Below are positions 1 through 64,000 of a DNA stretch of 64,000 nucleotides, one piece after another (the stretch's first letter is position 1; each line of letters begins with the position of its first letter). Both the position numbers and the translations under genes were made by a program. This DNA comes from Ruminococcus bicirculans (ex Wegman et al. 2014) (lineage in GTDB: Bacteria > Bacillota > Clostridia > Oscillospirales > Oscillospiraceae), in NCBI GenBank assembly GCA_963649145.1, contig CAVJGI010000002.1, positions 4,105-68,104 on the forward strand. The letters are read 5' to 3'. The notes under the pieces were generated by a model that had not been told where the DNA came from, searched no databases, and worked only from the letters and a program-made list of their open reading frames with translations.

Positions 1-1
1 G

Positions 2-979
2 GAGCCGGAGGAGATCATCTTCACCTCCGGCACGACCGGCGGGATCAATCTCTTGGCGCAGATGTTCGCCGAGCAGGTCCTCCGCCCCGGCGACGCCGTC
101 ATCACGACGCAGATGGAGCACCACTCCAACCTCGTGCCGTGGCAGGAGGCGTGCCGCCGGAGCGGGGCGGAGCTGCGCGTCGCGCCCGTCACGGACCGCG
201 GGGAGCTCGACCTCCCGGCGCTCGCGCGGCTGCTGACGCCGGAGGTGAAGCTCCTCGCCATCACCGCCGTCTCCAACCTCACCGGCACGGTGAACCCGCT
301 GGAGGCGATCATTCCGGCGGCGCACGCCGTCGGCGCGGCGGTGCTCGTGGACGCGGCGCAGGCGCTGCGCCACCGGCGCATCGACGTCCGCGCGCTCGGC
401 TGCGATTTTCTCGTTTTCTCCGGTCACAAGCTCGGCTCACCCGGCGGCATCGGCGTGCTCTATGCCGCGCGGGACCGGCTCGCGCAGCTGCGCCCCGTCC
501 GCTTCGGCGGCGGGATGGTCGACGACGTGACGGACTATGAAGCGACATTTTCCGCCGCGCCGCAGTGCTTCGAGGCGGGAACGCCGAACTATCCGGCGGC
601 GATCGGGCTCGGCGCGGCGCTGGAATATTTGCAGGGCATCGGGCTGGACGCCGTCGCCGCGCGCGAGCACGCGCTGCTCGCGGCGTATGAGGAAATGCTC
701 GGAAAATTCCCCGCCGTGCGTATTTTGGGCGCGCCGCGCTCTCGTGCCGGAGCGCTCAGCTTCACGGTCGAGGGCGCGAGCGCGTTCGATGTCGCCGTGC
801 TGCTCGATAAGCTCGGCGTCGCGGTCCGCAGCGGCCACCACTGCGCCCGCCCCCTGCTCCGCCGCCTCGGTGCCGACTACGCCGTCCGCATCTCGCCCGC
901 GTTTTATAATGACTTCGACGAGCTGGAGACCGTAGAAGCCGCCCTCCGCCGCGTCTTCGGCGTGCTGGGGGCGAAATAA
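2..979 (+). CDS. cysteine desulfurase (class V PLP fold, SufS/CsdA-like); 5' end lies outside the window
   Basis: The frame is open from base 2 (EPEEIIFTSGTTGGINL...) into listed ORF 53..979. It has the PLP-lysine motif FSGHKL and the active-site loop SGHHCA, and is followed by a hairpin terminator. Confidence 0.85.
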   Translation, partial: EPEEIIFTSGTTGGINLLAQMFAEQVLRPGDAVITTQMEHHSNLVPWQEACRRSGAELRVAPVTDRGELDLPALARLLTPEVKLLAITAVSNLTGTVNPLEAIIPAAHAVGAAVLVDAAQALRHRRIDVRALGCDFLVFSGHKLGSPGGIGVLYAARDRLAQLRPVRFGGGMVDDVTDYEATFSAAPQCFEAGTPNYPAAIGLGAALEYLQGIGLDAVAAREHALLAAYEEMLGKFPAVRILGAPRSRAGALSFTVEGASAFDVAVLLDKLGVAVRSGHHCARPLLRRLGADYAVRISPAFYNDFDELETVEAALRRVFGVLGAK

Positions 980-983
980 AAAA

Positions 984-1010
984 AGCGCCCCATGGGCGCT
1001 TTTTCGCTTT
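984..1010 (+). terminator. intrinsic terminator after the cysteine desulfurase gene
   Basis: AGCGCCC-CATG-GGCGCT hairpin followed by TTTTCGCTTT. Confidence 0.7.
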
Positions 1011-1034
1011 TTAAAACAGCACGCAGCAGGTGAA
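1011..1034. repeat. 24-bp direct repeat, left copy (TTAAAACAGCACGCAGCAGGTGAA); identical to 2386..2409
   Basis: Exact 24/24 identity read directly. The right copy is the stop codon plus the last 7 codons (FTCCVLF*) of the minus-strand gene 2386..2913. Confidence 0.9.
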
Positions 1035-1053
1035 AAGGTTCTCGGATACTTCC

Positions 1054-1082
1054 TTGCAAATCCAAAAGATGCGTGATATAAT
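1054..1082 (+). promoter_or_regulatory. sigma-A-type promoter for the lipoprotein gene
   Basis: TTGCAA, 17-nt spacer, TATAAT. An AAAGGAGG RBS sits 8 nt before the ATG at 1110. Confidence 0.7.
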
Positions 1083-1109
1083 GCCACTATCAAAAAGGAG
1101 GTAAATAGA

Positions 1110-2054
1110 ATGAAGAAAACACTTTGTCTGATCCTCGCACTCACTATGATATTTTCCCTTGCTGGATGCGGTAAAAGCGAAAAAACACCCGATGTTAAAC
1201 AAAGTAACATTATCGAGCCGTATCTGGATGAAGAAGGAAACTTCGTTAGCAGCCTCTCTAAATTCGTTGTCGAACCGGATAAGTATTTTCCGAAGAGCAC
1301 GGTTGAAACGAACTCAGAAGATGACGGCTCTCGCATTATGGTTTACGTTGAGTTCTGTACTCAGGAAGAGATTGATGCGTATGCCGCTGATGCTAAAGGC
1401 GATAGATTCGTCAAGCTGTCATATTCAGGAGACGATGGAAAAGGCTGGAATGATGCTGAGGGCTGGTATTCCTTTGCCGTTGCTACTGAGGACAGTGGCG
1501 ATGATGAACAGCCTTTGAATGCGCTGTTTATCTACTGCATCAATAGCGATTTCGCGTATGATTTGAGACATCCTAAGGTTGAGGAGTCGCCCGTCCCTAC
1601 TGTTGAACCGACTCCGGAGCCTACGCCCGAACCTGTAGAAGAAAAAGATATTCGGTGGGATGTGATCAGGGAGCACGTAAAGATGCTTTCAATCACTGGT
1701 CCTGTTTATACAGACGAAGAGTCCGTTCGGATAATTGATTATATGAGCGAAAATTCTTTTGGAAGCGATGATGGAACTGAAATTCGCGAGCTTCTTGATG
1801 AGGATCCTGCACTTTATGTAGCAGTTTTTACTTTTACGCTTTCTTCATTACTTAAAGAAGAAAATGTCGTTTCAGATAAGGATTTTGCTTCGGCAGCGAA
1901 AGCGCTCCAGTTTCTTTTCACGTTCTACTATTACGATTACGATAATGAAAATTTAAATACCTCACTTACAAACGACGAGCTTGAATTACTCGAAACTATT
2001 TACCAAAACAGCGAGATCTTAGACGTTCTTCCCGAAATCCTTTCTGATAAATAA
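1110..2054 (+). CDS. hypothetical lipoprotein encoded in a low-GC insert
   Basis: Signal peptide with lipobox (MKKTLCLILALTMIFSLAGCG) and a strong RBS. It has an EPTPEPTPEP linker. GC is visibly about 40% against about 68% in the flanks. No family was recognised. Confidence 0.75.
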   Translation: MKKTLCLILALTMIFSLAGCGKSEKTPDVKQSNIIEPYLDEEGNFVSSLSKFVVEPDKYFPKSTVETNSEDDGSRIMVYVEFCTQEEIDAYAADAKGDRFVKLSYSGDDGKGWNDAEGWYSFAVATEDSGDDEQPLNALFIYCINSDFAYDLRHPKVEESPVPTVEPTPEPTPEPVEEKDIRWDVIREHVKMLSITGPVYTDEESVRIIDYMSENSFGSDDGTEIRELLDEDPALYVAVFTFTLSSLLKEENVVSDKDFASAAKALQFLFTFYYYDYDNENLNTSLTNDELELLETIYQNSEILDVLPEILSDK

Positions 2055-2063
2055 CCTCTACCA

Positions 2064-2112
2064 AAGCCCTTGTACGGACCTCTAATCAGGTCTCGCAAGG
2101 GCTTTTCTTTTT
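2064..2112 (+). terminator. intrinsic terminator after the lipoprotein gene
   Basis: Long hairpin AAGCCCTTG...CAAGGGCTT with an inner GACCT/AGGTC stem, followed by TTTTCTTTTT. Confidence 0.75.
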
Positions 2113-2157
2113 GCAAAAATCGGTGAGAAATCGTCCGTAAACTGCTGGTCAGATTTG

Positions 2158-2339
2158 TGCCCAGTTTTTTCTTTCTGCCCACTTTTTCTGGGCGACTGAG
2201 AAAATTCGCAATGTGAAACCGAGTCAAAAATGCAAAAATGGCCAGAAAAGCTGGGCAATTGCCCACTTTTTAAAACAAAAGTGGCCAGCTGAAACCGTTG
2301 CGCCCCAACGGTTTGCGGGTTTCTGCCCACTTTGCCCAC
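2158..2339. repeat. cluster of TGCCCA(C/G)TT motifs plus the palindrome TGGGCAATTGCCCA
   Basis: Motif copies at 2158-2166, 2176-2184, 2260-2268 and 2324-2332, plus a partial copy at 2333-2339. The perfect 14-bp palindrome is at 2252-2265. The stretch is non-coding. Confidence 0.6.
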
Positions 2340-2385
2340 CTATTTTTCATTACGCGCGAGAAAAAATTTTATATGCAGCGCCTTC

Positions 2386-2913
2386 TTAAAACAGCACGCA
2401 GCAGGTGAAGGCGATCTTTTTGTCGCCGTAGTAGTAGGGGAGGGCGTTGCTGCGGCAGACGTCGCTGACGAAGAGACCGCAGGCTTCCATGGAGGGGGCG
2501 AGGGTCTCCGGGTGACGGCAGGGGGCGTCCGGGTAGGTACACGCCGCGCAGCGGGTGCAGGTTCCGGCGCCCATGGGCAGAAAATCGAGCCCCTGCGCGT
2601 GCAGACGCGCGAGAAGGCGGTAAAAATTCGCGTCGTTGCGTCGCGAGACCTCCTCCGCCGCCTCCAAATCGAGCGAGTCCTCGCGCTCACCGATGGTCTG
2701 GAGCAGAACGCCGCCGCGGTATTTCCCGGCGCGCTCCCGCCAAAGCTCCAGCTCGCCGCAGCCCGGCGGACAGCTCCACCTTCGCCCGAAGCTCCGGCAG
2801 CGGTCGGCGCGGCACATGCTGCGCACCTCCGGCAGAAAGCGCAGCGTCGCGGGGTCGAGGTCCGCCGCGGCGGAGAAACCGCATTCGAGCGCGGCGGCTT
2901 TCACGTCGATCAT
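2386..2913 (-). CDS. DUF2284-type predicted metal-binding protein (Cys-rich)
   Basis: Cys-rich motifs SMCRADRCRSFGRRWSCPPGCG and GAGTCTRCAACTYPDAPC. The RBS GAGAGGA lies upstream. Its last 24 nt are duplicated at 1011..1034. Confidence 0.65.
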   Translation of the reverse strand: MIDVKAAALECGFSAAADLDPATLRFLPEVRSMCRADRCRSFGRRWSCPPGCGELELWRERAGKYRGGVLLQTIGEREDSLDLEAAEEVSRRNDANFYRLLARLHAQGLDFLPMGAGTCTRCAACTYPDAPCRHPETLAPSMEACGLFVSDVCRSNALPYYYGDKKIAFTCCVLF

Positions 2914-2927
2914 CCGTCAAGGTCCTC

Positions 2928-4139
2928 TCATTCGTAAAAAAACATCGCGTCCACAAAGCGCTCGTCGAAGTCCCGCGCACCGGAGAGCTCCAGATAGCGG
3001 CAGCGCGCCGCCGCGCGGCGGACACCCTCGCGCCCGCAGTCCGTCAGACAGAGCGCCGCGCCGAGCCCGGCACTGTTGCCGACGTGGTGCGTCTTTTCGC
3101 GCAGCGCCGGGGGCAGCAGCCCGATGGTGCAGGCGCTGCGCAGGTCCATGGAAGCACCGAAGCCACCGGCGAGCAGAACCGCGGAGACATCCCCATACCG
3201 CTTGCCGCTGCGCGCGAGCAGCGTCTCGATCCCGGCGCGAACCGCCGCCTTCGCGAGCTGGAGCTGCCGCAGGTCCTGCGCCGTGACGAACACGCGGTCG
3301 GTGAGGTCATAGCGCTCGCCGCGCAGCCTGCCTGTCTCGTCGAGCAGACCGTTTTCGAGCAGCGCTGCCGCGGCGTCGATGAGCCCGCTGCCGCAGAGGG
3401 TCTCGGCGGTGCCGTCGCCGATCACGCGGACCGTCAGGTTGCGGTCCACGGCGTTGATCGCGCCCGGCACGGCGCGGGAGCCGCAGGCGATCTCCGCCCC
3501 CTCAAACGCCGGACCCGCCGCCGCAGCGCAGCAGAGAAAGCCGTCCCGGTCGCCGAGCGCCATCTCGCCGTTTGTGCCGACGTCCAGAAACAGCACGGTC
3601 TCCGCGCTCCCGGCAGCGCCGCTCGCGACCAGCCCGGCGGTGATGTCGCCGCCGACATAGCCGGAGACGGCGGGACAGAGATAGAGCATGCAGTCCGCCG
3701 GAAGACCGGGCAGGAACTCCGCTGCCGCGCGTTCAAAACCGAAGTGGCTCAGCGGTGTAAACGGCGCTCTTCCGATGCCCGCCGGCGAGAGCCCGGCGAA
3801 AAGATGCTCCATCACGGTGTTCCCCGCGACCGCGGCGCGGCGGAGGCGGGAGAGGTCCGGGCAGAGCGCGCGCAGCATCGCGCCGAGCTGGTCCCGGACG
3901 GCGCGCGTGAGCGCTTCGAGTCCGCCGGGCGTTTCCGCGTAGCGGATGCGGCTGATGACGTCCGCGCCGTAAGCGCACTGGGCGTTCCGCTCGCCGCACC
4001 GGGCAATGCCGTGGAGCAGACCGTCGTTTAAGATCTCCTGCGCGGAGTGCCCCTGCTCGATCGCGGCGGGAACGAGCTCCTTGACGGCTTTGACCCGCCC
4101 CTTCTCCACTGCGTCTGAAACCTTGTCCAGAATCGTCAT
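2928..4139 (-). CDS. ASKHA-domain corrinoid activation (RACo-like) protein; truncated or chimeric, with a B12-binding cap-like N-terminus
   Basis: The C-terminal ~350 aa carry RACo-type motifs (YGADVISRI, LFLDVGTNGEMALG, LAGGFG). The first ~50 aa (ILDKVSDAVEKGRVKAVKELVPAAIEQGHSAQEILNDGLL) resemble the helical cap of corrinoid proteins. There is no 2Fe-2S domain and no first DxGTT motif. Confidence 0.6.
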   Translation of the reverse strand: MTILDKVSDAVEKGRVKAVKELVPAAIEQGHSAQEILNDGLLHGIARCGERNAQCAYGADVISRIRYAETPGGLEALTRAVRDQLGAMLRALCPDLSRLRRAAVAGNTVMEHLFAGLSPAGIGRAPFTPLSHFGFERAAAEFLPGLPADCMLYLCPAVSGYVGGDITAGLVASGAAGSAETVLFLDVGTNGEMALGDRDGFLCCAAAAGPAFEGAEIACGSRAVPGAINAVDRNLTVRVIGDGTAETLCGSGLIDAAAALLENGLLDETGRLRGERYDLTDRVFVTAQDLRQLQLAKAAVRAGIETLLARSGKRYGDVSAVLLAGGFGASMDLRSACTIGLLPPALREKTHHVGNSAGLGAALCLTDCGREGVRRAAARCRYLELSGARDFDERFVDAMFFYE

Positions 4140-5431
4140 AAGTTCTCTGTCCTCTCGCTTATTTTTTCGGTGTCGATGCGGCGCGAGCGCTTGCGGAAGC
4201 GGTCCGGCGAAACGCCCTCAAGCTCGCGGAACACCTTGCAGAAATAGCTCTGGTCGCTGAAGCCGACAAGCTGGCAGACCTCCGCCACGGAGACGGGACC
4301 GGAGAGCAGGAGCAGCTTGCTGCGCTCGATGCGGATGCGGTTTAAATACGCGCGGTAGGTGACGCCCGTCTCCTCGCGGAACACGCGGGAGAAATAAGTC
4401 GGGGAGTAGCCCGCGGCTGCTGCGGCGTCCTCCAGCGTGAGCGGTTGGGCGTAATTCGCGGAGAGAAACTCGATCGCTCGCTGCACCGCGTCGGAAAGTC
4501 CGCTGCTGCCGAGGTCGATGACGAGACGGAGAAAGTGGTTCATCGTGCGCGAGAGCCGCGCCGTGAGGTCCGACTGGGATTCCGCGAGGCGCAGGTGCTC
4601 GCGGCAGCGGTCGCTGAGCTCAAACACCTGCGCGCTGCCCGCTCCGGCGGCGATCGCTGCGCGGGAGATGATGACGAGCAGCTCCTGCACGCGCTGCATA
4701 ATGTCCGCCTCGCTGCGGATATAGAAGAAAATATAGCCGAGGAGCTGACCCAGCAGCTCGTTCGCGAGCGCGGAATCTCCGCGGGCGACCGCCTCGTAGA
4801 GCGCCTGCTCGCGCGCCATGGGGTAGCCCACGGCGCGAGCGCTGCGCTTGATGCCCGCAATGTAGCTTCCGATATAATTCTGCTGGTCGTTCTCACTCTG
4901 GCTGAGAAAGACCTCATGGCTGCTGTCGCTGACGACGACGGCGCTCGCGAAGAGCTGACCGGAGAGATAGTGCAGACGCTGGGGCGTCATCGCCGGGACG
5001 CGCTCAAGTCCGTTGCGGAGCCTTACCTCGATCGCCGCGGGCAGCGGGGAGGGGAGCGCCTCGCTTTCGAGCACGTCGTCCGTCTCCGTGATGCGCACGG
5101 GACCGGCGATGAGCGCCGCCGTGGTCCTGCCGCCCTCGATGACCGGTGCGGCGCAGAAGGCGAGCCCCAGCGGGCAGAAGTAAGTATAGCGCCCGCCGAA
5201 GCGCTCCGAGGCGAGCACGCCCTCGGCGTGGAGCGCGCGGCAGTGCAGCCCGGTGAGCTGTAGCGAGTCGCGCAGGCGCTCGCAGAAGGCGCAGTCCGCC
5301 CCCTGCGGCGACTGGGCATAGAGCGCCTTTCCGTTCCGCGTGAGCAGCAGGCAGCGCACGTCGAGCGAAAGGGAAAAGGAATCCACCGCGGCGCGCGCAA
5401 GGCGCACCTCGATCGTGCTGCGGCTCGGCAT
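4136..5431 (-). CDS. PocR-domain / AraC-family transcriptional regulator
   Basis: N-terminal PocR-like sensory region (YTYFCPLGLAFCAAPV) and a C-terminal AraC HTH (YSPTYFSRVFREETGVTYRAYLNRIRIERSKLLL). GGAGG RBS. Confidence 0.8.
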   Translation of the reverse strand: MPSRSTIEVRLARAAVDSFSLSLDVRCLLLTRNGKALYAQSPQGADCAFCERLRDSLQLTGLHCRALHAEGVLASERFGGRYTYFCPLGLAFCAAPVIEGGRTTAALIAGPVRITETDDVLESEALPSPLPAAIEVRLRNGLERVPAMTPQRLHYLSGQLFASAVVVSDSSHEVFLSQSENDQQNYIGSYIAGIKRSARAVGYPMAREQALYEAVARGDSALANELLGQLLGYIFFYIRSEADIMQRVQELLVIISRAAIAAGAGSAQVFELSDRCREHLRLAESQSDLTARLSRTMNHFLRLVIDLGSSGLSDAVQRAIEFLSANYAQPLTLEDAAAAAGYSPTYFSRVFREETGVTYRAYLNRIRIERSKLLLLSGPVSVAEVCQLVGFSDQSYFCKVFRELEGVSPDRFRKRSRRIDTEKISERTENL

Positions 5432-5591
5432 GGGGGCCTCCTTTCGAGAAGATAGAGCAAAAAAATCATAAATTCCGAAAATGTTCTATATCCTCCGCCG
5501 CGCCGCGTCAGTAAGAATGTGAAAAAAGATGCGAATAAGATCAAAGCCTGACGAATAGCATGGAACCATCCGGGATCAAGGGGTTGCTGCC

Positions 5592-6281
5592 ATGCTTTCG
5601 TCTTTTCTTGCGCTGTTTTTTTCGGGACTCTTTTTCTCGCTGCGGCTCGGACCGGGGAGCGGGTCGTTCCCGCGCCCGCTGCGCGCGGAGGAGGAGGCGC
5701 GCGCTGTGGAGGCGTGGGTCTCCCGCGGCGACATCGCCGCGCGCAACGAGCTTGTGGAGCACAATCTCCGCCTCGTGGCGCACATCGTGAAGAAATACTA
5801 CGCCCACGCCGCCGATCAGGAGGACCTCATCTCCATCGGCACCATCGGCCTGATCAAAGGCGTCAGCACCTACCGCCCAGATAAAAAGGTCCGGCTCGCG
5901 ACCTATGCGAGCAGGTGTATTGAAAATGAGATCCTCATGTACTTCCGCGCGCAGCGGAAGAGTGCGGGGGACCTCAGTCTTTCGGACAGCATTGAGAGCG
6001 ACGGGGAGGGGAATTCTCTCTCGCTCATCGACGTTCTGGCGGGGGAGGAGGACCTCTTTGAGAATGTCAGCACCGCGGAGCTGCGCGGGCAGGTGCGCGA
6101 GGCGGTCGGTCGCGTGCTGGATGCGCGCGAGGCGGAGGTCATCCGCCTGCGCTACGGGCTCGATTCCGCCGCGCCGTTGACCCAGCGCGAGACCGCCGAG
6201 CGCTGCGGCATCAGCCGGAGCTATATATCGCGCATCGAGAAAAAAGCGCTCGAAAAGCTCCGCAACGCGATCGAGGGCTGA
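5592..6281 (+). CDS. sigK: sporulation sigma factor K (pro-sigma-K), uninterrupted
   Basis: Hydrophobic pro-sequence followed by FPRPL. Also has EHNLRLVAHIVKKY, DLISIGTIGLIK, ATYASRCIENEILMYFR and ISRSYISRIEKKAL, which closely parallel B. subtilis SigK. Confidence 0.85.
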   Translation: MLSSFLALFFSGLFFSLRLGPGSGSFPRPLRAEEEARAVEAWVSRGDIAARNELVEHNLRLVAHIVKKYYAHAADQEDLISIGTIGLIKGVSTYRPDKKVRLATYASRCIENEILMYFRAQRKSAGDLSLSDSIESDGEGNSLSLIDVLAGEEDLFENVSTAELRGQVREAVGRVLDAREAEVIRLRYGLDSAAPLTQRETAERCGISRSYISRIEKKALEKLRNAIEG

Positions 6282-6296
6282 CGCGGCACGCGCCCC

Positions 6297-6325
6297 TTGC
6301 GGAAAGCGCAAAAACGGCGTATAAT
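6297..6325 (+). promoter_or_regulatory. sigma-A-type promoter upstream of the HAD gene
   Basis: TTGCGG, 17-nt spacer, TATAAT. Confidence 0.55.
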
Positions 6326-6359
6326 GATACAATACCAACGAAAAAGGAGAGGAGCATTT

Positions 6360-7532
6360 ATGGCAGGGGAGCGGTATATCAGAGAGCACAAGGAGGACCT
6401 TCCCGTCCTCGCGATCTGCTACGATTTCGACAAAACGCTGTCACCGGACGATATGCAGGCGCAGGGTTATATCCAGTCGGTGGGCTGCGATGTCCGGGAT
6501 TTCTGGAACGAGTCGAACGAACTGGCGGAACAGAACGATATGGACCAGAACCTCGCCTATATGCTCCTGATGAAAAAGCGCGCGGCGGGCAAGGTGCTCT
6601 TTACGCGCGAAAAGCTGGCGGCATACGGCGCGAGCGTCAGCCTGTTTCCGGGCGTGGAGGACTGGTTCGGACGCATCCGCGCTTACGGCGCGGCGCACGG
6701 CGTCATCGTGGAGCACTACATTATCTCCTCCGGCCTGAAGGAGATGATCGAGGGCACCGCCGTTGCGAAAGCCGGCGTGTTCAAGAAGATCTATGCCAGC
6801 AGCTTTTATTACGACGCCGACGGCGTGGCGGAGTGGCCGGCGCAGGTCGTGAACTACACGAACAAGACCCAGTTTCTCTTCCGCATCGAAAAGGGCGTTC
6901 TGGACATCAACGACCCCGGCGTGAACGACTCCTTCCCGCCGGATGAGCTGCGCGTCCCGTTCCGCAACATGGTCTATATCGGCGACAGCGACACGGATGT
7001 TCCCTGCATGAAGCTCGTGGACGCTTACGGCGGCTATTCCATCGGCGTTTACAGTGCGGAGACGAAGGACAAGGCGAAGGTCTACAAAATGATGCGCGAC
7101 GGTCGTATCCGCTATTTTGCCCCGGCGGATTATTCTGACGGCGCGGAGCTGGATACGCTGCTCAAGGCCATCATCGACCGCACGGCGCGCAACGAAGCGC
7201 TGGAGTCCCGGTATTTCGCCTGCCGCAAGGAACAGACGGAGTCCGACCGGAGCCGCAGCGACGAGGAGAAGAGAAAGGCCGCGCTTTTGCTGGAGCTGGA
7301 GAGCAGCGCCAGCTTCGCCGCCACGCACGCGGCGGTGGAAAAGCTGCGGCAGGTCGCGGCGTGGACCGCGGCGGAGCGCGAGCTGCTGTTCGCCGCCGCG
7401 CTTGCGAACAGTCAGGTCCGCTATATCCTCGCCGACCCGGACGTGAAGGCGTTTTTCACCGGGCTGCTGGCGGACGCCGGACCGCTCACAAAGGCGGCGC
7501 GGGAGGTGCAGGCGGCGATGGAGAAAACATAA
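6360..7532 (+). CDS. HAD-superfamily hydrolase with a ~100-aa helical C-terminal extension
   Basis: HAD motifs CYDFDKTL (DxDxT), IISSG and YIGDSDTDVPCM. The start was moved to the ATG at 6360, which follows the GGAGAGGAG RBS. Confidence 0.75.
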   Translation: MAGERYIREHKEDLPVLAICYDFDKTLSPDDMQAQGYIQSVGCDVRDFWNESNELAEQNDMDQNLAYMLLMKKRAAGKVLFTREKLAAYGASVSLFPGVEDWFGRIRAYGAAHGVIVEHYIISSGLKEMIEGTAVAKAGVFKKIYASSFYYDADGVAEWPAQVVNYTNKTQFLFRIEKGVLDINDPGVNDSFPPDELRVPFRNMVYIGDSDTDVPCMKLVDAYGGYSIGVYSAETKDKAKVYKMMRDGRIRYFAPADYSDGAELDTLLKAIIDRTARNEALESRYFACRKEQTESDRSRSDEEKRKAALLLELESSASFAATHAAVEKLRQVAAWTAAERELLFAAALANSQVRYILADPDVKAFFTGLLADAGPLTKAAREVQAAMEKT

Positions 7533-7559
7533 GGCCGGACGGGGGAGACAAAAAATATC

Positions 7560-7588
7560 TTGCGATACGCCGGATAATTTGCTACAAT
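7560..7588 (+). promoter_or_regulatory. sigma-A-type promoter upstream of the DegV gene
   Basis: TTGCGA, 17-nt spacer, TACAAT. Confidence 0.55.
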
Positions 7589-7641
7589 GAAGCCCGTGCC
7601 GCATCGCGGCAGAGCTTTTTTGAAACAGGAGCCTGCGCTTT

Positions 7642-8487
7642 ATGAATGTTAAGATCACATCCGACAGCACCTGCGACCTCTCGCCGGAGCTCATTGAAAA
7701 ATACGATATCTCCATCACACCGCTGACCGTCCACTGCGGGGAGTGCAGCGGCTCGGACGGCCTCGGCATCACGCCGGAGGACATTTACGAATATGTCGCG
7801 AAGAGCGGGAAGCTCCCGAAGACGAGCGCCGTCAACGTCTATGACTACGTGCAGGAGTTCCGCCGCTGGCGGGACGCCGGGATGACCGTCGTCCACTTCT
7901 GCATCAGCGCGGATTTTTCCGCCTGCTTCCAGAACGCGAATCTCGCTGCCGATGAGGTCGGCGGCGTGCTCGTCGTGGATTCCCGCAATCTTTCCAGCGG
8001 GCAGGGACTGCTCGTGCTCCGCGCCGCGGAGATGGCTGCGGCGGGCAGCAGCGCCGAGGAAATCTGGCAGGAATGCACCGAGCTTGCAAGCCGCGTGGAG
8101 GCGAGCTTCGTGGTCGACAGTCTCGACTATCTCTACAAAGGTGGCCGCTGCTCCGCGCTGAGCGCCTTCGGCGGCAACCTGCTGCGCCTGAAGCCCTGCA
8201 TCGAGGTGCGCGGCGGCAAGATGGTGCCGGGGAAAAAATACCGCGGCAGGATCGAGCATGTCATGCTCCAATACGTCGCCGAGCGCGTCAGCGCCCGCGG
8301 CGATATCGATTGGCGCCGCGCCTTCATCACCCACACCCGCTGCGCTCCGGAGGCGGTCGCCGCCGTCCGCGCAAAGCTGGAGGAGCTGGGTCACTTCGAG
8401 GAAATTCTGGACACCACCGCCGGCGCCACCGTAACGAGCCACTGCGGACCCAATACCCTCGGCGTGCTGTTTATCCGGAACAAATAA
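7642..8487 (+). CDS. DegV-family fatty-acid-binding protein
   Basis: Typical DegV N-terminus (KITSDSTCDLSPELIEKYDISITPLTV), typical length (281 aa) and YLYKGGR motif. Confidence 0.85.
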   Translation: MNVKITSDSTCDLSPELIEKYDISITPLTVHCGECSGSDGLGITPEDIYEYVAKSGKLPKTSAVNVYDYVQEFRRWRDAGMTVVHFCISADFSACFQNANLAADEVGGVLVVDSRNLSSGQGLLVLRAAEMAAAGSSAEEIWQECTELASRVEASFVVDSLDYLYKGGRCSALSAFGGNLLRLKPCIEVRGGKMVPGKKYRGRIEHVMLQYVAERVSARGDIDWRRAFITHTRCAPEAVAAVRAKLEELGHFEEILDTTAGATVTSHCGPNTLGVLFIRNK

Positions 8488-8495
8488 GGTTTTTC

Positions 8496-8528
8496 GCGCC
8501 GCCCTCCGGGGCGGCGCGCTTAATTTTT
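8496..8528 (+). terminator. intrinsic terminator after the DegV gene
   Basis: GCGCCGCCC-TCCG-GGGCGGCGC hairpin followed by a T-rich tail. Confidence 0.7.
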
Positions 8529-8555
8529 GACAAGAAACGCGATCCGTGGTAGAAT
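8527..8555 (+). promoter_or_regulatory. sigma-A-type promoter of the two-component/VanY cluster
   Basis: TTGACA, 17-nt spacer, TAGAAT, with a TG extension (TGGTAGAAT). Confidence 0.65.
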
Positions 8556-8618
8556 CATACAAAAATGATGCAACGCCGGGACATAATAAAACTCTGAAAA
8601 AAGAAGGTGGCGTTTGAA

Positions 8619-9272
8619 ATGATAAAAATTCTGGTCGTGGAGGACGAAAAGCCGATCAACGATCTGATCGAGATGAATCTGACCGAGGCGGGGTATGAGT
8701 GTACCTGCGTGTATGACGGCATCGCCGCCTGCGACGCGGTGGAGAACCAGCGCTTTGACCTTGTGCTGCTGGACATCATGCTCCCCGGCGCGGACGGATA
8801 TGAGGTGCTGGACTACATCAAGCCGCTGGAGATCCCCGTCATCTTCCTGACGGCGAAAGGCAGCACGGAGGACAAGGTGAAGGGCTTAAAGCTCGGCGCG
8901 GACGACTATCTTACGAAGCCGTTTGAGATCGTCGAGCTGCTCGCGCGCGTGGAGAGCATCCTGCGCCGCGCGGGGAAGACCCAGATGGAGCTCGTCGTCG
9001 GCGACGTGACGATCGACACGCGCTCGCGCGCCGTGCGCCGCGGGAATAAGGACGTGCAGCTGACGATGAAGGAATATGAGCTCCTCCTGCTCTTCGCCCG
9101 CAACCGCAACATCGCGCTGTTCCGCGAGACGCTCTATGAGCATGTCTGGGGCAACGACTATATGGGCGACTCCCGCACCGTGGACCTCCATGTGCAGCGT
9201 CTGCGCAAGAAGCTGCACTGGGAGGACAAGATCAAGGCAATTTACAAGGTAGGCTACCGACTGGAGGTCTGA
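8619..9272 (+). CDS. OmpR-family response regulator
   Basis: Receiver domain (ILVVEDE...DLVLLDIMLP) plus winged-helix output (LTMKEYELLLLFARN...VDLHVQRLRKKL). ATG at 8619 follows the GAAGGTGG RBS. Confidence 0.9.
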   Translation: MIKILVVEDEKPINDLIEMNLTEAGYECTCVYDGIAACDAVENQRFDLVLLDIMLPGADGYEVLDYIKPLEIPVIFLTAKGSTEDKVKGLKLGADDYLTKPFEIVELLARVESILRRAGKTQMELVVGDVTIDTRSRAVRRGNKDVQLTMKEYELLLLFARNRNIALFRETLYEHVWGNDYMGDSRTVDLHVQRLRKKLHWEDKIKAIYKVGYRLEV

Positions 9273-9276
9273 ACGC

Positions 9277-10248
9277 TTGGAACGCAAAAACAGCCGGCCG
9301 CTCAAGACGTTTTTCGCTGCGGCGGCGGTCATCGCGGTCATCGTCTGCATCGGCGAGTGCATCCTGCTCCGCCGCGTGCCCGCCGCGTCGCGCTATTACG
9401 GCGCTTATATCGTGTTTCTGCTCGTCTCCGTGCTCGCCGGCGGCTTTTTCGTTTACGCCGTGGAGTGGTTCGTGAGCTCCGCGGAAACGCGGACGATGCG
9501 GCTTCAGAAGGTGCGCATCAGCGAGCTTGAGCGCAGCATCGAAAACCTCGAAAACGTCGCGTCCCGGCGCGAGGAGTTCATCGGCTCGTTCGCCCATGAG
9601 CTCAAAACGCCGCTCACCGCCATCATCGGCTACGCGGACATGCTCCGGAGCAAGGACATGAACCCCAAATCCCGCTTCACCGCCGCGGGCTATATCTTCT
9701 CCGAGGGCAAGCGCCTTGAGGCGCTCTCGCTGAAGCTGATGGATATCATCGTCGCGGGCAAGCAGGAGTTCGAGCCGAAAAAGTTCGAGGTGGGCTACTT
9801 CATCCGCTCCATCGCGGCGGTGACGGTGCCGAGCCTCTCGAACGACGGGCTGACGCTCGATCTGCGCTGGGAACCCGGCACGATCGAGGTCGAGCCGGAC
9901 CTTTTCAAAACGCTGATGATCAACCTTGTGGACAACGCGCGCAAGGCGAGCAAGAAGGGCGACGTCATCGAGCTTTTCGGCAAGGCGGAGGACGGCGGCT
10001 ACGCGCTCTATGTCCGCGACCATGGCCGCGGCATGCCCGCCGAGGAGCTCAGCCGCATCACGGAGCCGTTTTACATGATCGACAAGTCCCGTTCCCGCGC
10101 CCAGAACGGCGCCGGACTCGGTCTTGCGCTCTGCCAGCGCATCGCGGAGCTGCACGGGACGCGGCTCGAATACGAGAGCGAGCTTGGCAAGGGCACAACG
10201 GTGCGGATATTGCTGAAGGGAGGCGCTGCGCGTGAAGAAGCTGACTGA
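9277..10248 (+). CDS. sensor histidine kinase (HisKA/HATPase)
   Basis: H-box FAHELKTPLT, N-box DNARKAS and G-boxes DHGRGM and GAGLGLAL, with two N-terminal TM segments. TTG start after GGAGG. Confidence 0.85.
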   Translation: MERKNSRPLKTFFAAAAVIAVIVCIGECILLRRVPAASRYYGAYIVFLLVSVLAGGFFVYAVEWFVSSAETRTMRLQKVRISELERSIENLENVASRREEFIGSFAHELKTPLTAIIGYADMLRSKDMNPKSRFTAAGYIFSEGKRLEALSLKLMDIIVAGKQEFEPKKFEVGYFIRSIAAVTVPSLSNDGLTLDLRWEPGTIEVEPDLFKTLMINLVDNARKASKKGDVIELFGKAEDGGYALYVRDHGRGMPAEELSRITEPFYMIDKSRSRAQNGAGLGLALCQRIAELHGTRLEYESELGKGTTVRILLKGGAAREEAD

Positions 10249-10924
10249 ATCGCTGCACCTCACGGAGCGGACGAAGCTGATCGTCACCATTGCGGCAGCG
10301 GCGGCTCTGCTGCTCGCGGCGATGCTCGTGCCGCTTGCGTTCCGGACGGCGGAGCCCGCCGCGGAGACGGACGGCGCGCCGCGCCGTGCGGAGATCTTCC
10401 AGCGCTATCTCGCGGGGGACGACAGCGTCGCCGTGGAGCGCATCGAGATGCCGGGCTCGGAGCTCACCGCCGCCTGCGAAACGCGGATGCACACCCTCGC
10501 CGCCCGCTGCATTGACGACCGCGAGGCGGAGCTGGGCGGACCCTACAGCAGCGAATACACCGTCCTGACGGACGGAGAGACGACGCTGCGCATCGCGCGC
10601 ATGTGGCTGGAGCAGCGCGGCGACTGGCAGAACTGGCTGGACGTGTTTTTCGACGCGGACACCGGGACGGTCTACCGCCTCTATTTAAGCCGCGAGCGGC
10701 TCAGCCACGCGGAGCGCTACCCCGCGACGCAGGAGAGCCGCCCGACCGTGGAATACACGGCGGAGATGCTCGCCGCCGAGCTCGGCGGGACCGTGCGCTC
10801 CCTGCGCGAGACGGGCTCGAACCGCGCCTTCGTGACGATCGACGCGGCGCAGGGCAGCGCGTTTTACGACATCGCCTGCGTCTGCTACGATAACCTCATC
10901 GACCTCACCATCGACTGCCTGTGA
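10232..10924 (+). CDS. hypothetical membrane-anchored protein co-transcribed with the two-component system
   Basis: GTG start overlaps the kinase stop, with GGGAGG RBS. It has a single N-terminal TM helix (LIVTIAAAAALLLAAMLVPLAF). No family was recognised. Confidence 0.6.
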   Translation: MKKLTESLHLTERTKLIVTIAAAAALLLAAMLVPLAFRTAEPAAETDGAPRRAEIFQRYLAGDDSVAVERIEMPGSELTAACETRMHTLAARCIDDREAELGGPYSSEYTVLTDGETTLRIARMWLEQRGDWQNWLDVFFDADTGTVYRLYLSRERLSHAERYPATQESRPTVEYTAEMLAAELGGTVRSLRETGSNRAFVTIDAAQGSAFYDIACVCYDNLIDLTIDCL

Positions 10925-11008
10925 GCGCCCGCCGCAGGCAGTTTCCCACATCTGTGGGGCAATTTCGCCCCGAAAAGCGTCGAAATCCGCCGACGGTGGA
11001 GGAAAAGC

Positions 11009-11037
11009 TTGCGAAATCCGGAAAAGCATGGTAGAAT
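11009..11037 (+). promoter_or_regulatory. sigma-A-type promoter upstream of the first VanY gene
   Basis: TTGCGA, 17-nt spacer, TAGAAT (TGG extension). Confidence 0.6.
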
Positions 11038-11133
11038 ATGCCATCGTGGTATAGTGTAGATAAAGAATTCTATTCCGCTCATCCGGTCCGCGGCGCAAGG
11101 CGCGGACGAGAGAAAGGGGAAAATATTCTGCTT

Positions 11134-11922
11134 ATGGCAAACAAGGGCAAAAGCCTGATCCTGCTGGTATTGACGGTGCTGCTGCTCGTCGTCATCAGCT
11201 CCCGCGTCGCGCCGGACGCCGCGCGCGATACGGAGCGGGGACCGACGGCGGTGGACGATCCGCCGGTCGTGACCTCCTCGCCCATCGCGGAGGAGACCCC
11301 GGAGCCGACGCCGACGCCCGAACTGCGCATCCGGGACCGTCTGCCCGGCATTTCGACCGGGGACTGGAATCTGAAGCTCGTGAACGAGACTTACGTCCTC
11401 TCGAACTCCTTCGCGCCGGACGTCACCGCCGTGCGCGACAATCAGTATTTCGACACCCGCGCCGCCGACGCGCTGGAGGCGATGCTCTCCGCGGCGGAGG
11501 AGGCGGGCTACACCGTCGTGATCTCCGCGGCTTACCGGCCTTACTCGACGCAGGCGTACCTCTTCTTCGGCAAGGCGAGCCAGATCGCTTGGGGTGGCAC
11601 GGTCGAATATGCCGAGGCGGAGCAGCTCGCGCGCAAGGTCGTCGCCTATCCCGGCACGAGCGAGCACCAGCTCGGTCTCGCGGTCGACATTCTGGACAGC
11701 TCCTCGACCAAGCTGGACATCGAGTCCACCGAGGACCTTCCCGTGCTGAAGTGGCTGACGGAGCATTGCGCCGAATACGGCTTCATCGCCCGCTATCCGA
11801 AGGACAAGCAGGACATCACCGGCTGGTATGAGCCGTGGCACTTCCGCTATGTCGGCGAGACCTGCGCGAAGTTTATGATGGACGAGGGGCTGACGCTCGA
11901 AGAGTTCATCGAGGAGTTTTAA
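11134..11922 (+). CDS. VanY/M15B-type D-alanyl-D-alanine carboxypeptidase, membrane-anchored
   Basis: Zinc and catalytic motifs SEHQLGLAVD and EPWHFRYVG, with an N-terminal TM helix. Start set at MANKGKSLILLVL. Confidence 0.85.
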   Translation: MANKGKSLILLVLTVLLLVVISSRVAPDAARDTERGPTAVDDPPVVTSSPIAEETPEPTPTPELRIRDRLPGISTGDWNLKLVNETYVLSNSFAPDVTAVRDNQYFDTRAADALEAMLSAAEEAGYTVVISAAYRPYSTQAYLFFGKASQIAWGGTVEYAEAEQLARKVVAYPGTSEHQLGLAVDILDSSSTKLDIESTEDLPVLKWLTEHCAEYGFIARYPKDKQDITGWYEPWHFRYVGETCAKFMMDEGLTLEEFIEEF

Positions 11923-11996
11923 GACTACATAAAAACAAAAAGGGGAGGAGCGCCCGCTCCTCCCGCGCTTTTGCGAAGAAAGCTGGGAGACGAGAT

Positions 11997-12776
11997 ATGA
12001 AAAAACTGACCGTATTTCTGCTGCTCGCGGCGCTGCTGCTCTCGCTCGGAGCCTGCACCGTCCGTCCGGAGACGACTCCGGAGCCGACATCGGAGCCCAC
12101 CGCGGCGCCGACGCCGACGCCCGAACCGCCCCCGGAGCCCACGCCCACGCCGACACCGACCCCGGAACCGACCCCCACGCCCACGCCGGAGCCCACCCCG
12201 GAGCCGACGCCTTACCGCCCGGACGTGGACATCACGAGCTGGGAATATATCCTCGCGAACCCGACGCACGACATCGGGACCTATGTCCCGGAGCTCACGG
12301 AGCTCGAAGGCGGGCAGTATTTCGATTCCCGCGCCGTGGACGCGCTGAAGGACTTCATCGCCGCGGGGCGCGCCGAGGGGCTCAGCGTTTACCTCAGCTC
12401 CAGCTACCGCAGCTATGACATGCAGAATTACCTCTACGAGCGCAAGGTCGCCCAGTACGGCGGCGACCGCGCCGTCGCCGCGACGATCGTCGCCCCGCCG
12501 GGCACGAGCGAGCACCAGACCGGTCTTTGCTGCGATATCACGGACCAGTATTACGCCGTGAAGGACGCCTCGCTGGAGAACACCGCGCTTTATCAGTGGA
12601 TGGCGGTGCACTGTCAGGAATACGGCTTCATCGTCCGCTACCCGAAGGACCGGCAGGACGTGACCGGCATCATCTATGAGCCGTGGCATTTCCGCTATGT
12701 CGGCGTCGAGGCGGCGACGTTTATTATGGAAAACGACCTCACACTGGAGGAGTTCCTCGCGCTTTACGAGGATTGA
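11997..12776 (+). CDS. VanY/M15B-type D-alanyl-D-alanine carboxypeptidase lipoprotein (paralog)
   Basis: Lipobox LLLSLGAC, long Pro/Thr linker, SEHQTGLCCD and EPWHFRYVG. Confidence 0.85.
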   Translation: MKKLTVFLLLAALLLSLGACTVRPETTPEPTSEPTAAPTPTPEPPPEPTPTPTPTPEPTPTPTPEPTPEPTPYRPDVDITSWEYILANPTHDIGTYVPELTELEGGQYFDSRAVDALKDFIAAGRAEGLSVYLSSSYRSYDMQNYLYERKVAQYGGDRAVAATIVAPPGTSEHQTGLCCDITDQYYAVKDASLENTALYQWMAVHCQEYGFIVRYPKDRQDVTGIIYEPWHFRYVGVEAATFIMENDLTLEEFLALYED

Positions 12777-12831
12777 CGCAAAATGTGGGCGCAGAACGGA
12801 AAAAAATTTCCGTCTGCGCCCAAAATAAGGG

Positions 12832-12860
12832 TTGATTTGCGATGACGGTTGTGCTATGAT
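12832..12860 (+). promoter_or_regulatory. sigma-A-type promoter of the rimP-nusA-infB operon
   Basis: TTGATT, 17-nt spacer, TATGAT. Confidence 0.65.
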
Positions 12861-12889
12861 GGTACCGTTAGATGATAGTAACCTTGACT

Positions 12890-12914
12890 GAGTGGGCGCC
12901 CCCCACTCTTTTTT
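12890..12914 (+). terminator. terminator-like hairpin in the rimP-nusA leader (candidate attenuator)
   Basis: GAGTGGG-CGCCC-CCCACTC followed by TTTTTT. It lies about 30 nt after the -10 element and 52 nt before the rimP ATG. Confidence 0.55.
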
Positions 12915-12966
12915 GTGAGCAAAAATGCCGGCTTAAAATTTTGCCGGCGGGCAGAGGAGAGACGCG

Positions 12967-13419
12967 ATGAACGCAGTTGCACAGCGTGTTTGGGACCTTG
13001 CCGCGCCGCTCGCGGCGGAGCAGGGGATCGAGATCTGGGACGTGGAGTATCTCCGCGAGGCGGGACAGTGGTTCCTGCGCGTTTATATTGACAAAGAAGG
13101 CGGCGTCGGCATCGACGAGTGCGAGCGATTCAGCCGCGCGTTCGACCCCATTCTGGACGAGGCGGACCCCATTCCCGGCAGCTACGTTTTCGAGGTCAGC
13201 TCCGCCGGAGCCGAGCGGGAGCTGAAGCGCCCCGGCGACTTTGCCCGCTTCCTCGGCAGCTTCGTGGAGGTCAAGCTCTACCGCGCCGTCGATAACGCCA
13301 AGGTCTTCACCGGCTTCCTCCGCGCTTATGCGGACGGGGACGTCACGGTAGACTGCGGCGGCACGGAGCGCACCTTCCCCAAGGCGGATGTCGCGCAGGT
13401 GCGTCTGCGCATCCAGTAA
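12967..13419 (+). CDS. rimP: ribosome maturation factor RimP
   Basis: Typical size and motifs (LRVYIDKEGGVGIDECERFSRAFDPILD, LEVSSAGAEREL). It sits immediately upstream of nusA. Confidence 0.9.
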   Translation: MNAVAQRVWDLAAPLAAEQGIEIWDVEYLREAGQWFLRVYIDKEGGVGIDECERFSRAFDPILDEADPIPGSYVFEVSSAGAERELKRPGDFARFLGSFVEVKLYRAVDNAKVFTGFLRAYADGDVTVDCGGTERTFPKADVAQVRLRIQ

Positions 13420-13481
13420 AAGAGAAATACACTATGCGTCCCGGATGGGGACAGCAATGCGATAAGGAGTTTTTGAGAGAC

Positions 13482-14549
13482 ATGAACGCAGAATTTTTCA
13501 CCGCGATCGAGGACATCGAGAAGGAAAAGGGCATTCCCCGCCAGTATATGTACGACAAGATCCGCCTCGCGATGCTCGCGGCTTACCGCAAGGATAACCC
13601 CGAAGCGGGCGAGAACGTTGTCGTCGATATGAGCGAGGAGAAGAAAAAGATCGAGATGTACGTCCTCATGGACGTCGTGGACGAGGTGGAGGACCCCGCC
13701 ACCCAGATCCAAGTCGACGCGGCGAAAACCTATAATAAGCGCGCCCGCGCGGGCACCCAGATCAAGATCCCGGTCGAGACGAAAAAGTTCGGCCGCATCG
13801 CGGCGCAGGCGGCGAAGCAGGTCATCATTCAGGGCATCCGCGAAGCCGAGCGCGGCATCGTTTACGAGGAGTTCACCAGCAAGGAGCACGAGATCCTGAC
13901 CGGCGTCATCCAGCGCATCAACCCGACGAACAACGGCGTGACCATCAAGATCAGCTCCAACAGCGAGTTCACCGAGGCGCTGCTGCCCCAGAACGAGCAG
14001 ATCAAGGGCGAAACGCTCACCGAGGGCGACCGCATCAAGGTCTACGTCGTCGAGGTGCGCAACTCCACCCGCGGCCCGCAGGTGCTCATTTCCCGGACCC
14101 ATCCGGGCCTCGTGAAGCGCCTGTTCGAGCTTGAGGTCCCCGAAATTTTCGACGGCACGGTGGAGATCAAGTCCATCGCCCGCGAAGCGGGAAGCCGCAC
14201 GAAGATGGCGGTCTGGAGCAACGAGCCGGATGTTGACCCCATCGGCGCCTGCGTCGGTCCCAAGGGCGGCCGCGTCGCCGCCATCGTGAGCGAGCTCGGC
14301 GGCGAGAAGATCGACATCATCAAATACAGCGATAATATCGAGGAGTTCGTCGCCGCGGCGCTCGCCCCGGCGGAGGTCCTCAGCGTCACCCAGTTCGAGG
14401 ACGGCAAGAGCTGCCGCGTCATCGTGCCGGATAACCAGCTCTCGCTCGCCATCGGCAAGGAGGGCCAGAACGCCCGCCTCGCCGCGAAGCTGACGGGCTA
14501 CAAGATCGACATCAAACCGGAGAGCGACGCCGGCGCGCCGCTCGAATAA
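13482..14549 (+). CDS. nusA: transcription termination/antitermination factor NusA
   Basis: S1 and KH domains (FGRIAAQAAKQVIIQGIREAER, GACVGPKGGRV, LAIGKEGQNARLAAKLTGYKIDI). ATG at 13482 follows AAGGAG. Confidence 0.95.
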   Translation: MNAEFFTAIEDIEKEKGIPRQYMYDKIRLAMLAAYRKDNPEAGENVVVDMSEEKKKIEMYVLMDVVDEVEDPATQIQVDAAKTYNKRARAGTQIKIPVETKKFGRIAAQAAKQVIIQGIREAERGIVYEEFTSKEHEILTGVIQRINPTNNGVTIKISSNSEFTEALLPQNEQIKGETLTEGDRIKVYVVEVRNSTRGPQVLISRTHPGLVKRLFELEVPEIFDGTVEIKSIAREAGSRTKMAVWSNEPDVDPIGACVGPKGGRVAAIVSELGGEKIDIIKYSDNIEEFVAAALAPAEVLSVTQFEDGKSCRVIVPDNQLSLAIGKEGQNARLAAKLTGYKIDIKPESDAGAPLE

Positions 14550-14576
14550 GCGAAAAAGGAGGCGGCAGGGGAGACC

Positions 14577-14846
14577 ATGCAGAAGAAAATACCGATGCGG
14601 CAGTGTCTCGGCTGCCGCGAAATGAAGCCGAAGCGGGAGCTCATCCGCGTCGTGCGCTCGCCGGAGGGGGCGATCAGCCTCGATTTCCGCGGCAAAGCCA
14701 ACGGCAGAGGGGCTTATGTCTGCCCCAGCCCGGACTGCCTGAAAAAAGCGGTCCGCGCCAAGGCGCTCGAACGCGCGCTGGAAACGCCGATCCCGGACGA
14801 GATCTTCGCGCAGTTGCAGGCGCAGATGGAGGCGGGGGAGACATGA
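14577..14846 (+). CDS. YlxR/RnpM (DUF448) RNA-binding protein
   Basis: RQCLGCREMKPKRELIRVV...GRGAYVCPSPDC. It holds the conserved position between nusA and infB. Confidence 0.85.
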   Translation: MQKKIPMRQCLGCREMKPKRELIRVVRSPEGAISLDFRGKANGRGAYVCPSPDCLKKAVRAKALERALETPIPDEIFAQLQAQMEAGET

Positions 14847-15253
14847 GCAGAGCACTGGGTTATCTCGGCATCGCCCGCCGCGGCGGGAATCTTGAGCTCG
14901 GCGAGGAAAACGCCAAGGCGCTCGTAAAGTCCGGCAAGGCGCGGCTGATGTGCCTCGCGTCGGACGCATCCGACGGCGCTCGTCGCCGCGCGGAGGGCTA
15001 TGTGTTTGAAACAAATGTTCCGCTGACCGTGCTGCCTTTTCTAAAGGAGCAGATCTCCGAAGCGACGGGGCGTCCCGGCTGCTCGATGGCGGCATTTGCG
15101 GACCTCGGACTCGCGGCAAGCTTCGCCGCGGCGCTGGAGGAGGAGTTCGGCGCGGACTACGCCCCGCTCGCAGCGGCGCTCGCCGCGAAGCGGGACAGGG
15201 CAAAAGCCCGGAAGAAGAGCGCGGGCGCGAAAAAGGGAGATAGGAGGAATTAA
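14843..15253 (+). CDS. L7Ae/YlxQ-family RNA-binding protein with a basic C-terminal tail
   Basis: ATGA overlap with the ylxR stop. GIARRGGNLELGEENAKALVKSGKARLMCLASDAS matches the YlxQ pattern. Confidence 0.75.
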   Translation: MSRALGYLGIARRGGNLELGEENAKALVKSGKARLMCLASDASDGARRRAEGYVFETNVPLTVLPFLKEQISEATGRPGCSMAAFADLGLAASFAAALEEEFGADYAPLAAALAAKRDRAKARKKSAGAKKGDRRN

Positions 15254-15256
15254 CGT

Positions 15257-17593
15257 ATGAGCAGTTTGGACAATAAATACAGGATTCACGAGGTGGCGAA
15301 GGATTTCGGACTGCCGAGCAAGACCGTTACCGAGATCTTGACGGAGTATATCGCCGCGCCGAAAAACCACATGCAGGTGCTGGAAAACCCGGAGCTGGAC
15401 GTCATCTTCGAGTATCTGACCCAGCATAATCAGGTCGGCTCCATCGCGGAGATCTTCGCCGTTCCGGAAAAGCCGAAGGAGGCGCCGAAGGCCGAGGCAA
15501 AGCCCGCCGCCCAGCCCGCCGCCGCAAAGCCGGCGCAGAGCGCACCCGCGGCGGCTCCCGCCCCCGCCGCCGCACCGAAGAAAGAAGAGCCGAAGCCCCA
15601 CGTTCCCAAGCCCGCGGCGGAAAAGCGTATCGTCGATACCCGCGGCTCCACGAACACGAACCTCAGCAAATACGACGAGAAGTTCGAGACCATGGCGGGC
15701 GCGCGCGGCGAAAAGCAGCGCGGCGGCAAGGAGAAATTCAACAACAAGAACAAGCAGCGCCAGAATATGCAGACCTCGGCGAAGCGCCGGCAGGAGGAGC
15801 GCGACAAGATGCAGCGCCTTCAGCTGGAGATCGCGAAGAAGCAGAAGCTCAAGGTCTCCATCCCCGACGAGATCAGCGTCGGCGAGCTGGCGAGCCGCAT
15901 GAAGAAGACCGGCGCGGAGGTCGTGAAATGCCTCATCCGCAACGGCGTGATGGCGTCCCTCAGCCAGATCATCGACTTTGACACCGCCGCCATCATCGCG
16001 GAGGAAATGGGCTGCCTCGTCGAGCGCGAGGTCCACGTCACCGTCGAGGAGCGCCTCATCGACGACCACGAGGACACCGCAGAGGAGCTCGTTCCCCGCG
16101 CCCCGGTCGTCGTCGTTATGGGTCACGTCGACCACGGCAAGACCAGCCTGCTCGACCGCATCCGCAAGTCCAACGTCGCCTCCGGCGAAGCCGGCGGCAT
16201 TACGCAGGCAATCGGCGCTTACACCGTTGAGATCAACGGAAGCCCGATCACCTTCCTCGACACGCCGGGCCACGAGGCGTTCACCTCCATGCGCGCCCGC
16301 GGCGCGATGGTGACGGATATCGCCATCCTCGTCGTTGCGGCGGACGACGGCATTATGCCCCAGACCGTCGAGTCCATCAACCACGCCAAGGCAGCGGGCA
16401 TCCCCATCGTCGTCGCCATCAACAAGATGGACGTCGTCGGCGCGAACCCGGACCGCATCAAGCAGCAGCTCACCGAGTACGACATCGTTCCCGAAGAGTG
16501 GGGCGGCGAGACCATCGTCTGCCCGATCTCCGCAAAGACCGGTCAGGGCATCGATGACCTGCTCGAAAACCTCGTCGTTCTCGCCGAGGTGCAGGAGCTG
16601 AAGGCAAACCCGAACCGCGCCGCCCGCGGCACGGTCATCGAAGCGCGTCTCGACAAGGGGCGCGGTCCCGTCATGACCGTCCTCGTCCAGAACGGCACGC
16701 TCCACACCGGCGACCTCATCATCGCAGGCACCGCCGTCGGTCGCGTGCGCGTGATGACGAACGACAAGGGCCAGCGCGTCGAGTCCGCGGGTCCGAGCGT
16801 CCCGGTGGAGATCACCGGCATGAGCGAGGTCCCCGGCGCGGGCGATGTGTTCAACGCCGTCACGGACGAGCGCATGGCGCGCGAGCTGGTCGCCCAGCGC
16901 AAGGAGCAGCAGAAAAACGAGAGCTTCGGCGTCGCCCGCAAGGTCACGCTGGACGATCTCTTCGCCCAGATCCAAGAGGGCGAGCTCAAAAACTTCAACA
17001 TTATCGTCAAGGCGGACGTTCAGGGCTCCGCCGAGGCGGTGCGCACGAGTCTGGAGAAGCTCTCCAACGACGAGGTGCGCGTCAAGGTCATCCACTGCGG
17101 CGTCGGCGCCATCAACGAGAGCGACGTCATGCTCGCCGCGACCTCCGGCGCGGTCATCGTCGGCTTCAACGTCCGTCCGGACAATGCCGCGCGCGACAAC
17201 GCCGCCCGCGCGGGCGTGGACATCCGCATGTACCGCGTCATCTATGACTGCATCGAGGAGATCGAGTCCGCGATGAAGGGCATGCTCGCGCCGAAGTTCG
17301 AGGAGGTCATCATTGGGCACGCCTCCGTGCGCGAGACCTATAAGGTCAGCAAGGTCGGCACCGTCTGCGGCTGCTACGTCACGGACGGCAAGATCCAGCG
17401 CGGCTGCAAGGTCCGCATCCTGCGCGACAACGTGGTCATCCACGAGGGCGATCTCGCCTCCCTCCGCCGCTTCAAGGACGACGTCAAGGAGGTCGCCGAG
17501 GGCTACGAGTGCGGTATGCAGATCGAAAAGTTCAACGACATCAAGGTGGACGACGTGATCGAATGCTTCCTGATGCAGGAGATCAAGCGGTAA
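15257..17593 (+). CDS. infB: translation initiation factor IF-2
   Basis: GTPase motifs [24 protein letters not shown] and NKMD. Ala/Pro/Lys-rich N-terminal region. Confidence 0.97.
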
Positions 17594-17606
17594 AAAAGAT
17601 CAACGA

Positions 17607-17638
17607 AAAGGGCGCATCCGCCGGTGCGCCCTTTTTTC
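17607..17638 (+). terminator. intrinsic terminator between infB and rbfA
   Basis: GGGCGCA-TCCGCCGG-TGCGCCC followed by TTTTTT. Confidence 0.7.
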
Positions 17639-17659
17639 AAATTCAAAGGAGAATGCAAT

Positions 17660-18034
17660 ATGGCAAGCAACAAGCTCCAGCGGACGAACGAGGATATCCG
17701 CTTCGCCCTCTCCCGGCTGCTCCCGCAGGTGAAGGACCCGCGCGTGCAGCAGGGGGAGCTGATGAGCATCACCCACGTGGACACGACAGGCGACCTGCGC
17801 TACTGCAAGGTCAGCGTCAGCTTCCTCGGCGAGGTGAACGAAAAGGAATTTAAAAAGGGCATCAAGTCCGCGTCGCCGTGGCTGCGGCGCGAGCTCGGCG
17901 CGGCGCTCAGCCTGCGCTACACGCCGGAGCTCATTTTTGAGCTGGACCACTCCATCGAGCACGGCGCTTATATCAACAGCCTGATCGAAAAGCTCGATAT
18001 CCCGAAGGAGGAGCCGCAGCATGACGACGAATGA
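17660..18034 (+). CDS. rbfA: ribosome-binding factor A
   Basis: R(T)NEDIRFALSRLL...VKDPRV...ITHVDTTGDLRYCKVSVS. ATG at 17660 follows AAAGGAG. Confidence 0.9.
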   Translation: MASNKLQRTNEDIRFALSRLLPQVKDPRVQQGELMSITHVDTTGDLRYCKVSVSFLGEVNEKEFKKGIKSASPWLRRELGAALSLRYTPELIFELDHSIEHGAYINSLIEKLDIPKEEPQHDDE

Positions 18035-18956
18035 GGCGGCGGCGTTGCTCCGCGCCCATGACGCCATTCAGCTCGTGACCCACACCCGCCCGGACGGGGA
18101 CACGCTCTGCTCCGCCGCGGCGCTCTGCTCCATGCTGCGCCGGATGGGGAAGCGCGCGTGGCTTTTCCCGAATCCGGAGATCACGGAGAAGTTTCAGCCG
18201 CTGACGGCGGCATTTCTCGCCGGGGGCGGCGAGACGGCGGCTTACACCGTCAGCGTCGACGTCGCAGGGACGGAGATGTTCTGCCCCGGCTTTTCCGGCG
18301 CGGTCGATCTCGCGATCGACCATCACCCGAAAAATCCCGGCTTCGCCGCCGCCACGCTCCTGCGCGGCGAGAAGGCGAGCACGGGCGAGATCATTTTAGA
18401 GCTCGCCGACGCGCTCGGCTGCGGCGTTACGCCGGAGGAGGCGACGCTGCTCTATATCGCGCTCAGCACGGACTGCGGCTGCTTCTGCTACGGCAACACC
18501 TGCGCGGACACCCACCGCGCCGCGGCGCGGCTGATGGACCTCGGCGCGAACCACCGCTGGGTCAATAAGCAGTTTTTCCGCTCGTTCAGCTTCCCGCGTC
18601 TGAAGCTGGAGGGCATGATCTTCGCCACGCTCCGCTCTTACCGCGAAAACCGGATCAACATCGCGGTCATCACGCTCGACATGATGCGCGAGAGCGGCGC
18701 GACGGAGGACGACTGCGACGATCTCGCCTCCCTCGCCGGGAAGGTGCGCGGCAACGTCGTGTCCATCACCGTGCGCGAGATCGCGCCGGGGCGCAGCAAG
18801 GCGTCCGTGCGCACGAACGAGCTGGTGGACGCCTCGGCGGTCTGCGCGCTCTTCGGCGGCGGCGGACACAAAATGGCATCCGGCTGCACGGTGGACCTGC
18901 CGCCCCAGACCCTCGCCGACCGTATGCTGGACGCCGTGAACGAGATCTGGAAATGA
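18021..18956 (+). CDS. DHH/DHHA1 phosphoesterase (NrnA-like oligoribonuclease / pAp phosphatase)
   Basis: HTRPDGDTLCSAAAL, DHH and GGGGHKMASG motifs. Confidence 0.85.
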   Translation: MTTNEAAALLRAHDAIQLVTHTRPDGDTLCSAAALCSMLRRMGKRAWLFPNPEITEKFQPLTAAFLAGGGETAAYTVSVDVAGTEMFCPGFSGAVDLAIDHHPKNPGFAAATLLRGEKASTGEIILELADALGCGVTPEEATLLYIALSTDCGCFCYGNTCADTHRAAARLMDLGANHRWVNKQFFRSFSFPRLKLEGMIFATLRSYRENRINIAVITLDMMRESGATEDDCDDLASLAGKVRGNVVSITVREIAPGRSKASVRTNELVDASAVCALFGGGGHKMASGCTVDLPPQTLADRMLDAVNEIWK

Positions 18957-19828
18957 ACGGCATTTTACTCATCGACAAGCCCGCCGGCTGGACGAGCATG
19001 GACGTCTGCGCCAAGCTGCGCGGCGCGCTGCACGAAAAGCGCGTGGGCCACTCCGGAACGCTCGACCCGATGGCGACCGGGCTGCTCGCCGTGTTTCTCG
19101 GCCGCGCCACGCGCGCGGTGGAGTTCGCTGAGGCGGCGGAGAAGGAATATCTTGCCGCCCTGCGCCTCGGCGTCACGACGGACACGCAGGACACGTCCGG
19201 AACTGTTCTGGAGCAGCGCGAAGCCGACGTCTCCGACGCGGCGCTGGACGCCGCGCTCGCGCGCTTTCGCGGCGAGATCGAGCAGCTGCCGCCCATGTAT
19301 TCGGCGATCAAGATCGGCGGGAAGAAGCTCTACGAGATCGCCCGCCGCGGCGGTGAGGTGGAGCGAAAGCCCCGCCGCGTCACGATCTATGAGCTCGATC
19401 GCCTCGGACGGGACGACGCGGGCGACATTCTGCTCCGCGTCCGCTGCTCCAAGGGCACCTACATCCGCGCGCTTTGCCACGATATCGGCGCCGCTCTCGG
19501 CTGCGGCGGCTGCATGAGCGCCCTGCGGCGCACCCGTGCGGGGGAGTTCACGCTCGCCGAAGCACACACGCTCGACGACGTGCTCGCCGCGGCGGAGGAA
19601 GGGCGCGCCGAGGCGCTGCTCCTCCCGGTGGACACGCTTTTCCGCGCTTACCCCGCACTGACGCTCACCGCCCCGCAGGAGCGTGCGCTGCGCTCCGGTG
19701 TGCGCTACACCTGCCCGCTGCCGGAGGGGGCCGTTTACCGGCTCTATGCCCCGGACGGCGCGTTTCTCGCGCTCGGCGAGGTGCGGGAGGGGAAAATGTG
19801 CTCCCGCAAGAATTTTTTTGAGAATTGA
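18953..19828 (+). CDS. truB: tRNA pseudouridine(55) synthase TruB
   Basis: GILLIDKPAGWTS, the catalytic-Asp motif HSGTLDPMATGLL, and PPMYSAIK. Confidence 0.95.
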   Translation: MNGILLIDKPAGWTSMDVCAKLRGALHEKRVGHSGTLDPMATGLLAVFLGRATRAVEFAEAAEKEYLAALRLGVTTDTQDTSGTVLEQREADVSDAALDAALARFRGEIEQLPPMYSAIKIGGKKLYEIARRGGEVERKPRRVTIYELDRLGRDDAGDILLRVRCSKGTYIRALCHDIGAALGCGGCMSALRRTRAGEFTLAEAHTLDDVLAAAEEGRAEALLLPVDTLFRAYPALTLTAPQERALRSGVRYTCPLPEGAVYRLYAPDGAFLALGEVREGKMCSRKNFFEN

Positions 19829-19840
19829 AGCTGGTTTTTT

Positions 19841-20737
19841 ATGGAACAAAGACCCAAAACCGTGCTCGCGCTCGGCTTTTTTGACGGCGTTCATATCGGA
19901 CACGCCGCGCTGCTGAACGCGGCGAAGGCGCGCGCCGCCGCGCTCGGTGCGGAGCCCGCGGTGCTGACTTTTGACCTCCACCCTGATATTTTCGTCAAAA
20001 AAACGCCCGTGCCGCTGCTCTGCTCGCCGGCGGACCGCGCCTATATCATCCGCCGTTTTTTCGGTATTGAACGGACCTGCTGCATCCACTTCAATGAGCA
20101 CACGATGCATATGCCGTGGCACGAGTTTCTGGACGGCGTCTGCGCGGAATATAACGCCGCCGGCTTCGTCGTCGGCTATGACTTCCGCTTTGGCGACCGC
20201 GGCGAGGGCGACGGCGAAAAGCTGGCGTCTTACTGCGCCGCGCGCGGTCTTGGCTGCGATATTATCCCCGCCGTCTCGCTGGACGGCGAGGTCGTGAGCT
20301 CCACGCGCATCCGCGCCGTTGTCGCCGCGGGGGAGATGGAGCACGCCGCGGCGCTGCTGGGGCATCCCCATCTGCTGACGGACAATGTCCGCAGCGGACT
20401 GCGCCTCGGCAGGCGGCTTGCGAGCCCGACCATCAACATGCGCTTTGAGCCCGGCGTGCTCATCCCGCGCCGCGGCGTTTATGCGACGCGCGTCGTCCTG
20501 CCGGACGGGGAGCACCCCGCCGTCACGAACATCGGCACGCGCCCGACCGTCGGCGGCGAAAACGTTACGGTCGAGAGCAACATCCTCCATTTCACCGGCG
20601 ACCTCTACGGAAAGCGCGTCTGCGTCGAGCTCGCGCACTTCCTGCGCGACGAGCGGAGGTTCGATTCCGTGGAAGCCCTCGGCGAGCAGATCCGCCGCGA
20701 CGCCCAGCGCGCCGGGGAGCTGCTGGAGCGCGGCTGA
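19841..20737 (+). CDS. ribF: bifunctional riboflavin kinase / FAD synthetase
   Basis: LGFFDGVHIGH, SSTRIR and PTINM...GVYATRV motifs. Confidence 0.93.
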   Translation: MEQRPKTVLALGFFDGVHIGHAALLNAAKARAAALGAEPAVLTFDLHPDIFVKKTPVPLLCSPADRAYIIRRFFGIERTCCIHFNEHTMHMPWHEFLDGVCAEYNAAGFVVGYDFRFGDRGEGDGEKLASYCAARGLGCDIIPAVSLDGEVVSSTRIRAVVAAGEMEHAAALLGHPHLLTDNVRSGLRLGRRLASPTINMRFEPGVLIPRRGVYATRVVLPDGEHPAVTNIGTRPTVGGENVTVESNILHFTGDLYGKRVCVELAHFLRDERRFDSVEALGEQIRRDAQRAGELLERG

Positions 20738-20744
20738 AAAAAAG

Positions 20745-20785
20745 AAAGGCGGACGCTTTCAAAAAAAGCGTCCGCCATTCTTTTC
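20745..20785. terminator. bidirectional terminator after ribF (left copy of a duplicated terminator arm)
   Basis: GGCGGACGC-loop-GCGTCCGCC with an A-run upstream and a T-run downstream. The 21 nt at 20738-20758 are repeated exactly at 21818-21838. Confidence 0.75.
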
Positions 20786-20793
20786 GGTTTCCG

Positions 20794-21741
20794 TCAGCTG
20801 TGGAAGGGACCGGGACCGGGCCATTTGCCGCTGCCGCCCATTTCGGCTTCGAGTTTTTCGAGCTGCTTCAGGAGGTTCATACGCACCGCCTCGTTCGGAA
20901 GGTCGGCGGCAAGGATCCCCATGCGGATCCCCTCGATGCTCAGCTCGCCCCGTCTGATCGCGTCCGCGGTCTCTTTGCCGAAGGTTAGCTCTTTGAAGCG
21001 TTCCTCCGGTGGCGTCATCTCGGTGATCTCCTCCGGTGTGTAGCCGCGGTTGCAGTACATCCGCGTCGTGTTGTGGAACGCGGTGAAAAGGTCGACAAAC
21101 ATTTTCATGGCGTTCTTGGACTTCATCCGGACGCCATACGCATCCAGAGCGTCGATGACCTCCTCCATCGCGGAGACCGTGACGTCGTTCACGATGCAAA
21201 GGAACTCGTAAAGAAGCGCGTTTGCGCTCACCTCGCTCAGACCGCCGCGCTCTGTCAGGAAGAGGAAAAGCCTGCGGCGCGCCGGGGTGTTCTCGCAGCA
21301 AAAGGGGTCGGCATATTCCAGAAAATCCTTTTTTTCCGGCACATAATAGGGCTTGCCCTGCTGAAGACTCTTTGTCTCGTAAATCAGCTCCCCGTCCTCG
21401 TCGAACAGCACATAGTTTATGATCTCGCGGTCAAGCGGCTTCGTGGGCTTTCCGTCGTCATAGAGCTCGTCATCGCCGAGGATGGAGTAGCACTCGCACT
21501 CATGCCGCGCGATCTCCGCAAAGGCGAGGAACTCCTCCTCCGTTACCAGCTTGGGGCTATAGGAGAAAACGATCTCCTTTGCCTTGCGCAGCGGGATGAT
21601 GCCGTAGAGATTTGCCATCGCGTTGAAATATTTGCGGAGGAGCCGCGAGGTCGTGTCCTTCAGCGGGATCTCCCGGTAAAGCGCGTTCAGCTGCCTGCGG
21701 GAATACTCCTGCGGGAATTCGTAATCTTTGTCCTTTGCCAT
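20794..21741 (-). CDS. hypothetical protein (orphan cassette gene), no recognisable domain
   Basis: Long ORF with its own TTGACT-17-TAGAAT promoter and GGAGGA RBS. The start was moved to the ATG at 21741 because the listed ATG at 21780 overlaps the -10 hexamer. GC looks lower (about 55-58%) than in the neighbours. Confidence 0.7.
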   Translation of the reverse strand: MAKDKDYEFPQEYSRRQLNALYREIPLKDTTSRLLRKYFNAMANLYGIIPLRKAKEIVFSYSPKLVTEEEFLAFAEIARHECECYSILGDDELYDDGKPTKPLDREIINYVLFDEDGELIYETKSLQQGKPYYVPEKKDFLEYADPFCCENTPARRRLFLFLTERGGLSEVSANALLYEFLCIVNDVTVSAMEEVIDALDAYGVRMKSKNAMKMFVDLFTAFHNTTRMYCNRGYTPEEITEMTPPEERFKELTFGKETADAIRRGELSIEGIRMGILAADLPNEAVRMNLLKQLEKLEAEMGGSGKWPGPGPFHS

Positions 21742-21778
21742 GTCGCTTCCTCCTCTGAATAATTGCGATCTCTTTGCC

Positions 21779-21807
21779 ATTCTAACGTGGATCGCGCTTC
21801 AAGTCAA
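21779..21807 (-). promoter_or_regulatory. sigma-A-type promoter of the orphan gene
   Basis: On the minus strand: TTGACT, 17-nt spacer, TAGAAT. Confidence 0.65.
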
Positions 21808-21824
21808 GCGGAACGGCAAAAAAG

Positions 21825-21857
21825 AAAGGCGGACGCTTACTTTGCGTTCGCCTTTTT
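21825..21857. terminator. bidirectional terminator (right copy), downstream of feoB on the minus strand
   Basis: GGCGGACGC-loop-GCGTTCGCC hairpin (one mismatch) with flanking A and T runs. Confidence 0.65.
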
Positions 21858-21994
21858 GAAATTTTTGCGCCCTTCTTTTTCTCTCAGGCGCGCGTTGGGC
21901 TCTCTTTTGTGTCTCGCCGGAGCCCCGGCTCGATCGTAGCTTAGCACAGATCGCGGTGGGGCGCAAGTGTAAAATCTGGGAAAGTGCCACGCTG

Positions 21995-24352
21995 TCAAAG
22001 CAGCGTCCCGACCGCGTGGACAGCTGCGGCGCAGAGCCACGCCAAGACGCACTGGAACACCACGACGAGCGCCGCCCAGCGTCCGCCCAGCTCGCGCCGG
22101 ATGGCGGCGACGGCGGCGACGCAGGGGGTGTAGAGCAGGCAGAACACGAGCAGCGCCGCGGCGGAAAGCGGCGTCAGGATGCTCGTCACCGCCGCCCCGC
22201 CCAGCAGGACCGTCAGCGTTGAGACAACGCTCTCCTTCGCCATAAAGCCCGCGGCAAGCGCCGTCACGATGCGCCAGTCGCCGAAGCCGAGCGGCGCGAA
22301 CACCGGGGAGAGGAAGCCCGCGATGACGGCGAGGATGGAGTCCTTCGCGTCCGAAACGACGTTTAAGCGGAAATCAAAGGTCTGGAGGAACCAGACGACG
22401 ATGGAGGCGAGGAAAATGACCGTGAACGCGCGCTGAAGAAAATCGCGCGCCTTGTCCCAGAGCAGATGGGCGACGTTGCCGAGCCCCGGCAGACGGTAAT
22501 TCGGCAGCTCCATCACGAAGGGGACCGCCTCGCCCTTGAAGAGCGTGTTCTTCGATGCGAGTGCGACGAGAACTCCGACTAAGATCCCCAGCAGATAGAG
22601 CGCGAGCATCACGAGCCCGCCGCGGCCGGGGAAGAACGCCGCCGTGAAAAACCCGTAGATCGGAAGCTTGGCGGTGCAGGACATAAACGGCGTCAGCACG
22701 ATCGTCATGCGACGGTCCCGCGCGCTCGGCAGCGTGCGGCTCGCCATGACGCCCGGCACCGTGCAGCCGAAGCCGATGAGCATCGGCACGATGCTGCGCC
22801 CGGAGAGTCCGAGGCGGCGCAGCAGCTTATCCATGACGAAGGCGATGCGCGCCATGTATCCGCTGTCTTCGAGCATAGAGAGGAAGAAAAACAGCACGAC
22901 GATGATCGGAATGAAGCTCAGCACGCTCCCGACGCCTCCGAAAATGCCGTCTATGACGAGCGAGTGGATGACGGGGTTGACGTTCGCCTCAGCAAGCGCG
23001 CCGTCCGTGAGCGCGGTCAGCGCGTCGATCCCGCGGGCGAGCAGGTTTTGCAGCGCCGCGCCGACAACGTTGAAGGTGAGGTAAAACACCAGCGCCATGA
23101 TCGCGATAAACGCCGGGATCGCGGTGTATTTCCCGGTCAGGACCCGGTCGATCCTGCGGCTGCGGATATGCTCGCGGCTCTCCCGCGGGCGGACGACCGT
23201 GCGCGAGCAGAGACGCCCGATAAAGTCAAAGCGCATGTCCGCGATCGCCGCGGCGCGGTCGAGCCCGCGCTCGGACTCCATCTGAACGACGATATGCTCC
23301 ACCATCTCGCGCTCGTTTTCGCTCAGCCGCAGCGCCTCCGTGACGAGCGCGTCACCCTCGACGAGCTTGCTCGCGGCGAAGCGCAGCGGCAGCCCCGCCG
23401 CAGCAGCGTGGTCTTCGATAAGGTGCATAATGCCGTGGAGACAGCGGTGGACAGCGCCGCCGTGGGCATTTTCGTCGCAGAAATCGACGCGCCCCGGCTT
23501 TTCCTGATAGCGGGCGATGTGGATCGCGTGGCGCACGAGCTCGTCGATGCCCTCGTCCCGCGCGGCGGAGATGGGCACGACCGGCACGCCGAGCATTGCC
23601 TCCATCTCGTTGATGCGGATCGTGCCGCCGTTGCCGCGCACCTCGTCCATCATGTTCAGCGCGAGCACGACCGGCGTGTCCAGCTCCATCAGCTGCATCG
23701 TGAGGTAGAGATTGCGCTCAATGTTTGTCGCGTCGGCGATGTTGATGATGCAGCGCGGCTTTTCCTCCAGAATGAACTGGCGCGAAACGATCTCCTCCGC
23801 CGAGTAAGGCGAGAGGGAATAAATGCCGGGCAGGTCCGTGACGAGCGTGTGCGCGTGTCCGCGGATGGCGCCGGATTTGCGGTCCACGGTGACGCCGGGG
23901 AAGTTGCCGACATGCTGGTTCGAGCCCGTGAGGGCATTGAAAAGCGTCGTCTTGCCGCAGTTCTGGTTTCCGGCGAGGGCGAAGGTCAGCAGCGCGTCCT
24001 CCGGCAGCGCCGTGCCTTCGGATTTTGTGTGATAGCGCCCCTCCTCGCCGAGACCGGGGTGCTCCGCGTCATGCGGGTGCTCGCGCTGAGGATAGTCGCG
24101 GTGCGCGCTCTGCGGGCGCTCCACGGCGCTCAGGGGCTCGATCCCGATCTCCGCCGCGTCTGCGAGGCGCAGCGTCAGCTCATAGCCGTGGATGCGAAGC
24201 TCCATCGGGTCGCCCATCGGCGCGAGCTTCATCAGCTTCACCCGCGCGCCGGGGATGACGCCCATATCGAGAAAATGCTGCCGCAGCGCACCCTCGCCGC
24301 CGACAGAAAGGATTTGCGCCACCTCGCCGGGGCGCAGCTGGTCCAAGGTCAT
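21995..24352 (-). CDS. feoB: ferrous iron transporter, FeoA-FeoB fusion
   Basis: N-terminal FeoA/SH3-like domain (GEVAQILSV...GVIPGARVKLMKLAPMGDPMEL). This is followed by the FeoB G-domain (ALAGNQNCGKTTLFNALTG) and a polytopic membrane domain. Confidence 0.93.
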   Translation of the reverse strand: MTLDQLRPGEVAQILSVGGEGALRQHFLDMGVIPGARVKLMKLAPMGDPMELRIHGYELTLRLADAAEIGIEPLSAVERPQSAHRDYPQREHPHDAEHPGLGEEGRYHTKSEGTALPEDALLTFALAGNQNCGKTTLFNALTGSNQHVGNFPGVTVDRKSGAIRGHAHTLVTDLPGIYSLSPYSAEEIVSRQFILEEKPRCIINIADATNIERNLYLTMQLMELDTPVVLALNMMDEVRGNGGTIRINEMEAMLGVPVVPISAARDEGIDELVRHAIHIARYQEKPGRVDFCDENAHGGAVHRCLHGIMHLIEDHAAAAGLPLRFAASKLVEGDALVTEALRLSENEREMVEHIVVQMESERGLDRAAAIADMRFDFIGRLCSRTVVRPRESREHIRSRRIDRVLTGKYTAIPAFIAIMALVFYLTFNVVGAALQNLLARGIDALTALTDGALAEANVNPVIHSLVIDGIFGGVGSVLSFIPIIVVLFFFLSMLEDSGYMARIAFVMDKLLRRLGLSGRSIVPMLIGFGCTVPGVMASRTLPSARDRRMTIVLTPFMSCTAKLPIYGFFTAAFFPGRGGLVMLALYLLGILVGVLVALASKNTLFKGEAVPFVMELPNYRLPGLGNVAHLLWDKARDFLQRAFTVIFLASIVVWFLQTFDFRLNVVSDAKDSILAVIAGFLSPVFAPLGFGDWRIVTALAAGFMAKESVVSTLTVLLGGAAVTSILTPLSAAALLVFCLLYTPCVAAVAAIRRELGGRWAALVVVFQCVLAWLCAAAVHAVGTLL

Positions 24353-24372
24353 GCGTGTTTCCTCTCTCTATG

Positions 24373-24390
24373 TGTTAGTTCTGACTAACA
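24373..24390. promoter_or_regulatory. perfect 7-4-7 palindrome TGTTAGT-TCTG-ACTAACA between the feoAB promoter and RBS (candidate metalloregulator operator)
   Basis: The inverted repeat was read directly. It lies downstream of the minus-strand TTGACA-17-TATCAT promoter at 24404-24432. Confidence 0.5.
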
Positions 24391-24391
24391 A

Positions 24392-24432
24392 AAAGCTGCC
24401 GCCATGATAAACCATGGCGGCAGCTTTGTCAA
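24392..24432 (-). terminator. terminator of the DHHW/MBOAT operon with the feoAB promoter nested inside it
   Basis: On the minus strand: AAAGCTGCCGCCATG-loop-CATGGCGGCAGCTTT followed by TTTG. The -35 TTGACA and -10 TATCAT overlap the hairpin. Confidence 0.6.
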
Positions 24433-24471
24433 CGGGAAACGCGCGGATTTTCAGCGGGGCGAGGGAGGGCG

Positions 24472-25590
24472 TCAATACCCCGCGAGGAACAGATTATTGT
24501 CCTCGGCGAAGTTTTTGACGCTGTAGCACACAAGCACGGCGTCGATGTCGTGCTCGGCGGCATAGGCTTTTATGCTGCTGCGGTAATAGCGAAGGTCCAG
24601 AATGTGGAGCTCGGAGAAGTGGGCGGTCAGGTAGGGGCTCAGCGTGTCCATATAGGAGTCGCGAAGGATGAGCAGGCGCGGCGCGTCGGTGTGCTCCGTC
24701 GCGACGGTCAGCAGCGGGGTGTTGCCGCCGTAGAAATAAGAATATTTGTCCTTCACGGCGAGGAAGCTCTCGTCATACATCTTGCCCGGAACGGCGGCGC
24801 CCTGCGGGTAGTTCGTGACGGTGACGCCCGTGTCCGGGACGAAGGTGCTGATGCTGTCCGGCTTCACCCACGAAAAGCCGGAGCTGGAATAGGTCGTGCC
24901 GTAAAACTCCTCGCTGACGACGGTCTCGCTGTAATCGCCGAGCGGTACGGCGTCGAAGCCCATCGCGTCGGCGAGGGCGGCATAGCCGTAATAAGCGCCG
25001 AGCGTGGTCCAGTGGTGGTCCGTGCGGAAGAAGATGGGCTCATCGCGGTGGGCGGCGAGCGCGGAGGCAATGTCCACAGTCTGCGCCGTGACGTAGTTAT
25101 AGGCGTAGTCGATGGTGTCCAGCTGGCTGTCGTTCGGCGCACCGTCCGGCAGCAGATCGCGGTCGATCTCCGCCGCGGAGGGGATGAGCGCGAAATAGAC
25201 GGGGACGTCCACATTCTCCGCGAGGGCGTTCACGGCGTCCAGATTAAAATCCAGATCGTCCTGCGCGGGCGCGGTGTAGGGCTCCAGCAGCGTTTCGCCC
25301 TCGCAGAGATAAATGCCGTTGTTCGCGTCCTTCCCGGCGGCGAGCTCCGCGCCGGCTTTCAGCGTCGTCCACCCGTCGCGCAGGGGGAACTGGTCGGTGA
25401 TGAAGTCCTCGTAAGCGGTCGTGAATTTGCCGGAGAAGAGGGCGGAGAAGGTGAATTTCGGCTCGGTCTGGAGCGCGCGGTTCTCGCGCTCGGAGAAGCT
25501 CTTTTTCGGGAGAACGAGCCCCAGCACGAACAGCACGCCGATAAAGACGAGAAACAGCACGGTCTGGACAATAGCGGCTTTCTTTTTCAT
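24472..25590 (-). CDS. DHHW-family protein (AlgX/PatB-like partner of the MBOAT O-acyltransferase)
   Basis: N-terminal TM anchor and the signature FRTDHHWTTLGAYYGY. It is directly downstream of the MBOAT gene. Confidence 0.8.
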   Translation of the reverse strand: MKKKAAIVQTVLFLVFIGVLFVLGLVLPKKSFSERENRALQTEPKFTFSALFSGKFTTAYEDFITDQFPLRDGWTTLKAGAELAAGKDANNGIYLCEGETLLEPYTAPAQDDLDFNLDAVNALAENVDVPVYFALIPSAAEIDRDLLPDGAPNDSQLDTIDYAYNYVTAQTVDIASALAAHRDEPIFFRTDHHWTTLGAYYGYAALADAMGFDAVPLGDYSETVVSEEFYGTTYSSSGFSWVKPDSISTFVPDTGVTVTNYPQGAAVPGKMYDESFLAVKDKYSYFYGGNTPLLTVATEHTDAPRLLILRDSYMDTLSPYLTAHFSELHILDLRYYRSSIKAYAAEHDIDAVLVCYSVKNFAEDNNLFLAGY

Positions 25591-25607
25591 TCCTGCTTGC
25601 CCTCCTT

Positions 25608-27002
25608 TCAGAAGCGGAAATAGAGAAACGGGTTATACGTCGCGTCCACGAGATACGCCGTGGAGAGAATGAGCACCGCGGCGATCATCACGGGCGTCAG
25701 CGCGGCGCGGACGCGCTCGCTGAGGCGGTCGTAGAGCCGCTTTCCGAGCGGCAGACAGGCGACGATCGCGACGACGAAGATCACGGCGTAGTTGCGCAGG
25801 TAAAAGAGGTCCTGCGCGCTCCAGAGCCCGGCTCCGCCGCCGAACATCGCGCGGTAATAGCCGAAGGCGGCGCTCATGCTCGGCAGGTCGAACATGACCC
25901 AGCCGCAGACGGCGACGACAAGGGCGTAGACCGTCGCGAGGACGGGGACTTTTTTGAGCGGCTTTAAGAGGAACAGCTTTTCCAGCATCAGGAACAGCGC
26001 GTAATAAAGCCCCCAGCAGAGGAAGGTCCAGTTCGCGCCGTGCCAGAAGCCTGTGAGCGCCCAGACGATCAGAATGTTCAGCATTTGCCGCGCCATCCCC
26101 TTGCGGTTGCCGCCGAGGGGAATATAAACATAGTCGCGGAACCATGTGCCGAGACTGATATGCCAGCGCCGCCAGAATTCCGTTACGGAGCGGGAGATAT
26201 AGGGGTAATCGAAGTTTTCAAGGAACTCAAAGCCCAGCATCCTGCCGAGGCCGATCGCCATGTCGGAGTAGCCGGAGAAGTCAAAGTAAATTTGCAGCGA
26301 GAAGGCGAGGATGCCCATCCAAGAGCCCAGCACGGTCAGCTCCGCGCCGGAGGCGGCGGAGTAAACGTCCCAGAGCGCGCCGATGTTGTTCGCGATGAGC
26401 ACCTTTTTGCCGAGACCGACAATGAAGCGCCGCACGCCGGAGGCGAACTGGTCCACGCTGTTCGCGCGGAAGCCGAGCTGGCCGGCGACATCTTTATAGC
26501 GCACGATGGGACCGGCGATGAGCTGGGGGAAGAGCGCCACAAAGGTGCCGAAGGAGATGAAGCTGCGCTGAAGCTCCGCGTCGCCGCGGTAAACGTCGAT
26601 GGGGTAGCTCATCGTCTGGAAGGTGTAGAACGAAATGCCGATCGGCAGCGTCAGCCCAAGCGTTGCGATATGGACGCCGGGAATGCGGCTGAGCGTTGCG
26701 GCGAAGAGGTCGTAATACTTGAAAAAGCCGAGCAGCGCGAGGTTCACCACAACGTCCGCCGTGAGCCACGCCTTCGCGCGGCGGCGGTCGGTGTGCTTAT
26801 ACTTCTCCACGAGGAAGCCCGCGGCGAAGTTGATCGCCATGGAAAACACCATCAGCAGCACATAGACCGGCTCGCCCCAGCCGTAAAACACGAGGTTCAC
26901 GGCAAAGAGCCAGACGTTGCGCCAGCGTGTCGGGACAAAATAATAGACCGCCAGCACGACCGGCAGGTATTGGAACATGAAAAGCAGGCTGGAAAAGACC
27001 AT
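25608..27002 (-). CDS. MBOAT-family membrane O-acyltransferase (AlgI/DltB-like)
   Basis: Polytopic protein. FWRRWHISLGTWFRDYVYIPLGGNR contains the conserved MBOAT His. Confidence 0.88.
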   Translation of the reverse strand: MVFSSLLFMFQYLPVVLAVYYFVPTRWRNVWLFAVNLVFYGWGEPVYVLLMVFSMAINFAAGFLVEKYKHTDRRRAKAWLTADVVVNLALLGFFKYYDLFAATLSRIPGVHIATLGLTLPIGISFYTFQTMSYPIDVYRGDAELQRSFISFGTFVALFPQLIAGPIVRYKDVAGQLGFRANSVDQFASGVRRFIVGLGKKVLIANNIGALWDVYSAASGAELTVLGSWMGILAFSLQIYFDFSGYSDMAIGLGRMLGFEFLENFDYPYISRSVTEFWRRWHISLGTWFRDYVYIPLGGNRKGMARQMLNILIVWALTGFWHGANWTFLCWGLYYALFLMLEKLFLLKPLKKVPVLATVYALVVAVCGWVMFDLPSMSAAFGYYRAMFGGGAGLWSAQDLFYLRNYAVIFVVAIVACLPLGKRLYDRLSERVRAALTPVMIAAVLILSTAYLVDATYNPFLYFRF

Positions 27003-27035
27003 GAGCGGCGTTTCTCCTTGGTTTTCTTCGGATTA

Positions 27036-28061
27036 TCAGTCGTCTTCGTCCGGCGTGTCCGCGGCGGGACGGTCCGGGCGGAAATCGCCGAGCGGGTTCG
27101 CGCTCGCGGCGGAGCGGAGCTCGCTGCTGTCGACGTGGGTGTAGATCTGGGTGGTGTTGAGGTTTTCGTGCCCCAGCAGCTCCTGAAGCGTGCGGACGTC
27201 GACGCCGTTTTGCAGCATCAGCGTCGCCGCCGTGTGGCGCAGCTTGTGGGCGGAATACTTGTCCGCGTCCAGCCCGGCGCGCAGGAGGCTTTTTTTGACC
27301 ATGCTGTGGACCGCCTCGCGGCTGAGCCGCCCGTGGCGCGCGGAGAGAAAGAGCGCATTGCTCCGTGCCCCGGCGGTCGGGCGGACGAGCAGGTAGTCGT
27401 TGATGGCGGCGGCGGTGGCGTCATTCAAATAGACGACTCGCTCCTTGCCGCCCTTGCCGAACACGCGGAGATTATCGCTGCGCACGTCGGCGAGGTTCAG
27501 CCCCACGATCTCCGAAATGCGGAGACCGCAGTTTAGGAAGATACATAGAATGCAGTAGTCCCGCTCGCGGAAGCGTCCGTCCACGGCGGAGAGGAGCTGG
27601 CGGCTCTCCTCCAGCGTGAGGTAGCGGGGGAGGGCTTTCGGGATCTTCGGCGAGTCGAGGTCCTGCACGGGGTTTTCCTTCAGGAGCTTCGCCTTGCTCG
27701 TGAGATATTTATAAAAGCTCTTGATGGACGCGATCTTACGCGCGCGGCTCGCCGCGCCGATGCCGTAGCTCGTCTCGCGGCTATGCTGGTTGCGCACGCG
27801 GTCGCGGCTTAAAAACGAAAGGAACGCATACACTTCCGAGAGCGTCACCGAGCCGACAAAATCGAGGTCCACGTCCGCAATGTCGATCTCCTCGATGTCC
27901 GTTCCCGCGGGAACGACGCCGCGGCTTAGCTTCAGATAGCGGAAAAAGGTCCGCAGGTCGAGGAAGTATTCGTCCACGGTGTTCTTCGAGTGCCCGCGGA
28001 TGGTCTCGTGATAGGTGAGGAAGTCCTGTAAAATTTTCGGTGTTCCGGCTCTGTAGTCCAT
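27036..28061 (-). CDS. tyrosine recombinase, XerC/XerD-like
   Basis: The catalytic region has AHKLRHTAAT, LGHENLNTTQIYTHV and an ARxGRLS-type Arg. An SAM-like N-terminal domain is present. ATG at 28061 follows AAGAGG. Confidence 0.8.
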   Translation of the reverse strand: MDYRAGTPKILQDFLTYHETIRGHSKNTVDEYFLDLRTFFRYLKLSRGVVPAGTDIEEIDIADVDLDFVGSVTLSEVYAFLSFLSRDRVRNQHSRETSYGIGAASRARKIASIKSFYKYLTSKAKLLKENPVQDLDSPKIPKALPRYLTLEESRQLLSAVDGRFRERDYCILCIFLNCGLRISEIVGLNLADVRSDNLRVFGKGGKERVVYLNDATAAAINDYLLVRPTAGARSNALFLSARHGRLSREAVHSMVKKSLLRAGLDADKYSAHKLRHTAATLMLQNGVDVRTLQELLGHENLNTTQIYTHVDSSELRSAASANPLGDFRPDRPAADTPDEDD

Positions 28062-28244
28062 CAAACGCGCCTCTTTGTTCCGTAGCTTTTCCACAAACCA
28101 GCGCCGCCAGCGGCGCAGGGTATTTTTATCATTTTAACCGTTTTTTCCGCTTTCGTCAACATTGCAAAAATAATTCTATCTTTTTTGTCGAAAAGGTGGT
28201 ATAGTATCAGCATTCACTTCGTTTTTCCAAAGGAGGCAAACGCT

Positions 28245-29459
28245 ATGAGCATCCAGATGGCTGCCCGTATGGAGCAGGTCCATTCCGATATCCGCGGTCC
28301 CATTTTTGTTGAGGCGAACCGCATGGCTGCGGAGGGGACGCCGATCCTGAAGCTGAACACCGGCAACCCGGCGACCTTCGGCTTTCCGATGCCGGAGAGC
28401 GTTCGCGGCGCGCTGGAGAAAAATCTCGATAAGGCGGTCGCTTACTGCGACTTAAAAGGCATGCCGGAGGCGCGCCGCGCCATCTGCGACTATCATCTCT
28501 CCCGCGGCGTGCAGGGCATCACGCCGGAGAGCATCTTCATCGGCAACGGCGTCAGCGAGATCGCGACGATGATCTCGACCGCGCTCTTCGACTACGGCGA
28601 CGAGATCCTGATCCCGACGCCGAGCTACTCGCTCTGGACCAACGTCGCCTACATCACGGGCAGCAAGCCCGTGCTCTACCGCTGCGATGAGCAAAGCGGC
28701 TGGTATCCCGACGTGGCGGACATCCGACGCAAGATCACGCCGAAGACCAAGGCGATTTTGCTCATCAACCCCAATAACCCCACCGGCGCGGTCTATCCGC
28801 TGGAGGTCCTGCTCGACATCATCAAGCTCGCGTGGGAGCGCGATCTCGTCATCATCTCCGACGAGATCTATGACCGCCTCGTGATGGATGGGCTCACGAC
28901 CTATTCCACCGCCGCGCTCGCGCCGGAGCTGCCGGTCATCACCTGCAACGGGCTCAGCAAGAGCCACATTATCTGCGGCTTCCGCTGCGGCTGGATGTGC
29001 GTCTCCGGTCCGGAGAGCTTCACAAAGCCGATGATCGAGGCGGTGCAGAAGCTCGCCGCCATGCGTCTTTGCGGCAACGCGCTGACCCAGCTCGTCATCC
29101 CCGCCGCGCTCGCCGACAGCGCGAGCACGCAGGCGATGCTCGTCCCCGGCGGCAGACTCTATGAGCAGCGCGAGGCGACCTGCCGCGCACTCGATGAGAT
29201 CCCCGGCATTACTTACGTGAAAAACCACGCCGCGTTCTACCTCTTCCCGCGTGTCGACGCCGCGAAGTTCCACATCACGAGTGACAAGCAGTTCGCGATG
29301 GATGTCCTCCACGCGACGCACATTCTTTTCGTCCCCGGCAGCGGCTTCGACTGGGCAGAGCCGGACCACTTCCGCCTCGTCATGCTCCCGCAGCCGGAGA
29401 TCATGGCCAAGGCGATGGGGGACATCGGAAAATTCCTCGAAACCTATCAGCAGGCGTAA
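28245..29459 (+). CDS. class I/II PLP aminotransferase, AlaA-like (alanine aminotransferase family)
   Basis: DIRGPI...ILKLNTGNPATFGF N-terminus, SKSHIICGFRCGW (PLP lysine), AAAGGAGG RBS. Confidence 0.85.
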   Translation: MSIQMAARMEQVHSDIRGPIFVEANRMAAEGTPILKLNTGNPATFGFPMPESVRGALEKNLDKAVAYCDLKGMPEARRAICDYHLSRGVQGITPESIFIGNGVSEIATMISTALFDYGDEILIPTPSYSLWTNVAYITGSKPVLYRCDEQSGWYPDVADIRRKITPKTKAILLINPNNPTGAVYPLEVLLDIIKLAWERDLVIISDEIYDRLVMDGLTTYSTAALAPELPVITCNGLSKSHIICGFRCGWMCVSGPESFTKPMIEAVQKLAAMRLCGNALTQLVIPAALADSASTQAMLVPGGRLYEQREATCRALDEIPGITYVKNHAAFYLFPRVDAAKFHITSDKQFAMDVLHATHILFVPGSGFDWAEPDHFRLVMLPQPEIMAKAMGDIGKFLETYQQA

Positions 29460-29476
29460 AAACCGCCGCTCATCCC

Positions 29477-29510
29477 GCGTCTGCCGGAACTTTTTTCGGC
29501 AGACGCGGCG
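29477..29510 (+). terminator. intrinsic terminator after the aminotransferase gene
   Basis: CGCGTCTGCCG-loop-CGGCAGACGCG hairpin. Confidence 0.6.
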
Positions 29511-29528
29511 AAAAACGCAAATTCGGCG

Positions 29529-29557
29529 TTGACATTTCCTGCCGATTGTGCTAATAT
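29529..29557 (+). promoter_or_regulatory. sigma-A-type promoter of the tRNA-Ser genes
   Basis: TTGACA, 17-nt spacer, TAATAT (overlapping TATAAT). Confidence 0.65.
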
Positions 29558-29594
29558 AATCGGGCAACTGAAAATCCGTTTTCGAGTTCGGTTT

Positions 29595-29686
29595 GGAGAA
29601 GTACCCAAGAGGCCGAAGGGGCTCCCCTGCTAAGGGAGTAGGGCGTGTTGAGCGCCGCTCGGGTTCAAATCCCGACTTCTCCGCCA
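29595..29686 (+). tRNA. tRNA-Ser (anticodon GCT), type II with long variable arm, CCA encoded
   Basis: Folded by hand. Acceptor stem GGAGAAG/CTTCTCC, anticodon stem-loop CTCCC-CTGCTAA-GGGAG, T-loop GGTTCAAATCC. Confidence 0.9.
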
Positions 29687-29691
29687 CAAGA

Positions 29692-29722
29692 AAGAGACGC
29701 CGAGCGCGGCGTCTCTTTTCTT
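29692..29722 (+). terminator. hairpin plus T-run between the two tRNA-Ser genes
   Basis: GAGACGCCG-AGCG-CGGCGTCTC followed by TTTTCTT. Confidence 0.6.
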
Positions 29723-29742
29723 ATCTATTGCGTTTCCTATCC

Positions 29743-29831
29743 GGAGAGTTACCGAAGCGGTCATAACGGGGCGGTCTTGAAAACCGTTAGGGCGCAAGCC
29801 CACGCGGGTTCGAATCCTGCACTCTCCGCCA
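29743..29831 (+). tRNA. tRNA-Ser (anticodon TGA), type II, CCA encoded
   Basis: Folded by hand. Acceptor stem GGAGAGT/ACTCTCC, anticodon loop CTTGAAA, T-loop GGTTCGAATCC. Confidence 0.9.
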
Positions 29832-29834
29832 CGA

Positions 29835-29866
29835 AAAGAGCACCTGCGTAAGCAAGTGCTCTTTTC
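29835..29866 (+). terminator. intrinsic terminator after the second tRNA-Ser
   Basis: GAGCAC...GTGCTC hairpin followed by TTTTC. Confidence 0.6.
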
Positions 29867-29868
29867 GA

Positions 29869-29969
29869 GTTAAGTGTGCCTTGCGGCACGCTTAACTTCA
29901 CTTCGCGCAAAGCGCGAAGCTTCACCGCGGCGAAGCCGCCGCTTCACTTGGGCGCAGCCCAACCTTCAC
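29869..29969 (+). repeat. array of four short hairpins, each followed by CTTCAC
   Basis: CTTCAC at 29896, 29920, 29942 and 29964 (spacing 24/22/22). The hairpins are GTTAAGTGTGCC-TTGC-GGCACGCTTAAC, CTTCGCGC-AAA-GCGCGAAG, GCGGC-GAA-GCCGC and TTGGGC-GCA-GCCCAA. Confidence 0.8.
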
Positions 29970-29987
29970 GATTCAGGAGGAATCACA

Positions 29988-30470
29988 ATGCTGAACTACA
30001 GAAGGCTCACCGCGGCGGACGATGCGGCGGTGGCAAAGATCATCCGCGATAACTTGGAGGCGCGGCACCTCGATATTCCGGGCACGGCGTATTTTGACCC
30101 GGAGCTCGACCGCCTGAGCGCTTATTATGACGCCGCTCCGCGGACGCGGACTTATTTCGTCGCGCTGGACGAGGCGGGGCAGGTGATCGGCGGCGTCGGC
30201 GCTGCGGAATTTACCGCGATCCCCGGCTGCGCGGAGATCCAGAAGCTCTATCTGAGCGACGGCGCAAAGGGGAGAGGCTGCGGAAAAGAGCTGATGCAGA
30301 TCGCGGAGAATTGGGCGCGCGAAGCCGGATTTCAGCGGCTCTATCTTGAGACGCACAGCAGCCTGAAGGCGGCGGTCGGTCTCTACGAAAAGCTGGGCTT
30401 CCGCGATATCCCGCGCCCGGCGTCCGTCCTCCACGGAACGATGGACCGCTTCTTTCTGAAGGAGCTGTGA
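29988..30470 (+). CDS. GNAT-family N-acetyltransferase
   Basis: Acetyl-CoA-binding pattern (IQKLYLSDGAKGRGCGKELMQ). ATG at 29988 follows AGGAGG. Confidence 0.8.
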   Translation: MLNYRRLTAADDAAVAKIIRDNLEARHLDIPGTAYFDPELDRLSAYYDAAPRTRTYFVALDEAGQVIGGVGAAEFTAIPGCAEIQKLYLSDGAKGRGCGKELMQIAENWAREAGFQRLYLETHSSLKAAVGLYEKLGFRDIPRPASVLHGTMDRFFLKEL

Positions 30471-30471
30471 A

Positions 30472-30508
30472 TAAAAAAGGAAGCGCCCGGCGGCGCTTCC
30501 TTTTTTTC
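30472..30508. terminator. bidirectional terminator between the GNAT gene and pgmB
   Basis: GGAAGCGCC-CGGC-GGCGCTTCC flanked by A-run and T-run. Confidence 0.75.
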
Positions 30509-31147
30509 TTATAGACACACCCGGACCAGCTCTGCGGCGGAGCTGAGGTTCCGGTCGCCGAGCCCTTTTGCCGCGGCGTCGCCGACGCAGGCGAGGGGGA
30601 AGCCCCCGGCGCGGGCGGCTGCGGCGCCGGAGGCGGCATCCTCCACGACGAGGCAGTCCGCGGGCGGGAGCGCGAGCATCTCCGCTGCCTTGAGAAAGAC
30701 CTCCGGGTCCGGCTTCGCGCGGGTGATGCAGCTGCCGTCGCATACGGCGTCGAAGAAGCCGCCGAGACCGAGGCGGTCCAGAATAAAGGGTGCGTTGCGG
30801 CTCGACGAGCCGACGGCGAGGCGCAGCCCGGCGCGCCGCAGCGCGCGGAGCATCTCCGCGACGGCGGGGTCGAGGTCCGCGGGGCTCATCCCGGCGAGCA
30901 GCGCGCGGTAGCGCTCGTTTTTCCGCGCGGCGAGCGATTCCTTCTCCGTGTCGGACCAGCTCCGGCTGCTCTTGGCGAGAATGAGCTCCAGACTTGCCAT
31001 GCGCGAAACGCCGCGCAGCGCGTCGTTGTCCCGGCGGTCAAAGGGGATGCCGAGCTCGTCGGCGAGGCTTTTCCAAGCCTGATAGTGATATTCGTCCGTG
31101 GAGCAGAGCACGCCGTCCAAGTCAAAGATCACAGCGCGAAAACGCAT
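30509..31147 (-). CDS. pgmB: beta-phosphoglucomutase (HAD family)
   Basis: FDLDGVL, EYHYQAWKSLADELGI, RGVSRMASLELIL and KPDPEVFLKAA are near-colinear with L. lactis PgmB. Confidence 0.85.
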   Translation of the reverse strand: MRFRAVIFDLDGVLCSTDEYHYQAWKSLADELGIPFDRRDNDALRGVSRMASLELILAKSSRSWSDTEKESLAARKNERYRALLAGMSPADLDPAVAEMLRALRRAGLRLAVGSSSRNAPFILDRLGLGGFFDAVCDGSCITRAKPDPEVFLKAAEMLALPPADCLVVEDAASGAAAARAGGFPLACVGDAAAKGLGDRNLSSAAELVRVCL

Positions 31148-31165
31148 AGTTTCGCTTCTCCTTTC

Positions 31166-31203
31166 TCAAAAAACGCCCCGGCGCAGCTTCGCTGCACCGG
31201 GGC
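31166..31203 (-). terminator. intrinsic terminator after the ABC ATPase gene (minus strand)
   Basis: GCCCCGGTGCAGC-GAA-GCTGCGCCGGGGC on the minus strand, followed by TTTTTTG. Confidence 0.65.
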
Positions 31204-31218
31204 AAAAAACGCGGAATG

Positions 31219-32856
31219 TCAGAACGTCAGCGAGCCGGAGGCGATGCGCTTACCGCTGCGGCGGTCGAATAGCATGACCTGATCGCCGGAGACGGAGACG
31301 GGAACCTTCGCGCCGATGGTGAACAGCGAGCTGCCGAACACCACGCCGGTCAGCAGGTAGCCGCCGACGCGGACCTTGATGGTGGATTCCATACCGGTCG
31401 GCATCGCACCGTAAATTTCGCCGGAGAGCGAGCCGGTCTCGTCGGAGATGTCGAGGAACTCCGGACGGATGCCGAGCACGAAGTCTTCATTCGTGACGGC
31501 GGGCGCTTCCTGAAGGGCGTCGTCCTCCTCGTCGACCTTGGCGATGTGGTAGCGGAAGACCTCGTCCTTATTGCCCTTTTCGACATAGCCCTTTTCCGCG
31601 GTCTTCGCCTTCAGCGCGGCGGCTTTGTCCGCGTCCGCTTTGTCGCGGGCGGCGAACCATGCGGCGAGGTCGAGCGGCGTGGAGGGGCGGAAGGTCGCCT
31701 TCTCGCCGCCGAGAACAGTGAGCGAGAGACTGCCGTCGGCGTTCTGAGCGCCGCGGGCCTCCACAAAGTTGATGGACGGGTTGCCCACAAAGTCCGCGAC
31801 GAAGAGGTTCGCCGGCTGGTGATAGACGTCCAGTGGGGCCTCGTACTGCTGAAGCACGCCGTTGTCGATGAGGCAGATCTGGGTCGCGAGCGTCATTGCC
31901 TCCATCTGGTCGTGGGTGACGTAGACGAAGGTGGAACCGGTCTCGACGTGCAGACGCTGGAGCTCATAGCGCATTTCGAGGCGGAGCTTCGCGTCGAGGT
32001 TGCTGAGCGGCTCGTCCATAAAGAGTACGGTCGGCTCCGGAGCGAGGGTGCGGGCGATGGCGACGCGCTGCTGCTGACCGCCGGAGAGCTCGGCGGGGTA
32101 GCGGTCCATGAACATACCGATCTTGACGATGCGGCTGACGCGGCGGACAGTGAGGTCGATCTCCTCCTTCGTCAGCTTGCGGGTCGTCAGGATAGGCTCG
32201 CCCCCGCGGGTGAAGCGGAACTCGGCGTCCAGCGGCGTTCCGGCGCTCTCTGCTGCCTTCTTCGCGGCGGCAGTCTTTGCGCGCAGCGTTTCCGCCTCGG
32301 CGGTGACGTCCTTGCCGGACTCCAGATGATAGTCAAAGAGCTTCTTCGCCGTGTACTGGGAGAGGGTGAAGGCGTCGATGAGCTTCAGCACAGCCTTTTT
32401 GCCGTCCAGCTTTCCGTCCTTGTCGCGGCACTCGTCCAGCACCGCACGCACCTCGGCGGGGGAGGAGAGGATCTCGGCAAGGCGGGCGGCGTTTTTCGCC
32501 TCGAAGTCGATCTTCGGCATCGGCTCCTTGACGTTCGCAAGACCGAAGGAGATGTTCTGGTAAACGGTCATGTTGGGCCAGAGCGCATAGTTCTGGAACA
32601 GGAAACCGACGCGGCGCTTGTTCGGCGGGATGTTGATGCCGAGCGCACTGTCGAAAACGACGGTGTCGCCGATGGTGATGCGCCCGCTCGTCGGGGTCTC
32701 AAGACCCGCGATCATACGCAGCGTGGTCGTCTTGCCGCAGCCGGAGGGACCCAGCAGCGTGACGAAGGCGTTGTCGGCGATGGTGAGGCTCAGGTCCTCA
32801 ACGGCGTAGAATTTGCCCCAGCGCTTGGTGACGTGTTCAAGTTTGATTTCAGGCAT
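31219..32856 (-). CDS. ABC transporter ATP-binding protein (MalK/FbpC-like) with a ~120-aa insertion in the helical subdomain
   Basis: Walker A GPSGCGKTT, Q-loop FQNYALWP, signature LSGGQQQR, Walker B LFMDEPLS, H-loop YVTHDQ. About 150 residues separate FGL from LSGGQ, against about 30 in canonical members. Confidence 0.88.
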   Translation of the reverse strand: MPEIKLEHVTKRWGKFYAVEDLSLTIADNAFVTLLGPSGCGKTTTLRMIAGLETPTSGRITIGDTVVFDSALGINIPPNKRRVGFLFQNYALWPNMTVYQNISFGLANVKEPMPKIDFEAKNAARLAEILSSPAEVRAVLDECRDKDGKLDGKKAVLKLIDAFTLSQYTAKKLFDYHLESGKDVTAEAETLRAKTAAAKKAAESAGTPLDAEFRFTRGGEPILTTRKLTKEEIDLTVRRVSRIVKIGMFMDRYPAELSGGQQQRVAIARTLAPEPTVLFMDEPLSNLDAKLRLEMRYELQRLHVETGSTFVYVTHDQMEAMTLATQICLIDNGVLQQYEAPLDVYHQPANLFVADFVGNPSINFVEARGAQNADGSLSLTVLGGEKATFRPSTPLDLAAWFAARDKADADKAAALKAKTAEKGYVEKGNKDEVFRYHIAKVDEEDDALQEAPAVTNEDFVLGIRPEFLDISDETGSLSGEIYGAMPTGMESTIKVRVGGYLLTGVVFGSSLFTIGAKVPVSVSGDQVMLFDRRSGKRIASGSLTF

Positions 32857-32859
32857 GAT

Positions 32860-34689
32860 TTAACCTCCGATTCCCTTGTCGAGGCTCGCGCCCGTGACCT
32901 TGTTGACAAGCGCGTTGCAGACAAGAATGGTGATGATGAGGATCAGGTTGATGCCGCTGGAGAAGGCGTAAAGCCCCATCTCGTCGAAGTAGTCCAGCGT
33001 GGTGGAGAGGATGAAGCCCTGCACGCAGAGCAGCATGAAAAGCGAGAGCTCGCGCAGGCAGGTCATAAACGGCAGCAGGAAGCCGGAGATGATGGAGGAC
33101 TTCTGGATCGGGATGATGATGCGCGTCATGCGCTTCCACCACGGGATGTTCTGGATGATCGCCGCCTCCTCAATCTCGCCGGAGAGCTGGAGCATGGAGT
33201 TCAAGGAGCTGCGGCTCGCGAAGGGGATATACTTGACCGTGCCGGCGATGATGAGCAGCGTGTAGGTGTTGAAGAGGTTCAGCTTCTCCGTCGAGAACAG
33301 GATGAAGAACGCGACGCCGACGGCGATGGAGGGCATCAGATAGGGCAGGAAGGCGATGGAGTTGACGTAGTTCGCCCAGCGGCTGCGGCGGTTTTTGGAG
33401 ACCGCATAGCCGATCATGGTGCCGATGGAGCCGGCGAGCAGCGCGCAGGCGACGGAGGTCAGTATCGTGCCCTTAAAAGCGCGCCAGATGGTTTCGTTAT
33501 ATAGGATACCCTTCTGACCGTACATGCCGTTTTCCGTGATGTTCTCGTTCGTCAGCCACCACTTCGTCGTGAGGTTCGAGGCGTCGCCCGTGTAGAGGAA
33601 GGAGTAGTCGCCGGGGTTCGGGAGGAAGGTCTCGAACGCGAAGGAGATGATGGGGAAGATGCTGGTGAAGAAGGTGATGATGACGAGGATGAGCGCGATG
33701 ACGATGCGTCCGGCTTTGCCGAGACGGATCTTGGAGATCTGCCCGGATTTGCCGGTGACGGTCGTGTAGTTCTTGCGGCTGCGCAGCGAGAACTGGTTGA
33801 GCAGCATGATCGCGACGCCGAAGACCATCATAATGATGGCGAGGATGCTCGCTTCGCCGGTGTACTTGCTGTTCATGGAGATATACTTCGTGCTGAGCGT
33901 GCTGAGTCCGAGATAGTGCGGCACGGGGTAAGAGCCCATCGCGCTGCCGAACACGAGCAATATCGTGGACAGAATGGCGGGCTTCACGAGCGGGAGCGTC
34001 ACGCGGAACATGGTGCGCCATTTCGGGGTGTCCAGAATGGTCGCGGCTTCCTCAAGGTTCGCGTCCATATTCCGGAAAATGCCGCCGATGAGGATATAGG
34101 CGAAGGGCGCGTAGTGCAGACCCAGCACCATCAGGCTCGGAAACAGGCCCTTGCACCACCACATCGGCATATTGATGCCGAAGAGCGCGGCGAGCAGACC
34201 GTTGCTCGTGCCGGTGACGGCGTTGGAGTTGAAGAGGTTCTGCCACACGACGGCGAGCGTCCACTGCGGCATAATGTAGGGGAAAATGAAGATGGAGCTC
34301 AGATATTTTCTCCAAGCGAGGTCCGTGCGCGTGATGAGAAACGCGAACAGCCCGCCGAAGATAATGGACACCACGCAGGTGCCGAAGGCGAGCAGGACGG
34401 TGTTGAGCAGCGGCGTCCAGAGGTTCGTCTTGGCAAGGCGGCTGGTGAAAAGGTCTACGTAGTTGACAACGGTGTAGCCGGAGGACTGGCCCGTCAGGTG
34501 GGCGTCGATCGTGCCGGCATGGATCTTGAAGGTGTCCTCCACGATGGCGACGATGGGGGCGACCGTTGTAAAGGTCAGGATGATGCCGAGCAGCACGAGG
34601 ATGACGTTGTGCGGCTTGGAAAAGAAGGTCTTGAGCTTGTTTAGGATGATCGTGCCTTGGCTTGCGCGGAGGGTGGTTGACTCGTTCAT
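32860..34689 (-). CDS. fused two-domain ABC permease (FbpB/AfuB-like, ~12 TM)
   Basis: 609 aa and polytopic, with two BPD-type permease halves. It lies between the ATPase and the binding-protein genes. Confidence 0.85.
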   Translation of the reverse strand: MNESTTLRASQGTIILNKLKTFFSKPHNVILVLLGIILTFTTVAPIVAIVEDTFKIHAGTIDAHLTGQSSGYTVVNYVDLFTSRLAKTNLWTPLLNTVLLAFGTCVVSIIFGGLFAFLITRTDLAWRKYLSSIFIFPYIMPQWTLAVVWQNLFNSNAVTGTSNGLLAALFGINMPMWWCKGLFPSLMVLGLHYAPFAYILIGGIFRNMDANLEEAATILDTPKWRTMFRVTLPLVKPAILSTILLVFGSAMGSYPVPHYLGLSTLSTKYISMNSKYTGEASILAIIMMVFGVAIMLLNQFSLRSRKNYTTVTGKSGQISKIRLGKAGRIVIALILVIITFFTSIFPIISFAFETFLPNPGDYSFLYTGDASNLTTKWWLTNENITENGMYGQKGILYNETIWRAFKGTILTSVACALLAGSIGTMIGYAVSKNRRSRWANYVNSIAFLPYLMPSIAVGVAFFILFSTEKLNLFNTYTLLIIAGTVKYIPFASRSSLNSMLQLSGEIEEAAIIQNIPWWKRMTRIIIPIQKSSIISGFLLPFMTCLRELSLFMLLCVQGFILSTTLDYFDEMGLYAFSSGINLILIITILVCNALVNKVTGASLDKGIGG

Positions 34690-34819
34690 GGCTTCCTCCT
34701 CTCAGATTTTCGGAGCCGGGGGCGTTTTGGAAAGGAAGCGCCCTTGGATGCTTATGATCCAAGGGCGCTTTGCTTTAACTTGAATATTTCAGCGCCGGGG
34801 AAGGGGTAGCTTAGCGCTT

Positions 34820-36241
34820 TTAGCCCGCGCTGTACTTCGTCAGCATCTCGATCCAGCTGCCGACGGTGAAGGCGACGGAGGCGCAGTACTCAGGATCTTC
34901 GAGCACGAGCTTGCCGTCGGTGGTCCACCACTCATAGCCGTGGTCGTTCTTCGCGGCGAACTTGACGGTGGTGCCGTCCTCGTCCATACCGCCGATGGAG
35001 TGATGGAAGTTGGCCTCGGTCTCCTCGGCAACGATCGGGTTGCTGGAGTAGCCGCCCATGTCCTTGCCCCAAGCGGAGAAGCCGTCGGCGGTGCAGGTCA
35101 TGTAAGCGATGAAGGCGCAGGCAGTCCAAGGCAGGGGGCTGTTGTCGGTGACGAACAGATAGTGGCAGTAGCCGTAGCCGCCGATGCCCTCGTAGCCGTC
35201 CTCATAAGCGGCGACCTTGACGTTGTTGACGGAAACGGTAGCGGACTCCTCGACGGAGCGGAGCTTGGAGTAAACGATCAGACCGAACTGATCCTTCGCG
35301 GAAGCGTCCACGAGGGTGTTGCAGATCGGGCCGTCGTCGGTCTGGGCGTTGTAGCTCTCGACCCAGAGCTTGATCCACGCAAGGGCGTAAGCGCCGTCGG
35401 CGCCGAGACCGAGGTCAGCGGCCTCAGACTCCATCTCCTTGATGGTGGGCTCGAAGTAAGCCTGCTCGTCGGCGGGCAGAGCCTCATAGGACTCCTTCAG
35501 CCAAGCGGCATAGTCGTCGCGGGTCAGCATGTAAAGGAAGTTCTTGCCGACGATCTCGGAGTCGATGTCCATGAACAGGCCATGCTCGCCCTCGGCGATG
35601 AAGTCCCAGCAGTTGTCGTAGGTCTTGTCGCCGACGCAGTTGTACATGAAGACTTTGTTCAGGGTCTGGAGCGGCAGGAAGCCGGTGTAGTCCTCGGCGG
35701 TGGTGCCGTTGGCGTCAGCCCAGTCCTTCGGGATGAAGGTGTCCAGAATACCGGTCTGGACCATCTTGCTCTCGATCTGGTTGCCGTCCTGAATCAGGGT
35801 CATGGCGAAGGTTCCGGTGGTCTTCAGAGAGTCAGCGGTCAGCTGATCGAAGATCTTGTTGTTCTTCGGCTGCTGCCACTCGAACTGCATGTCGTAGCTG
35901 GAGTCGATGGTCTTCAGATACTCGATGAACAGGGGCAGAGCGCTCTTGCCGCGGCTGGAGTTGCCGACGCCGTAGAACATCTTGCCGTTGGATTCCTCGA
36001 TGGCTTTCTTGGCGAGCTCCTCAAGGGTCATGCTTTCGGCTTCCTTGATGATCTTCTGGACCTCGGTGAGGTTCTCCTCGACCTCAGGGGTCTTGGTCTC
36101 CTCAGGGGTCTTGTCCTCGCTGCCGCCGTTGTTGGTGGTGTCCGGGGTCTTGGTCGGGTCAGGCGTGTTGGTCTGTGTGCCGCAGGCGGCCAGAGCAAAC
36201 ACCATGACGAGCGCAAGAATCAGAGCAATGATCTTTTTCAA
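34820..36241 (-). CDS. extracellular solute-binding lipoprotein of the ABC importer
   Basis: TTG start at 36241, 7 nt after GAGGAGGA. Lipobox VFALAAC, with a Thr/Pro/Glu-rich linker. Confidence 0.8.
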   Translation of the reverse strand: MKKIIALILALVMVFALAACGTQTNTPDPTKTPDTTNNGGSEDKTPEETKTPEVEENLTEVQKIIKEAESMTLEELAKKAIEESNGKMFYGVGNSSRGKSALPLFIEYLKTIDSSYDMQFEWQQPKNNKIFDQLTADSLKTTGTFAMTLIQDGNQIESKMVQTGILDTFIPKDWADANGTTAEDYTGFLPLQTLNKVFMYNCVGDKTYDNCWDFIAEGEHGLFMDIDSEIVGKNFLYMLTRDDYAAWLKESYEALPADEQAYFEPTIKEMESEAADLGLGADGAYALAWIKLWVESYNAQTDDGPICNTLVDASAKDQFGLIVYSKLRSVEESATVSVNNVKVAAYEDGYEGIGGYGYCHYLFVTDNSPLPWTACAFIAYMTCTADGFSAWGKDMGGYSSNPIVAEETEANFHHSIGGMDEDGTTVKFAAKNDHGYEWWTTDGKLVLEDPEYCASVAFTVGSWIEMLTKYSAG

Positions 36242-36533
36242 AATAGTGTCCTCCTCATAAATTTTTGTCCGAAACGGCGAAAGCCGCCGTCCCAACGTCT
36301 TCATTCTACGGACTCGTTGCACAAATGAACAGTGGACGATCCTGCGTTATTTTGTGTTTCCCTGCGATTCTTTCAATTTTTGGCTTAAATTTTGTGAAAA
36401 AGTGTGATATAATCAGCCCGACGGGGCGGAGAAGTTGTATAAAACGTTCGGACGACCGGATTACATGTACGTTCTGAACGATATACAGCCGTCCGCCATG
36501 AACGGACAGAATTCGACATACGGAGAAACGACT

Positions 36534-37562
36534 ATGCGCGTAAAACGCAGCTTTATCCGCATATTGACCCTCGCGCTCGCGCTGCTGCTCCTCGCCGGCT
36601 GCGGGGAGAGCGCGCCGCAGGAGGACCTCGCCCCCGCGGAGAGCGAGCGCCTTGTGCTCTATACCTCCCATAAGCGCGAGGTGTGGTGGCCCATCGTGAA
36701 GGAATTTGAACAGCGCACCGGCATCTGGGTCGAGGTCGTCGAGGGCGGCACGAACGAGCTGCTCGAACGGCTCGAAGGCGAAAAGACCGCGCCGCGGGCG
36801 GACGTGATGTTCGGCGGCGGCGTGGAGAGCCTCGACGCCTGCCGCGCGCTTTTTGAGAGCTACACCTGCGAGGGAGCGGAGGAGATCCTGCCCGCTTACC
36901 GCGCCGCGGACGACGTGTGGACGCCGTTTTCCGCGCTGCCGGTGGTCCTTATCTATAACCCGAAGCTCGCCGCGCCCGGCGCGCTGACGGGCTGGGCGGA
37001 CCTGCTCGACGAGGCTTGGCGCGGGGAGATCGCCTTCGCCGATCCCGCCGTGTCCGGCTCCTGCTTCACCGCGCTCATGACCTTCGTCAGCGCCGTCGAC
37101 CTCGAAACGGACGCCGCGCTCCGCGCCTTCGCCGAGGCGCTCGACGGCGTGCAGCTCGGCGGCTCCGGCGAGATCGTCAGCGCCGTGTCCGGCGGCGAAG
37201 CCCGCGTCGGCGTAACGCTGGAGGAGACCGCCTGCAAGCGCATCGCCGCCGGGGACGAGATCGCGCTCGTCTACCCCGCGGACGGGACGAGCTGCGTGCC
37301 GGACGGCACCGCCGTCGTCGCCGGTGCGCCGCACGCGGAAAACGCCCGCGCCTTCGTCGACTTCACCATCAGCCGCGACGTACAGAATCTTCTGCAAAGC
37401 GCGCTGAGCCGCCGCTCCGTGCGCGCCGATCTGGACGCGCCGGAGGGCCTTCCACCGCTCGCGGACATCGCCATGGTCGACTATGACGTCCGCTGGGCGA
37501 GCGAGATGCACGAGTCGCTGCTGATGAGCTGGGAATTTTATTTCGGAGCGGAGGAGCCCTGA
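36534..37562 (+). CDS. Fbp/Afu-like periplasmic binding lipoprotein, probable co-sensor for the adjacent kinase
   Basis: Lipobox LLLAGCG. LVLYTSHKREVWWPIVKEFEQRTGIWVEVVEGGTNELLERL is the typical FbpA/AfuA-family N-terminus. It ends 1 nt before the kinase gene. Confidence 0.8.
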   Translation: MRVKRSFIRILTLALALLLLAGCGESAPQEDLAPAESERLVLYTSHKREVWWPIVKEFEQRTGIWVEVVEGGTNELLERLEGEKTAPRADVMFGGGVESLDACRALFESYTCEGAEEILPAYRAADDVWTPFSALPVVLIYNPKLAAPGALTGWADLLDEAWRGEIAFADPAVSGSCFTALMTFVSAVDLETDAALRAFAEALDGVQLGGSGEIVSAVSGGEARVGVTLEETACKRIAAGDEIALVYPADGTSCVPDGTAVVAGAPHAENARAFVDFTISRDVQNLLQSALSRRSVRADLDAPEGLPPLADIAMVDYDVRWASEMHESLLMSWEFYFGAEEP

Positions 37563-37563
37563 G

Positions 37564-39282
37564 ATGAAAGCAAAAAAACGCCGCTCTTACCGCAAACGGC
37601 TCAACGCCGCCTTCCTCGCCGTGTCGCTCGTGCCGCTGCTGCTCTGCTCCGCGCTGCTGCTCCAGATCTTCCGGCTTCGCACGGCGGCAGCCGCCCAGCA
37701 GACGGCGGAGGACCACCTCCTCGCCGCCTCCGCCGCGCTCGACACGCTCCGCACCGCGCTCGATGACGCCGCGGACGCCCTCCGGCGCGACGCGATCGTC
37801 CGCCTTGCGCTTACCGGCGCTTCGGACACCGCGGCGGTCTATGACCATATTTTCGACACGACAGAGTCCGTCCGCGCCATCGCGCGCGTGGACCTCTATG
37901 ATGCCGCGGGGCGCTGGCGCTATTCCACGCGCTCCGCGCCGCTCGCCACCTCGCTCCCGACGGACTGGGGCGTGCTCCACGCCGCGGCGGGCGCGGGACC
38001 GGACGGGCTCGTGCTCTGCGCCGCGGAGGAGAACGCCGGCGGCGACGCGCCGCTGCTCTATGCCGCCGCGATGCTCGCCGACAGCGCGGGGGACGCCGCA
38101 GGCTATCTTGTCGTGAGTTTAAGCGAGAGCCAGCTCCGCGCGCTGCTCGGCGCTTCCGCCGGCGCGCAGAACGAGCTGCTGGTGCTCGACGGCTACTGGC
38201 GCGCGGTCTTCTGCACCCAGCCGAGCCAGACGGAGACGCTCGCCGCCGCGCTGCGCGCCCAGCTGCTCTCCGGCGACCGTCTCGCGGGGCTCGGCGACGA
38301 CTTTAATTACACGGTCCGCCGCCACGCGGGGACCGGGCTCTCCCTTGTGCTCCAGCAGCCGCAGGTGTTTACCCACGCGACGGAGCGCATGCTCTATTCC
38401 ATCGGCGCGCTCTGCGGACTTGTCTGCATCGCGCTCAGCATCCTGCTGAGTCTCCAGCTCAGCCGCCAGATCTTCCGCCCCGTGGGGCGTCTCCACGACG
38501 CCATCGGGCGCGTCGGCGCGGACCATGACCTCTCCGTCCGCGTCCCGGTGCCGGAGGGGGAGACGGACGAACTCGCCGAGCTCGCCGAGCGCTTCAACGC
38601 CATGGTCGACTCGCTCCACCGCAACCAGCAGGCGCTGCTCGAAAACCAGCGTGCGCTCAACGAGGCGCAGATCCGCATGCTTCAGGCGCAGCTGAACCCC
38701 CATTTCCTCTGCAACACGCTGGACACGATGAAGTGGATCAGCAAGATCAATCAGGTGCCGCAGGTCGCCGTGATGAGCACGAACCTTGCGGATATCCTGC
38801 GCTTCTGCATCTCCCCGGCGGAGTTTGTCCCCCTCCGGCGGGAGCTCGAGATTCTGGAGCGCTACGTCGAGATCCAGCGCATCCGCCTCTCGGACAGTTT
38901 TAGTTACGGGTCTGATATACCATCGGAGCTTCTGGATGAAACCGTGCCGAAGATGCTGCTCCAGCCGCTTGCGGAAAACGCGATATTGCACGGGCTCTCC
39001 GGCGTGCCGGACGGCAGACTTTTCGTCAGCGCGCGGCGGGAGGGGGACGACCTCGTCATCCGCGTGCAGGACAACGGCCCCGGCTTCCCGCCGGAGCTGC
39101 TGGGACCCTACCAGCCGCCCGCGGAGCAGACGGGTCACCTTGGGCTGCTGAATGTGGACACGATTCTGCGCAAGCAATACGGTGAGGGCTTCGGCCTTTG
39201 CCTAGAAAACGCCCCGGAGGGCGGCGCGTGCATCACGGCGCGTCTCCCGGCTGCGGGGAAGAAGGAGGACGGACAATGCTGA
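37564..39282 (+). CDS. YesM/LytS-type sensor histidine kinase (HAMP + His_kinase + HATPase)
   Basis: Two TM segments flank a ~250-aa extracytoplasmic domain. Has a HAMP domain, QLNPHFLCNTLDTMKW and a GGACITARL ATPase end. Confidence 0.85.
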   Translation: MKAKKRRSYRKRLNAAFLAVSLVPLLLCSALLLQIFRLRTAAAAQQTAEDHLLAASAALDTLRTALDDAADALRRDAIVRLALTGASDTAAVYDHIFDTTESVRAIARVDLYDAAGRWRYSTRSAPLATSLPTDWGVLHAAAGAGPDGLVLCAAEENAGGDAPLLYAAAMLADSAGDAAGYLVVSLSESQLRALLGASAGAQNELLVLDGYWRAVFCTQPSQTETLAAALRAQLLSGDRLAGLGDDFNYTVRRHAGTGLSLVLQQPQVFTHATERMLYSIGALCGLVCIALSILLSLQLSRQIFRPVGRLHDAIGRVGADHDLSVRVPVPEGETDELAELAERFNAMVDSLHRNQQALLENQRALNEAQIRMLQAQLNPHFLCNTLDTMKWISKINQVPQVAVMSTNLADILRFCISPAEFVPLRRELEILERYVEIQRIRLSDSFSYGSDIPSELLDETVPKMLLQPLAENAILHGLSGVPDGRLFVSARREGDDLVIRVQDNGPGFPPELLGPYQPPAEQTGHLGLLNVDTILRKQYGEGFGLCLENAPEGGACITARLPAAGKKEDGQC

Positions 39283-40022
39283 GAGTTATGGTCGTGGAGG
39301 ACGAGGAGCTCATCCGCCGCGGGATCGTGCTCGCCGTGGACTGGGCGGCGCTGGACTGCGTCGTCGTCGGCGAGGCGTCCAACGGGGAAGAGGCGCTCGC
39401 GCGCGAAGCGGAGTGCCGCCCGACGCTCATCATCACGGACCTCAAAATGCCGCACATGGACGGGCTCGAAATGCTCGCGAAGCTCCGCGAGCGCGGCTGC
39501 ACGGCGCATGTCATCATCCTGACGGCTTACGATTCCTTTGCCTACGCCCAGACCGCGCTGCGCCTCGGCGCGGTGGATTTTCTGCTGAAGCCCTTCCACG
39601 ACGGCGACCTTGAAAATGCCGTGCTCGCGCTGCAAAAGCGCCTCGCCGCGCGGGAAAAGCCGCCCGAACCCGAACTCCCGCCGGTGCGGACGGACAGCCG
39701 CAGCCGCTATGTGCAGGAGGCAATGGACTATATCGGCAGGCGATATGCCTCGCCGGAGCTCTCCATCGCGGAGGTCGCCGCCGCCCTCGGCGTCAGCGAG
39801 GGGCACCTGAGCCACACTTTTAAAAAGGAGACCGGACTCACCGTCGGCGCTTACCTGACCCGCTGCCGCATCCAGCGCGCCATGGCGCTGCTGCGCGAGG
39901 GAAAAAAGCGCGTCTACGAGGTCGCGGAGGCGGTCGGCTACCGGGATATCACCTATTTTTCCGGCACCTTCAAAAAGGTCGTCGGCATGAGCCCGACGGA
40001 ATATCAGAACGCGGTAAAATAA
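39276..40022 (+). CDS. YesN-type response regulator (receiver + AraC HTH)
   Basis: VMVVEDEELIRRG...ITDLKMPHMDG receiver domain. C-terminal AraC HTH (YRDITYFSGTFKKVVGMSPTEY). Confidence 0.88.
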   Translation: MLRVMVVEDEELIRRGIVLAVDWAALDCVVVGEASNGEEALAREAECRPTLIITDLKMPHMDGLEMLAKLRERGCTAHVIILTAYDSFAYAQTALRLGAVDFLLKPFHDGDLENAVLALQKRLAAREKPPEPELPPVRTDSRSRYVQEAMDYIGRRYASPELSIAEVAAALGVSEGHLSHTFKKETGLTVGAYLTRCRIQRAMALLREGKKRVYEVAEAVGYRDITYFSGTFKKVVGMSPTEYQNAVK

Positions 40023-40027
40023 ACAGG

Positions 40028-40057
40028 GAGGAGGTCCGGGCGGACCTCCTCTTTTTC
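40028..40057 (+). terminator. intrinsic terminator after the response regulator gene
   Basis: GAGGAGGTCCG/CGGACCTCCTC hairpin followed by TTTTT. Confidence 0.7.
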
Positions 40058-40071
40058 CATGCAAGTTGGAG

Positions 40072-40100
40072 TTGAATTGCATCGCAAAAGCGTGTATAAT
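40072..40100 (+). promoter_or_regulatory. sigma-A-type promoter upstream of ybaK-uvrA
   Basis: TTGAAT, 17-nt spacer, TATAAT with a TG extension. Confidence 0.6.
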
Positions 40101-40140
40101 AGTAGACCGGATATTTTCCCGGAACGGGAGGTTTTTATTG

Positions 40141-40632
40141 ATGGCAAAGGAACAGAAAACGAATGTGATGCGCGTGCTGGAGCAGAAGAAGATCCCCTAC
40201 ACGGCGCTGGAATATCCGCATGACGAGGGCGCGGTGGACGGCGTGACCGTCGCGAAGCTGACCGGGCAGGACCCGGCGACCGTGTTCAAGACGCTCGTCG
40301 CCGTCGGCGCGAGCCGGACGAACTATGTCTTCGTCATCCCCGCGGCGCGGGAGCTGGACCTCAAAAAAGCGGCGAAGGCGGCAGGGGAGAAGTCCGTCGC
40401 CATGCTGCACGTGGCGGAGCTTCTGCCGCTCACGGGCTATGTCCGCGGCGGGTGCAGCCCGATCGGAATGAAAAAGCAGTTCCGCACGTTTTTCGACGCG
40501 AGCGTGGAGACGCTCGACCGCGTGTTCGTGAGCGCGGGGCGCATCGGCGCGCAGGTCGGCGTCGCGCCCGCGGCGCTGCTCGCGCTCGTGCGCGGGGAGA
40601 CGGCGGAGCTTTGTGTGGAGGATAAGGCATAA
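40141..40632 (+). CDS. ybaK: Cys-tRNA(Pro)/Cys-tRNA(Cys) deacylase YbaK
   Basis: [35 protein letters not shown]. Confidence 0.85.
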
Positions 40633-40634
40633 AG

Positions 40635-43466
40635 ATGCAGGACTCGATCATCATCCGCGGTGCGCGGGAGAACAATCTGAAAAATATCGACGTGGAGATC
40701 CCGCGCGACAAGCTCGTCGTCGTCACCGGGCTCTCCGGCAGCGGTAAGAGCAGCCTCGCCTTCGACACGATCTATGCCGAGGGCCAGCGCCGCTATGTGG
40801 AGAGCCTGTCGTCTTACGCGCGGCAGTTTCTCGGTCAGATGGACAAGCCCGATGTGGACAGCATCGACGGGCTTTCCCCCGCTATCTCCATCGACCAGAA
40901 GACCACGAGCCGCAACCCGCGCTCCACGGTCGGCACCGTTACGGAAATTTACGACTATCTCCGTCTGCTCTGGGCGCGCGTCGGCGTGCCGCACTGCCCG
41001 AAGTGCGGCAAGGAGATCCGCCAGCAGACGGTGGACCAGATCATCGACCAGCTCCTGACCCTGCCGGAGCGCGCGAAGCTCCAGATCCTCGCTCCGGTCG
41101 TCCGCGGACGCAAGGGCGAGCACGCCAAGGTCTTTGAGGACGCGCGCCGCGCCGGATTTGTCCGCGCCCGCGCGGACGGCAGCATGTTCGATCTCTCCGA
41201 GGAGATCAGGCTCGACAAGAACAAAAAGCACTCCATCGAGATCGTCGTGGACCGCATCGTCTTGAAGCCGGACATCACCCGCCGCCTGACCGACTCGGTC
41301 GAAACGGCACTGAAGCTTGCCGGCGGGCTCGTGCTCGTTACGGTCGCGGACGAGGCGGGGGAGCGGGAGCTCAGCTTTTCCCAGAACTACGCCTGCGAGG
41401 ACTGCGGCATCTCCATCGAGGAGCTGACGCCGCGGCTTTTCTCCTTCAATAACCCCTTCGGCGCCTGCCCGACCTGCGGCGGTCTCGGCGTCCAGCTTCA
41501 GGTGGACCCGGCGCTCATTATCCCGGACCCCGGCAAGTCGATCTTAGACGGCGCGATCACCGCCTCCGGCTGGGGCAACGTCCGCGAGGACACCATTTCC
41601 CGCATGTATTTCGACGCGCTCGCAAAGCGCTATCATTTCAAGCTCACGGACCCCGTGTCCAGCCTCTCCAAGGATGCGCTGGACGCCGTGCTTTACGGCA
41701 CGAAGGGCGAAAAGCTGGAGCTTTCCTATGAGCGCAAGAGCGGCAAGGGCACGCTGAGCCAGCCCTTCGAGGGCGTCATCACGAACTTAAACCGCCGCTA
41801 CCGCGAGACCCAGAGCGCCACGATGCGCGAGGATCTGGAGCAGTGCATGAGCGAGATCCCCTGCCCGGACTGCGCCGGACGGCGCTTAAAGCGCGAAGCC
41901 CTCGCCGTCACGGTCGGCGGGCTGAACATTATGGAGTTCACGGAGCTCAGTGTAGAAAACGAGCTGGCGTTCATCAATGATCTGCACCTTGAAGGTCAGA
42001 AGCTGATGATCGCGGGTCAGATTTTAAAGGAGATCCGCTCGCGGCTGGAGTTCCTCTCCAGCGTCGGGCTCTCTTACCTGACGCTCTCGCGCGCCGCGGC
42101 GACACTGAGCGGCGGCGAGGCGCAGCGCATCCGCCTTGCGACCCAGATCGGGTCGAGTCTGATGGGCGTGCTCTATATCCTCGACGAGCCCTCCATCGGT
42201 CTGCACCAGCGCGACAACGCGAAGCTGATCGCAACGCTCAAGCACCTGCGCGACATCGGCAATACCCTCATCGTCGTCGAGCACGACACGGACACCATGT
42301 ATGCCGCGGACCACATCATCGACATCGGTCCCGGCGCGGGCGTCCACGGCGGCGAGCTCGTCGGGCAGGGCACCGTGGCGGACATCTGTGCGAGCCCGCG
42401 TAGCGTCACGGGCGACTATCTGAGCGGCAGGAAGAAGATCCCCGTCCCGCCTTCTCGCCGGAGCGGGACCGGAAAATTCCTCACCGTCCGCGGCGCGGCG
42501 GAGAACAACCTCAAGAATATCGACGCGCGCTTTCCGCTCGGCGTGTTCACCTGCGTCACCGGCGTTTCCGGCAGCGGCAAGAGCAGCCTTGTGAACGAAA
42601 TTCTCTATAAAACGCTCGCTTCGCGCTTAAACCGCATGAAGGTCCGCCCCGGCAAGTGCGCCGGTGTGGACGGGCTGGAGAACGTGGACAAGGTCATCGC
42701 CATCGACCAGAGCCCGATCGGGCGCTCTCCGCGCTCCAACCCCGCGACTTATACCGGCATGTTCAACGATATCCGCGACCTCTTCGCCGAGAGCAGCGAC
42801 GCCAAGCTCCGCGGCTACGGTCCCGGCAGATTCTCCTTCAACGTCCGCGGCGGACGCTGCGAAGCCTGCGCGGGCGACGGTCTGCTCAAGATCGAGATGC
42901 ACTTCCTGCCGGATATTTATGTCCCCTGCGAGGTCTGCCACGGCGCACGCTATAACCGCGAGACGCTAGAGGTGCGCTATAAGGGCAAAAACATCGCCGA
43001 GGTGCTCGACATGACAGTCGAGGAGGCGGTCACGTATTTCGAGAACATCCCCAAGATCCGCGACCGGGTCCAGACGCTGCTGGACGTCGGGCTCGGCTAT
43101 ATCAAGCTCGGCCAGCCGGCGACGACGCTCTCCGGCGGCGAGGCGCAGCGCGTGAAGCTCGCGACGGAGCTCAGCAAGCGCAGCACCGGGCGCACGGTCT
43201 ACGTCCTCGACGAGCCGACCACGGGACTGCACATGGCGGACGTCCACCGCCTCATCGACGTGCTCCAGAAGCTCACCGACGCGGGCAACACCGTCATCGT
43301 CATCGAGCACAATCTGGACGTCATCAAATGCGCCGACCACATCATCGACCTCGGTCCCGAAGGCGGCGACAAGGGCGGGCAGATCGTCTTCACCGGAACG
43401 CCGGAGCAGTGCGCCGAGTGTCCGGAGAGCGCCACGGGCGAATTTCTGAAGGCAATGCTGGAATAA
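40635..43466 (+). CDS. uvrA: excinuclease ABC subunit A
   Basis: [48 protein letters not shown], two ABC modules and zinc-finger Cys clusters. Confidence 0.98.
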
Positions 43467-43488
43467 CGAGAGAAAAAACGGGGGAACC

Positions 43489-45696
43489 ATGGAAAACGGC
43501 TTTGACGAGCTCGTCGGCACCGTCGATGAGATCATCTATACCAACGAGGAAAACGGCTATACCGTGCTGCGTCTGGAGCGGGACGACGGCGAGACCGTCA
43601 CCGCGACGGGCTGTCTGCCCTTCGCCGCGCCCGGCGAGCAGCTCATGCTCTACGGGAGCTGGACGACCCACGCGACTTACGGCCAGCAGTTCCGCGCGGA
43701 ATACGCCGAGCGGAGCATGCCGCGCGGCGCGGAGGCGGTGTATGAATATCTCGCGAGCCGCGTCATCCGCGGCGTCGGACCCGCGACGGCGAGCGTCATC
43801 ATCTCCGCCTTCGGGGACAAGGCGCTGGACGTCATCGAAAACGAGCCGGAAAAGCTCGCCGGACTGCGCGGGATCAGTCTGAAAAAGGCGAAGGAGATGA
43901 GCGAGGCGCTCCGGCGTCAGCTCGGTCTGCGCCGGTTGATGGAGTTCCTGAACAGCCACGGTCTGAAGCCCCACTTCGCCATGCGGCTCTACCGCTCTTA
44001 CGGCGACCGCGCGCTCTCGCTCATTCAGGAAAACCCCTATATCCTCTGCGCGCCCCATATCGGCGCAGAGTTTTCCGACGCGGACACACTCGCGCTCGAC
44101 CTCGGTCTCGACGGGGACAGCCCGGAGCGCATCTCCGCCGCCGTCTGCTTTGAGCTCCAGCATAACGCCGGGAACGGCCATGTCTTCATCCCGCGCGAAA
44201 AGCTCATCCTTGCGACCGCCAAGCTCCTCAATATCGAGCCCGGGGCGGTGGAGAGCGGGCTCGACGAGCTGCTGCGCCGCGGCGACGTGGTGGAGCAGTC
44301 CGTCGCCGGCTGTGAGGCTTGCTATCTGAAGGACCTTTACGAAGCCGAGCGCAGCAGCGCAGAGCGGCTTTCCACCATGGCTGCGGCGCGCTTTTCCTGC
44401 AAGCAGGATTTTTCCGAGCTGCTCGGCGGCATCGAGCGCGCGCAGGGCATTACTTACGCACCCCAGCAGCGCAAAACGCTGGAGACCGCCTCCCGGTCCC
44501 AGCTGATGCTCATCACCGGCGGACCCGGCACCGGCAAGACGACGACGGTCCGCGCCATCATCGCCATGTATGAAACGCTGGGGCTCACGGTCCAGCTCGC
44601 CGCCCCGACGGGGCGCGCGGCAAAGCGCATGGCGGAGCTTACGGGCTGCGAGGCGGTGACGATCCACCGTCTGCTGGAGGCGGGCTATGCCGAGGGCAGC
44701 TTTGACCTCGTTTTCAAGCGTAATGCGGCAAATCCGCTGCGCTGCGACGCGCTCATCGTGGATGAGTGCTCCATGATCGACATCACGCTCCTCGCCGCGC
44801 TGCTCGCCGCGCTGCCGCGCGAGTGCCGTCTTATTTTAGTCGGCGACGCGGACCAGCTTCCGAGCGTCGGACCCGGCAACGTGTTTCTCGATATCCTGCG
44901 CTCGAACCGCGTTGCGGTCGTGCGCCTGACGGAAATTTTCCGCCAGACGGCGGACAGCCGCATCGTGCAGTACGCCCACCGGATCAACGCCGGCGAGCAT
45001 CCGCCCATTGCGGAGAATAAAGGCGACTTTTTCTTCATGCGCCGCCTGAAGCCGGACGCCGCCGTGCAGCTCATCGTCCAGCTCTGCGCCGAGCGGCTGC
45101 CGAAAAATATGCACATCCCCTCGGAGGAGATCCAAGTCCTGACCCCGATGCGCCGCGGCGGTGCGGGGGTCTATGCCTTAAACGCCGCGCTTCAGGCGGC
45201 GCTCAACCCGCCCGCGGAGGGCAAGCCGGAGAAAAAATTCGGCGAATTTATCTTCCGGCTCGGCGATCGGGTGATGCAAATCCGAAATAACTATGATATA
45301 ATATGGACCACCGCCGACCAGAAAACCGCCGGGACCGGCGTTTTCAACGGCGACATCGGCTATATCACCGCCATCGACCCCGCGCAGGAGACGCTCACCG
45401 TCGACTTCGACGGGCGCAGCGCGCTCTACGGCTTCGATATGCTCTCCGAGCTCGAACACGCTTGGGCGATGACGGTCCACAAATCGCAGGGCAGCGAATA
45501 CCGCGCCGTCATCCTCTGCGTCTGCGGCGCGCCGCGCCAGCTCGCTTACCGCGGCGTGCTCTATACCGCCGTGACCCGCGCGCGCGAGCTGCTCATCGCC
45601 GTCGGGGACGACGGGCTCATCGACCAGATGATCGACAACCACAAGCAGGCGCGGCGCTACAGCGGACTGCGCGCGCGGCTTGCCGAGGCGGAGTGA
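43489..45696 (+). CDS. recD2: RecD2-like SF1B ATP-dependent DNA helicase
   Basis: ITGGPGTGKTT Walker A, LIVDECSM, LVGDADQLPSVGPGNV and TVHKSQGSE motifs. Confidence 0.9.
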   Translation: MENGFDELVGTVDEIIYTNEENGYTVLRLERDDGETVTATGCLPFAAPGEQLMLYGSWTTHATYGQQFRAEYAERSMPRGAEAVYEYLASRVIRGVGPATASVIISAFGDKALDVIENEPEKLAGLRGISLKKAKEMSEALRRQLGLRRLMEFLNSHGLKPHFAMRLYRSYGDRALSLIQENPYILCAPHIGAEFSDADTLALDLGLDGDSPERISAAVCFELQHNAGNGHVFIPREKLILATAKLLNIEPGAVESGLDELLRRGDVVEQSVAGCEACYLKDLYEAERSSAERLSTMAAARFSCKQDFSELLGGIERAQGITYAPQQRKTLETASRSQLMLITGGPGTGKTTTVRAIIAMYETLGLTVQLAAPTGRAAKRMAELTGCEAVTIHRLLEAGYAEGSFDLVFKRNAANPLRCDALIVDECSMIDITLLAALLAALPRECRLILVGDADQLPSVGPGNVFLDILRSNRVAVVRLTEIFRQTADSRIVQYAHRINAGEHPPIAENKGDFFFMRRLKPDAAVQLIVQLCAERLPKNMHIPSEEIQVLTPMRRGGAGVYALNAALQAALNPPAEGKPEKKFGEFIFRLGDRVMQIRNNYDIIWTTADQKTAGTGVFNGDIGYITAIDPAQETLTVDFDGRSALYGFDMLSELEHAWAMTVHKSQGSEYRAVILCVCGAPRQLAYRGVLYTAVTRARELLIAVGDDGLIDQMIDNHKQARRYSGLRARLAEAE

Positions 45697-45701
45697 GCGC
45701 G

Positions 45702-46355
45702 ATGGGGCTTCTTTCCGCCGTTCTGGACCTGCTTTACCCGCCGCGCTGCGTGTTCTGCCGCCGCATCATGCGCTCCTCAGCCGAGCGCGTCTGCCCGGAC
45801 TGCGCAAAAACGCTGCCCTACGCGGGCGCGAGAGGGGAGCGGCATGGCGACTTTTTCAGCGTCTGCTGCGCGCCGCTGCTCTACGAAGGCGCCGTGCGCG
45901 AATCGCTGTTGCGCTATAAGTTCCACGAATGCCCCGGCTACGCCGCGCCTTACGGTGAGATCCTCGCCGCGTGTGTCCGCGAGGAGCTGGACGGGCGCTG
46001 GGACACGCTCTCGTGGGTGCCGCTCAGCCGCCGGAGACTGCGCGAGCGCGGCTATGATCAGGCGCAGCTGCTCGCCGGGGAGACGGCGGAGCGCCTTGGG
46101 ACCGCGGCGGTGCGGACGCTCGAAAAGCACGTGGACACCGCGCGGCAGTCCGCCACGGGAAGCCGCGAAAAGCGCGCGGCGAACATCTCCGGCGCTTACC
46201 GCGTCCCGGACCCCGCCCTCGTCGCCGGGCGGCGCATCCTGCTCATCGACGACATTATGACCACGGGCGCGACGCTCTCGGAGGCAGCCCGCACCCTGCG
46301 CGCCGCCGGCGCGTCGGAGGTCGTCTGCGCGGTGCTGGCGACGTCGCCGGACTAA
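45702..46355 (+). CDS. comFC: ComF-family protein (ComFC, PRTase-like)
   Basis: N-terminal zinc-finger CVFC...CPDC and PRTase motif ILLIDDIMTTGATL. Confidence 0.85.
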   Translation: MGLLSAVLDLLYPPRCVFCRRIMRSSAERVCPDCAKTLPYAGARGERHGDFFSVCCAPLLYEGAVRESLLRYKFHECPGYAAPYGEILAACVREELDGRWDTLSWVPLSRRRLRERGYDQAQLLAGETAERLGTAAVRTLEKHVDTARQSATGSREKRAANISGAYRVPDPALVAGRRILLIDDIMTTGATLSEAARTLRAAGASEVVCAVLATSPD

Positions 46356-46414
46356 AGCCGGAAATTTCAGTCTATACTTTTGCCTATACTTATTGATTTG
46401 AGGAGAACGGACCC

Positions 46415-47446
46415 ATGCTCTTTTTTGAGAGAGACATCGCAATCGACCTTGGAACGACCAACACGCTGGTCTATGTCCGCGGAAAGGGCGTCGCCATGCG
46501 CGAGCCGACCATCGTCGCCGTGGACAAGACGACCGGGAAGCTGCTGAAGATCGGCGAGGAGGCGCAGAAGATGCTGGGGCGCACCCCGGCGAACATCGTC
46601 GCCATCCACCCGATCGCGAACGGCGTCATTTCCGACTACGACATGACCACCCGCATGCTTCAGGAGCTGCTGAGCCGCGTCACGAGCTTCAGCTTTTTCA
46701 AGCCGCGCGTGATCGTCTGCGTGCCGAGCAGCATCACCGGCGTGGAGGAGCGCGCCATCATCGACGCGACAATCGAAGCCGGTGCGCGAAAGGTCTACCT
46801 GCTGGAGACCGCCGTCGCAACGAGCACCGGCGCGGGAATCGACATCTCCAAGCCGGAGGGCCATCTCGTCATCGACATCGGCGGCGGCACGACGGAGGTC
46901 GCCGTGGTCTCCCTCGGCGGCGTGGTGGAGGTCGAGTCCATCAAGACCGCGGGCGACGAGTTCGACGAGGCGATCGTCCGGTACATACGCCGGAAGCACA
47001 ACGTCCTCATCGGCGCGCGCACCGCGGAGGAGCTCAAGCGCGCCATCGGCTGCGTCTATACCCGGCGCGAGGTCGAGACCCGTGAGGTCAAGGGCCGCTG
47101 CCTGCTGACCGGTCTGCCCAAGGCGGTCACGGTCAACTCCAACGACATGATCGAGGCGCTCGCCGAGCCGGTCGAAAAGGTGCTGGAGACCATCCACATG
47201 GTTTTGGAGCGCACCCCGCCGGAGCTCGTGGCGGACATCTCCGTCAACGGCATCGTCATGTCCGGCGGCGGCAGCCTTCTCTGGGGGCTCGACAAGCTCA
47301 TCACGAGCCGCACCGGGATCGAAGCCGTCGTAGTGGACGACACCCTCGCCTGTGCCGCCTACGGAGCCGGAAAAATGCTCCGCGAGCTGAACAACATGCA
47401 GGAGGGCATGATCAACCTCGCGAGAAGAAAGCAGATGAAAGGGTAA
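46415..47446 (+). CDS. mreB: rod-shape-determining protein MreB
   Basis: IAIDLGTTNTLVY, VIDIGGGTTEVAV and MSGGGSLL actin-fold motifs. Confidence 0.95.
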   Translation: MLFFERDIAIDLGTTNTLVYVRGKGVAMREPTIVAVDKTTGKLLKIGEEAQKMLGRTPANIVAIHPIANGVISDYDMTTRMLQELLSRVTSFSFFKPRVIVCVPSSITGVEERAIIDATIEAGARKVYLLETAVATSTGAGIDISKPEGHLVIDIGGGTTEVAVVSLGGVVEVESIKTAGDEFDEAIVRYIRRKHNVLIGARTAEELKRAIGCVYTRREVETREVKGRCLLTGLPKAVTVNSNDMIEALAEPVEKVLETIHMVLERTPPELVADISVNGIVMSGGGSLLWGLDKLITSRTGIEAVVVDDTLACAAYGAGKMLRELNNMQEGMINLARRKQMKG

Positions 47447-47448
47447 AA

Positions 47449-47478
47449 AAACCGGCTCCCGAACGGGAGCCGGTTTTT
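47449..47478. repeat. 30-bp terminator hairpin, left copy (AAACCGGCTCCCGAACGGGAGCCGGTTTTT)
   Basis: Exact copy of 47712..47741 in direct orientation. The asymmetric GAAC loop fixes the orientation. Confidence 0.9.
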
Positions 47479-47711
47479 CAGCCTGTCAAAAAAAGTCCAA
47501 ACAACGCGGCGAAGCCGCACAATTTAAAGGCCTCCCTGTGTAAGGGAGGCTGTCAGCCGAAGGCTGACTGGAGGGTTGTAAGCTTCTGAAATTGCCAAGC
47601 TTGGCGTTTTCGGAAGCTTGGTAACAACCCCTCAGTCGCGCTTCGCGCGCCAGCTCCCCTTGCACAGGGGAGCCTTTAAAATCGCAGATCGCGGAGTTCT
47701 TTGACAGGCTG
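47479..47711. mobile_element. 233-bp non-coding fold-back element with 12-bp perfect terminal inverted repeats (MITE-like)
   Basis: CAGCCTGTCAAA at 47479-47490 and TTTGACAGGCTG at 47700-47711. The two arms are colinear imperfect inverted copies around the central CCAAGCTTGG. There is no ORF, and the element is flanked by the 30-bp duplication. Confidence 0.6.
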
Positions 47712-47741
47712 AAACCGGCTCCCGAACGGGAGCCGGTTTTT
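47712..47741. repeat. 30-bp terminator hairpin, right copy
   Basis: Identical to 47449..47478. It also serves as the terminator for the minus-strand hydrolase gene. Confidence 0.9.
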
Positions 47742-47748
47742 GCTTGAT

Positions 47749-48687
47749 TCACATCTTGCTCTCCAGCCAGCGGAGGACGTCGTTATAGACCTCATTGCGG
47801 CAGAGCTCGTTCAGAATTTCGTGCCGTCCGCCGGGGTAGAGCTTCAGGGAGACGTCCGTCATGCCGGCGCGGAGGAAGTTCTCATACGCGCGGCGGACGC
47901 CCTTGCCGCTCTCGCCGACGGGGTCGGCATCGCCCGCAATGAAGAGCACCGGCAGCTCGCGGCGCATCAGGCGGACATTATCCAGCTTCGAGATCATCTG
48001 GATGCCGCCCATCATGTCGTGGAACAGCCCCACCGTCGGGACGAAGCCGCAGAGCGGGTCGGCGTTGTAGCGGTCGACATGCGCCTCGTCGCGCGTCAGC
48101 CAGTCGTTCGGCGTGCGCGCGGGCTGGAACGCCTTGTTGTAGCCGCCGAAGGCGAGATTATTGAGCTTATCGCTGTGGTAGCGCGGACCGTGCTTTTTGA
48201 TCTCCAGTGCGCTCGCGAGCTTGCCGCCCGCGACGACGGCGGCGGGCTGCTGCCCGGTGCCGCAGATGACCGCGCCGGAAAGCCCCTCGGACCAGCGCAG
48301 CAGGTAAGTGCGGGTCAGGAAGCTGCCCATGCTGTGACCGAAGAGAAAATACGGCAGCTCCGGGAACTCCGCGTGCGTGAGCTGATAGAGCCGGTGCATA
48401 TCACCGACGGCGGTCATCCAGCCGTTTTCGTCGGCAAAATGACCAAGCTCGCCGTCGGCGCTGACGCTCTGACCGTGGCCCAGATGGTCGTTTGCTACGA
48501 CGAGGAAGCCGTTTTCGGCGAGGTACGCCGCGAACTCGTCGTAGCGCTCCACGTGCTCGGCAATGCCGTGCGCGATCTGCAAAACGGCGCGGGGCGCGGT
48601 GTCCGGCGTGCAGCGGCGGACGTGGATCTGGGTCACGCCGTCGCCGGAGGGGAAGGTGTAGTCGGAAAAAACGGGCATGGGGTTCAT
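47749..48687 (-). CDS. alpha/beta hydrolase (lysophospholipase / monoacylglycerol-lipase-like)
   Basis: HGIAEH, nucleophile elbow GHSMGS, and the C-terminal GGRHEILNE His motif. Confidence 0.85.
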   Translation of the reverse strand: MNPMPVFSDYTFPSGDGVTQIHVRRCTPDTAPRAVLQIAHGIAEHVERYDEFAAYLAENGFLVVANDHLGHGQSVSADGELGHFADENGWMTAVGDMHRLYQLTHAEFPELPYFLFGHSMGSFLTRTYLLRWSEGLSGAVICGTGQQPAAVVAGGKLASALEIKKHGPRYHSDKLNNLAFGGYNKAFQPARTPNDWLTRDEAHVDRYNADPLCGFVPTVGLFHDMMGGIQMISKLDNVRLMRRELPVLFIAGDADPVGESGKGVRRAYENFLRAGMTDVSLKLYPGGRHEILNELCRNEVYNDVLRWLESKM

Positions 48688-48709
48688 CCTCCTCTATCAG
48701 AATGTGTTG

Positions 48710-48853
48710 TCAACTGTTTCCGTGCAGCTTGAGATCGCCGCTGACGGTCTCTACCTCAATCTTGAAGCCGCCGTCGCCGAAGCGATAGGTCCCGTTCTGC
48801 GCCGTGAGCGCGAGGGCGAGCGCGAGGATCGGGATCAGTTTTTTGCGTTTCAT
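48710..48853 (-). CDS. possible small secreted peptide (47 aa); not in the ORF track
   Basis: ATG..TGA frame translated by hand: MKRKKLIPILALALALTAQNGTYRFGDGGFKIEVETVSGDLKLHGNS. The N-terminus is signal-like. AAAGGAG lies upstream, but at a long 15-nt spacing. Confidence 0.3.
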   Translation of the reverse strand: MKRKKLIPILALALALTAQNGTYRFGDGGFKIEVETVSGDLKLHGNS

Positions 48854-48884
48854 AAGGTTTATGTAACGCTCCTTTCCACTAAGC

Positions 48885-49190
48885 TCAGCCCAGCATCGCC
48901 CGGATGCTGTCCGCCGGGACGACGCCGACGCTCGCGTTCACGGGCTCGCCGCCGCGGAACAGGATCAGCGTCGGGATGGACTGCACGCCGTAGCGCATCG
49001 CGAGCTCCGGCTGCTCGTCCACGTTGACCTTGCCGAACTTCACCTTGCCTTCTAACTCCCCGGCGAGCGCCTCCACGACGGGGGCGAGCATGCGGCAGGG
49101 ACCGCACCACGACGCCCAGAAATCGAGCAGCACGGGCGTCTCCGCGCCCTCGACCTCGGCGGCAAAATTTTCTTTCGTAACTTCCAGCAT
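48885..49190 (-). CDS. trxA: thioredoxin
   Basis: WASWCGPCRML active site, 101 aa. Confidence 0.93.
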   Translation of the reverse strand: MLEVTKENFAAEVEGAETPVLLDFWASWCGPCRMLAPVVEALAGELEGKVKFGKVNVDEQPELAMRYGVQSIPTLILFRGGEPVNASVGVVPADSIRAMLG

Positions 49191-49208
49191 AATGATCGTT
49201 CTCCTTTG

Positions 49209-49421
49209 TCATTTGGATTTGTAGTAAAGATAACAGTGGCAGAAGCCCTCAAACTCCGGGTCGGCGATCTGCTCGCGGAACTCGCGGCACATGCACTTGG
49301 TGTCCTCCGTCCGTTCCAGACGGCAGGGGCAGTAGCCGCCCGTGCGCTTCAGCCCCTCCTTGACGGTTTTGACGATCTCCTCGTCGGGATTGAGCGTGAT
49401 CTTCATTCTTCGGTCTTGCAC
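49209..49421 (-). CDS. ferredoxin:thioredoxin reductase catalytic-subunit-like protein
   Basis: CPC...CMC...CHC cysteine pattern (GGYCPCRLERTEDTKCMCREF...GFCHCYLY). The start is ambiguous (GTG at 49421 or ATG at 49406). Confidence 0.7.
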   Translation of the reverse strand: MQDRRMKITLNPDEEIVKTVKEGLKRTGGYCPCRLERTEDTKCMCREFREQIADPEFEGFCHCYLYYKSK

Positions 49422-49508
49422 CGCCTTTCGGATTTTCTTCGGTCATATTATAACACAAACTGTCAAGAAATACAATAAAACTTGTGCGCGGGACGCAGAC
49501 ATTCGCGG

Positions 49509-49537
49509 TTGACTTTCCCGGAACGGTATGATAAGAT
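49509..49537 (+). promoter_or_regulatory. sigma-A-type promoter of guaB
   Basis: TTGACT, 17-nt spacer, TAAGAT. Confidence 0.5.
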
Positions 49538-49729
49538 AAATCGCAAGCATTTCAGACGCAGTTCTTGCTGAAAGGAGGCGGAGCGCTATGAATAAGTTTG
49601 CACGCATTGCGCCCGTTTCCGGCGCGTTTTTCCCGGCTGCAAAAAAGTGACAAGGTCGCTTTGCGAGCCGGGATTTTGTTATATGTAGTCAAAAATTTAC
49701 ACATAAGAGAAAGAGGAGGATCACGTCCC

Positions 49730-51235
49730 ATGGCAACCATCATCAACGAACCGTCCCATACCTTCAACGAATATCTGCTTATCCCCGGATATTCCTCCAG
49801 CGCCTGCATTCCGAGCGACATCTCGCTGAAGACCCCGCTCACGAAGTTCAAGAAGGGCGAGACCCCGGCGATCACGATGAACATCCCGATGGTCTCCGCC
49901 ATCATGCAGTCCGTGTCCGACGACCGGCTCGCCGTCGCGCTCGCGGTCGAGGGCGGCGTGTCCTTCATTTACGGCTCCCAGACCATCGAAAATCAGGCGG
50001 CGATGGTCGCGCGCGCCAAGAACTATAAGGCTGGCTTCGTTCCGAGCGACTCTAACCTCAGCCCGAAGGCGACGCTCGCGGACGTCCTCGCACTCAAGGA
50101 GCGCACGGGACACTCCACCGTCGCCGTCACGGAGGACGGCAGCGCCGAGGGCAGACTCGTCGGCATCATCACGAGCCGCGATTACCGCGTCAGCCGTATG
50201 GACCCCAAGACCCCGGTCACGGAGTTCATGACCCCCTACGAAAAGCTCATCTGGGCGCCGGAGGGCACGAGCCTGAAGGAAGCCAACGACATCATCTGGG
50301 AGCATAAGCTCAACGCCCTGCCCATTGTCGACGGCGACGGCAAGCTCTGCTACTTCGTCTTCCGCAAGGACTACGAAAACCACAAGCAGAACCCGAACGA
50401 GCTGCTCGACGCGCACAAGCGCTACGTTGTCGGCGCGGGCATCAACACCCGCGACTACGCCGAGCGCGTTCCCGCCCTGCTCGAAGCGGGTGCGGACGTG
50501 CTCTGCATCGACTCCTCCGAGGGATTCACCGACTGGCAGAAGTTCACCCTCGCGTGGATCCGCGCCCACTACGGCGACAGCGTCAAGGTCGGCGCGGGCA
50601 ACGTTGTGGACGCCAAGGGCTTTCGTTTCCTCGCCGAGTGCGGCGCGGACTTCGTGAAGGTCGGTATCGGCGGCGGCTCCATCTGCATCACGCGCGAGAC
50701 CAAGGGCATCGGCCGCGGACAGGCGACCGCCCTCATCGACGTCTGCACCGAGCGCGACCGCTATTATCAGGAGACCGGCATTTATATCCCCGTCTGCTCC
50801 GACGGCGGCATCGTCTATGACCACCACATCACGCTCGCTCTCGCCATGGGCGCGGATTTCGTGATGCTCGGCCGCTACTTCGCCCGCTTCGACGAGAGCC
50901 CGACGAACAAGATCAACATCGGCGGCACCTACTACAAGGAGTACTGGGGCGAAGGCTCTGCCCGCGCGAAGAACTGGCAGCGCTATGACCTCGGCGGCGA
51001 GGCGAAGCTCAGCTTTGAAGAGGGCGTGGACTCTTACGTGCCTTACGCCGGTTCCCTGAAGGATAACGTCGCGATGTCGCTTTACAAGGTGCGCTCCACC
51101 ATGTGCAACTGCGGTGCGATGAGCATCCCGGAGCTTCAGGAGAAGGCGGTGCTGACGCTCGTCTCCGCCACCAGCATCGTCGAGGGCGGCGCGCACGACG
51201 TCATCCAGAAGGACAAGAGCATGTCCGTAAAGTAA
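49730..51235 (+). CDS. guaB: IMP dehydrogenase
   Basis: [10 protein letters not shown], a CBS pair, and the catalytic loop [15 protein letters not shown] at 49730 follows AGAGGAGG. Confidence 0.93.
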
Positions 51236-51278
51236 AATTTCCCCGGTCCGCCGGCGGAAAATTTGCCGAAATTGCGCC

Positions 51279-51307
51279 TTGACGCAAAGCCCGCCGGGTG
51301 CTAAACT
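51279..51307 (+). promoter_or_regulatory. sigma-A-type promoter of the pur operon
   Basis: TTGACG, 17-nt spacer, TAAACT. Confidence 0.55.
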
Positions 51308-51327
51308 GGGACCGTAAAAACCAAATT

Positions 51328-51412
51328 GTTTCCCGTGACTGACGGAATGATGTGGAGCACCACAGAGGAGCGGGAAACAAGCGAACGCAAAAAATGCCGA
51401 CCGTCTGGGCGC
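51328..51412 (+). promoter_or_regulatory. ZTP (pfl-motif) riboswitch aptamer
   Basis: CCCGUGACUGACGGAAUGAUGUGGAGCACCACAGAGGAGCGGG, a linker, then GCCGACCGUCUGGGCG. This closely parallels the Fusobacterium ZTP aptamer as remembered (UGACUGACGGAA...CCGACCGUCUGGGCG). Confidence 0.85.
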
Positions 51413-51460
51413 ACTCTAACTCAATGACCTTGGGTTTCAGTGCGCCCATTTTCGTTTTTA
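51407..51460 (+). terminator. expression-platform terminator of the ZTP riboswitch
   Basis: GGGCGCACT...AGTGCGCCC followed by ATTTTCGTTTTT. Its 5' arm overlaps the aptamer pseudoknot strand CUGGGCG. Confidence 0.8.
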
Positions 51461-51474
51461 TAAGGAGAATTTCT

Positions 51475-51960
51475 ATGAAAAAGATCGGGATCGTGATGGG
51501 CAGCGCGAGCGATATGCCCGTGGTGAAAAAGGCCGCGGACATGCTCGAAAAATTCGGCGTGCCCTATGAGATGCACATTTATTCCGCCCACCGGACGCCG
51601 GGGGAGGCGCGCGCCTTTGCCGAGACTGCCCGCGAGCGCGGCTTCGGCGCGATCATCGCCGCCGCGGGGATGGCAGCCCACCTCGCCGGTGCGCTCGCCG
51701 CGGCGACGACGCTGCCGGTCATCGGCATTCCCGTCGCCTCCGCTCTCGGCGGGATGGACGCCCTGCTCGCCACCGTGCAGATGCCCTCCGGCATCCCGGT
51801 CGCGACCGTGGCGATCGACGGGGCGAAAAACGCCGCGTATCTCGCGGTGCAGATCCTCGCCGTGACGGACCCGGCGCTCGCCGAGGCGCTCGCCGCCGAC
51901 CGCGCGGTGACGGCGGAGACCATTCTCGCCGCGGACGCGGCGCTGGAGGTGGCGAAATGA
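51475..51960 (+). CDS. purE: N5-carboxyaminoimidazole ribonucleotide mutase (class I PurE)
   Basis: GSASD, SAHRTP and [10 protein letters not shown] motifs. Confidence 0.92.
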
Positions 51961-52474
51961 TCGGGATGGAGGGAAAAACGCTCCGCTCCGAGCGCCTTGC
52001 TTACCGCCTTCTGGCGGAGACGACAAGCCAGCGCTCCGCGCGATTCTGTCCGACCGCGACGTGACGGAGCCCGCGGGCTTTCTCCCGGCGGAGACGGACG
52101 CGGAATTTGACAAGTTCTTTGCCCACCTCACGCAGTACAACACCGCGCTCGGCATTTATCTGGGCGATACGCTCATCGGCTATATCCACGTCAACCGCTA
52201 CCACGGCGGCGGGGAGTATGCCGAAAAAAGCTGCGTCGACACGGGCTTCGTCATCGGCAAAGCGTATCAGAACCGCGGCTATGCCACGGAGACGCTGCGG
52301 ACGCTGACGGCTTATTTGAAGCAGCGCTTCGACTTTTGCTTTGCCGACTGTTTCCTCTCAAACGAGCCTTCCCGCCGCGTCATCGAGCGCTGCGGCTACC
52401 GCTATGTGGAGGACTACACCATGCAATTCCGCGCCCTCGGCAGGGAGGAGACCTGCCACAGCTACGTTTACTGA
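51957..52474 (+). pseudogene. GNAT (RimJ/RimL-like) N-acetyltransferase disrupted by a 1-nt frameshift
   Basis: Frame A, starting at the ATGA overlap with the purE stop, gives [21 protein letters not shown] and then stops at 52062. The +2 frame continues [21 protein letters not shown] into listed ORF 52061..52474. The junction is at GCGGAG^ACGAC (~52019). Confidence 0.7.
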
Positions 52475-52530
52475 AAACGCCGTCATGCTTTTTATAAAAA
52501 ACCAAAATCTCAAAAAACGGAGGAACGATC

Positions 52531-53211
52531 ATGGAGCTGGTTTACACCGGAAAGACGAAGAACGTTTACGCGCTGGAAAACGGGAATTACCTGCTGAAGT
52601 TCAAGGACGACTGCACGGGCAAGGACGGCGTGTTTGACCCCGGCGAGAATGCCGTCGGGCTGACCATCGACGGCGTCGGCGACGTCAATCTGCGCATGTC
52701 CGTCTATTTCTTCGAGAAGATCAACGCCGCGGGCATCCGCACCCACTATGTCGGCGCAGACCTCGGCGAGACGACCATGGAGGTCCTCCCGGCGAAGGTT
52801 TTCGGCAAGGGGCTTGAGGTTATCTGCCGCCGCCGCGCGGTCGGCAGCTTCCTGCGCCGCTACAGCGAGTATGTCGAAGAGTGTGCGCCGCTGCCCTATT
52901 ACGTGGAGACCACCTTCAAAAACGACGCCAAGGGCGACCCCATCGTGACGCGCGACGGACTGATCGTCCTCGGCGTGATGACCGGCGAGCAGTACGACGC
53001 GATCCGCGAGATGACCCAGCGCATCACGAAGATCGTCGCCGACGACCTTGCCGAAAAGGGGCTGGAGCTTTACGACATCAAGTTTGAATACGGCTACGAT
53101 GCCGACGGCGGCGTGATGCTCATCGACGAGATCGCCTCCGGCAATATGCGCGTTTATAAGGACGGCAAGTATATCGACCCGATGACGCTCTCCGAGCTGT
53201 TCTTTGCGTAA
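52531..53211 (+). CDS. purC: SAICAR synthetase
   Basis: YTGKTKNVY...LKFKDDCTG and the typical C-terminal region. Confidence 0.92.
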
Positions 53212-54638
53212 TGGGCGGCTTTTTCGGCGCGGTTTCGAGCCGCAATGTCGTACTGGACGTCTTTTTCGGTACGGATTACCACAGTCACCTCGGCACGCGC
53301 AACGCCGGGCTCGCGTTCTGGGACGGCGAGCGCGGCTGCCAGCGCCAGATCCACTCTATCGCGAACACGCCCTTCCGCACGCGCTTTGAGGACGATCTCC
53401 CGGAGTTTCAAGGGCACTGCGGCATCGGCTGCATCAGCGACAGCGACCCCCAGCCGCTGCTCGTGCGCTCCCATCTCGGACTTTACGCCATCACGACCGT
53501 CGGCATGATCGCGAACGCCGAAGAGCTGGTGCAGACTTATTTCTCCGACCACGGCCACCAGTTTATGGCGATGAGCTCCGGCGCGGTGAACGCCACGGAG
53601 CTCGTCGCGGCGCTCATCAACGAGAAGGAGACGCTCGCCGAGGGCATCGTCCACGCCCAGAGCCTCATCGACGGCGCGATGAGCATCCTGCTCATGACGG
53701 GCGAGGGCGAGATCATCGCCGCGCGCGACCGCTGCGGACGCCTGCCCGTGCTGCTTGGGCAGAGCGAGGAGGGCTGCTGCGTCTCCTTCGAGTCCTTCGC
53801 TTACCAGAAGCTCGGCTATCATAATTTAGCCGAGCTCGGTCCCGGCGAGGTCGTGCGCCTAGGGCGCACGGGCTATGAGACGCTCGTTCCGGCAAAGCCG
53901 GAGAACCTCAAGATCTGCGCCTTTCTCTGGACCTATTACGGCTACCCGAACTCCAACTACGAGGGCGTGAACGTGGAGCTGATGCGCTACCGCAACGGCG
54001 CGGTCATGGCGCGCAGCGAGCGCGAGCGCGGCACGATGCCGGACGTGGACTATGTCGCCGGCGTGCCCGATTCCGGGATTCCCCACGCCATCGGCTACGC
54101 GACGGAGAGCGGCAGACCCTTCGCCCGCCCCTTCGTGAAATACACCCCGACATGGCCGCGCTCGTTTATGCCGAGCAGTCAGGCGGTGCGCGATCAGGTC
54201 GCCAAGATGAAGCAGATCCCGGTCCCGGAGCTCATCGAGGGCAAAAAGCTGCTTTTTGTGGACGACTCCATCGTCCGCGGCACCCAGCTGCGCGAAACGG
54301 TCGATTTTCTCTATGAATCCGGCGCGGAGGAGGTCCACATGCGCTCGGCGTGCCCGCCGATCATGCATGTCTGCAAATATTTGAATTTCTCCCGCGGCAA
54401 CTCCGAGCAGGAGCTGCTGACCCGGCGGACCATCCGCCGTCTGGAGGGCGAGGCGGGGGACGCCCATGTGAAGGAATACGCCGACGCTTCCACGGAGCGG
54501 GGACAGTGCCTGCTTCACGCCATCTGCAAGGAAATGGGCTTCCAGTCCCTCGGCTATCAGACGCTGGACGGACTGCTGGAGGCGATCGGACTCGATAAAG
54601 ACAAGGTCTGCACCTATTGCTGGACCGGAGAGGAGTGA
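53211..54638 (+). CDS. purF: amidophosphoribosyltransferase-like protein lacking the N-terminal nucleophile Cys
   Basis: The PRTase domain is intact (LLFVDDSIVRGTQL, GVPDSGIPHAIGYA), and Fe-S-type Cys residues are retained (CAF..., ACPPIMHVC, CTYCW). The N-terminus reads MGGFFG instead of (M)CG(I/V)xG. Confidence 0.8.
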   Translation: MGGFFGAVSSRNVVLDVFFGTDYHSHLGTRNAGLAFWDGERGCQRQIHSIANTPFRTRFEDDLPEFQGHCGIGCISDSDPQPLLVRSHLGLYAITTVGMIANAEELVQTYFSDHGHQFMAMSSGAVNATELVAALINEKETLAEGIVHAQSLIDGAMSILLMTGEGEIIAARDRCGRLPVLLGQSEEGCCVSFESFAYQKLGYHNLAELGPGEVVRLGRTGYETLVPAKPENLKICAFLWTYYGYPNSNYEGVNVELMRYRNGAVMARSERERGTMPDVDYVAGVPDSGIPHAIGYATESGRPFARPFVKYTPTWPRSFMPSSQAVRDQVAKMKQIPVPELIEGKKLLFVDDSIVRGTQLRETVDFLYESGAEEVHMRSACPPIMHVCKYLNFSRGNSEQELLTRRTIRRLEGEAGDAHVKEYADASTERGQCLLHAICKEMGFQSLGYQTLDGLLEAIGLDKDKVCTYCWTGEE

Positions 54639-54646
54639 GAACCCCT

Positions 54647-55684
54647 ATGGAAAATTCCCATTCTGAGGCCTACGCCGCCGCGGGCGTGGATATCGAAGCG
54701 GGCTACGCCGGTGTTCAGCTCATGAAAGCCGACGTTGCGCGCACGCGCATCCCCGGCGTTTTAAGCGAGCTCGGCGGCTTCGGCGGCGTGTTCGCGCCGG
54801 ACTTCTCCGGAATGGACGAGCCCGTGCTCGTCTCCGGAACGGACGGCGTCGGCACCAAGCAGCGCATCGCGCAGCTTTTAGGCCGTCACGACACCGTCGG
54901 CATCGACTGCGTCGCCATGTGCGTCAACGATATCGTATGCTGCGGCGCAAAGCCCCTTTTCTTCCTCGACTATATCGCCATCGGCAAAAATGTGCCGGAA
55001 AAGGTCGCCGCGCTGGTCTCCGGCGTGGCGGAGGGCTGCGTCCGCGCCGGCTGCGCGCTCATCGGCGGCGAGACCGCGGAGCACCCCGGCACGATGGCGG
55101 CGGGGGACTATGACCTCGCGGGCTTTTCCGTCGGCGTTGCCGACCGGAAAAAGCTCATCGACGGCTCCGCCGTCCGCCCCGGCGACGTGATCCTGGCGCT
55201 GCCGAGCAGCGGACTGCACTCCAACGGCTACTCCCTCGTGCGCCGTGTGTTCGACGTGGAGCGCGCCGACCTCGGCAGGTATGTCGATGCCCTCGGCGAG
55301 ACGCTCGGCGACGCGCTGCTGACGCCGACGGAGATCTATGTGAAGCCCGTCCTCGCCGCCGTCGCCGCCGCGGAGGTCCATGGCGTCAGCCACATCACGG
55401 GCGGCGGCTTTTACGAAAACATTCCCCGCGCCCTCCCGAAGGGGCTTTCCGCGCGCCTTGACCGCGCGGCGATTCAGACGCCGCCGATCTTCGCGCTGCT
55501 CCAGCGCGAGGGGAATATCTCCGAGCGCGATATGTTCAACACTTACAATATGGGCGTCGGCATGAGCATGACCGTCTCACGCGAAACGGCGGACGCCGCG
55601 CTCGAAGCCCTGCGTGAAAACGGCTGCGCGGCTTATATCCTCGGCGAGGTCGCCGAGGGCGGAGAGCGGGTGCAGCTATGCTGA
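54647..55684 (+). CDS. purM: AIR synthetase
   Basis: YAAAGVDIEAG, SGTDGVGTK and GGETAEHPG motifs. Confidence 0.95.
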   Translation: MENSHSEAYAAAGVDIEAGYAGVQLMKADVARTRIPGVLSELGGFGGVFAPDFSGMDEPVLVSGTDGVGTKQRIAQLLGRHDTVGIDCVAMCVNDIVCCGAKPLFFLDYIAIGKNVPEKVAALVSGVAEGCVRAGCALIGGETAEHPGTMAAGDYDLAGFSVGVADRKKLIDGSAVRPGDVILALPSSGLHSNGYSLVRRVFDVERADLGRYVDALGETLGDALLTPTEIYVKPVLAAVAAAEVHGVSHITGGGFYENIPRALPKGLSARLDRAAIQTPPIFALLQREGNISERDMFNTYNMGVGMSMTVSRETADAALEALRENGCAAYILGEVAEGGERVQLC

Positions 55685-56310
55685 GCGCAGCGCGCGCCCG
55701 CATCGCGGTGCTCGTCTCCGGCGGCGGGACGAATTTACAGGCGCTTCTGGACGCCGAGCGCGCCGGTACGCTCCGGAGCGGGACCGTCGCCCTCGTCGTC
55801 TCCAACAACTCCGCGGCTTACGCGCTGACCCGCGCCGAGCGCGCCGGGGTGGAGCGCGCGGTGCTGACCCGCGCTGCATGCGCCTCGCAGGAGGGCTTTG
55901 AAGCGGCGCTGACCGCGCTGCTGGAGGAGAAGGAGATCGACCTCATCATCCTCGCCGGCTTCCTCAGCATTTTGAGCGCCGATTTCACGCGGCGCTATGA
56001 CCGGCGCATCCTGAACGTTCACCCCTCGCTCATCCCGTCTTTCTGCGGCAAGGGCTTTTACGGGCTCCGCGTCCACGAGACGGCACTCGCGCGCGGCGTG
56101 AAGATCACGGGCGCGACGGTACACTATGTCAACGAGATCCCCGACGGGGGACGCATCCTGCTCCAGAAGGCGGTGGCGGTCCGACCGGACGACACGCCGG
56201 AGACGCTGCAAAGGCGCGTGATGGAGCAGGCGGAGTGGATCATCCTGCCGCAGGCGGCGGAGATGGTCTCCGCCAATATTCTGAAAAAGAAAGCGGGGAG
56301 AGCGCTATGA
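55678..56310 (+). CDS. purN: GAR formyltransferase
   Basis: IAVLVSGGGTNLQAL, NVHPSLIP and TVHYVNEIPDGG motifs. Confidence 0.93.
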   Translation: MLSAARARIAVLVSGGGTNLQALLDAERAGTLRSGTVALVVSNNSAAYALTRAERAGVERAVLTRAACASQEGFEAALTALLEEKEIDLIILAGFLSILSADFTRRYDRRILNVHPSLIPSFCGKGFYGLRVHETALARGVKITGATVHYVNEIPDGGRILLQKAVAVRPDDTPETLQRRVMEQAEWIILPQAAEMVSANILKKKAGRAL

Positions 56311-56939
56311 CCGACCTTCTGGAGCTTCTGAGATCGAACCCCTATCCCGGCCGCGGCATCGTCGTCGGCGCGGGGCGCGTTTATTACTTCATCATGGGCC
56401 GCAGCGAAAACAGCCGCAACCGCATCTTCGCCGAAACGCCGGACGGCATCCGCACGGAGGCGTTTGACCCGGCGAAGCTTGCCGACCCCAGCCTCATCAT
56501 CTATCACCCCGTCCGCCGCGTTCCCGGCGCGCTCATCGTCACGAACGGCGACCAGACGGACACCATCCGCGACACCGGCGATTTCCGCGCCGCGTTGGAA
56601 ACGAGGGAATTTGAGCCGGACGCGCCGAACTATACGCCGCGCATCTCCGCCGTCTGTTATGACACCGGCGCGTTCGAGCTTTCCATCTTAAAGCGCGTGC
56701 AGGGGCGCTGCCTGCGGGAATTTTTCGCCTACGCCGGCTGCGAGCCGGGGACCGGCTTTTTCCTCAGCACCTATCAGGGCGACGGCGACCCGCTGCCGAG
56801 CTTTTCCGGCGAGCCGGTCGAGGTCACCATGCCGGAACCGGAGGCGGTCTGGGGCGCGCTGAACGCGGAGAACAAGGTTGCGCTTTATGCAAACGTCGGC
56901 GGCAGCGTCCGCCTTTTCAACAAACATCTGGGGGACTGA
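56307..56939 (+). CDS. purO: PurO-type IMP cyclohydrolase-like protein
   Basis: ATGA overlap with the purN stop. NPYPGRGIVVG N-terminus, ~210 aa. It sits next to an AICARFT-only purH. Confidence 0.7.
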   Translation: MTDLLELLRSNPYPGRGIVVGAGRVYYFIMGRSENSRNRIFAETPDGIRTEAFDPAKLADPSLIIYHPVRRVPGALIVTNGDQTDTIRDTGDFRAALETREFEPDAPNYTPRISAVCYDTGAFELSILKRVQGRCLREFFAYAGCEPGTGFFLSTYQGDGDPLPSFSGEPVEVTMPEPEAVWGALNAENKVALYANVGGSVRLFNKHLGD

Positions 56940-56944
56940 GACTT

Positions 56945-58123
56945 ATGACGGAACTGGAACTGAAATACGGCTGCAATCCGAACCAGAAGCCCGCGCGCAT
57001 TTACCGGCGCGACGGCGGCGAGCTGCCCATCGAGGTGCTGAACGGCAAACCGGGCTACATCAATTTTCTCGACGCCTTCAATTCGTGGCAGCTCGTGCGC
57101 GAGCTGCGCGCGGCGACGGGGCTTCCCGCCGCCGCGAGCTTCAAGCATGTCTCGCCCGCCGGAGCCGCCATCGGGCTCCCGCTCAGCGAGACGGAGCGGA
57201 AGATCTATTTCGCCGAGGACGCCGCGGCGCTGACGCCCGTCGCCTGCGCCTATATCCGTGCCCGCGGCGCGGACCGGCTCTGCTCTTACGGCGACTGGGC
57301 GGCGCTCAGCGACGTCTGCGACGAGGCGACGGCGCGTTATCTGAAAAACGAGGTCTCCGACGGCATCATCGCGCCGGGCTACACCCCCGCCGCGCTGGAG
57401 ATCCTGAAAAGCAAGAAAAAGGGGAACTACAACATCGTCCGCATCGACCCCGACTATGTTCCGGCGGCACTGGAGACGCGCGACGTGTTCGGCGTCACCT
57501 TTGCGCAGGGACGCTCCGACGCGGAGATCACGGCGGCGCTGCTCGGCAATATCGTGACGGAGAATAAGCGTCTGCCGGACGAGGCTAAGCTCGATATGTT
57601 AACGGCGATGATCACGCTGAAATACACCCAGTCCAACTCCGTCTGCTACGTCAAGAACGGGCAGGCGATCGGCGTCGGCGCGGGGCAGCAGAGCCGCATC
57701 CACTGCACGCGCCTCGCCGGGCAGAAGGCGGATAACTGGTATCTGCGCCAGCACCCGCAGGTGCTCGCGCTGCGCTTCGTGGACGGCATCCGCCGCCCGG
57801 ACCGCGACAACGCGATCGACGTCTATCTCTCCGACGAGAGCGACGACGTGCTCGACGACGGCGCATGGCAGGCGGTGTTCGCCGAGCGCCCCGCGCCGCT
57901 CAGCGCGGCGGAAAAGCGCGCTTGGATCGCGACGCAGCACGGCGTGACCGTCGGCAGCGACGCATTCTTCCCCTTCGGCGACAATGTGGAGCGCGCCCGC
58001 AAAAGCGGCGTGGACTACATCGTCGAGCCGGGCGGCAGCATCCGCGACGACCACGTGATCGCGACGGCGGATAAATACGGCATCGTGATGGCGTTCACGG
58101 GGCTGCGGCTGTTCCACCACTGA
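56945..58123 (+). CDS. purH: AICAR formyltransferase (PurH C-terminal-domain-only form)
   Basis: LKYGCNPNQ, SFKHVSPAGAA and GGSIRDD motifs. There is no MGS-like cyclohydrolase domain. Confidence 0.88.
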   Translation: MTELELKYGCNPNQKPARIYRRDGGELPIEVLNGKPGYINFLDAFNSWQLVRELRAATGLPAAASFKHVSPAGAAIGLPLSETERKIYFAEDAAALTPVACAYIRARGADRLCSYGDWAALSDVCDEATARYLKNEVSDGIIAPGYTPAALEILKSKKKGNYNIVRIDPDYVPAALETRDVFGVTFAQGRSDAEITAALLGNIVTENKRLPDEAKLDMLTAMITLKYTQSNSVCYVKNGQAIGVGAGQQSRIHCTRLAGQKADNWYLRQHPQVLALRFVDGIRRPDRDNAIDVYLSDESDDVLDDGAWQAVFAERPAPLSAAEKRAWIATQHGVTVGSDAFFPFGDNVERARKSGVDYIVEPGGSIRDDHVIATADKYGIVMAFTGLRLFHH

Positions 58124-58143
58124 AAATAACCGGGAGGGAGAAT

Positions 58144-59409
58144 ATGAAGCTTCTCGTTGTCGGCGGCGGAGGCCGCGAGCATGCGATCATCAAAAAGTTG
58201 AAGGAAAACCCCACCGTCGGGACCGTTTACGCCCTGCCGGGCAACGGCGGCATCGCGGCGGACGCGGTCTGCGTGCCGATCGCCGCGACGGACATTGACG
58301 CTATCTGCGATTTCGCCGCGGAAAACGGCGTGGATTACGCCGTCGTTGCGCCGGATGACCCGCTCGCCGCGGGCTGCGTGGACGCACTGACGGCGCGGGG
58401 CGTGCCCTGCTTCGGACCGACAAAGGCGGCGGCGGAGATCGAGAGCAGCAAGGTCTTTGCCAAAAACCTGATGCGCAAATACGGCATCCCCACGGCGGAC
58501 TACCGCGTTTTCACCTCCGCGGCGGAGGCGGAGGCTTATCTCGCGAGCGCACCGCTGCCCGCCGTCATCAAGGCGGATGGGCTCGCGCTCGGCAAGGGCG
58601 TCGTCATCGCCGAGACGCGCGAAGCGGCGATGGACGCCGTGCGCGGGATGATGGAGGACAAAAAGTTCGGCGCGAGCGGAGAGACGATCGTCGTTGAGGA
58701 ATTTCTCACCGGACCGGAGGTCTCCGTCTTAGCGTTCACGGACGGGGAGACGCTCCGCCCGATGGTGTCCTCCATGGACCATAAGCGCGCGCTCGACGGC
58801 GACCGGGGGCTCAATACCGGCGGCATGGGCGCCGTCGCGCCGAATCCCTATTACACCCCGGCAGTCGCGGCGGAGTGCATGGAGAAAATTTTCCTGCCCA
58901 CGATCCGCGCCATGAAAGCGGAGGGGAGACCCTTCCGCGGCTGCCTTTATTTCGGGCTGATGCTGACGCCGCAGGGTCCCAAGGTCATTGAATATAACTG
59001 CCGCTTCGGGGACCCGGAGACGCAGGCGGTGCTCCCGCTGCTCGAAAGCGACCTGCTTATCGTGATGCGCGCCGTCACGGACGGCACGCTCGCCAAAACG
59101 CCGGTGCGCTGGCGCACGGGATTTTCCTGCTGCGTCGTGCTCGTGTCCGAGGGATATCCGCAGCACTATGAGACGGGCTTCCCGATCACCGTCCCGGACG
59201 ATCTGCCCGCGGAGGTCTTCGTCGCGGGCGCGAAGGAGCGCCGCGGTGTGCTCTATACCGCCGGGGGCCGCGTGCTCGGCTGCACCTGCGTGGCGCGCTC
59301 GCTCCGCGAGGCGGTAGACGGCGCTTACCGCGCGGCGGAGCAGATCAGCTTTGAAAATGTTTACTACCGGCACGACATTGGCGCGAAGGCGCTCGCCGCG
59401 GAGGGGTGA
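58144..59409 (+). CDS. purD: GAR synthetase
   Basis: KLLVVGGGGREHA and the ATP-grasp motifs. Confidence 0.95.
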   Translation: MKLLVVGGGGREHAIIKKLKENPTVGTVYALPGNGGIAADAVCVPIAATDIDAICDFAAENGVDYAVVAPDDPLAAGCVDALTARGVPCFGPTKAAAEIESSKVFAKNLMRKYGIPTADYRVFTSAAEAEAYLASAPLPAVIKADGLALGKGVVIAETREAAMDAVRGMMEDKKFGASGETIVVEEFLTGPEVSVLAFTDGETLRPMVSSMDHKRALDGDRGLNTGGMGAVAPNPYYTPAVAAECMEKIFLPTIRAMKAEGRPFRGCLYFGLMLTPQGPKVIEYNCRFGDPETQAVLPLLESDLLIVMRAVTDGTLAKTPVRWRTGFSCCVVLVSEGYPQHYETGFPITVPDDLPAEVFVAGAKERRGVLYTAGGRVLGCTCVARSLREAVDGAYRAAEQISFENVYYRHDIGAKALAAEG

Positions 59410-59415
59410 AACAAA

Positions 59416-62400
59416 ATGGTTTACAGAGTTTTCGTAGAGAAAAAGCCCGGACTTGCCGCGGAAGCGGACCGCCTTCTGCGCGACGCGCGGGAGCTGCTCG
59501 GTGTCTCCGGTCTGGAGCACGTTCGCGTTTTGAACCGCTACGACGCCGAGGGGCTCGGCGAGGCGCTCTTCGAGACCGCCTGCCGCAGCGTGTTTTCCGA
59601 GCCGCAGGTGGATAACGTCTGCGCCGAGCCCGACCTCACCGGCGCGGCGGCGGTGTTCGCCGCGGAGTATCTGCCCGGACAGTTCGACCAGCGCGCGGAC
59701 AGCGCCGCCCAGTGCATCCAGCTCATCTCCCGCACCGAGCGCCCCGCCGTGCGCTCGGCGAAGGTCTACGCGCTCTACGGCGCGCTGACGGACGCCGAGA
59801 TCGAAAAGATCAGGAAATACGTCATCAACCCGGTCGACTCCCGCGTTTCCTCGCCGGATAAGCCGGAGACGCTTGTCCTCGATTATGACCGCCCGGATTC
59901 CGTGGAGACGCTCACGGGCTTCCGGGAGCTGGACCGCGCGGGGCTGGAGCGCTTCGCCGCGGAGCGGGGGCTCGCCATGGACTGCGGCGACCTCGCGTTC
60001 TGCCAGCGCTATTTCCGCGACGAGCGGCGCGATCCGACGATCACGGAGATCCGCGTGATCGACACCTATTGGTCCGACCACTGCCGCCACACGACCTTCA
60101 ACACCGTGCTGGACGACGTGCGCTTTGCCGACCCGCTTTTAGAGCGCGCATGGCGGCATTATCTCGATACCCGCGCCGCGCTCGGCAGGACGAAGCCCGT
60201 TTCGCTGATGGACCTCGGCACCATCGCGGCAAAGGCGCTGAGGGCTGCGGGACGGCTCCCGAAAATCGACGAGAGCGAGGAGATCAACGCCTGCACCGTG
60301 AAGCTGGACGTCACGGTGGACGGAAAGGCCGAGCCGTGGCTGCTGCTTTTCAAGAACGAGACCCATAACCACCCGACGGAGATCGAGCCCTTCGGCGGCG
60401 CGGCGACATGCATCGGCGGCGCGATCCGCGACCCGCTCTCCGGCAGGGGCTATGTTTACGGCGCGATGCGCCTCACGGGGGCTGCCGACCCGCTTGCGGC
60501 TGTGGACGAAGCGCTGCCGGGCAAGCTGCCCCAGCGCAAGATCTGCACCGGCGCGGCGGAGGGCTATTCCTCTTACGGCAACCAGATCGGGCTCGCCACC
60601 GGGCTCGTGGACGAGGTATATCACCCCGGCTACGCCGCCAAGCGCATGGAGATCGGCGCGGTCATCGCCGCGGCTCCCGCCGCCAATGTGCGCCGCGAGC
60701 GCCCGGCTCCGGAGGATGTGGTCATCCTCCTCGGCGGCAGCACGGGGCGAGACGGCATCGGCGGCGCGACGGGCTCCAGCCGCGCCCACGACAGCCGCTC
60801 CGTGGAGCGCTGCGGCGCGGAGGTGCAGAAGGGCAACGCCCCGGAGGAGCGCAAGCTCCAGCGCCTGTTCCGGAACCCGGCGGCGAGCCGCCTCATCAAG
60901 CGCTGCAACGATTTCGGCGCGGGCGGCGTCTCCGTCGCCGTCGGCGAGCTCGCCGACGGGCTGGACATCGACCTCGACGCGGTGCCGAAAAAATATGAGG
61001 GACTCGACGGCACGGAGCTCGCCATCAGCGAGTCGCAGGAGCGCATGGCGGTCGTCGTCGCGCCGGAGGACGCGGCGCAGTTCCTTGCGCTTGCGGCGGA
61101 GGAGAATCTTCAGGCAGTTCCCGTCGCGCGCGTGACGGCGGAGCCGCGGCTTCATATGCGCTGGAACGGCAATCTGATCGTGGATGTTTCCCGCGCGTTT
61201 CTGGATACGAACGGCGCGGAAAAGCACGCCGACGCCGCACCCGCGGCAGCGGCGCTGAAGCCGCAGCGCATAGGCGGCGGTTTTGCCGAAAACCTCCGCG
61301 CGCTCGCCGGGAGCCTGCAATGCTGCACGCGGCGCGGACTTTCCGAGCGCTTTGACTCTACGATCGGCGCGGGCACGGTGCTGATGCCCTTCGGCGGCGC
61401 GCGGCAGCGCACCCCGATTCAGGCGATGGCGCAGAAAATTTCGCTCGAACGCGGCGAAACGGAGGACTGCACGCTGATGAGCTGGGGCTTTGACCCCGCG
61501 CTCTCGTCGGAGAGCCCTTACCACGGCGCTTACTGCGCGGTGGTGGAGTCCGTCTGCCGCCTCATCGCCTCCGGCGCGGCGTTTGAAGACGTTTACCTCA
61601 GCTTTCAGGAATATTTCCCCCGCCTCGGCGCGTCGCCGGAGCGCTGGGGGCAGCCGCTCGCGGCGCTGCTCGGCGCGTTCGAGGCGCAGATGGCGCTCGG
61701 CGTCGCCGCCATCGGCGGCAAGGACTCCATGAGCGGCAGCTTCGAGTCGCTGGACGTCCCGCCGACGCTCGTCTCCTTCGCCGTGACGCACGGCAAAACG
61801 GGGGAGGTCGTGAGCCCGGAATTCAAGTCCGCGGGCAGCAGCGCCATATTGCTCACGGCGGAGACGGACGAAAACGGACTTCCGACGGGGGAGAGCCTCG
61901 CAGCGCTCTTTGCGCGCGTGACGGCGCTGCTCCGCAGCGGGAGGGCAGTCGCGTGCTACGCCCCCGGCGCGGGCGGCATCGCCGACGCAGTGCTTAAAAT
62001 GTGCCTCGGCAATGGGCTCGGCTTCCGCTTTGCGGCGGGGCTGGATATGGCGGCGCTCTTTACCCGCCGCTGCGGAGCTTTTGTGCTGGAGGTTACGGAG
62101 CGCGTCCCCGGCGCGCTGACGCTCGGCGAGGTGACGGCGGAGCCGGAGCTCACGCTCGGCGGGGAGACGGTCTCCCTCGCGGAGCTGGAGGCGCTCTCCG
62201 AGGCGAAGCTGGAGCCGGTCTATCCGAGCTGCGCCCCGGCGCACTCCGGCGCGGCCGAGGATTTTGGCTATGCCGGACCGCGGCAGGCTTCCCCGGTACA
62301 TATCCGCACGGCGAAGCCGCGCTTCCTCATCCCGGTCTTTCCGGGCACAAACTGCGAATACGACAGCGCCCGCGCGGTCGAGCATGCCGGCGGCGAGGCG

Positions 62401-63111
62401 GAAATTTTCATCGTGCGCAACCTCAGTGCCGCGGACGTGGAGCGCAGCGTGGAGCGCTTTGCCGCGCGCGTGCGCGATGCGCAGGCGATCTTCATCCCCG
62501 GCGGCTTCTCCGGCGGCGACGAGCCGGACGGCAGCGGAAAATTCATCACGGCGTTCTTCCGCTCCGGCGCGGTGCGCGAGGCGGTAACGGCGCTGCTCGA
62601 CGAGCGCGGCGGGCTCATGTGCGGCATCTGCAACGGCTTTCAGGCGCTCATCAAGTTAGGACTCGTGCCTTACGGACGGATCCTCGACACGGACGAGAAC
62701 TGCCCGACGCTGACGCATAACCTCATCGGACGCCACCAGTCCCGCATCGTGCGCACGCGCATTGCGTCGAATAAGTCCCCGTGGCTCGCCGAGACGCGTG
62801 TCGGCGAGGTGTATTCCGTTCCCGTTTCCCACGGCGAGGGCAGATTCTTTGCCGACGAAGCGCTCATCCGCCGCCTTGCGGAAAACGGCCAGATCGCGAC
62901 GCAGTACGCCGACGACGCCGGGCATGCGTCCATGGATATCCGCTTCAACCCGAACGGCTCCGCCTTCGCCGTCGAGGGCATCACCTCGCCGGACGGCAGG
63001 GTCTTCGGCAAGATGGGCCACGCCGAGCGCGTGGGATCGGGGCTTTACAAAAACGTTCCGGGCGATTATAATATCAAAATGTTTGCGTCCGCTGTGCGGT
63101 ATTTCAAGTAA
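59416..63111 (+). CDS. purL: FGAM synthase, single-chain large form (PurS/L/Q fused)
   Basis: 1231 aa. It has the C-terminal glutaminase GICNGFQAL...HGEG and central FGAM synthase domains. Confidence 0.95.
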
Positions 63112-63140
63112 GCAAAAATTTTATTTCAGGAGGAGACGAC

Positions 63141-64000
63141 ATGTCATACAGAAGCGACATCGAAATCGCGCAGGCGTGCGAAATGCAGCCGATTATGCAG
63201 ATCGCCGACCGCGCACACGTTGACGAAAAATTTGTGGAGCCCTACGGGCGCTATAAAGCCAAGATCGATCCGGCACTGCTGCGGGAAACGCAGCGGGGCG
63301 AGGGGAAGCTGGTCCTTGTGACCGCCATCACGCCCACCCCGGCGGGGGAGGGCAAGACCACGACGACCATCGGTCTTGCCGACGGGCTGCGCCGCATCGG
63401 ACGCGACGCGGTCGTCGCCCTGCGCGAGCCCTCGCTCGGTCCCGTGTTCGGCGTCAAGGGCGGCGCCGCCGGCGGCGGCTATGCGCAGGTCGTTCCGATG
63501 GAGGACATCAACCTCCACTTCACCGGCGACTTCCACGCCATCGGTGCGGCAAACAATCTGCTCGCCGCCATGCTCGATAACCATATTCAACAGGGCAACG
63601 CCCTCCATATCGACCCTCGGCGCATCACGTGGAAGCGCTGCGTCGATATGAACGACCGCCAGCTCCGTTTTATCGTGGACGGTCTCGGCGGAAAAGCCAA
63701 CGGCACCCCGCGCGAGGATGGCTTCGATATCACTGTCGCGAGCGAGATCATGGCGGTGTTCTGCCTCGCAAGCTCCGTCGCGGACCTGAAGGAGCGCCTC
63801 GGCAGGATCGTTGTGGCTTACACCTATGACGACGAGCCCGTCACCGCGGCGGATCTCCGCGCCGTCGGCGCGATGACCGCGCTGCTGCGCGACGCGCTGA
63901 AGCCGAATCTGGTCCAGACGCTGGAGGGCACGCCCGCATTTGTCCACGGCGGTCCCTTCGCGAACATCGCCCACGGCTGCAACAGCGTGATGGCGACGCG
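63141..64000 (+). CDS. fhs: formate--tetrahydrofolate ligase (3' end outside the window; not in the ORF track)
   Basis: Translated by hand from the ATG at 63141 after AGGAGGAG: [11 protein letters not shown]...[20 protein letters not shown]...[18 protein letters not shown]...[10 protein letters not shown]. The frame is open to the window end. Confidence 0.93.

Follow-up and report, generated by a model that had tools for sequence, protein, structure and literature searches.

The convergent genes mreB and an alpha/beta hydrolase gene of Ruminococcus bicirculans have 233 bp without coding capacity between them in the 64-kb stretch of DNA that was analysed (the window), and the same terminator hairpin stands on both sides of this segment. 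How a terminator came to be present twice around a segment of this kind is the question raised by the locus.

A duplicated terminator between convergent genes

The left flanking gene, mreB (46415-47446, plus strand; Pfam MreB_Mbl, E = 1.3e-125), encodes a protein of which an identical version is present in many related assemblies. The right flanking gene (47749-48687, minus strand; Pfam Hydrolase_4, E = 3.7e-50) encodes a lysophospholipase-like alpha/beta hydrolase; an exact look-up of this protein retrieved no identical entry on record, and source records name its homologues lysophospholipase. The other genes near the element in the window (uvrA, recD2, comF-like, IMPDH, and pur genes) have housekeeping roles. 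Between the two convergent genes, AAACCGGCTCCCGAACGGGAGCCGGTTTTT occurs at 47449-47478 and at 47712-47741 as an exact direct repeat of 30 nt whose copies are 100% identical, which bears out the exact 30-bp terminator duplication around 233 bp claimed in a preliminary description of this DNA. The full palindrome of the left copy covers 47447-47478. Since the hairpin is palindromic, the direct rather than inverted orientation of the copies is shown only by two loop bases, GAAC and not GTTC. As a control for chance, dinucleotide shuffles of the window were searched for the terminator repeat, and none out of 100 contained three matches at 3 mismatches or fewer.

Related loci were gathered by means of hydrolase homologues and MreB. 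One of these, L082 (GCA_963650585.1), carries the element and matches the window with 100% identity along 7 kb. Eight related-strain contigs with flanks 91-97% identical carry a single terminator and no element, and hence a clean empty site, for which the preliminary description had suggested looking in related genomes; the empty-site loci are L075, L084-L090, and L091 (flanks 91-96% identical; for L075, the hydrolase is 97% identical). L091, which belongs to the MAG richest in family copies, has a hydrolase 3′ end of the window type, and its site, TAA + A5 + CCGG..CCGG + T6 + GCTT, matches the inferred pre-insertion sequence. Set against the occupied allele, the empty ones identify the target as the origin of the 30-bp repeat: previously, one bidirectional intrinsic terminator stood between convergent mreB and the hydrolase gene, and after insertion the entire terminator stem-loop is present on either side of the element. 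One assembly has the element at the mreB site, which is vacant in most strains belonging to the same species group; the element entered this terminator recently.

Anatomy of the inserted element

The 233-bp element (47479-47711, plus strand) is built from an A arm, a centre, and a B arm. It starts with the terminal inverted repeat CAGCCTGTCAAA (47479-47490, plus strand; family consensus SAGNNTGTCAAARAA) and ends with the right repeat, which reads TTTGACAGGCTG on the plus strand (47700-47711, minus strand). The two are perfect reverse complements over 12/12 nt, as had been claimed, and the sequence has no further match in the window. The repeat can be extended by one base (T...A), in which case the boundary of the duplication moves by 1-2 nt. 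The consensus is found at many copy ends and is absent from some old copies.

Inward of the left repeat lies an outer hairpin, H1 (GCGGC-GAA-GCCGC, 47506-47518, plus strand), read from the sequence and kept in many copies. It is followed by the conserved core's A arm (TTTAAAGG ... TGGAGGGTTGT; 47523-47579, plus strand), an inverted repeat matched by the covariance model with 73.9 bits and comprising the hairpins H2 (47530-47550, plus strand) and H3 with a GAA loop (47552-47568, plus strand). A central palindrome around CCAAGCTTGG (47580-47619), also an inverted repeat, forms the apex of the fold-back, and it is at this palindrome that longer family variants (L026, L029, L065) carry an extra palindromic module. 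The B arm (47624-47680) reads TTTAAAGGCTCCCC ... TGAGGGGTTGT on the minus strand, where it is matched with 70.8 bits, and contains H3 at about 47635-47651 and H2 at 47653-47673, both on the minus strand. The symmetry of the arms noted in the preliminary description holds, 47523-47579 and 47624-47680 being 75% complementary over 57 nt and the whole arms 72-80% alike. The predicted fold of each strand is a long hairpin, at -136 and -129 kcal/mol (z of about -12 and -11).

The absence of a gene from the element is confirmed in that a single mechanical ORF of 88 aa runs across it (47486-47752, minus strand), with no Pfam match. Each terminal repeat does carry the outward-facing TTGACA described earlier, but no promoter is predicted from these boxes at this locus, no sigma-70-like promoter having been predicted in 47200-48000. 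A permissive scan of 46900-48300 against Rfam 15 returned chance-level matches only, none at gathering score, the best being a plant miRNA precursor model (29 bits versus a gathering score of 137); a known Rfam 15 structured RNA was therefore rejected. With neither a promoter-like site in or near the element nor an Rfam family, there is no sign of an RNA gene.

A dispersed family of fold-back elements

A pattern search with the arm core matched at least 73 loci, and about 97 related, non-overlapping copies were found by nhmmer among the 73 matched loci listed, mostly from two related MAGs. The window element is 82-92% identical to copies elsewhere, and family copies differ from one another by indels. 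The 233 bp are a member of a multi-copy family from a group of high-G+C gut Clostridia. In the 64-kb window itself, low-stringency blastn revealed no second copy. A metagenome scan for full-length copies with terminal repeats yielded one locus only, L078, scans of viral contigs for the core and both element ends gave no match, and a plasmid collection gave one chance-level match only. In a phage collection, only solo arm-like modules of about 50 nt were present, in unannotated gut virome contigs; such modules also occur in other genomes, including other gut Clostridia and more distant taxa.

A core of 155-160 bp is strongly conserved across the family. Within it, H2 and H3 of each arm covary between copies (11/17 pairs), so that the covariation envisaged among homologues is found in the internal hairpins; wobble pairs are nearly absent from the covarying stems. 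Each hairpin has a G-N-A loop with a C-G closing pair, the very stable DNA mini-hairpin motif. The preliminary description had noticed that the GAA-loop hairpins of the two arms differ in stem sequence and had read this as possible compensatory change. The evidence for covariation lies in the comparison between copies, and the stem difference did not arise in this copy: the two arm types, A and B, are of old standing and shared by the whole family, and the asymmetry of the arms is kept across copies and genomes. H2 and H3 are probably structural features required at the DNA level for transposition, which is the weakest part of the account. Compensatory changes in palindromes are also possible through template-switch repair, without selection.

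Target choice and length of the duplication

Five other copies, at unrelated loci, likewise lie between repeats of the hairpin local to each: 36 bp in L002, 29 bp in L028, 19+ bp in L030, 47 bp in L001, and 26 bp in L017, where chance alignments between unrelated left and right flanks reach a best score of at most 14. A flanking duplication far longer than normal, which had been pointed out for the copy in the window, is thus real but is no oddity of this copy, since it recurs in the family at hairpin feet. The target hairpins are mutually unrelated in sequence. A clear hairpin duplication is seen in only 6 of the 41 copies with both flanks readable, the majority of copies being old and degenerate. 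At L028, where a second empty site was sought, the single terminator of the relatives is a different one and their synteny differs in part, a comparison that is supportive only.

The family is strongly enriched at the feet of stem-loops. As in the structure-dependent stem-loop targeting of IS1272, 22 of 37 element ends abut the foot of a stem-loop 9 bp long or longer, 21 of them to within 1 nt, versus 4.6% of random positions in the same DNA (p about 2e-20). These figures come from an explicit search for stems of at least 9 bp, which replaced a statistic based on MFE folding because the latter was too permissive, scoring 26% of random positions as positive. L003 and L065, counted as one copy, have an 8-bp duplication at a target that is not a hairpin. 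Two copies (L006:137-371 and L063) stand between two different flanking hairpins and agree with the rule of joining at the 5′ foot that is set out below. Irregular left junctions count against this account: in L032 and L078 the 5′ half-stem alone is duplicated (9-13 nt), and L001 has a 47-bp duplication passing the hairpin by 20 nt and adjoining a truncated left end.

Nature of the element and proposed mode of insertion

The claim of a mobile fold-back element with terminal repeats is supported by the other copies and by the empty sites. It is fairly probable that the element is a non-autonomous, MITE-like fold-back DNA transposon, and that its shape-directed joining at hairpin feet copied the terminator. 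The features of a MITE are found both in the segment itself, with its 233 bp devoid of coding capacity, its terminal inverted repeats, and its target-derived direct repeats, and in the dispersed copies and the insertion polymorphism between strains.

A transposase gene bounded by the same terminal repeat, a search for which the preliminary description had suggested, was found neither in the window nor in about 540 kb of family loci, viral contigs, plasmids, or phage records; mobilisation in trans and DDE chemistry are therefore only inferred. Paralogue clusters among 1489 ORFs from the loci consist of ABC transporters, two-component systems, molybdopterin oxidoreductases, and similar proteins, with no transposase. 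A search for inverted repeats spaced 0.9-3.2 kb apart around an ORF turned up nothing but a pair of MITE copies on either side of an ABC transporter in L026. No RAYT-like (Y1 HUH) gene is present among the paralogue clusters or repeat-flanked ORFs of the family loci, and neither an IS1182-type transposase nor cas1 or a CRISPR array was found in the DNA examined. A literature search for the sequence of the terminal repeat returned nothing relevant.

[quoted passage not shown] With both ends on the same palindrome, the joints would come to lie one palindrome apart (a stem-loop of about 22 bp plus about 8 bp here), and gap repair would then copy the entire hairpin. Use of two different neighbouring hairpins would result in no duplication, and an ordinary duplex DNA target in a stagger of about 8 bp. 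Such an insertion would leave each flanking gene with an intact terminator and place the element in a transcriptionally insulated pocket. Because both genes keep a terminator and the element is insulated, insertions would be nearly neutral and would therefore accumulate at terminators. Terminator copying would in this way be a low-cost insertion strategy and may explain the pile-up at gene ends. Part of the pattern could alternatively stem from long, variable staggers made by a transposase, combined with selection for harmless sites.

Occupied and empty alleles, together with the independent loci, suggest a target chosen by DNA shape and a duplication whose length the target palindrome determines. 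A duplication of palindrome length is predicted in the IS1272 model, and no report of one for a MITE was found in the literature. The transposase, if found, would provide a handle on cruciform or hairpin formation at terminators in vivo.

Alternative explanations

Duplication of this terminator is not exclusive to the element. In sister strains (L083, L092, L096), the order is mreB - T - GNAT - T - hydrolase, with two copies of the same terminator around a GNAT segment that has no terminal inverted repeats. A mobile GNAT cassette was considered and rejected: close homologues lie at the same locus and a distant one in an ordinary operon, and there is no evidence of mobility. Two of the GNAT-bearing strains, L083 (96.7%) and L092, are the closest relatives of the window by flank sequence, and IS1272-type elements are reported to replace stem-loop sequence. 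The ancestor might therefore already have had the GNAT arrangement, the element having replaced GNAT and inherited the 30-bp repeat, which would then be no target-site duplication. Such a history is very unlikely, since it requires a precise swap that set perfect terminal repeats flush against copies identical at 30/30 positions, whereas the two terminator copies of L083 differ from each other in loop and edges. Moreover, L091, with its hydrolase 3′ end of the window type, has a single terminator matching the pre-insertion site, and the layout of hairpin, element, and hairpin recurs at unrelated loci with different hairpins. A lineage-specific spacer or a local tandem duplication of the terminator, involving no mobility, would fit the single copy in the 64-kb window but is refuted by the dispersed copies (about 97 elsewhere, among the 73 matched loci listed) and by the precise presence or absence of the element at this site, and practically no weight is given to it.

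Three further readings accept the family and differ as to what moves or keeps it. The hairpin modules form an inverted doublet, their loops are G-N-A closed by C-G, the covarying stems are nearly free of wobble pairs, solo arm-like modules occur in other genomes, and copies are extragenic and adjoin terminators; all of this would suit a REP/REPIN-like element in which a RAYT-type (HUH, Y1) transposase, rather than a cut-and-paste DDE enzyme, mobilises the paired hairpin modules in single-stranded form. This is nevertheless improbable: unlike REPINs, the element has terminal inverted repeats and duplicates its target (8 bp or a whole hairpin), a GTAG-type head is missing, and no RAYT-like gene was seen in the family loci examined. 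Little probability likewise attaches to the view that the family is kept mainly for a host function as RNA or DNA (for instance by stabilising 3′ ends, binding a protein, or serving as an additional terminator or insulator), with mobility secondary. The strongly conserved core with its covarying hairpins, the arm asymmetry kept across copies and genomes, the survival of arm-like modules in more distant taxa, and the very stable fold speak in its favour, but an element lying between two terminators with no predicted promoter should be barely transcribed, is dispensable in most strains of the species group, where the site is empty, and matches no Rfam family, and covariation in a palindrome can come from template-switch repair without selection. 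It is also unlikely, if somewhat less remote, that the enzyme moving the family is an integrase which gauges its target from the two feet of a DNA hairpin; it could be a transposase not yet recognised, a Cas1-like enzyme, or some other structure-specific one. If this were true, every intrinsic terminator would be a potential landing pad that is copied in the reaction, terminators would in these bacteria be general insertion sites for selfish and cargo DNA, the G-N-A-loop hairpin modules would be protein-recognition units, and the GNAT gene between two terminators could be accounted for as well.

Comparison with known systems

For IS1182-family insertion sequences, ISfinder lists direct repeats of 0-60 bp. 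IS1272, which belongs to this family, selects stem-loops by structure, and pathway b, an alternative in the model for its transposition, predicts the hairpin duplication seen here (Wan et al. 2017, PMC5678879). As with IS1272/IS1182, the target of the MITE-like element is a palindrome that is probably recognised by shape and not by sequence, often just downstream of genes. However, IS1272 is an autonomous element of 1.9 kb that replaces (deletes) the stem-loop without duplication, whereas the element described here is non-coding, measures 233 bp, and is accompanied by a duplicated stem-loop. Bacterial MITEs (Correia, ERIC, RUP, Chunjie, MITEPye1, and others) are similarly small, non-coding, multi-copy, and intergenic (PMC10969869, PMC11578231), and share with the present family terminal inverted repeats, flanking direct repeats, a long hairpin fold, and many truncated or degenerate copies. 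Described MITEs have fixed short duplications of 2-9 bp, in contrast to the length found here, which tracks the hairpin and ranges from 8 bp to at least 36 bp; the IS1182-related MITEPye1 makes a 4-bp duplication (PMC11578231), and a review of prokaryotic MITEs makes no mention of terminator duplication (PMC10969869).

REPINs also consist of two inverted hairpin modules that form a long hairpin, with many copies in extragenic positions near terminators, but they have a conserved GTAG-type head and a linked RAYT gene and are devoid of terminal inverted repeats and target duplication. REP-targeting insertion sequences are directed to one specific family of repeated palindromes, inside which they land with a short duplication or none. 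Their preference for landing on extragenic palindromes (IS1397, ISKpn1, ISPpu9/10; ISPpu9 in PMC8450116) is shared by the present family, although the hairpins used here are unrelated, locus-specific terminators that are copied whole. By analogy only, CRISPR spacer (Cas1-Cas2) and casposon integration involves a staggered attack at both ends of a partly palindromic unit of about 30 bp, which gap repair duplicates whole (PMC5137440); there is no sequence-specific leader here, and what is inserted is a defined element bounded by terminal inverted repeats. The pneumococcal SPRITE, a rho-independent-terminator-like repeat, is likewise a small interspersed repeat tied to terminator-like hairpins, but the hairpin is part of the SPRITE unit, whereas the flanking hairpin here is derived from the target and differs at each locus. 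Elements of the IS200/IS605 type carry subterminal hairpins on a single strand, lack both terminal inverted repeats and a duplication, and insert 3′ of a short fixed motif; such an element was ruled out by the symmetric inverted ends, the duplications, and the lack of a fixed motif at the junctions.

The family also affects the data in which it is found. Terminators duplicated by it could be misread by annotation pipelines, and many of its copies are located at contig ends, MAG assemblies being broken by the family such that many contigs end inside copies.

Element and target site

In the window, mreB (46415-47446, + strand) and a Hydrolase_4 alpha/beta hydrolase gene (47749-48687, - strand) converge on a 30-nt hairpin, AAACCGGCTCCCGAACGGGAGCCGGTTTTT, which is present in two copies without a single mismatch (47449-47478 and 47712-47741). 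Its 10-bp G+C-rich stem lies between an A-run and a T-run, and on this basis the hairpin is predicted to act as a bidirectional intrinsic terminator; a simple terminator scanner applied to the region missed it, probably because of the loop rule of the program. The two copies enclose a non-coding stretch of 233 bp (47479-47711, the element), which begins with CAGCCTGTCAAA and ends with its exact reverse complement, the only two occurrences of this sequence in the window. The halves of the element (A and B arms) are inverted copies of each other with 72-80% identity, and a single long hairpin is the predicted fold of each strand (z ~ -12 and -11 versus shuffled controls). The exact direct duplication of the terminator, the perfect terminal inverted repeats, and the arm symmetry noted in a preliminary description are thereby all borne out.

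The window MreB protein recurs unchanged in many assemblies. At the corresponding site in L082 (GCA_963650585.1, contig CAVJMQ010000018.1), the element is present and identity to the window is 100% over 7,032 bp. Empty sites, anticipated in the preliminary description, do occur in relatives: from the mreB stop to the hydrolase stop, loci L084 to L091 (flanks 91-96% identical) contain one terminator and nothing else, and the same holds for L075, the hydrolase of which is 97% identical. L091 is a contig of the most copy-rich metagenome-assembled genome (MAG), in which the family is present and the mreB site unoccupied. This site reads TAA, five A, CCGGCTCCCGAACGGGAGCCGG, six T, and GCTT, i.e., the window sequence minus the element and one repeat copy. 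Insertion at the mreB-hydrolase site is recent and polymorphic.

A terminator repeat older than the element would be permitted by sister strains (L083, L092, L093, L096) in which a 185-aa GNAT acetyltransferase gene separates mreB from the hydrolase gene (L083:4035-4705). In L083 and L096 the terminator described above stands complete on both sides of the GNAT gene; in L092 and L093 the mreB-side copy is reduced to its 3′ half. However, the copies flanking the GNAT gene differ from each other whereas those of the window are identical, L091 provides a matching single-terminator site, and the hairpin-element-hairpin architecture recurs at unrelated loci, all of which makes an inherited repeat unlikely. 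The 610-bp GNAT insert of L083 lacks terminal inverted repeats, and nothing suggests that it is mobile elsewhere; given this case, terminators may serve as general insertion sites in these genomes. The empty single-terminator sites, together with the match at L091, indicate that the 30-bp repeat derives from the target and arrived together with the element.

Family copies

A 24-nt pattern of positions shared by both arms (TTTAAAGGCNNCCCTGTGNAAGGG) matched at least 73 stretches in a species-representative genome collection. Among the matches listed, 52 fall in GCA_963605115.1 (contig prefix CAVCTM01, labelled Pseudobutyrivibrio sp.), 16 in an uncultured Clostridia MAG (CALJDB01), and one each in five further Clostridia or Negativicutes MAGs. 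Within the matched loci, nhmmer with the window element as query recovered at least ~97 non-overlapping copies, so that the further copies expected in the preliminary description do exist. They are 82-92% identical to the window element, and many are positioned at contig ends, as expected of a repeat that breaks assemblies. The conserved core of the family spans 155-160 bp, from TTTAAAGG through CCTTTAAA, while variability is greater in the outer hairpins and in the terminal repeat (consensus SAGNNTGTCAAARAA), parts that some old copies lack. Long variants with an extra palindromic apex module (L026:113-435, L029:1200-1490, L065:5527-5861) and tandem copies (L006:7049-7442) also occur; the apex module is self-complementary, ~110 bp long, and runs GTAGGGGACGGCGTCCTCGACG ... 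CGTCGAGGACGCCGCCCCCTAC.

Hairpin duplication and targeting of hairpin feet

Duplications were surveyed as best direct alignments of left versus right flanks in the 41 copies with both flanks readable. Besides the exact 30 bp of the window, they measure 36 bp with one mismatch at L002, 29 bp at L028 (between convergent symporter and chloride-channel genes), 26 bp at L017, 19 bp at L030, where the duplication resumes after an inverted loop, and 47 bp at L001:4519, where it extends 20 nt beyond the hairpin and adjoins a truncated left end. The duplicated hairpins are all different and locus-specific, and control pairings of flanks from unrelated copies never scored above 14. At L032 and L078 only the 5′ half-stem is duplicated, and at L003 and L065—one non-hairpin site in two MAGs—the duplication is the 8-bp CTTGTTGT. 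Duplication length tracks the target, with 8 bp in plain DNA and 19-47 bp at hairpins.

Of the 37 ends that bear a terminal repeat, 22 abut a stem-loop (9 bp or longer) at its foot (within 1 nt in 21), versus 4.6% of random positions in the same DNA (p ~2e-20). The copies at L006:137-371 and L063 are flanked by two different hairpins, and each strand's element 3′ end is joined to a hairpin 5′ foot. Junctions on the left are more irregular than those on the right. An MFE-based version of the foot test was discarded as too permissive. Hairpin duplication and hairpin-foot targeting are properties of the family. Copies elsewhere, empty sites, and recurrent hairpin duplications together support the initial proposal of a mobile fold-back element in a shared terminator.

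In L084-L091 and L075, the mreB-site terminator (window equivalent 47447-47478) has the loop GAAC, GTTC, GAAT, or GTTT on a stem constant but for one variant, which indicates frequent loop inversion or mutation in the palindrome. Mutually inverted loops also distinguish the two hairpin copies at L030 and at L001. In light of this strain-to-strain variation, loop flipping represents ordinary palindrome mutation and requires no special explanation.

Internal hairpins

Each arm is composed of TTTAAAGG, the hairpins H2 and H3, and TG(G)AGGGGTTGT, in this order. A-type arms are characterized by GGCCTCCC..GGGAGGC and TGGAGGG, B-type arms by GGCTCCCC..GGGGAGC and TGAGGGG. Copies and genomes alike retain this asymmetry; the stem difference between the arms of the window copy, taken in the preliminary description for possible compensatory change, is therefore ancestral and did not originate there. 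Covariation does exist between copies. Among 104 arms, H3 has 25 sequence variants, all of which fold, with stems including TCAGCC/GGCTGA, TCAGCGC/GCGCTGA, TCACGGC/GCCGTGA, TCGGCGC/GCGCCGA, CGCGGC/GCCGCG, and GCGC/GCGC. In an alignment of 150 arms (92 distinct) to a single-arm covariance model, pairing holds in 94.5% of cells, versus 35-52% with partner columns slid, both sides change in 11 of 17 pairs, and the covariation score is reached by 0 of 500 shuffles, figures to be read with the alignment being fitted to the structure, shuffle tests being inflated by sequence relatedness, and two covarying pairs merely reflecting A versus B types. Even so, six covarying pairs come from H3 alone, and they include several independent pair types. 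The covarying stems are nearly free of wobble pairs, each H3 loop is G-N-A with a C-G closing pair—an unusually stable DNA mini-hairpin motif—and no promoter is predicted in or near the window element, hinting that the internal hairpins matter in DNA rather than RNA.

Proposed mechanism and related systems

The data show a mobile element that inserted into a single terminator, now duplicated, and a family whose ends lie at hairpin feet. A transposase supplied in trans would bind the terminal repeats and transfer each element 3′ end to the 5′ foot of a stem-loop, the palindrome probably being extruded or otherwise recognized by shape. With both ends acting on one palindrome, the joints would lie a palindrome length apart on opposite strands, and gap repair would copy the hairpin. 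The window repeat consists of a 22-bp stem-loop plus AAA and TTTTT; this sum of 22 + 8 is suggestive, though not proof, of a stem-loop plus the 8-bp stagger of the non-hairpin site. A transposase gene bounded by the same repeats, also considered in the preliminary description, was not found in the window, the fetched loci, viral contigs, plasmids, or phage records. After insertion, the left terminator copy would end mreB transcripts and the right copy hydrolase transcripts; with no read-through of the element, the cost to the host is expected to be low.

For the IS1182 family, ISfinder gives direct repeats of 0-60 bp. IS1272, a member of this family, targets stem-loops that are unrelated to one another in sequence and often lie directly downstream of genes; the insertion replaces the stem-loop, and the authors' model explicitly names an alternative outcome (PMC5678879). 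In contrast to this replacement, the stem-loop of the window is duplicated. IS1272 is the nearest described mechanism, and the window shows exactly the alternative outcome of its model. MITEPye1, an IS1182-related MITE, has 4-bp repeats (PMC11578231), and terminator duplication is unmentioned in a recent review of prokaryotic MITEs (PMC10969869). Membership of the element in the IS1182 lineage cannot be claimed, the likeness being one of targeting behaviour. REPINs are likewise inverted doublets of hairpin modules but are without terminal repeats or duplications, both of which the element has. The terminator-like hairpin of SPRITE is internal to the repeat, whereas the one duplicated here comes from the target. 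The duplication of CRISPR repeats by Cas1-Cas2 is an analogy only, for the copying of a ~30-bp palindrome. The copies define a new bacterial family of MITE-like elements whose unusual, shape-directed targeting duplicates whole terminators, a behaviour with close precedent in the IS1182 family.

Additional observations

At L026:113-2945, an ABC-transporter gene is bracketed by two inverted element copies in a composite-transposon-like arrangement with a 42-nt perfect inverted repeat. A second conserved hairpin, CCAAGGGGGTC(N4)GACCCCCTTGG, adjoins element copies in different genomes (L017:260-290, L017:560-590, L019 ~290-320, L026:460-490); these copies have a common alternative outer segment, GTATTAGTTAAAACGCTGG, and the hairpin may represent another repeat family or the end of a subfamily. 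A solo arm-like module of another lineage lies immediately 3′ of the mreB stop at L092:2058-2238 (reverse complement), with GGCTCTCCCTCTGGGAGAGC, TGTCAGCCGAAGGCTGAC, and TGAGAGGGGCTG in order, and similar solo modules occur in L024, L040, L057, and the gut virome contigs L079-L081. In L103, L104, and L106, three independent assemblies of one relative from short reads, the contigs all stop at the identical point 255 bp beyond the chloride-channel gene, suggesting a further repeat or an assembly breakpoint there. The Pseudobutyrivibrio label of GCA_963605115.1 (CAVCTM01; L001-L073, L091) looks doubtful: its DNA has ~63% G+C, and the source-named hydrolase homologues are from Oscillospiraceae, Butyricicoccus, and Clostridia MAGs. 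In the window, a 325-aa ORF (1077-2051, +) without a Pfam match has a third-position G+C of 0.41 versus ~0.85 in neighbouring genes; since it is located where G+C falls to 0.56, it may be foreign DNA.
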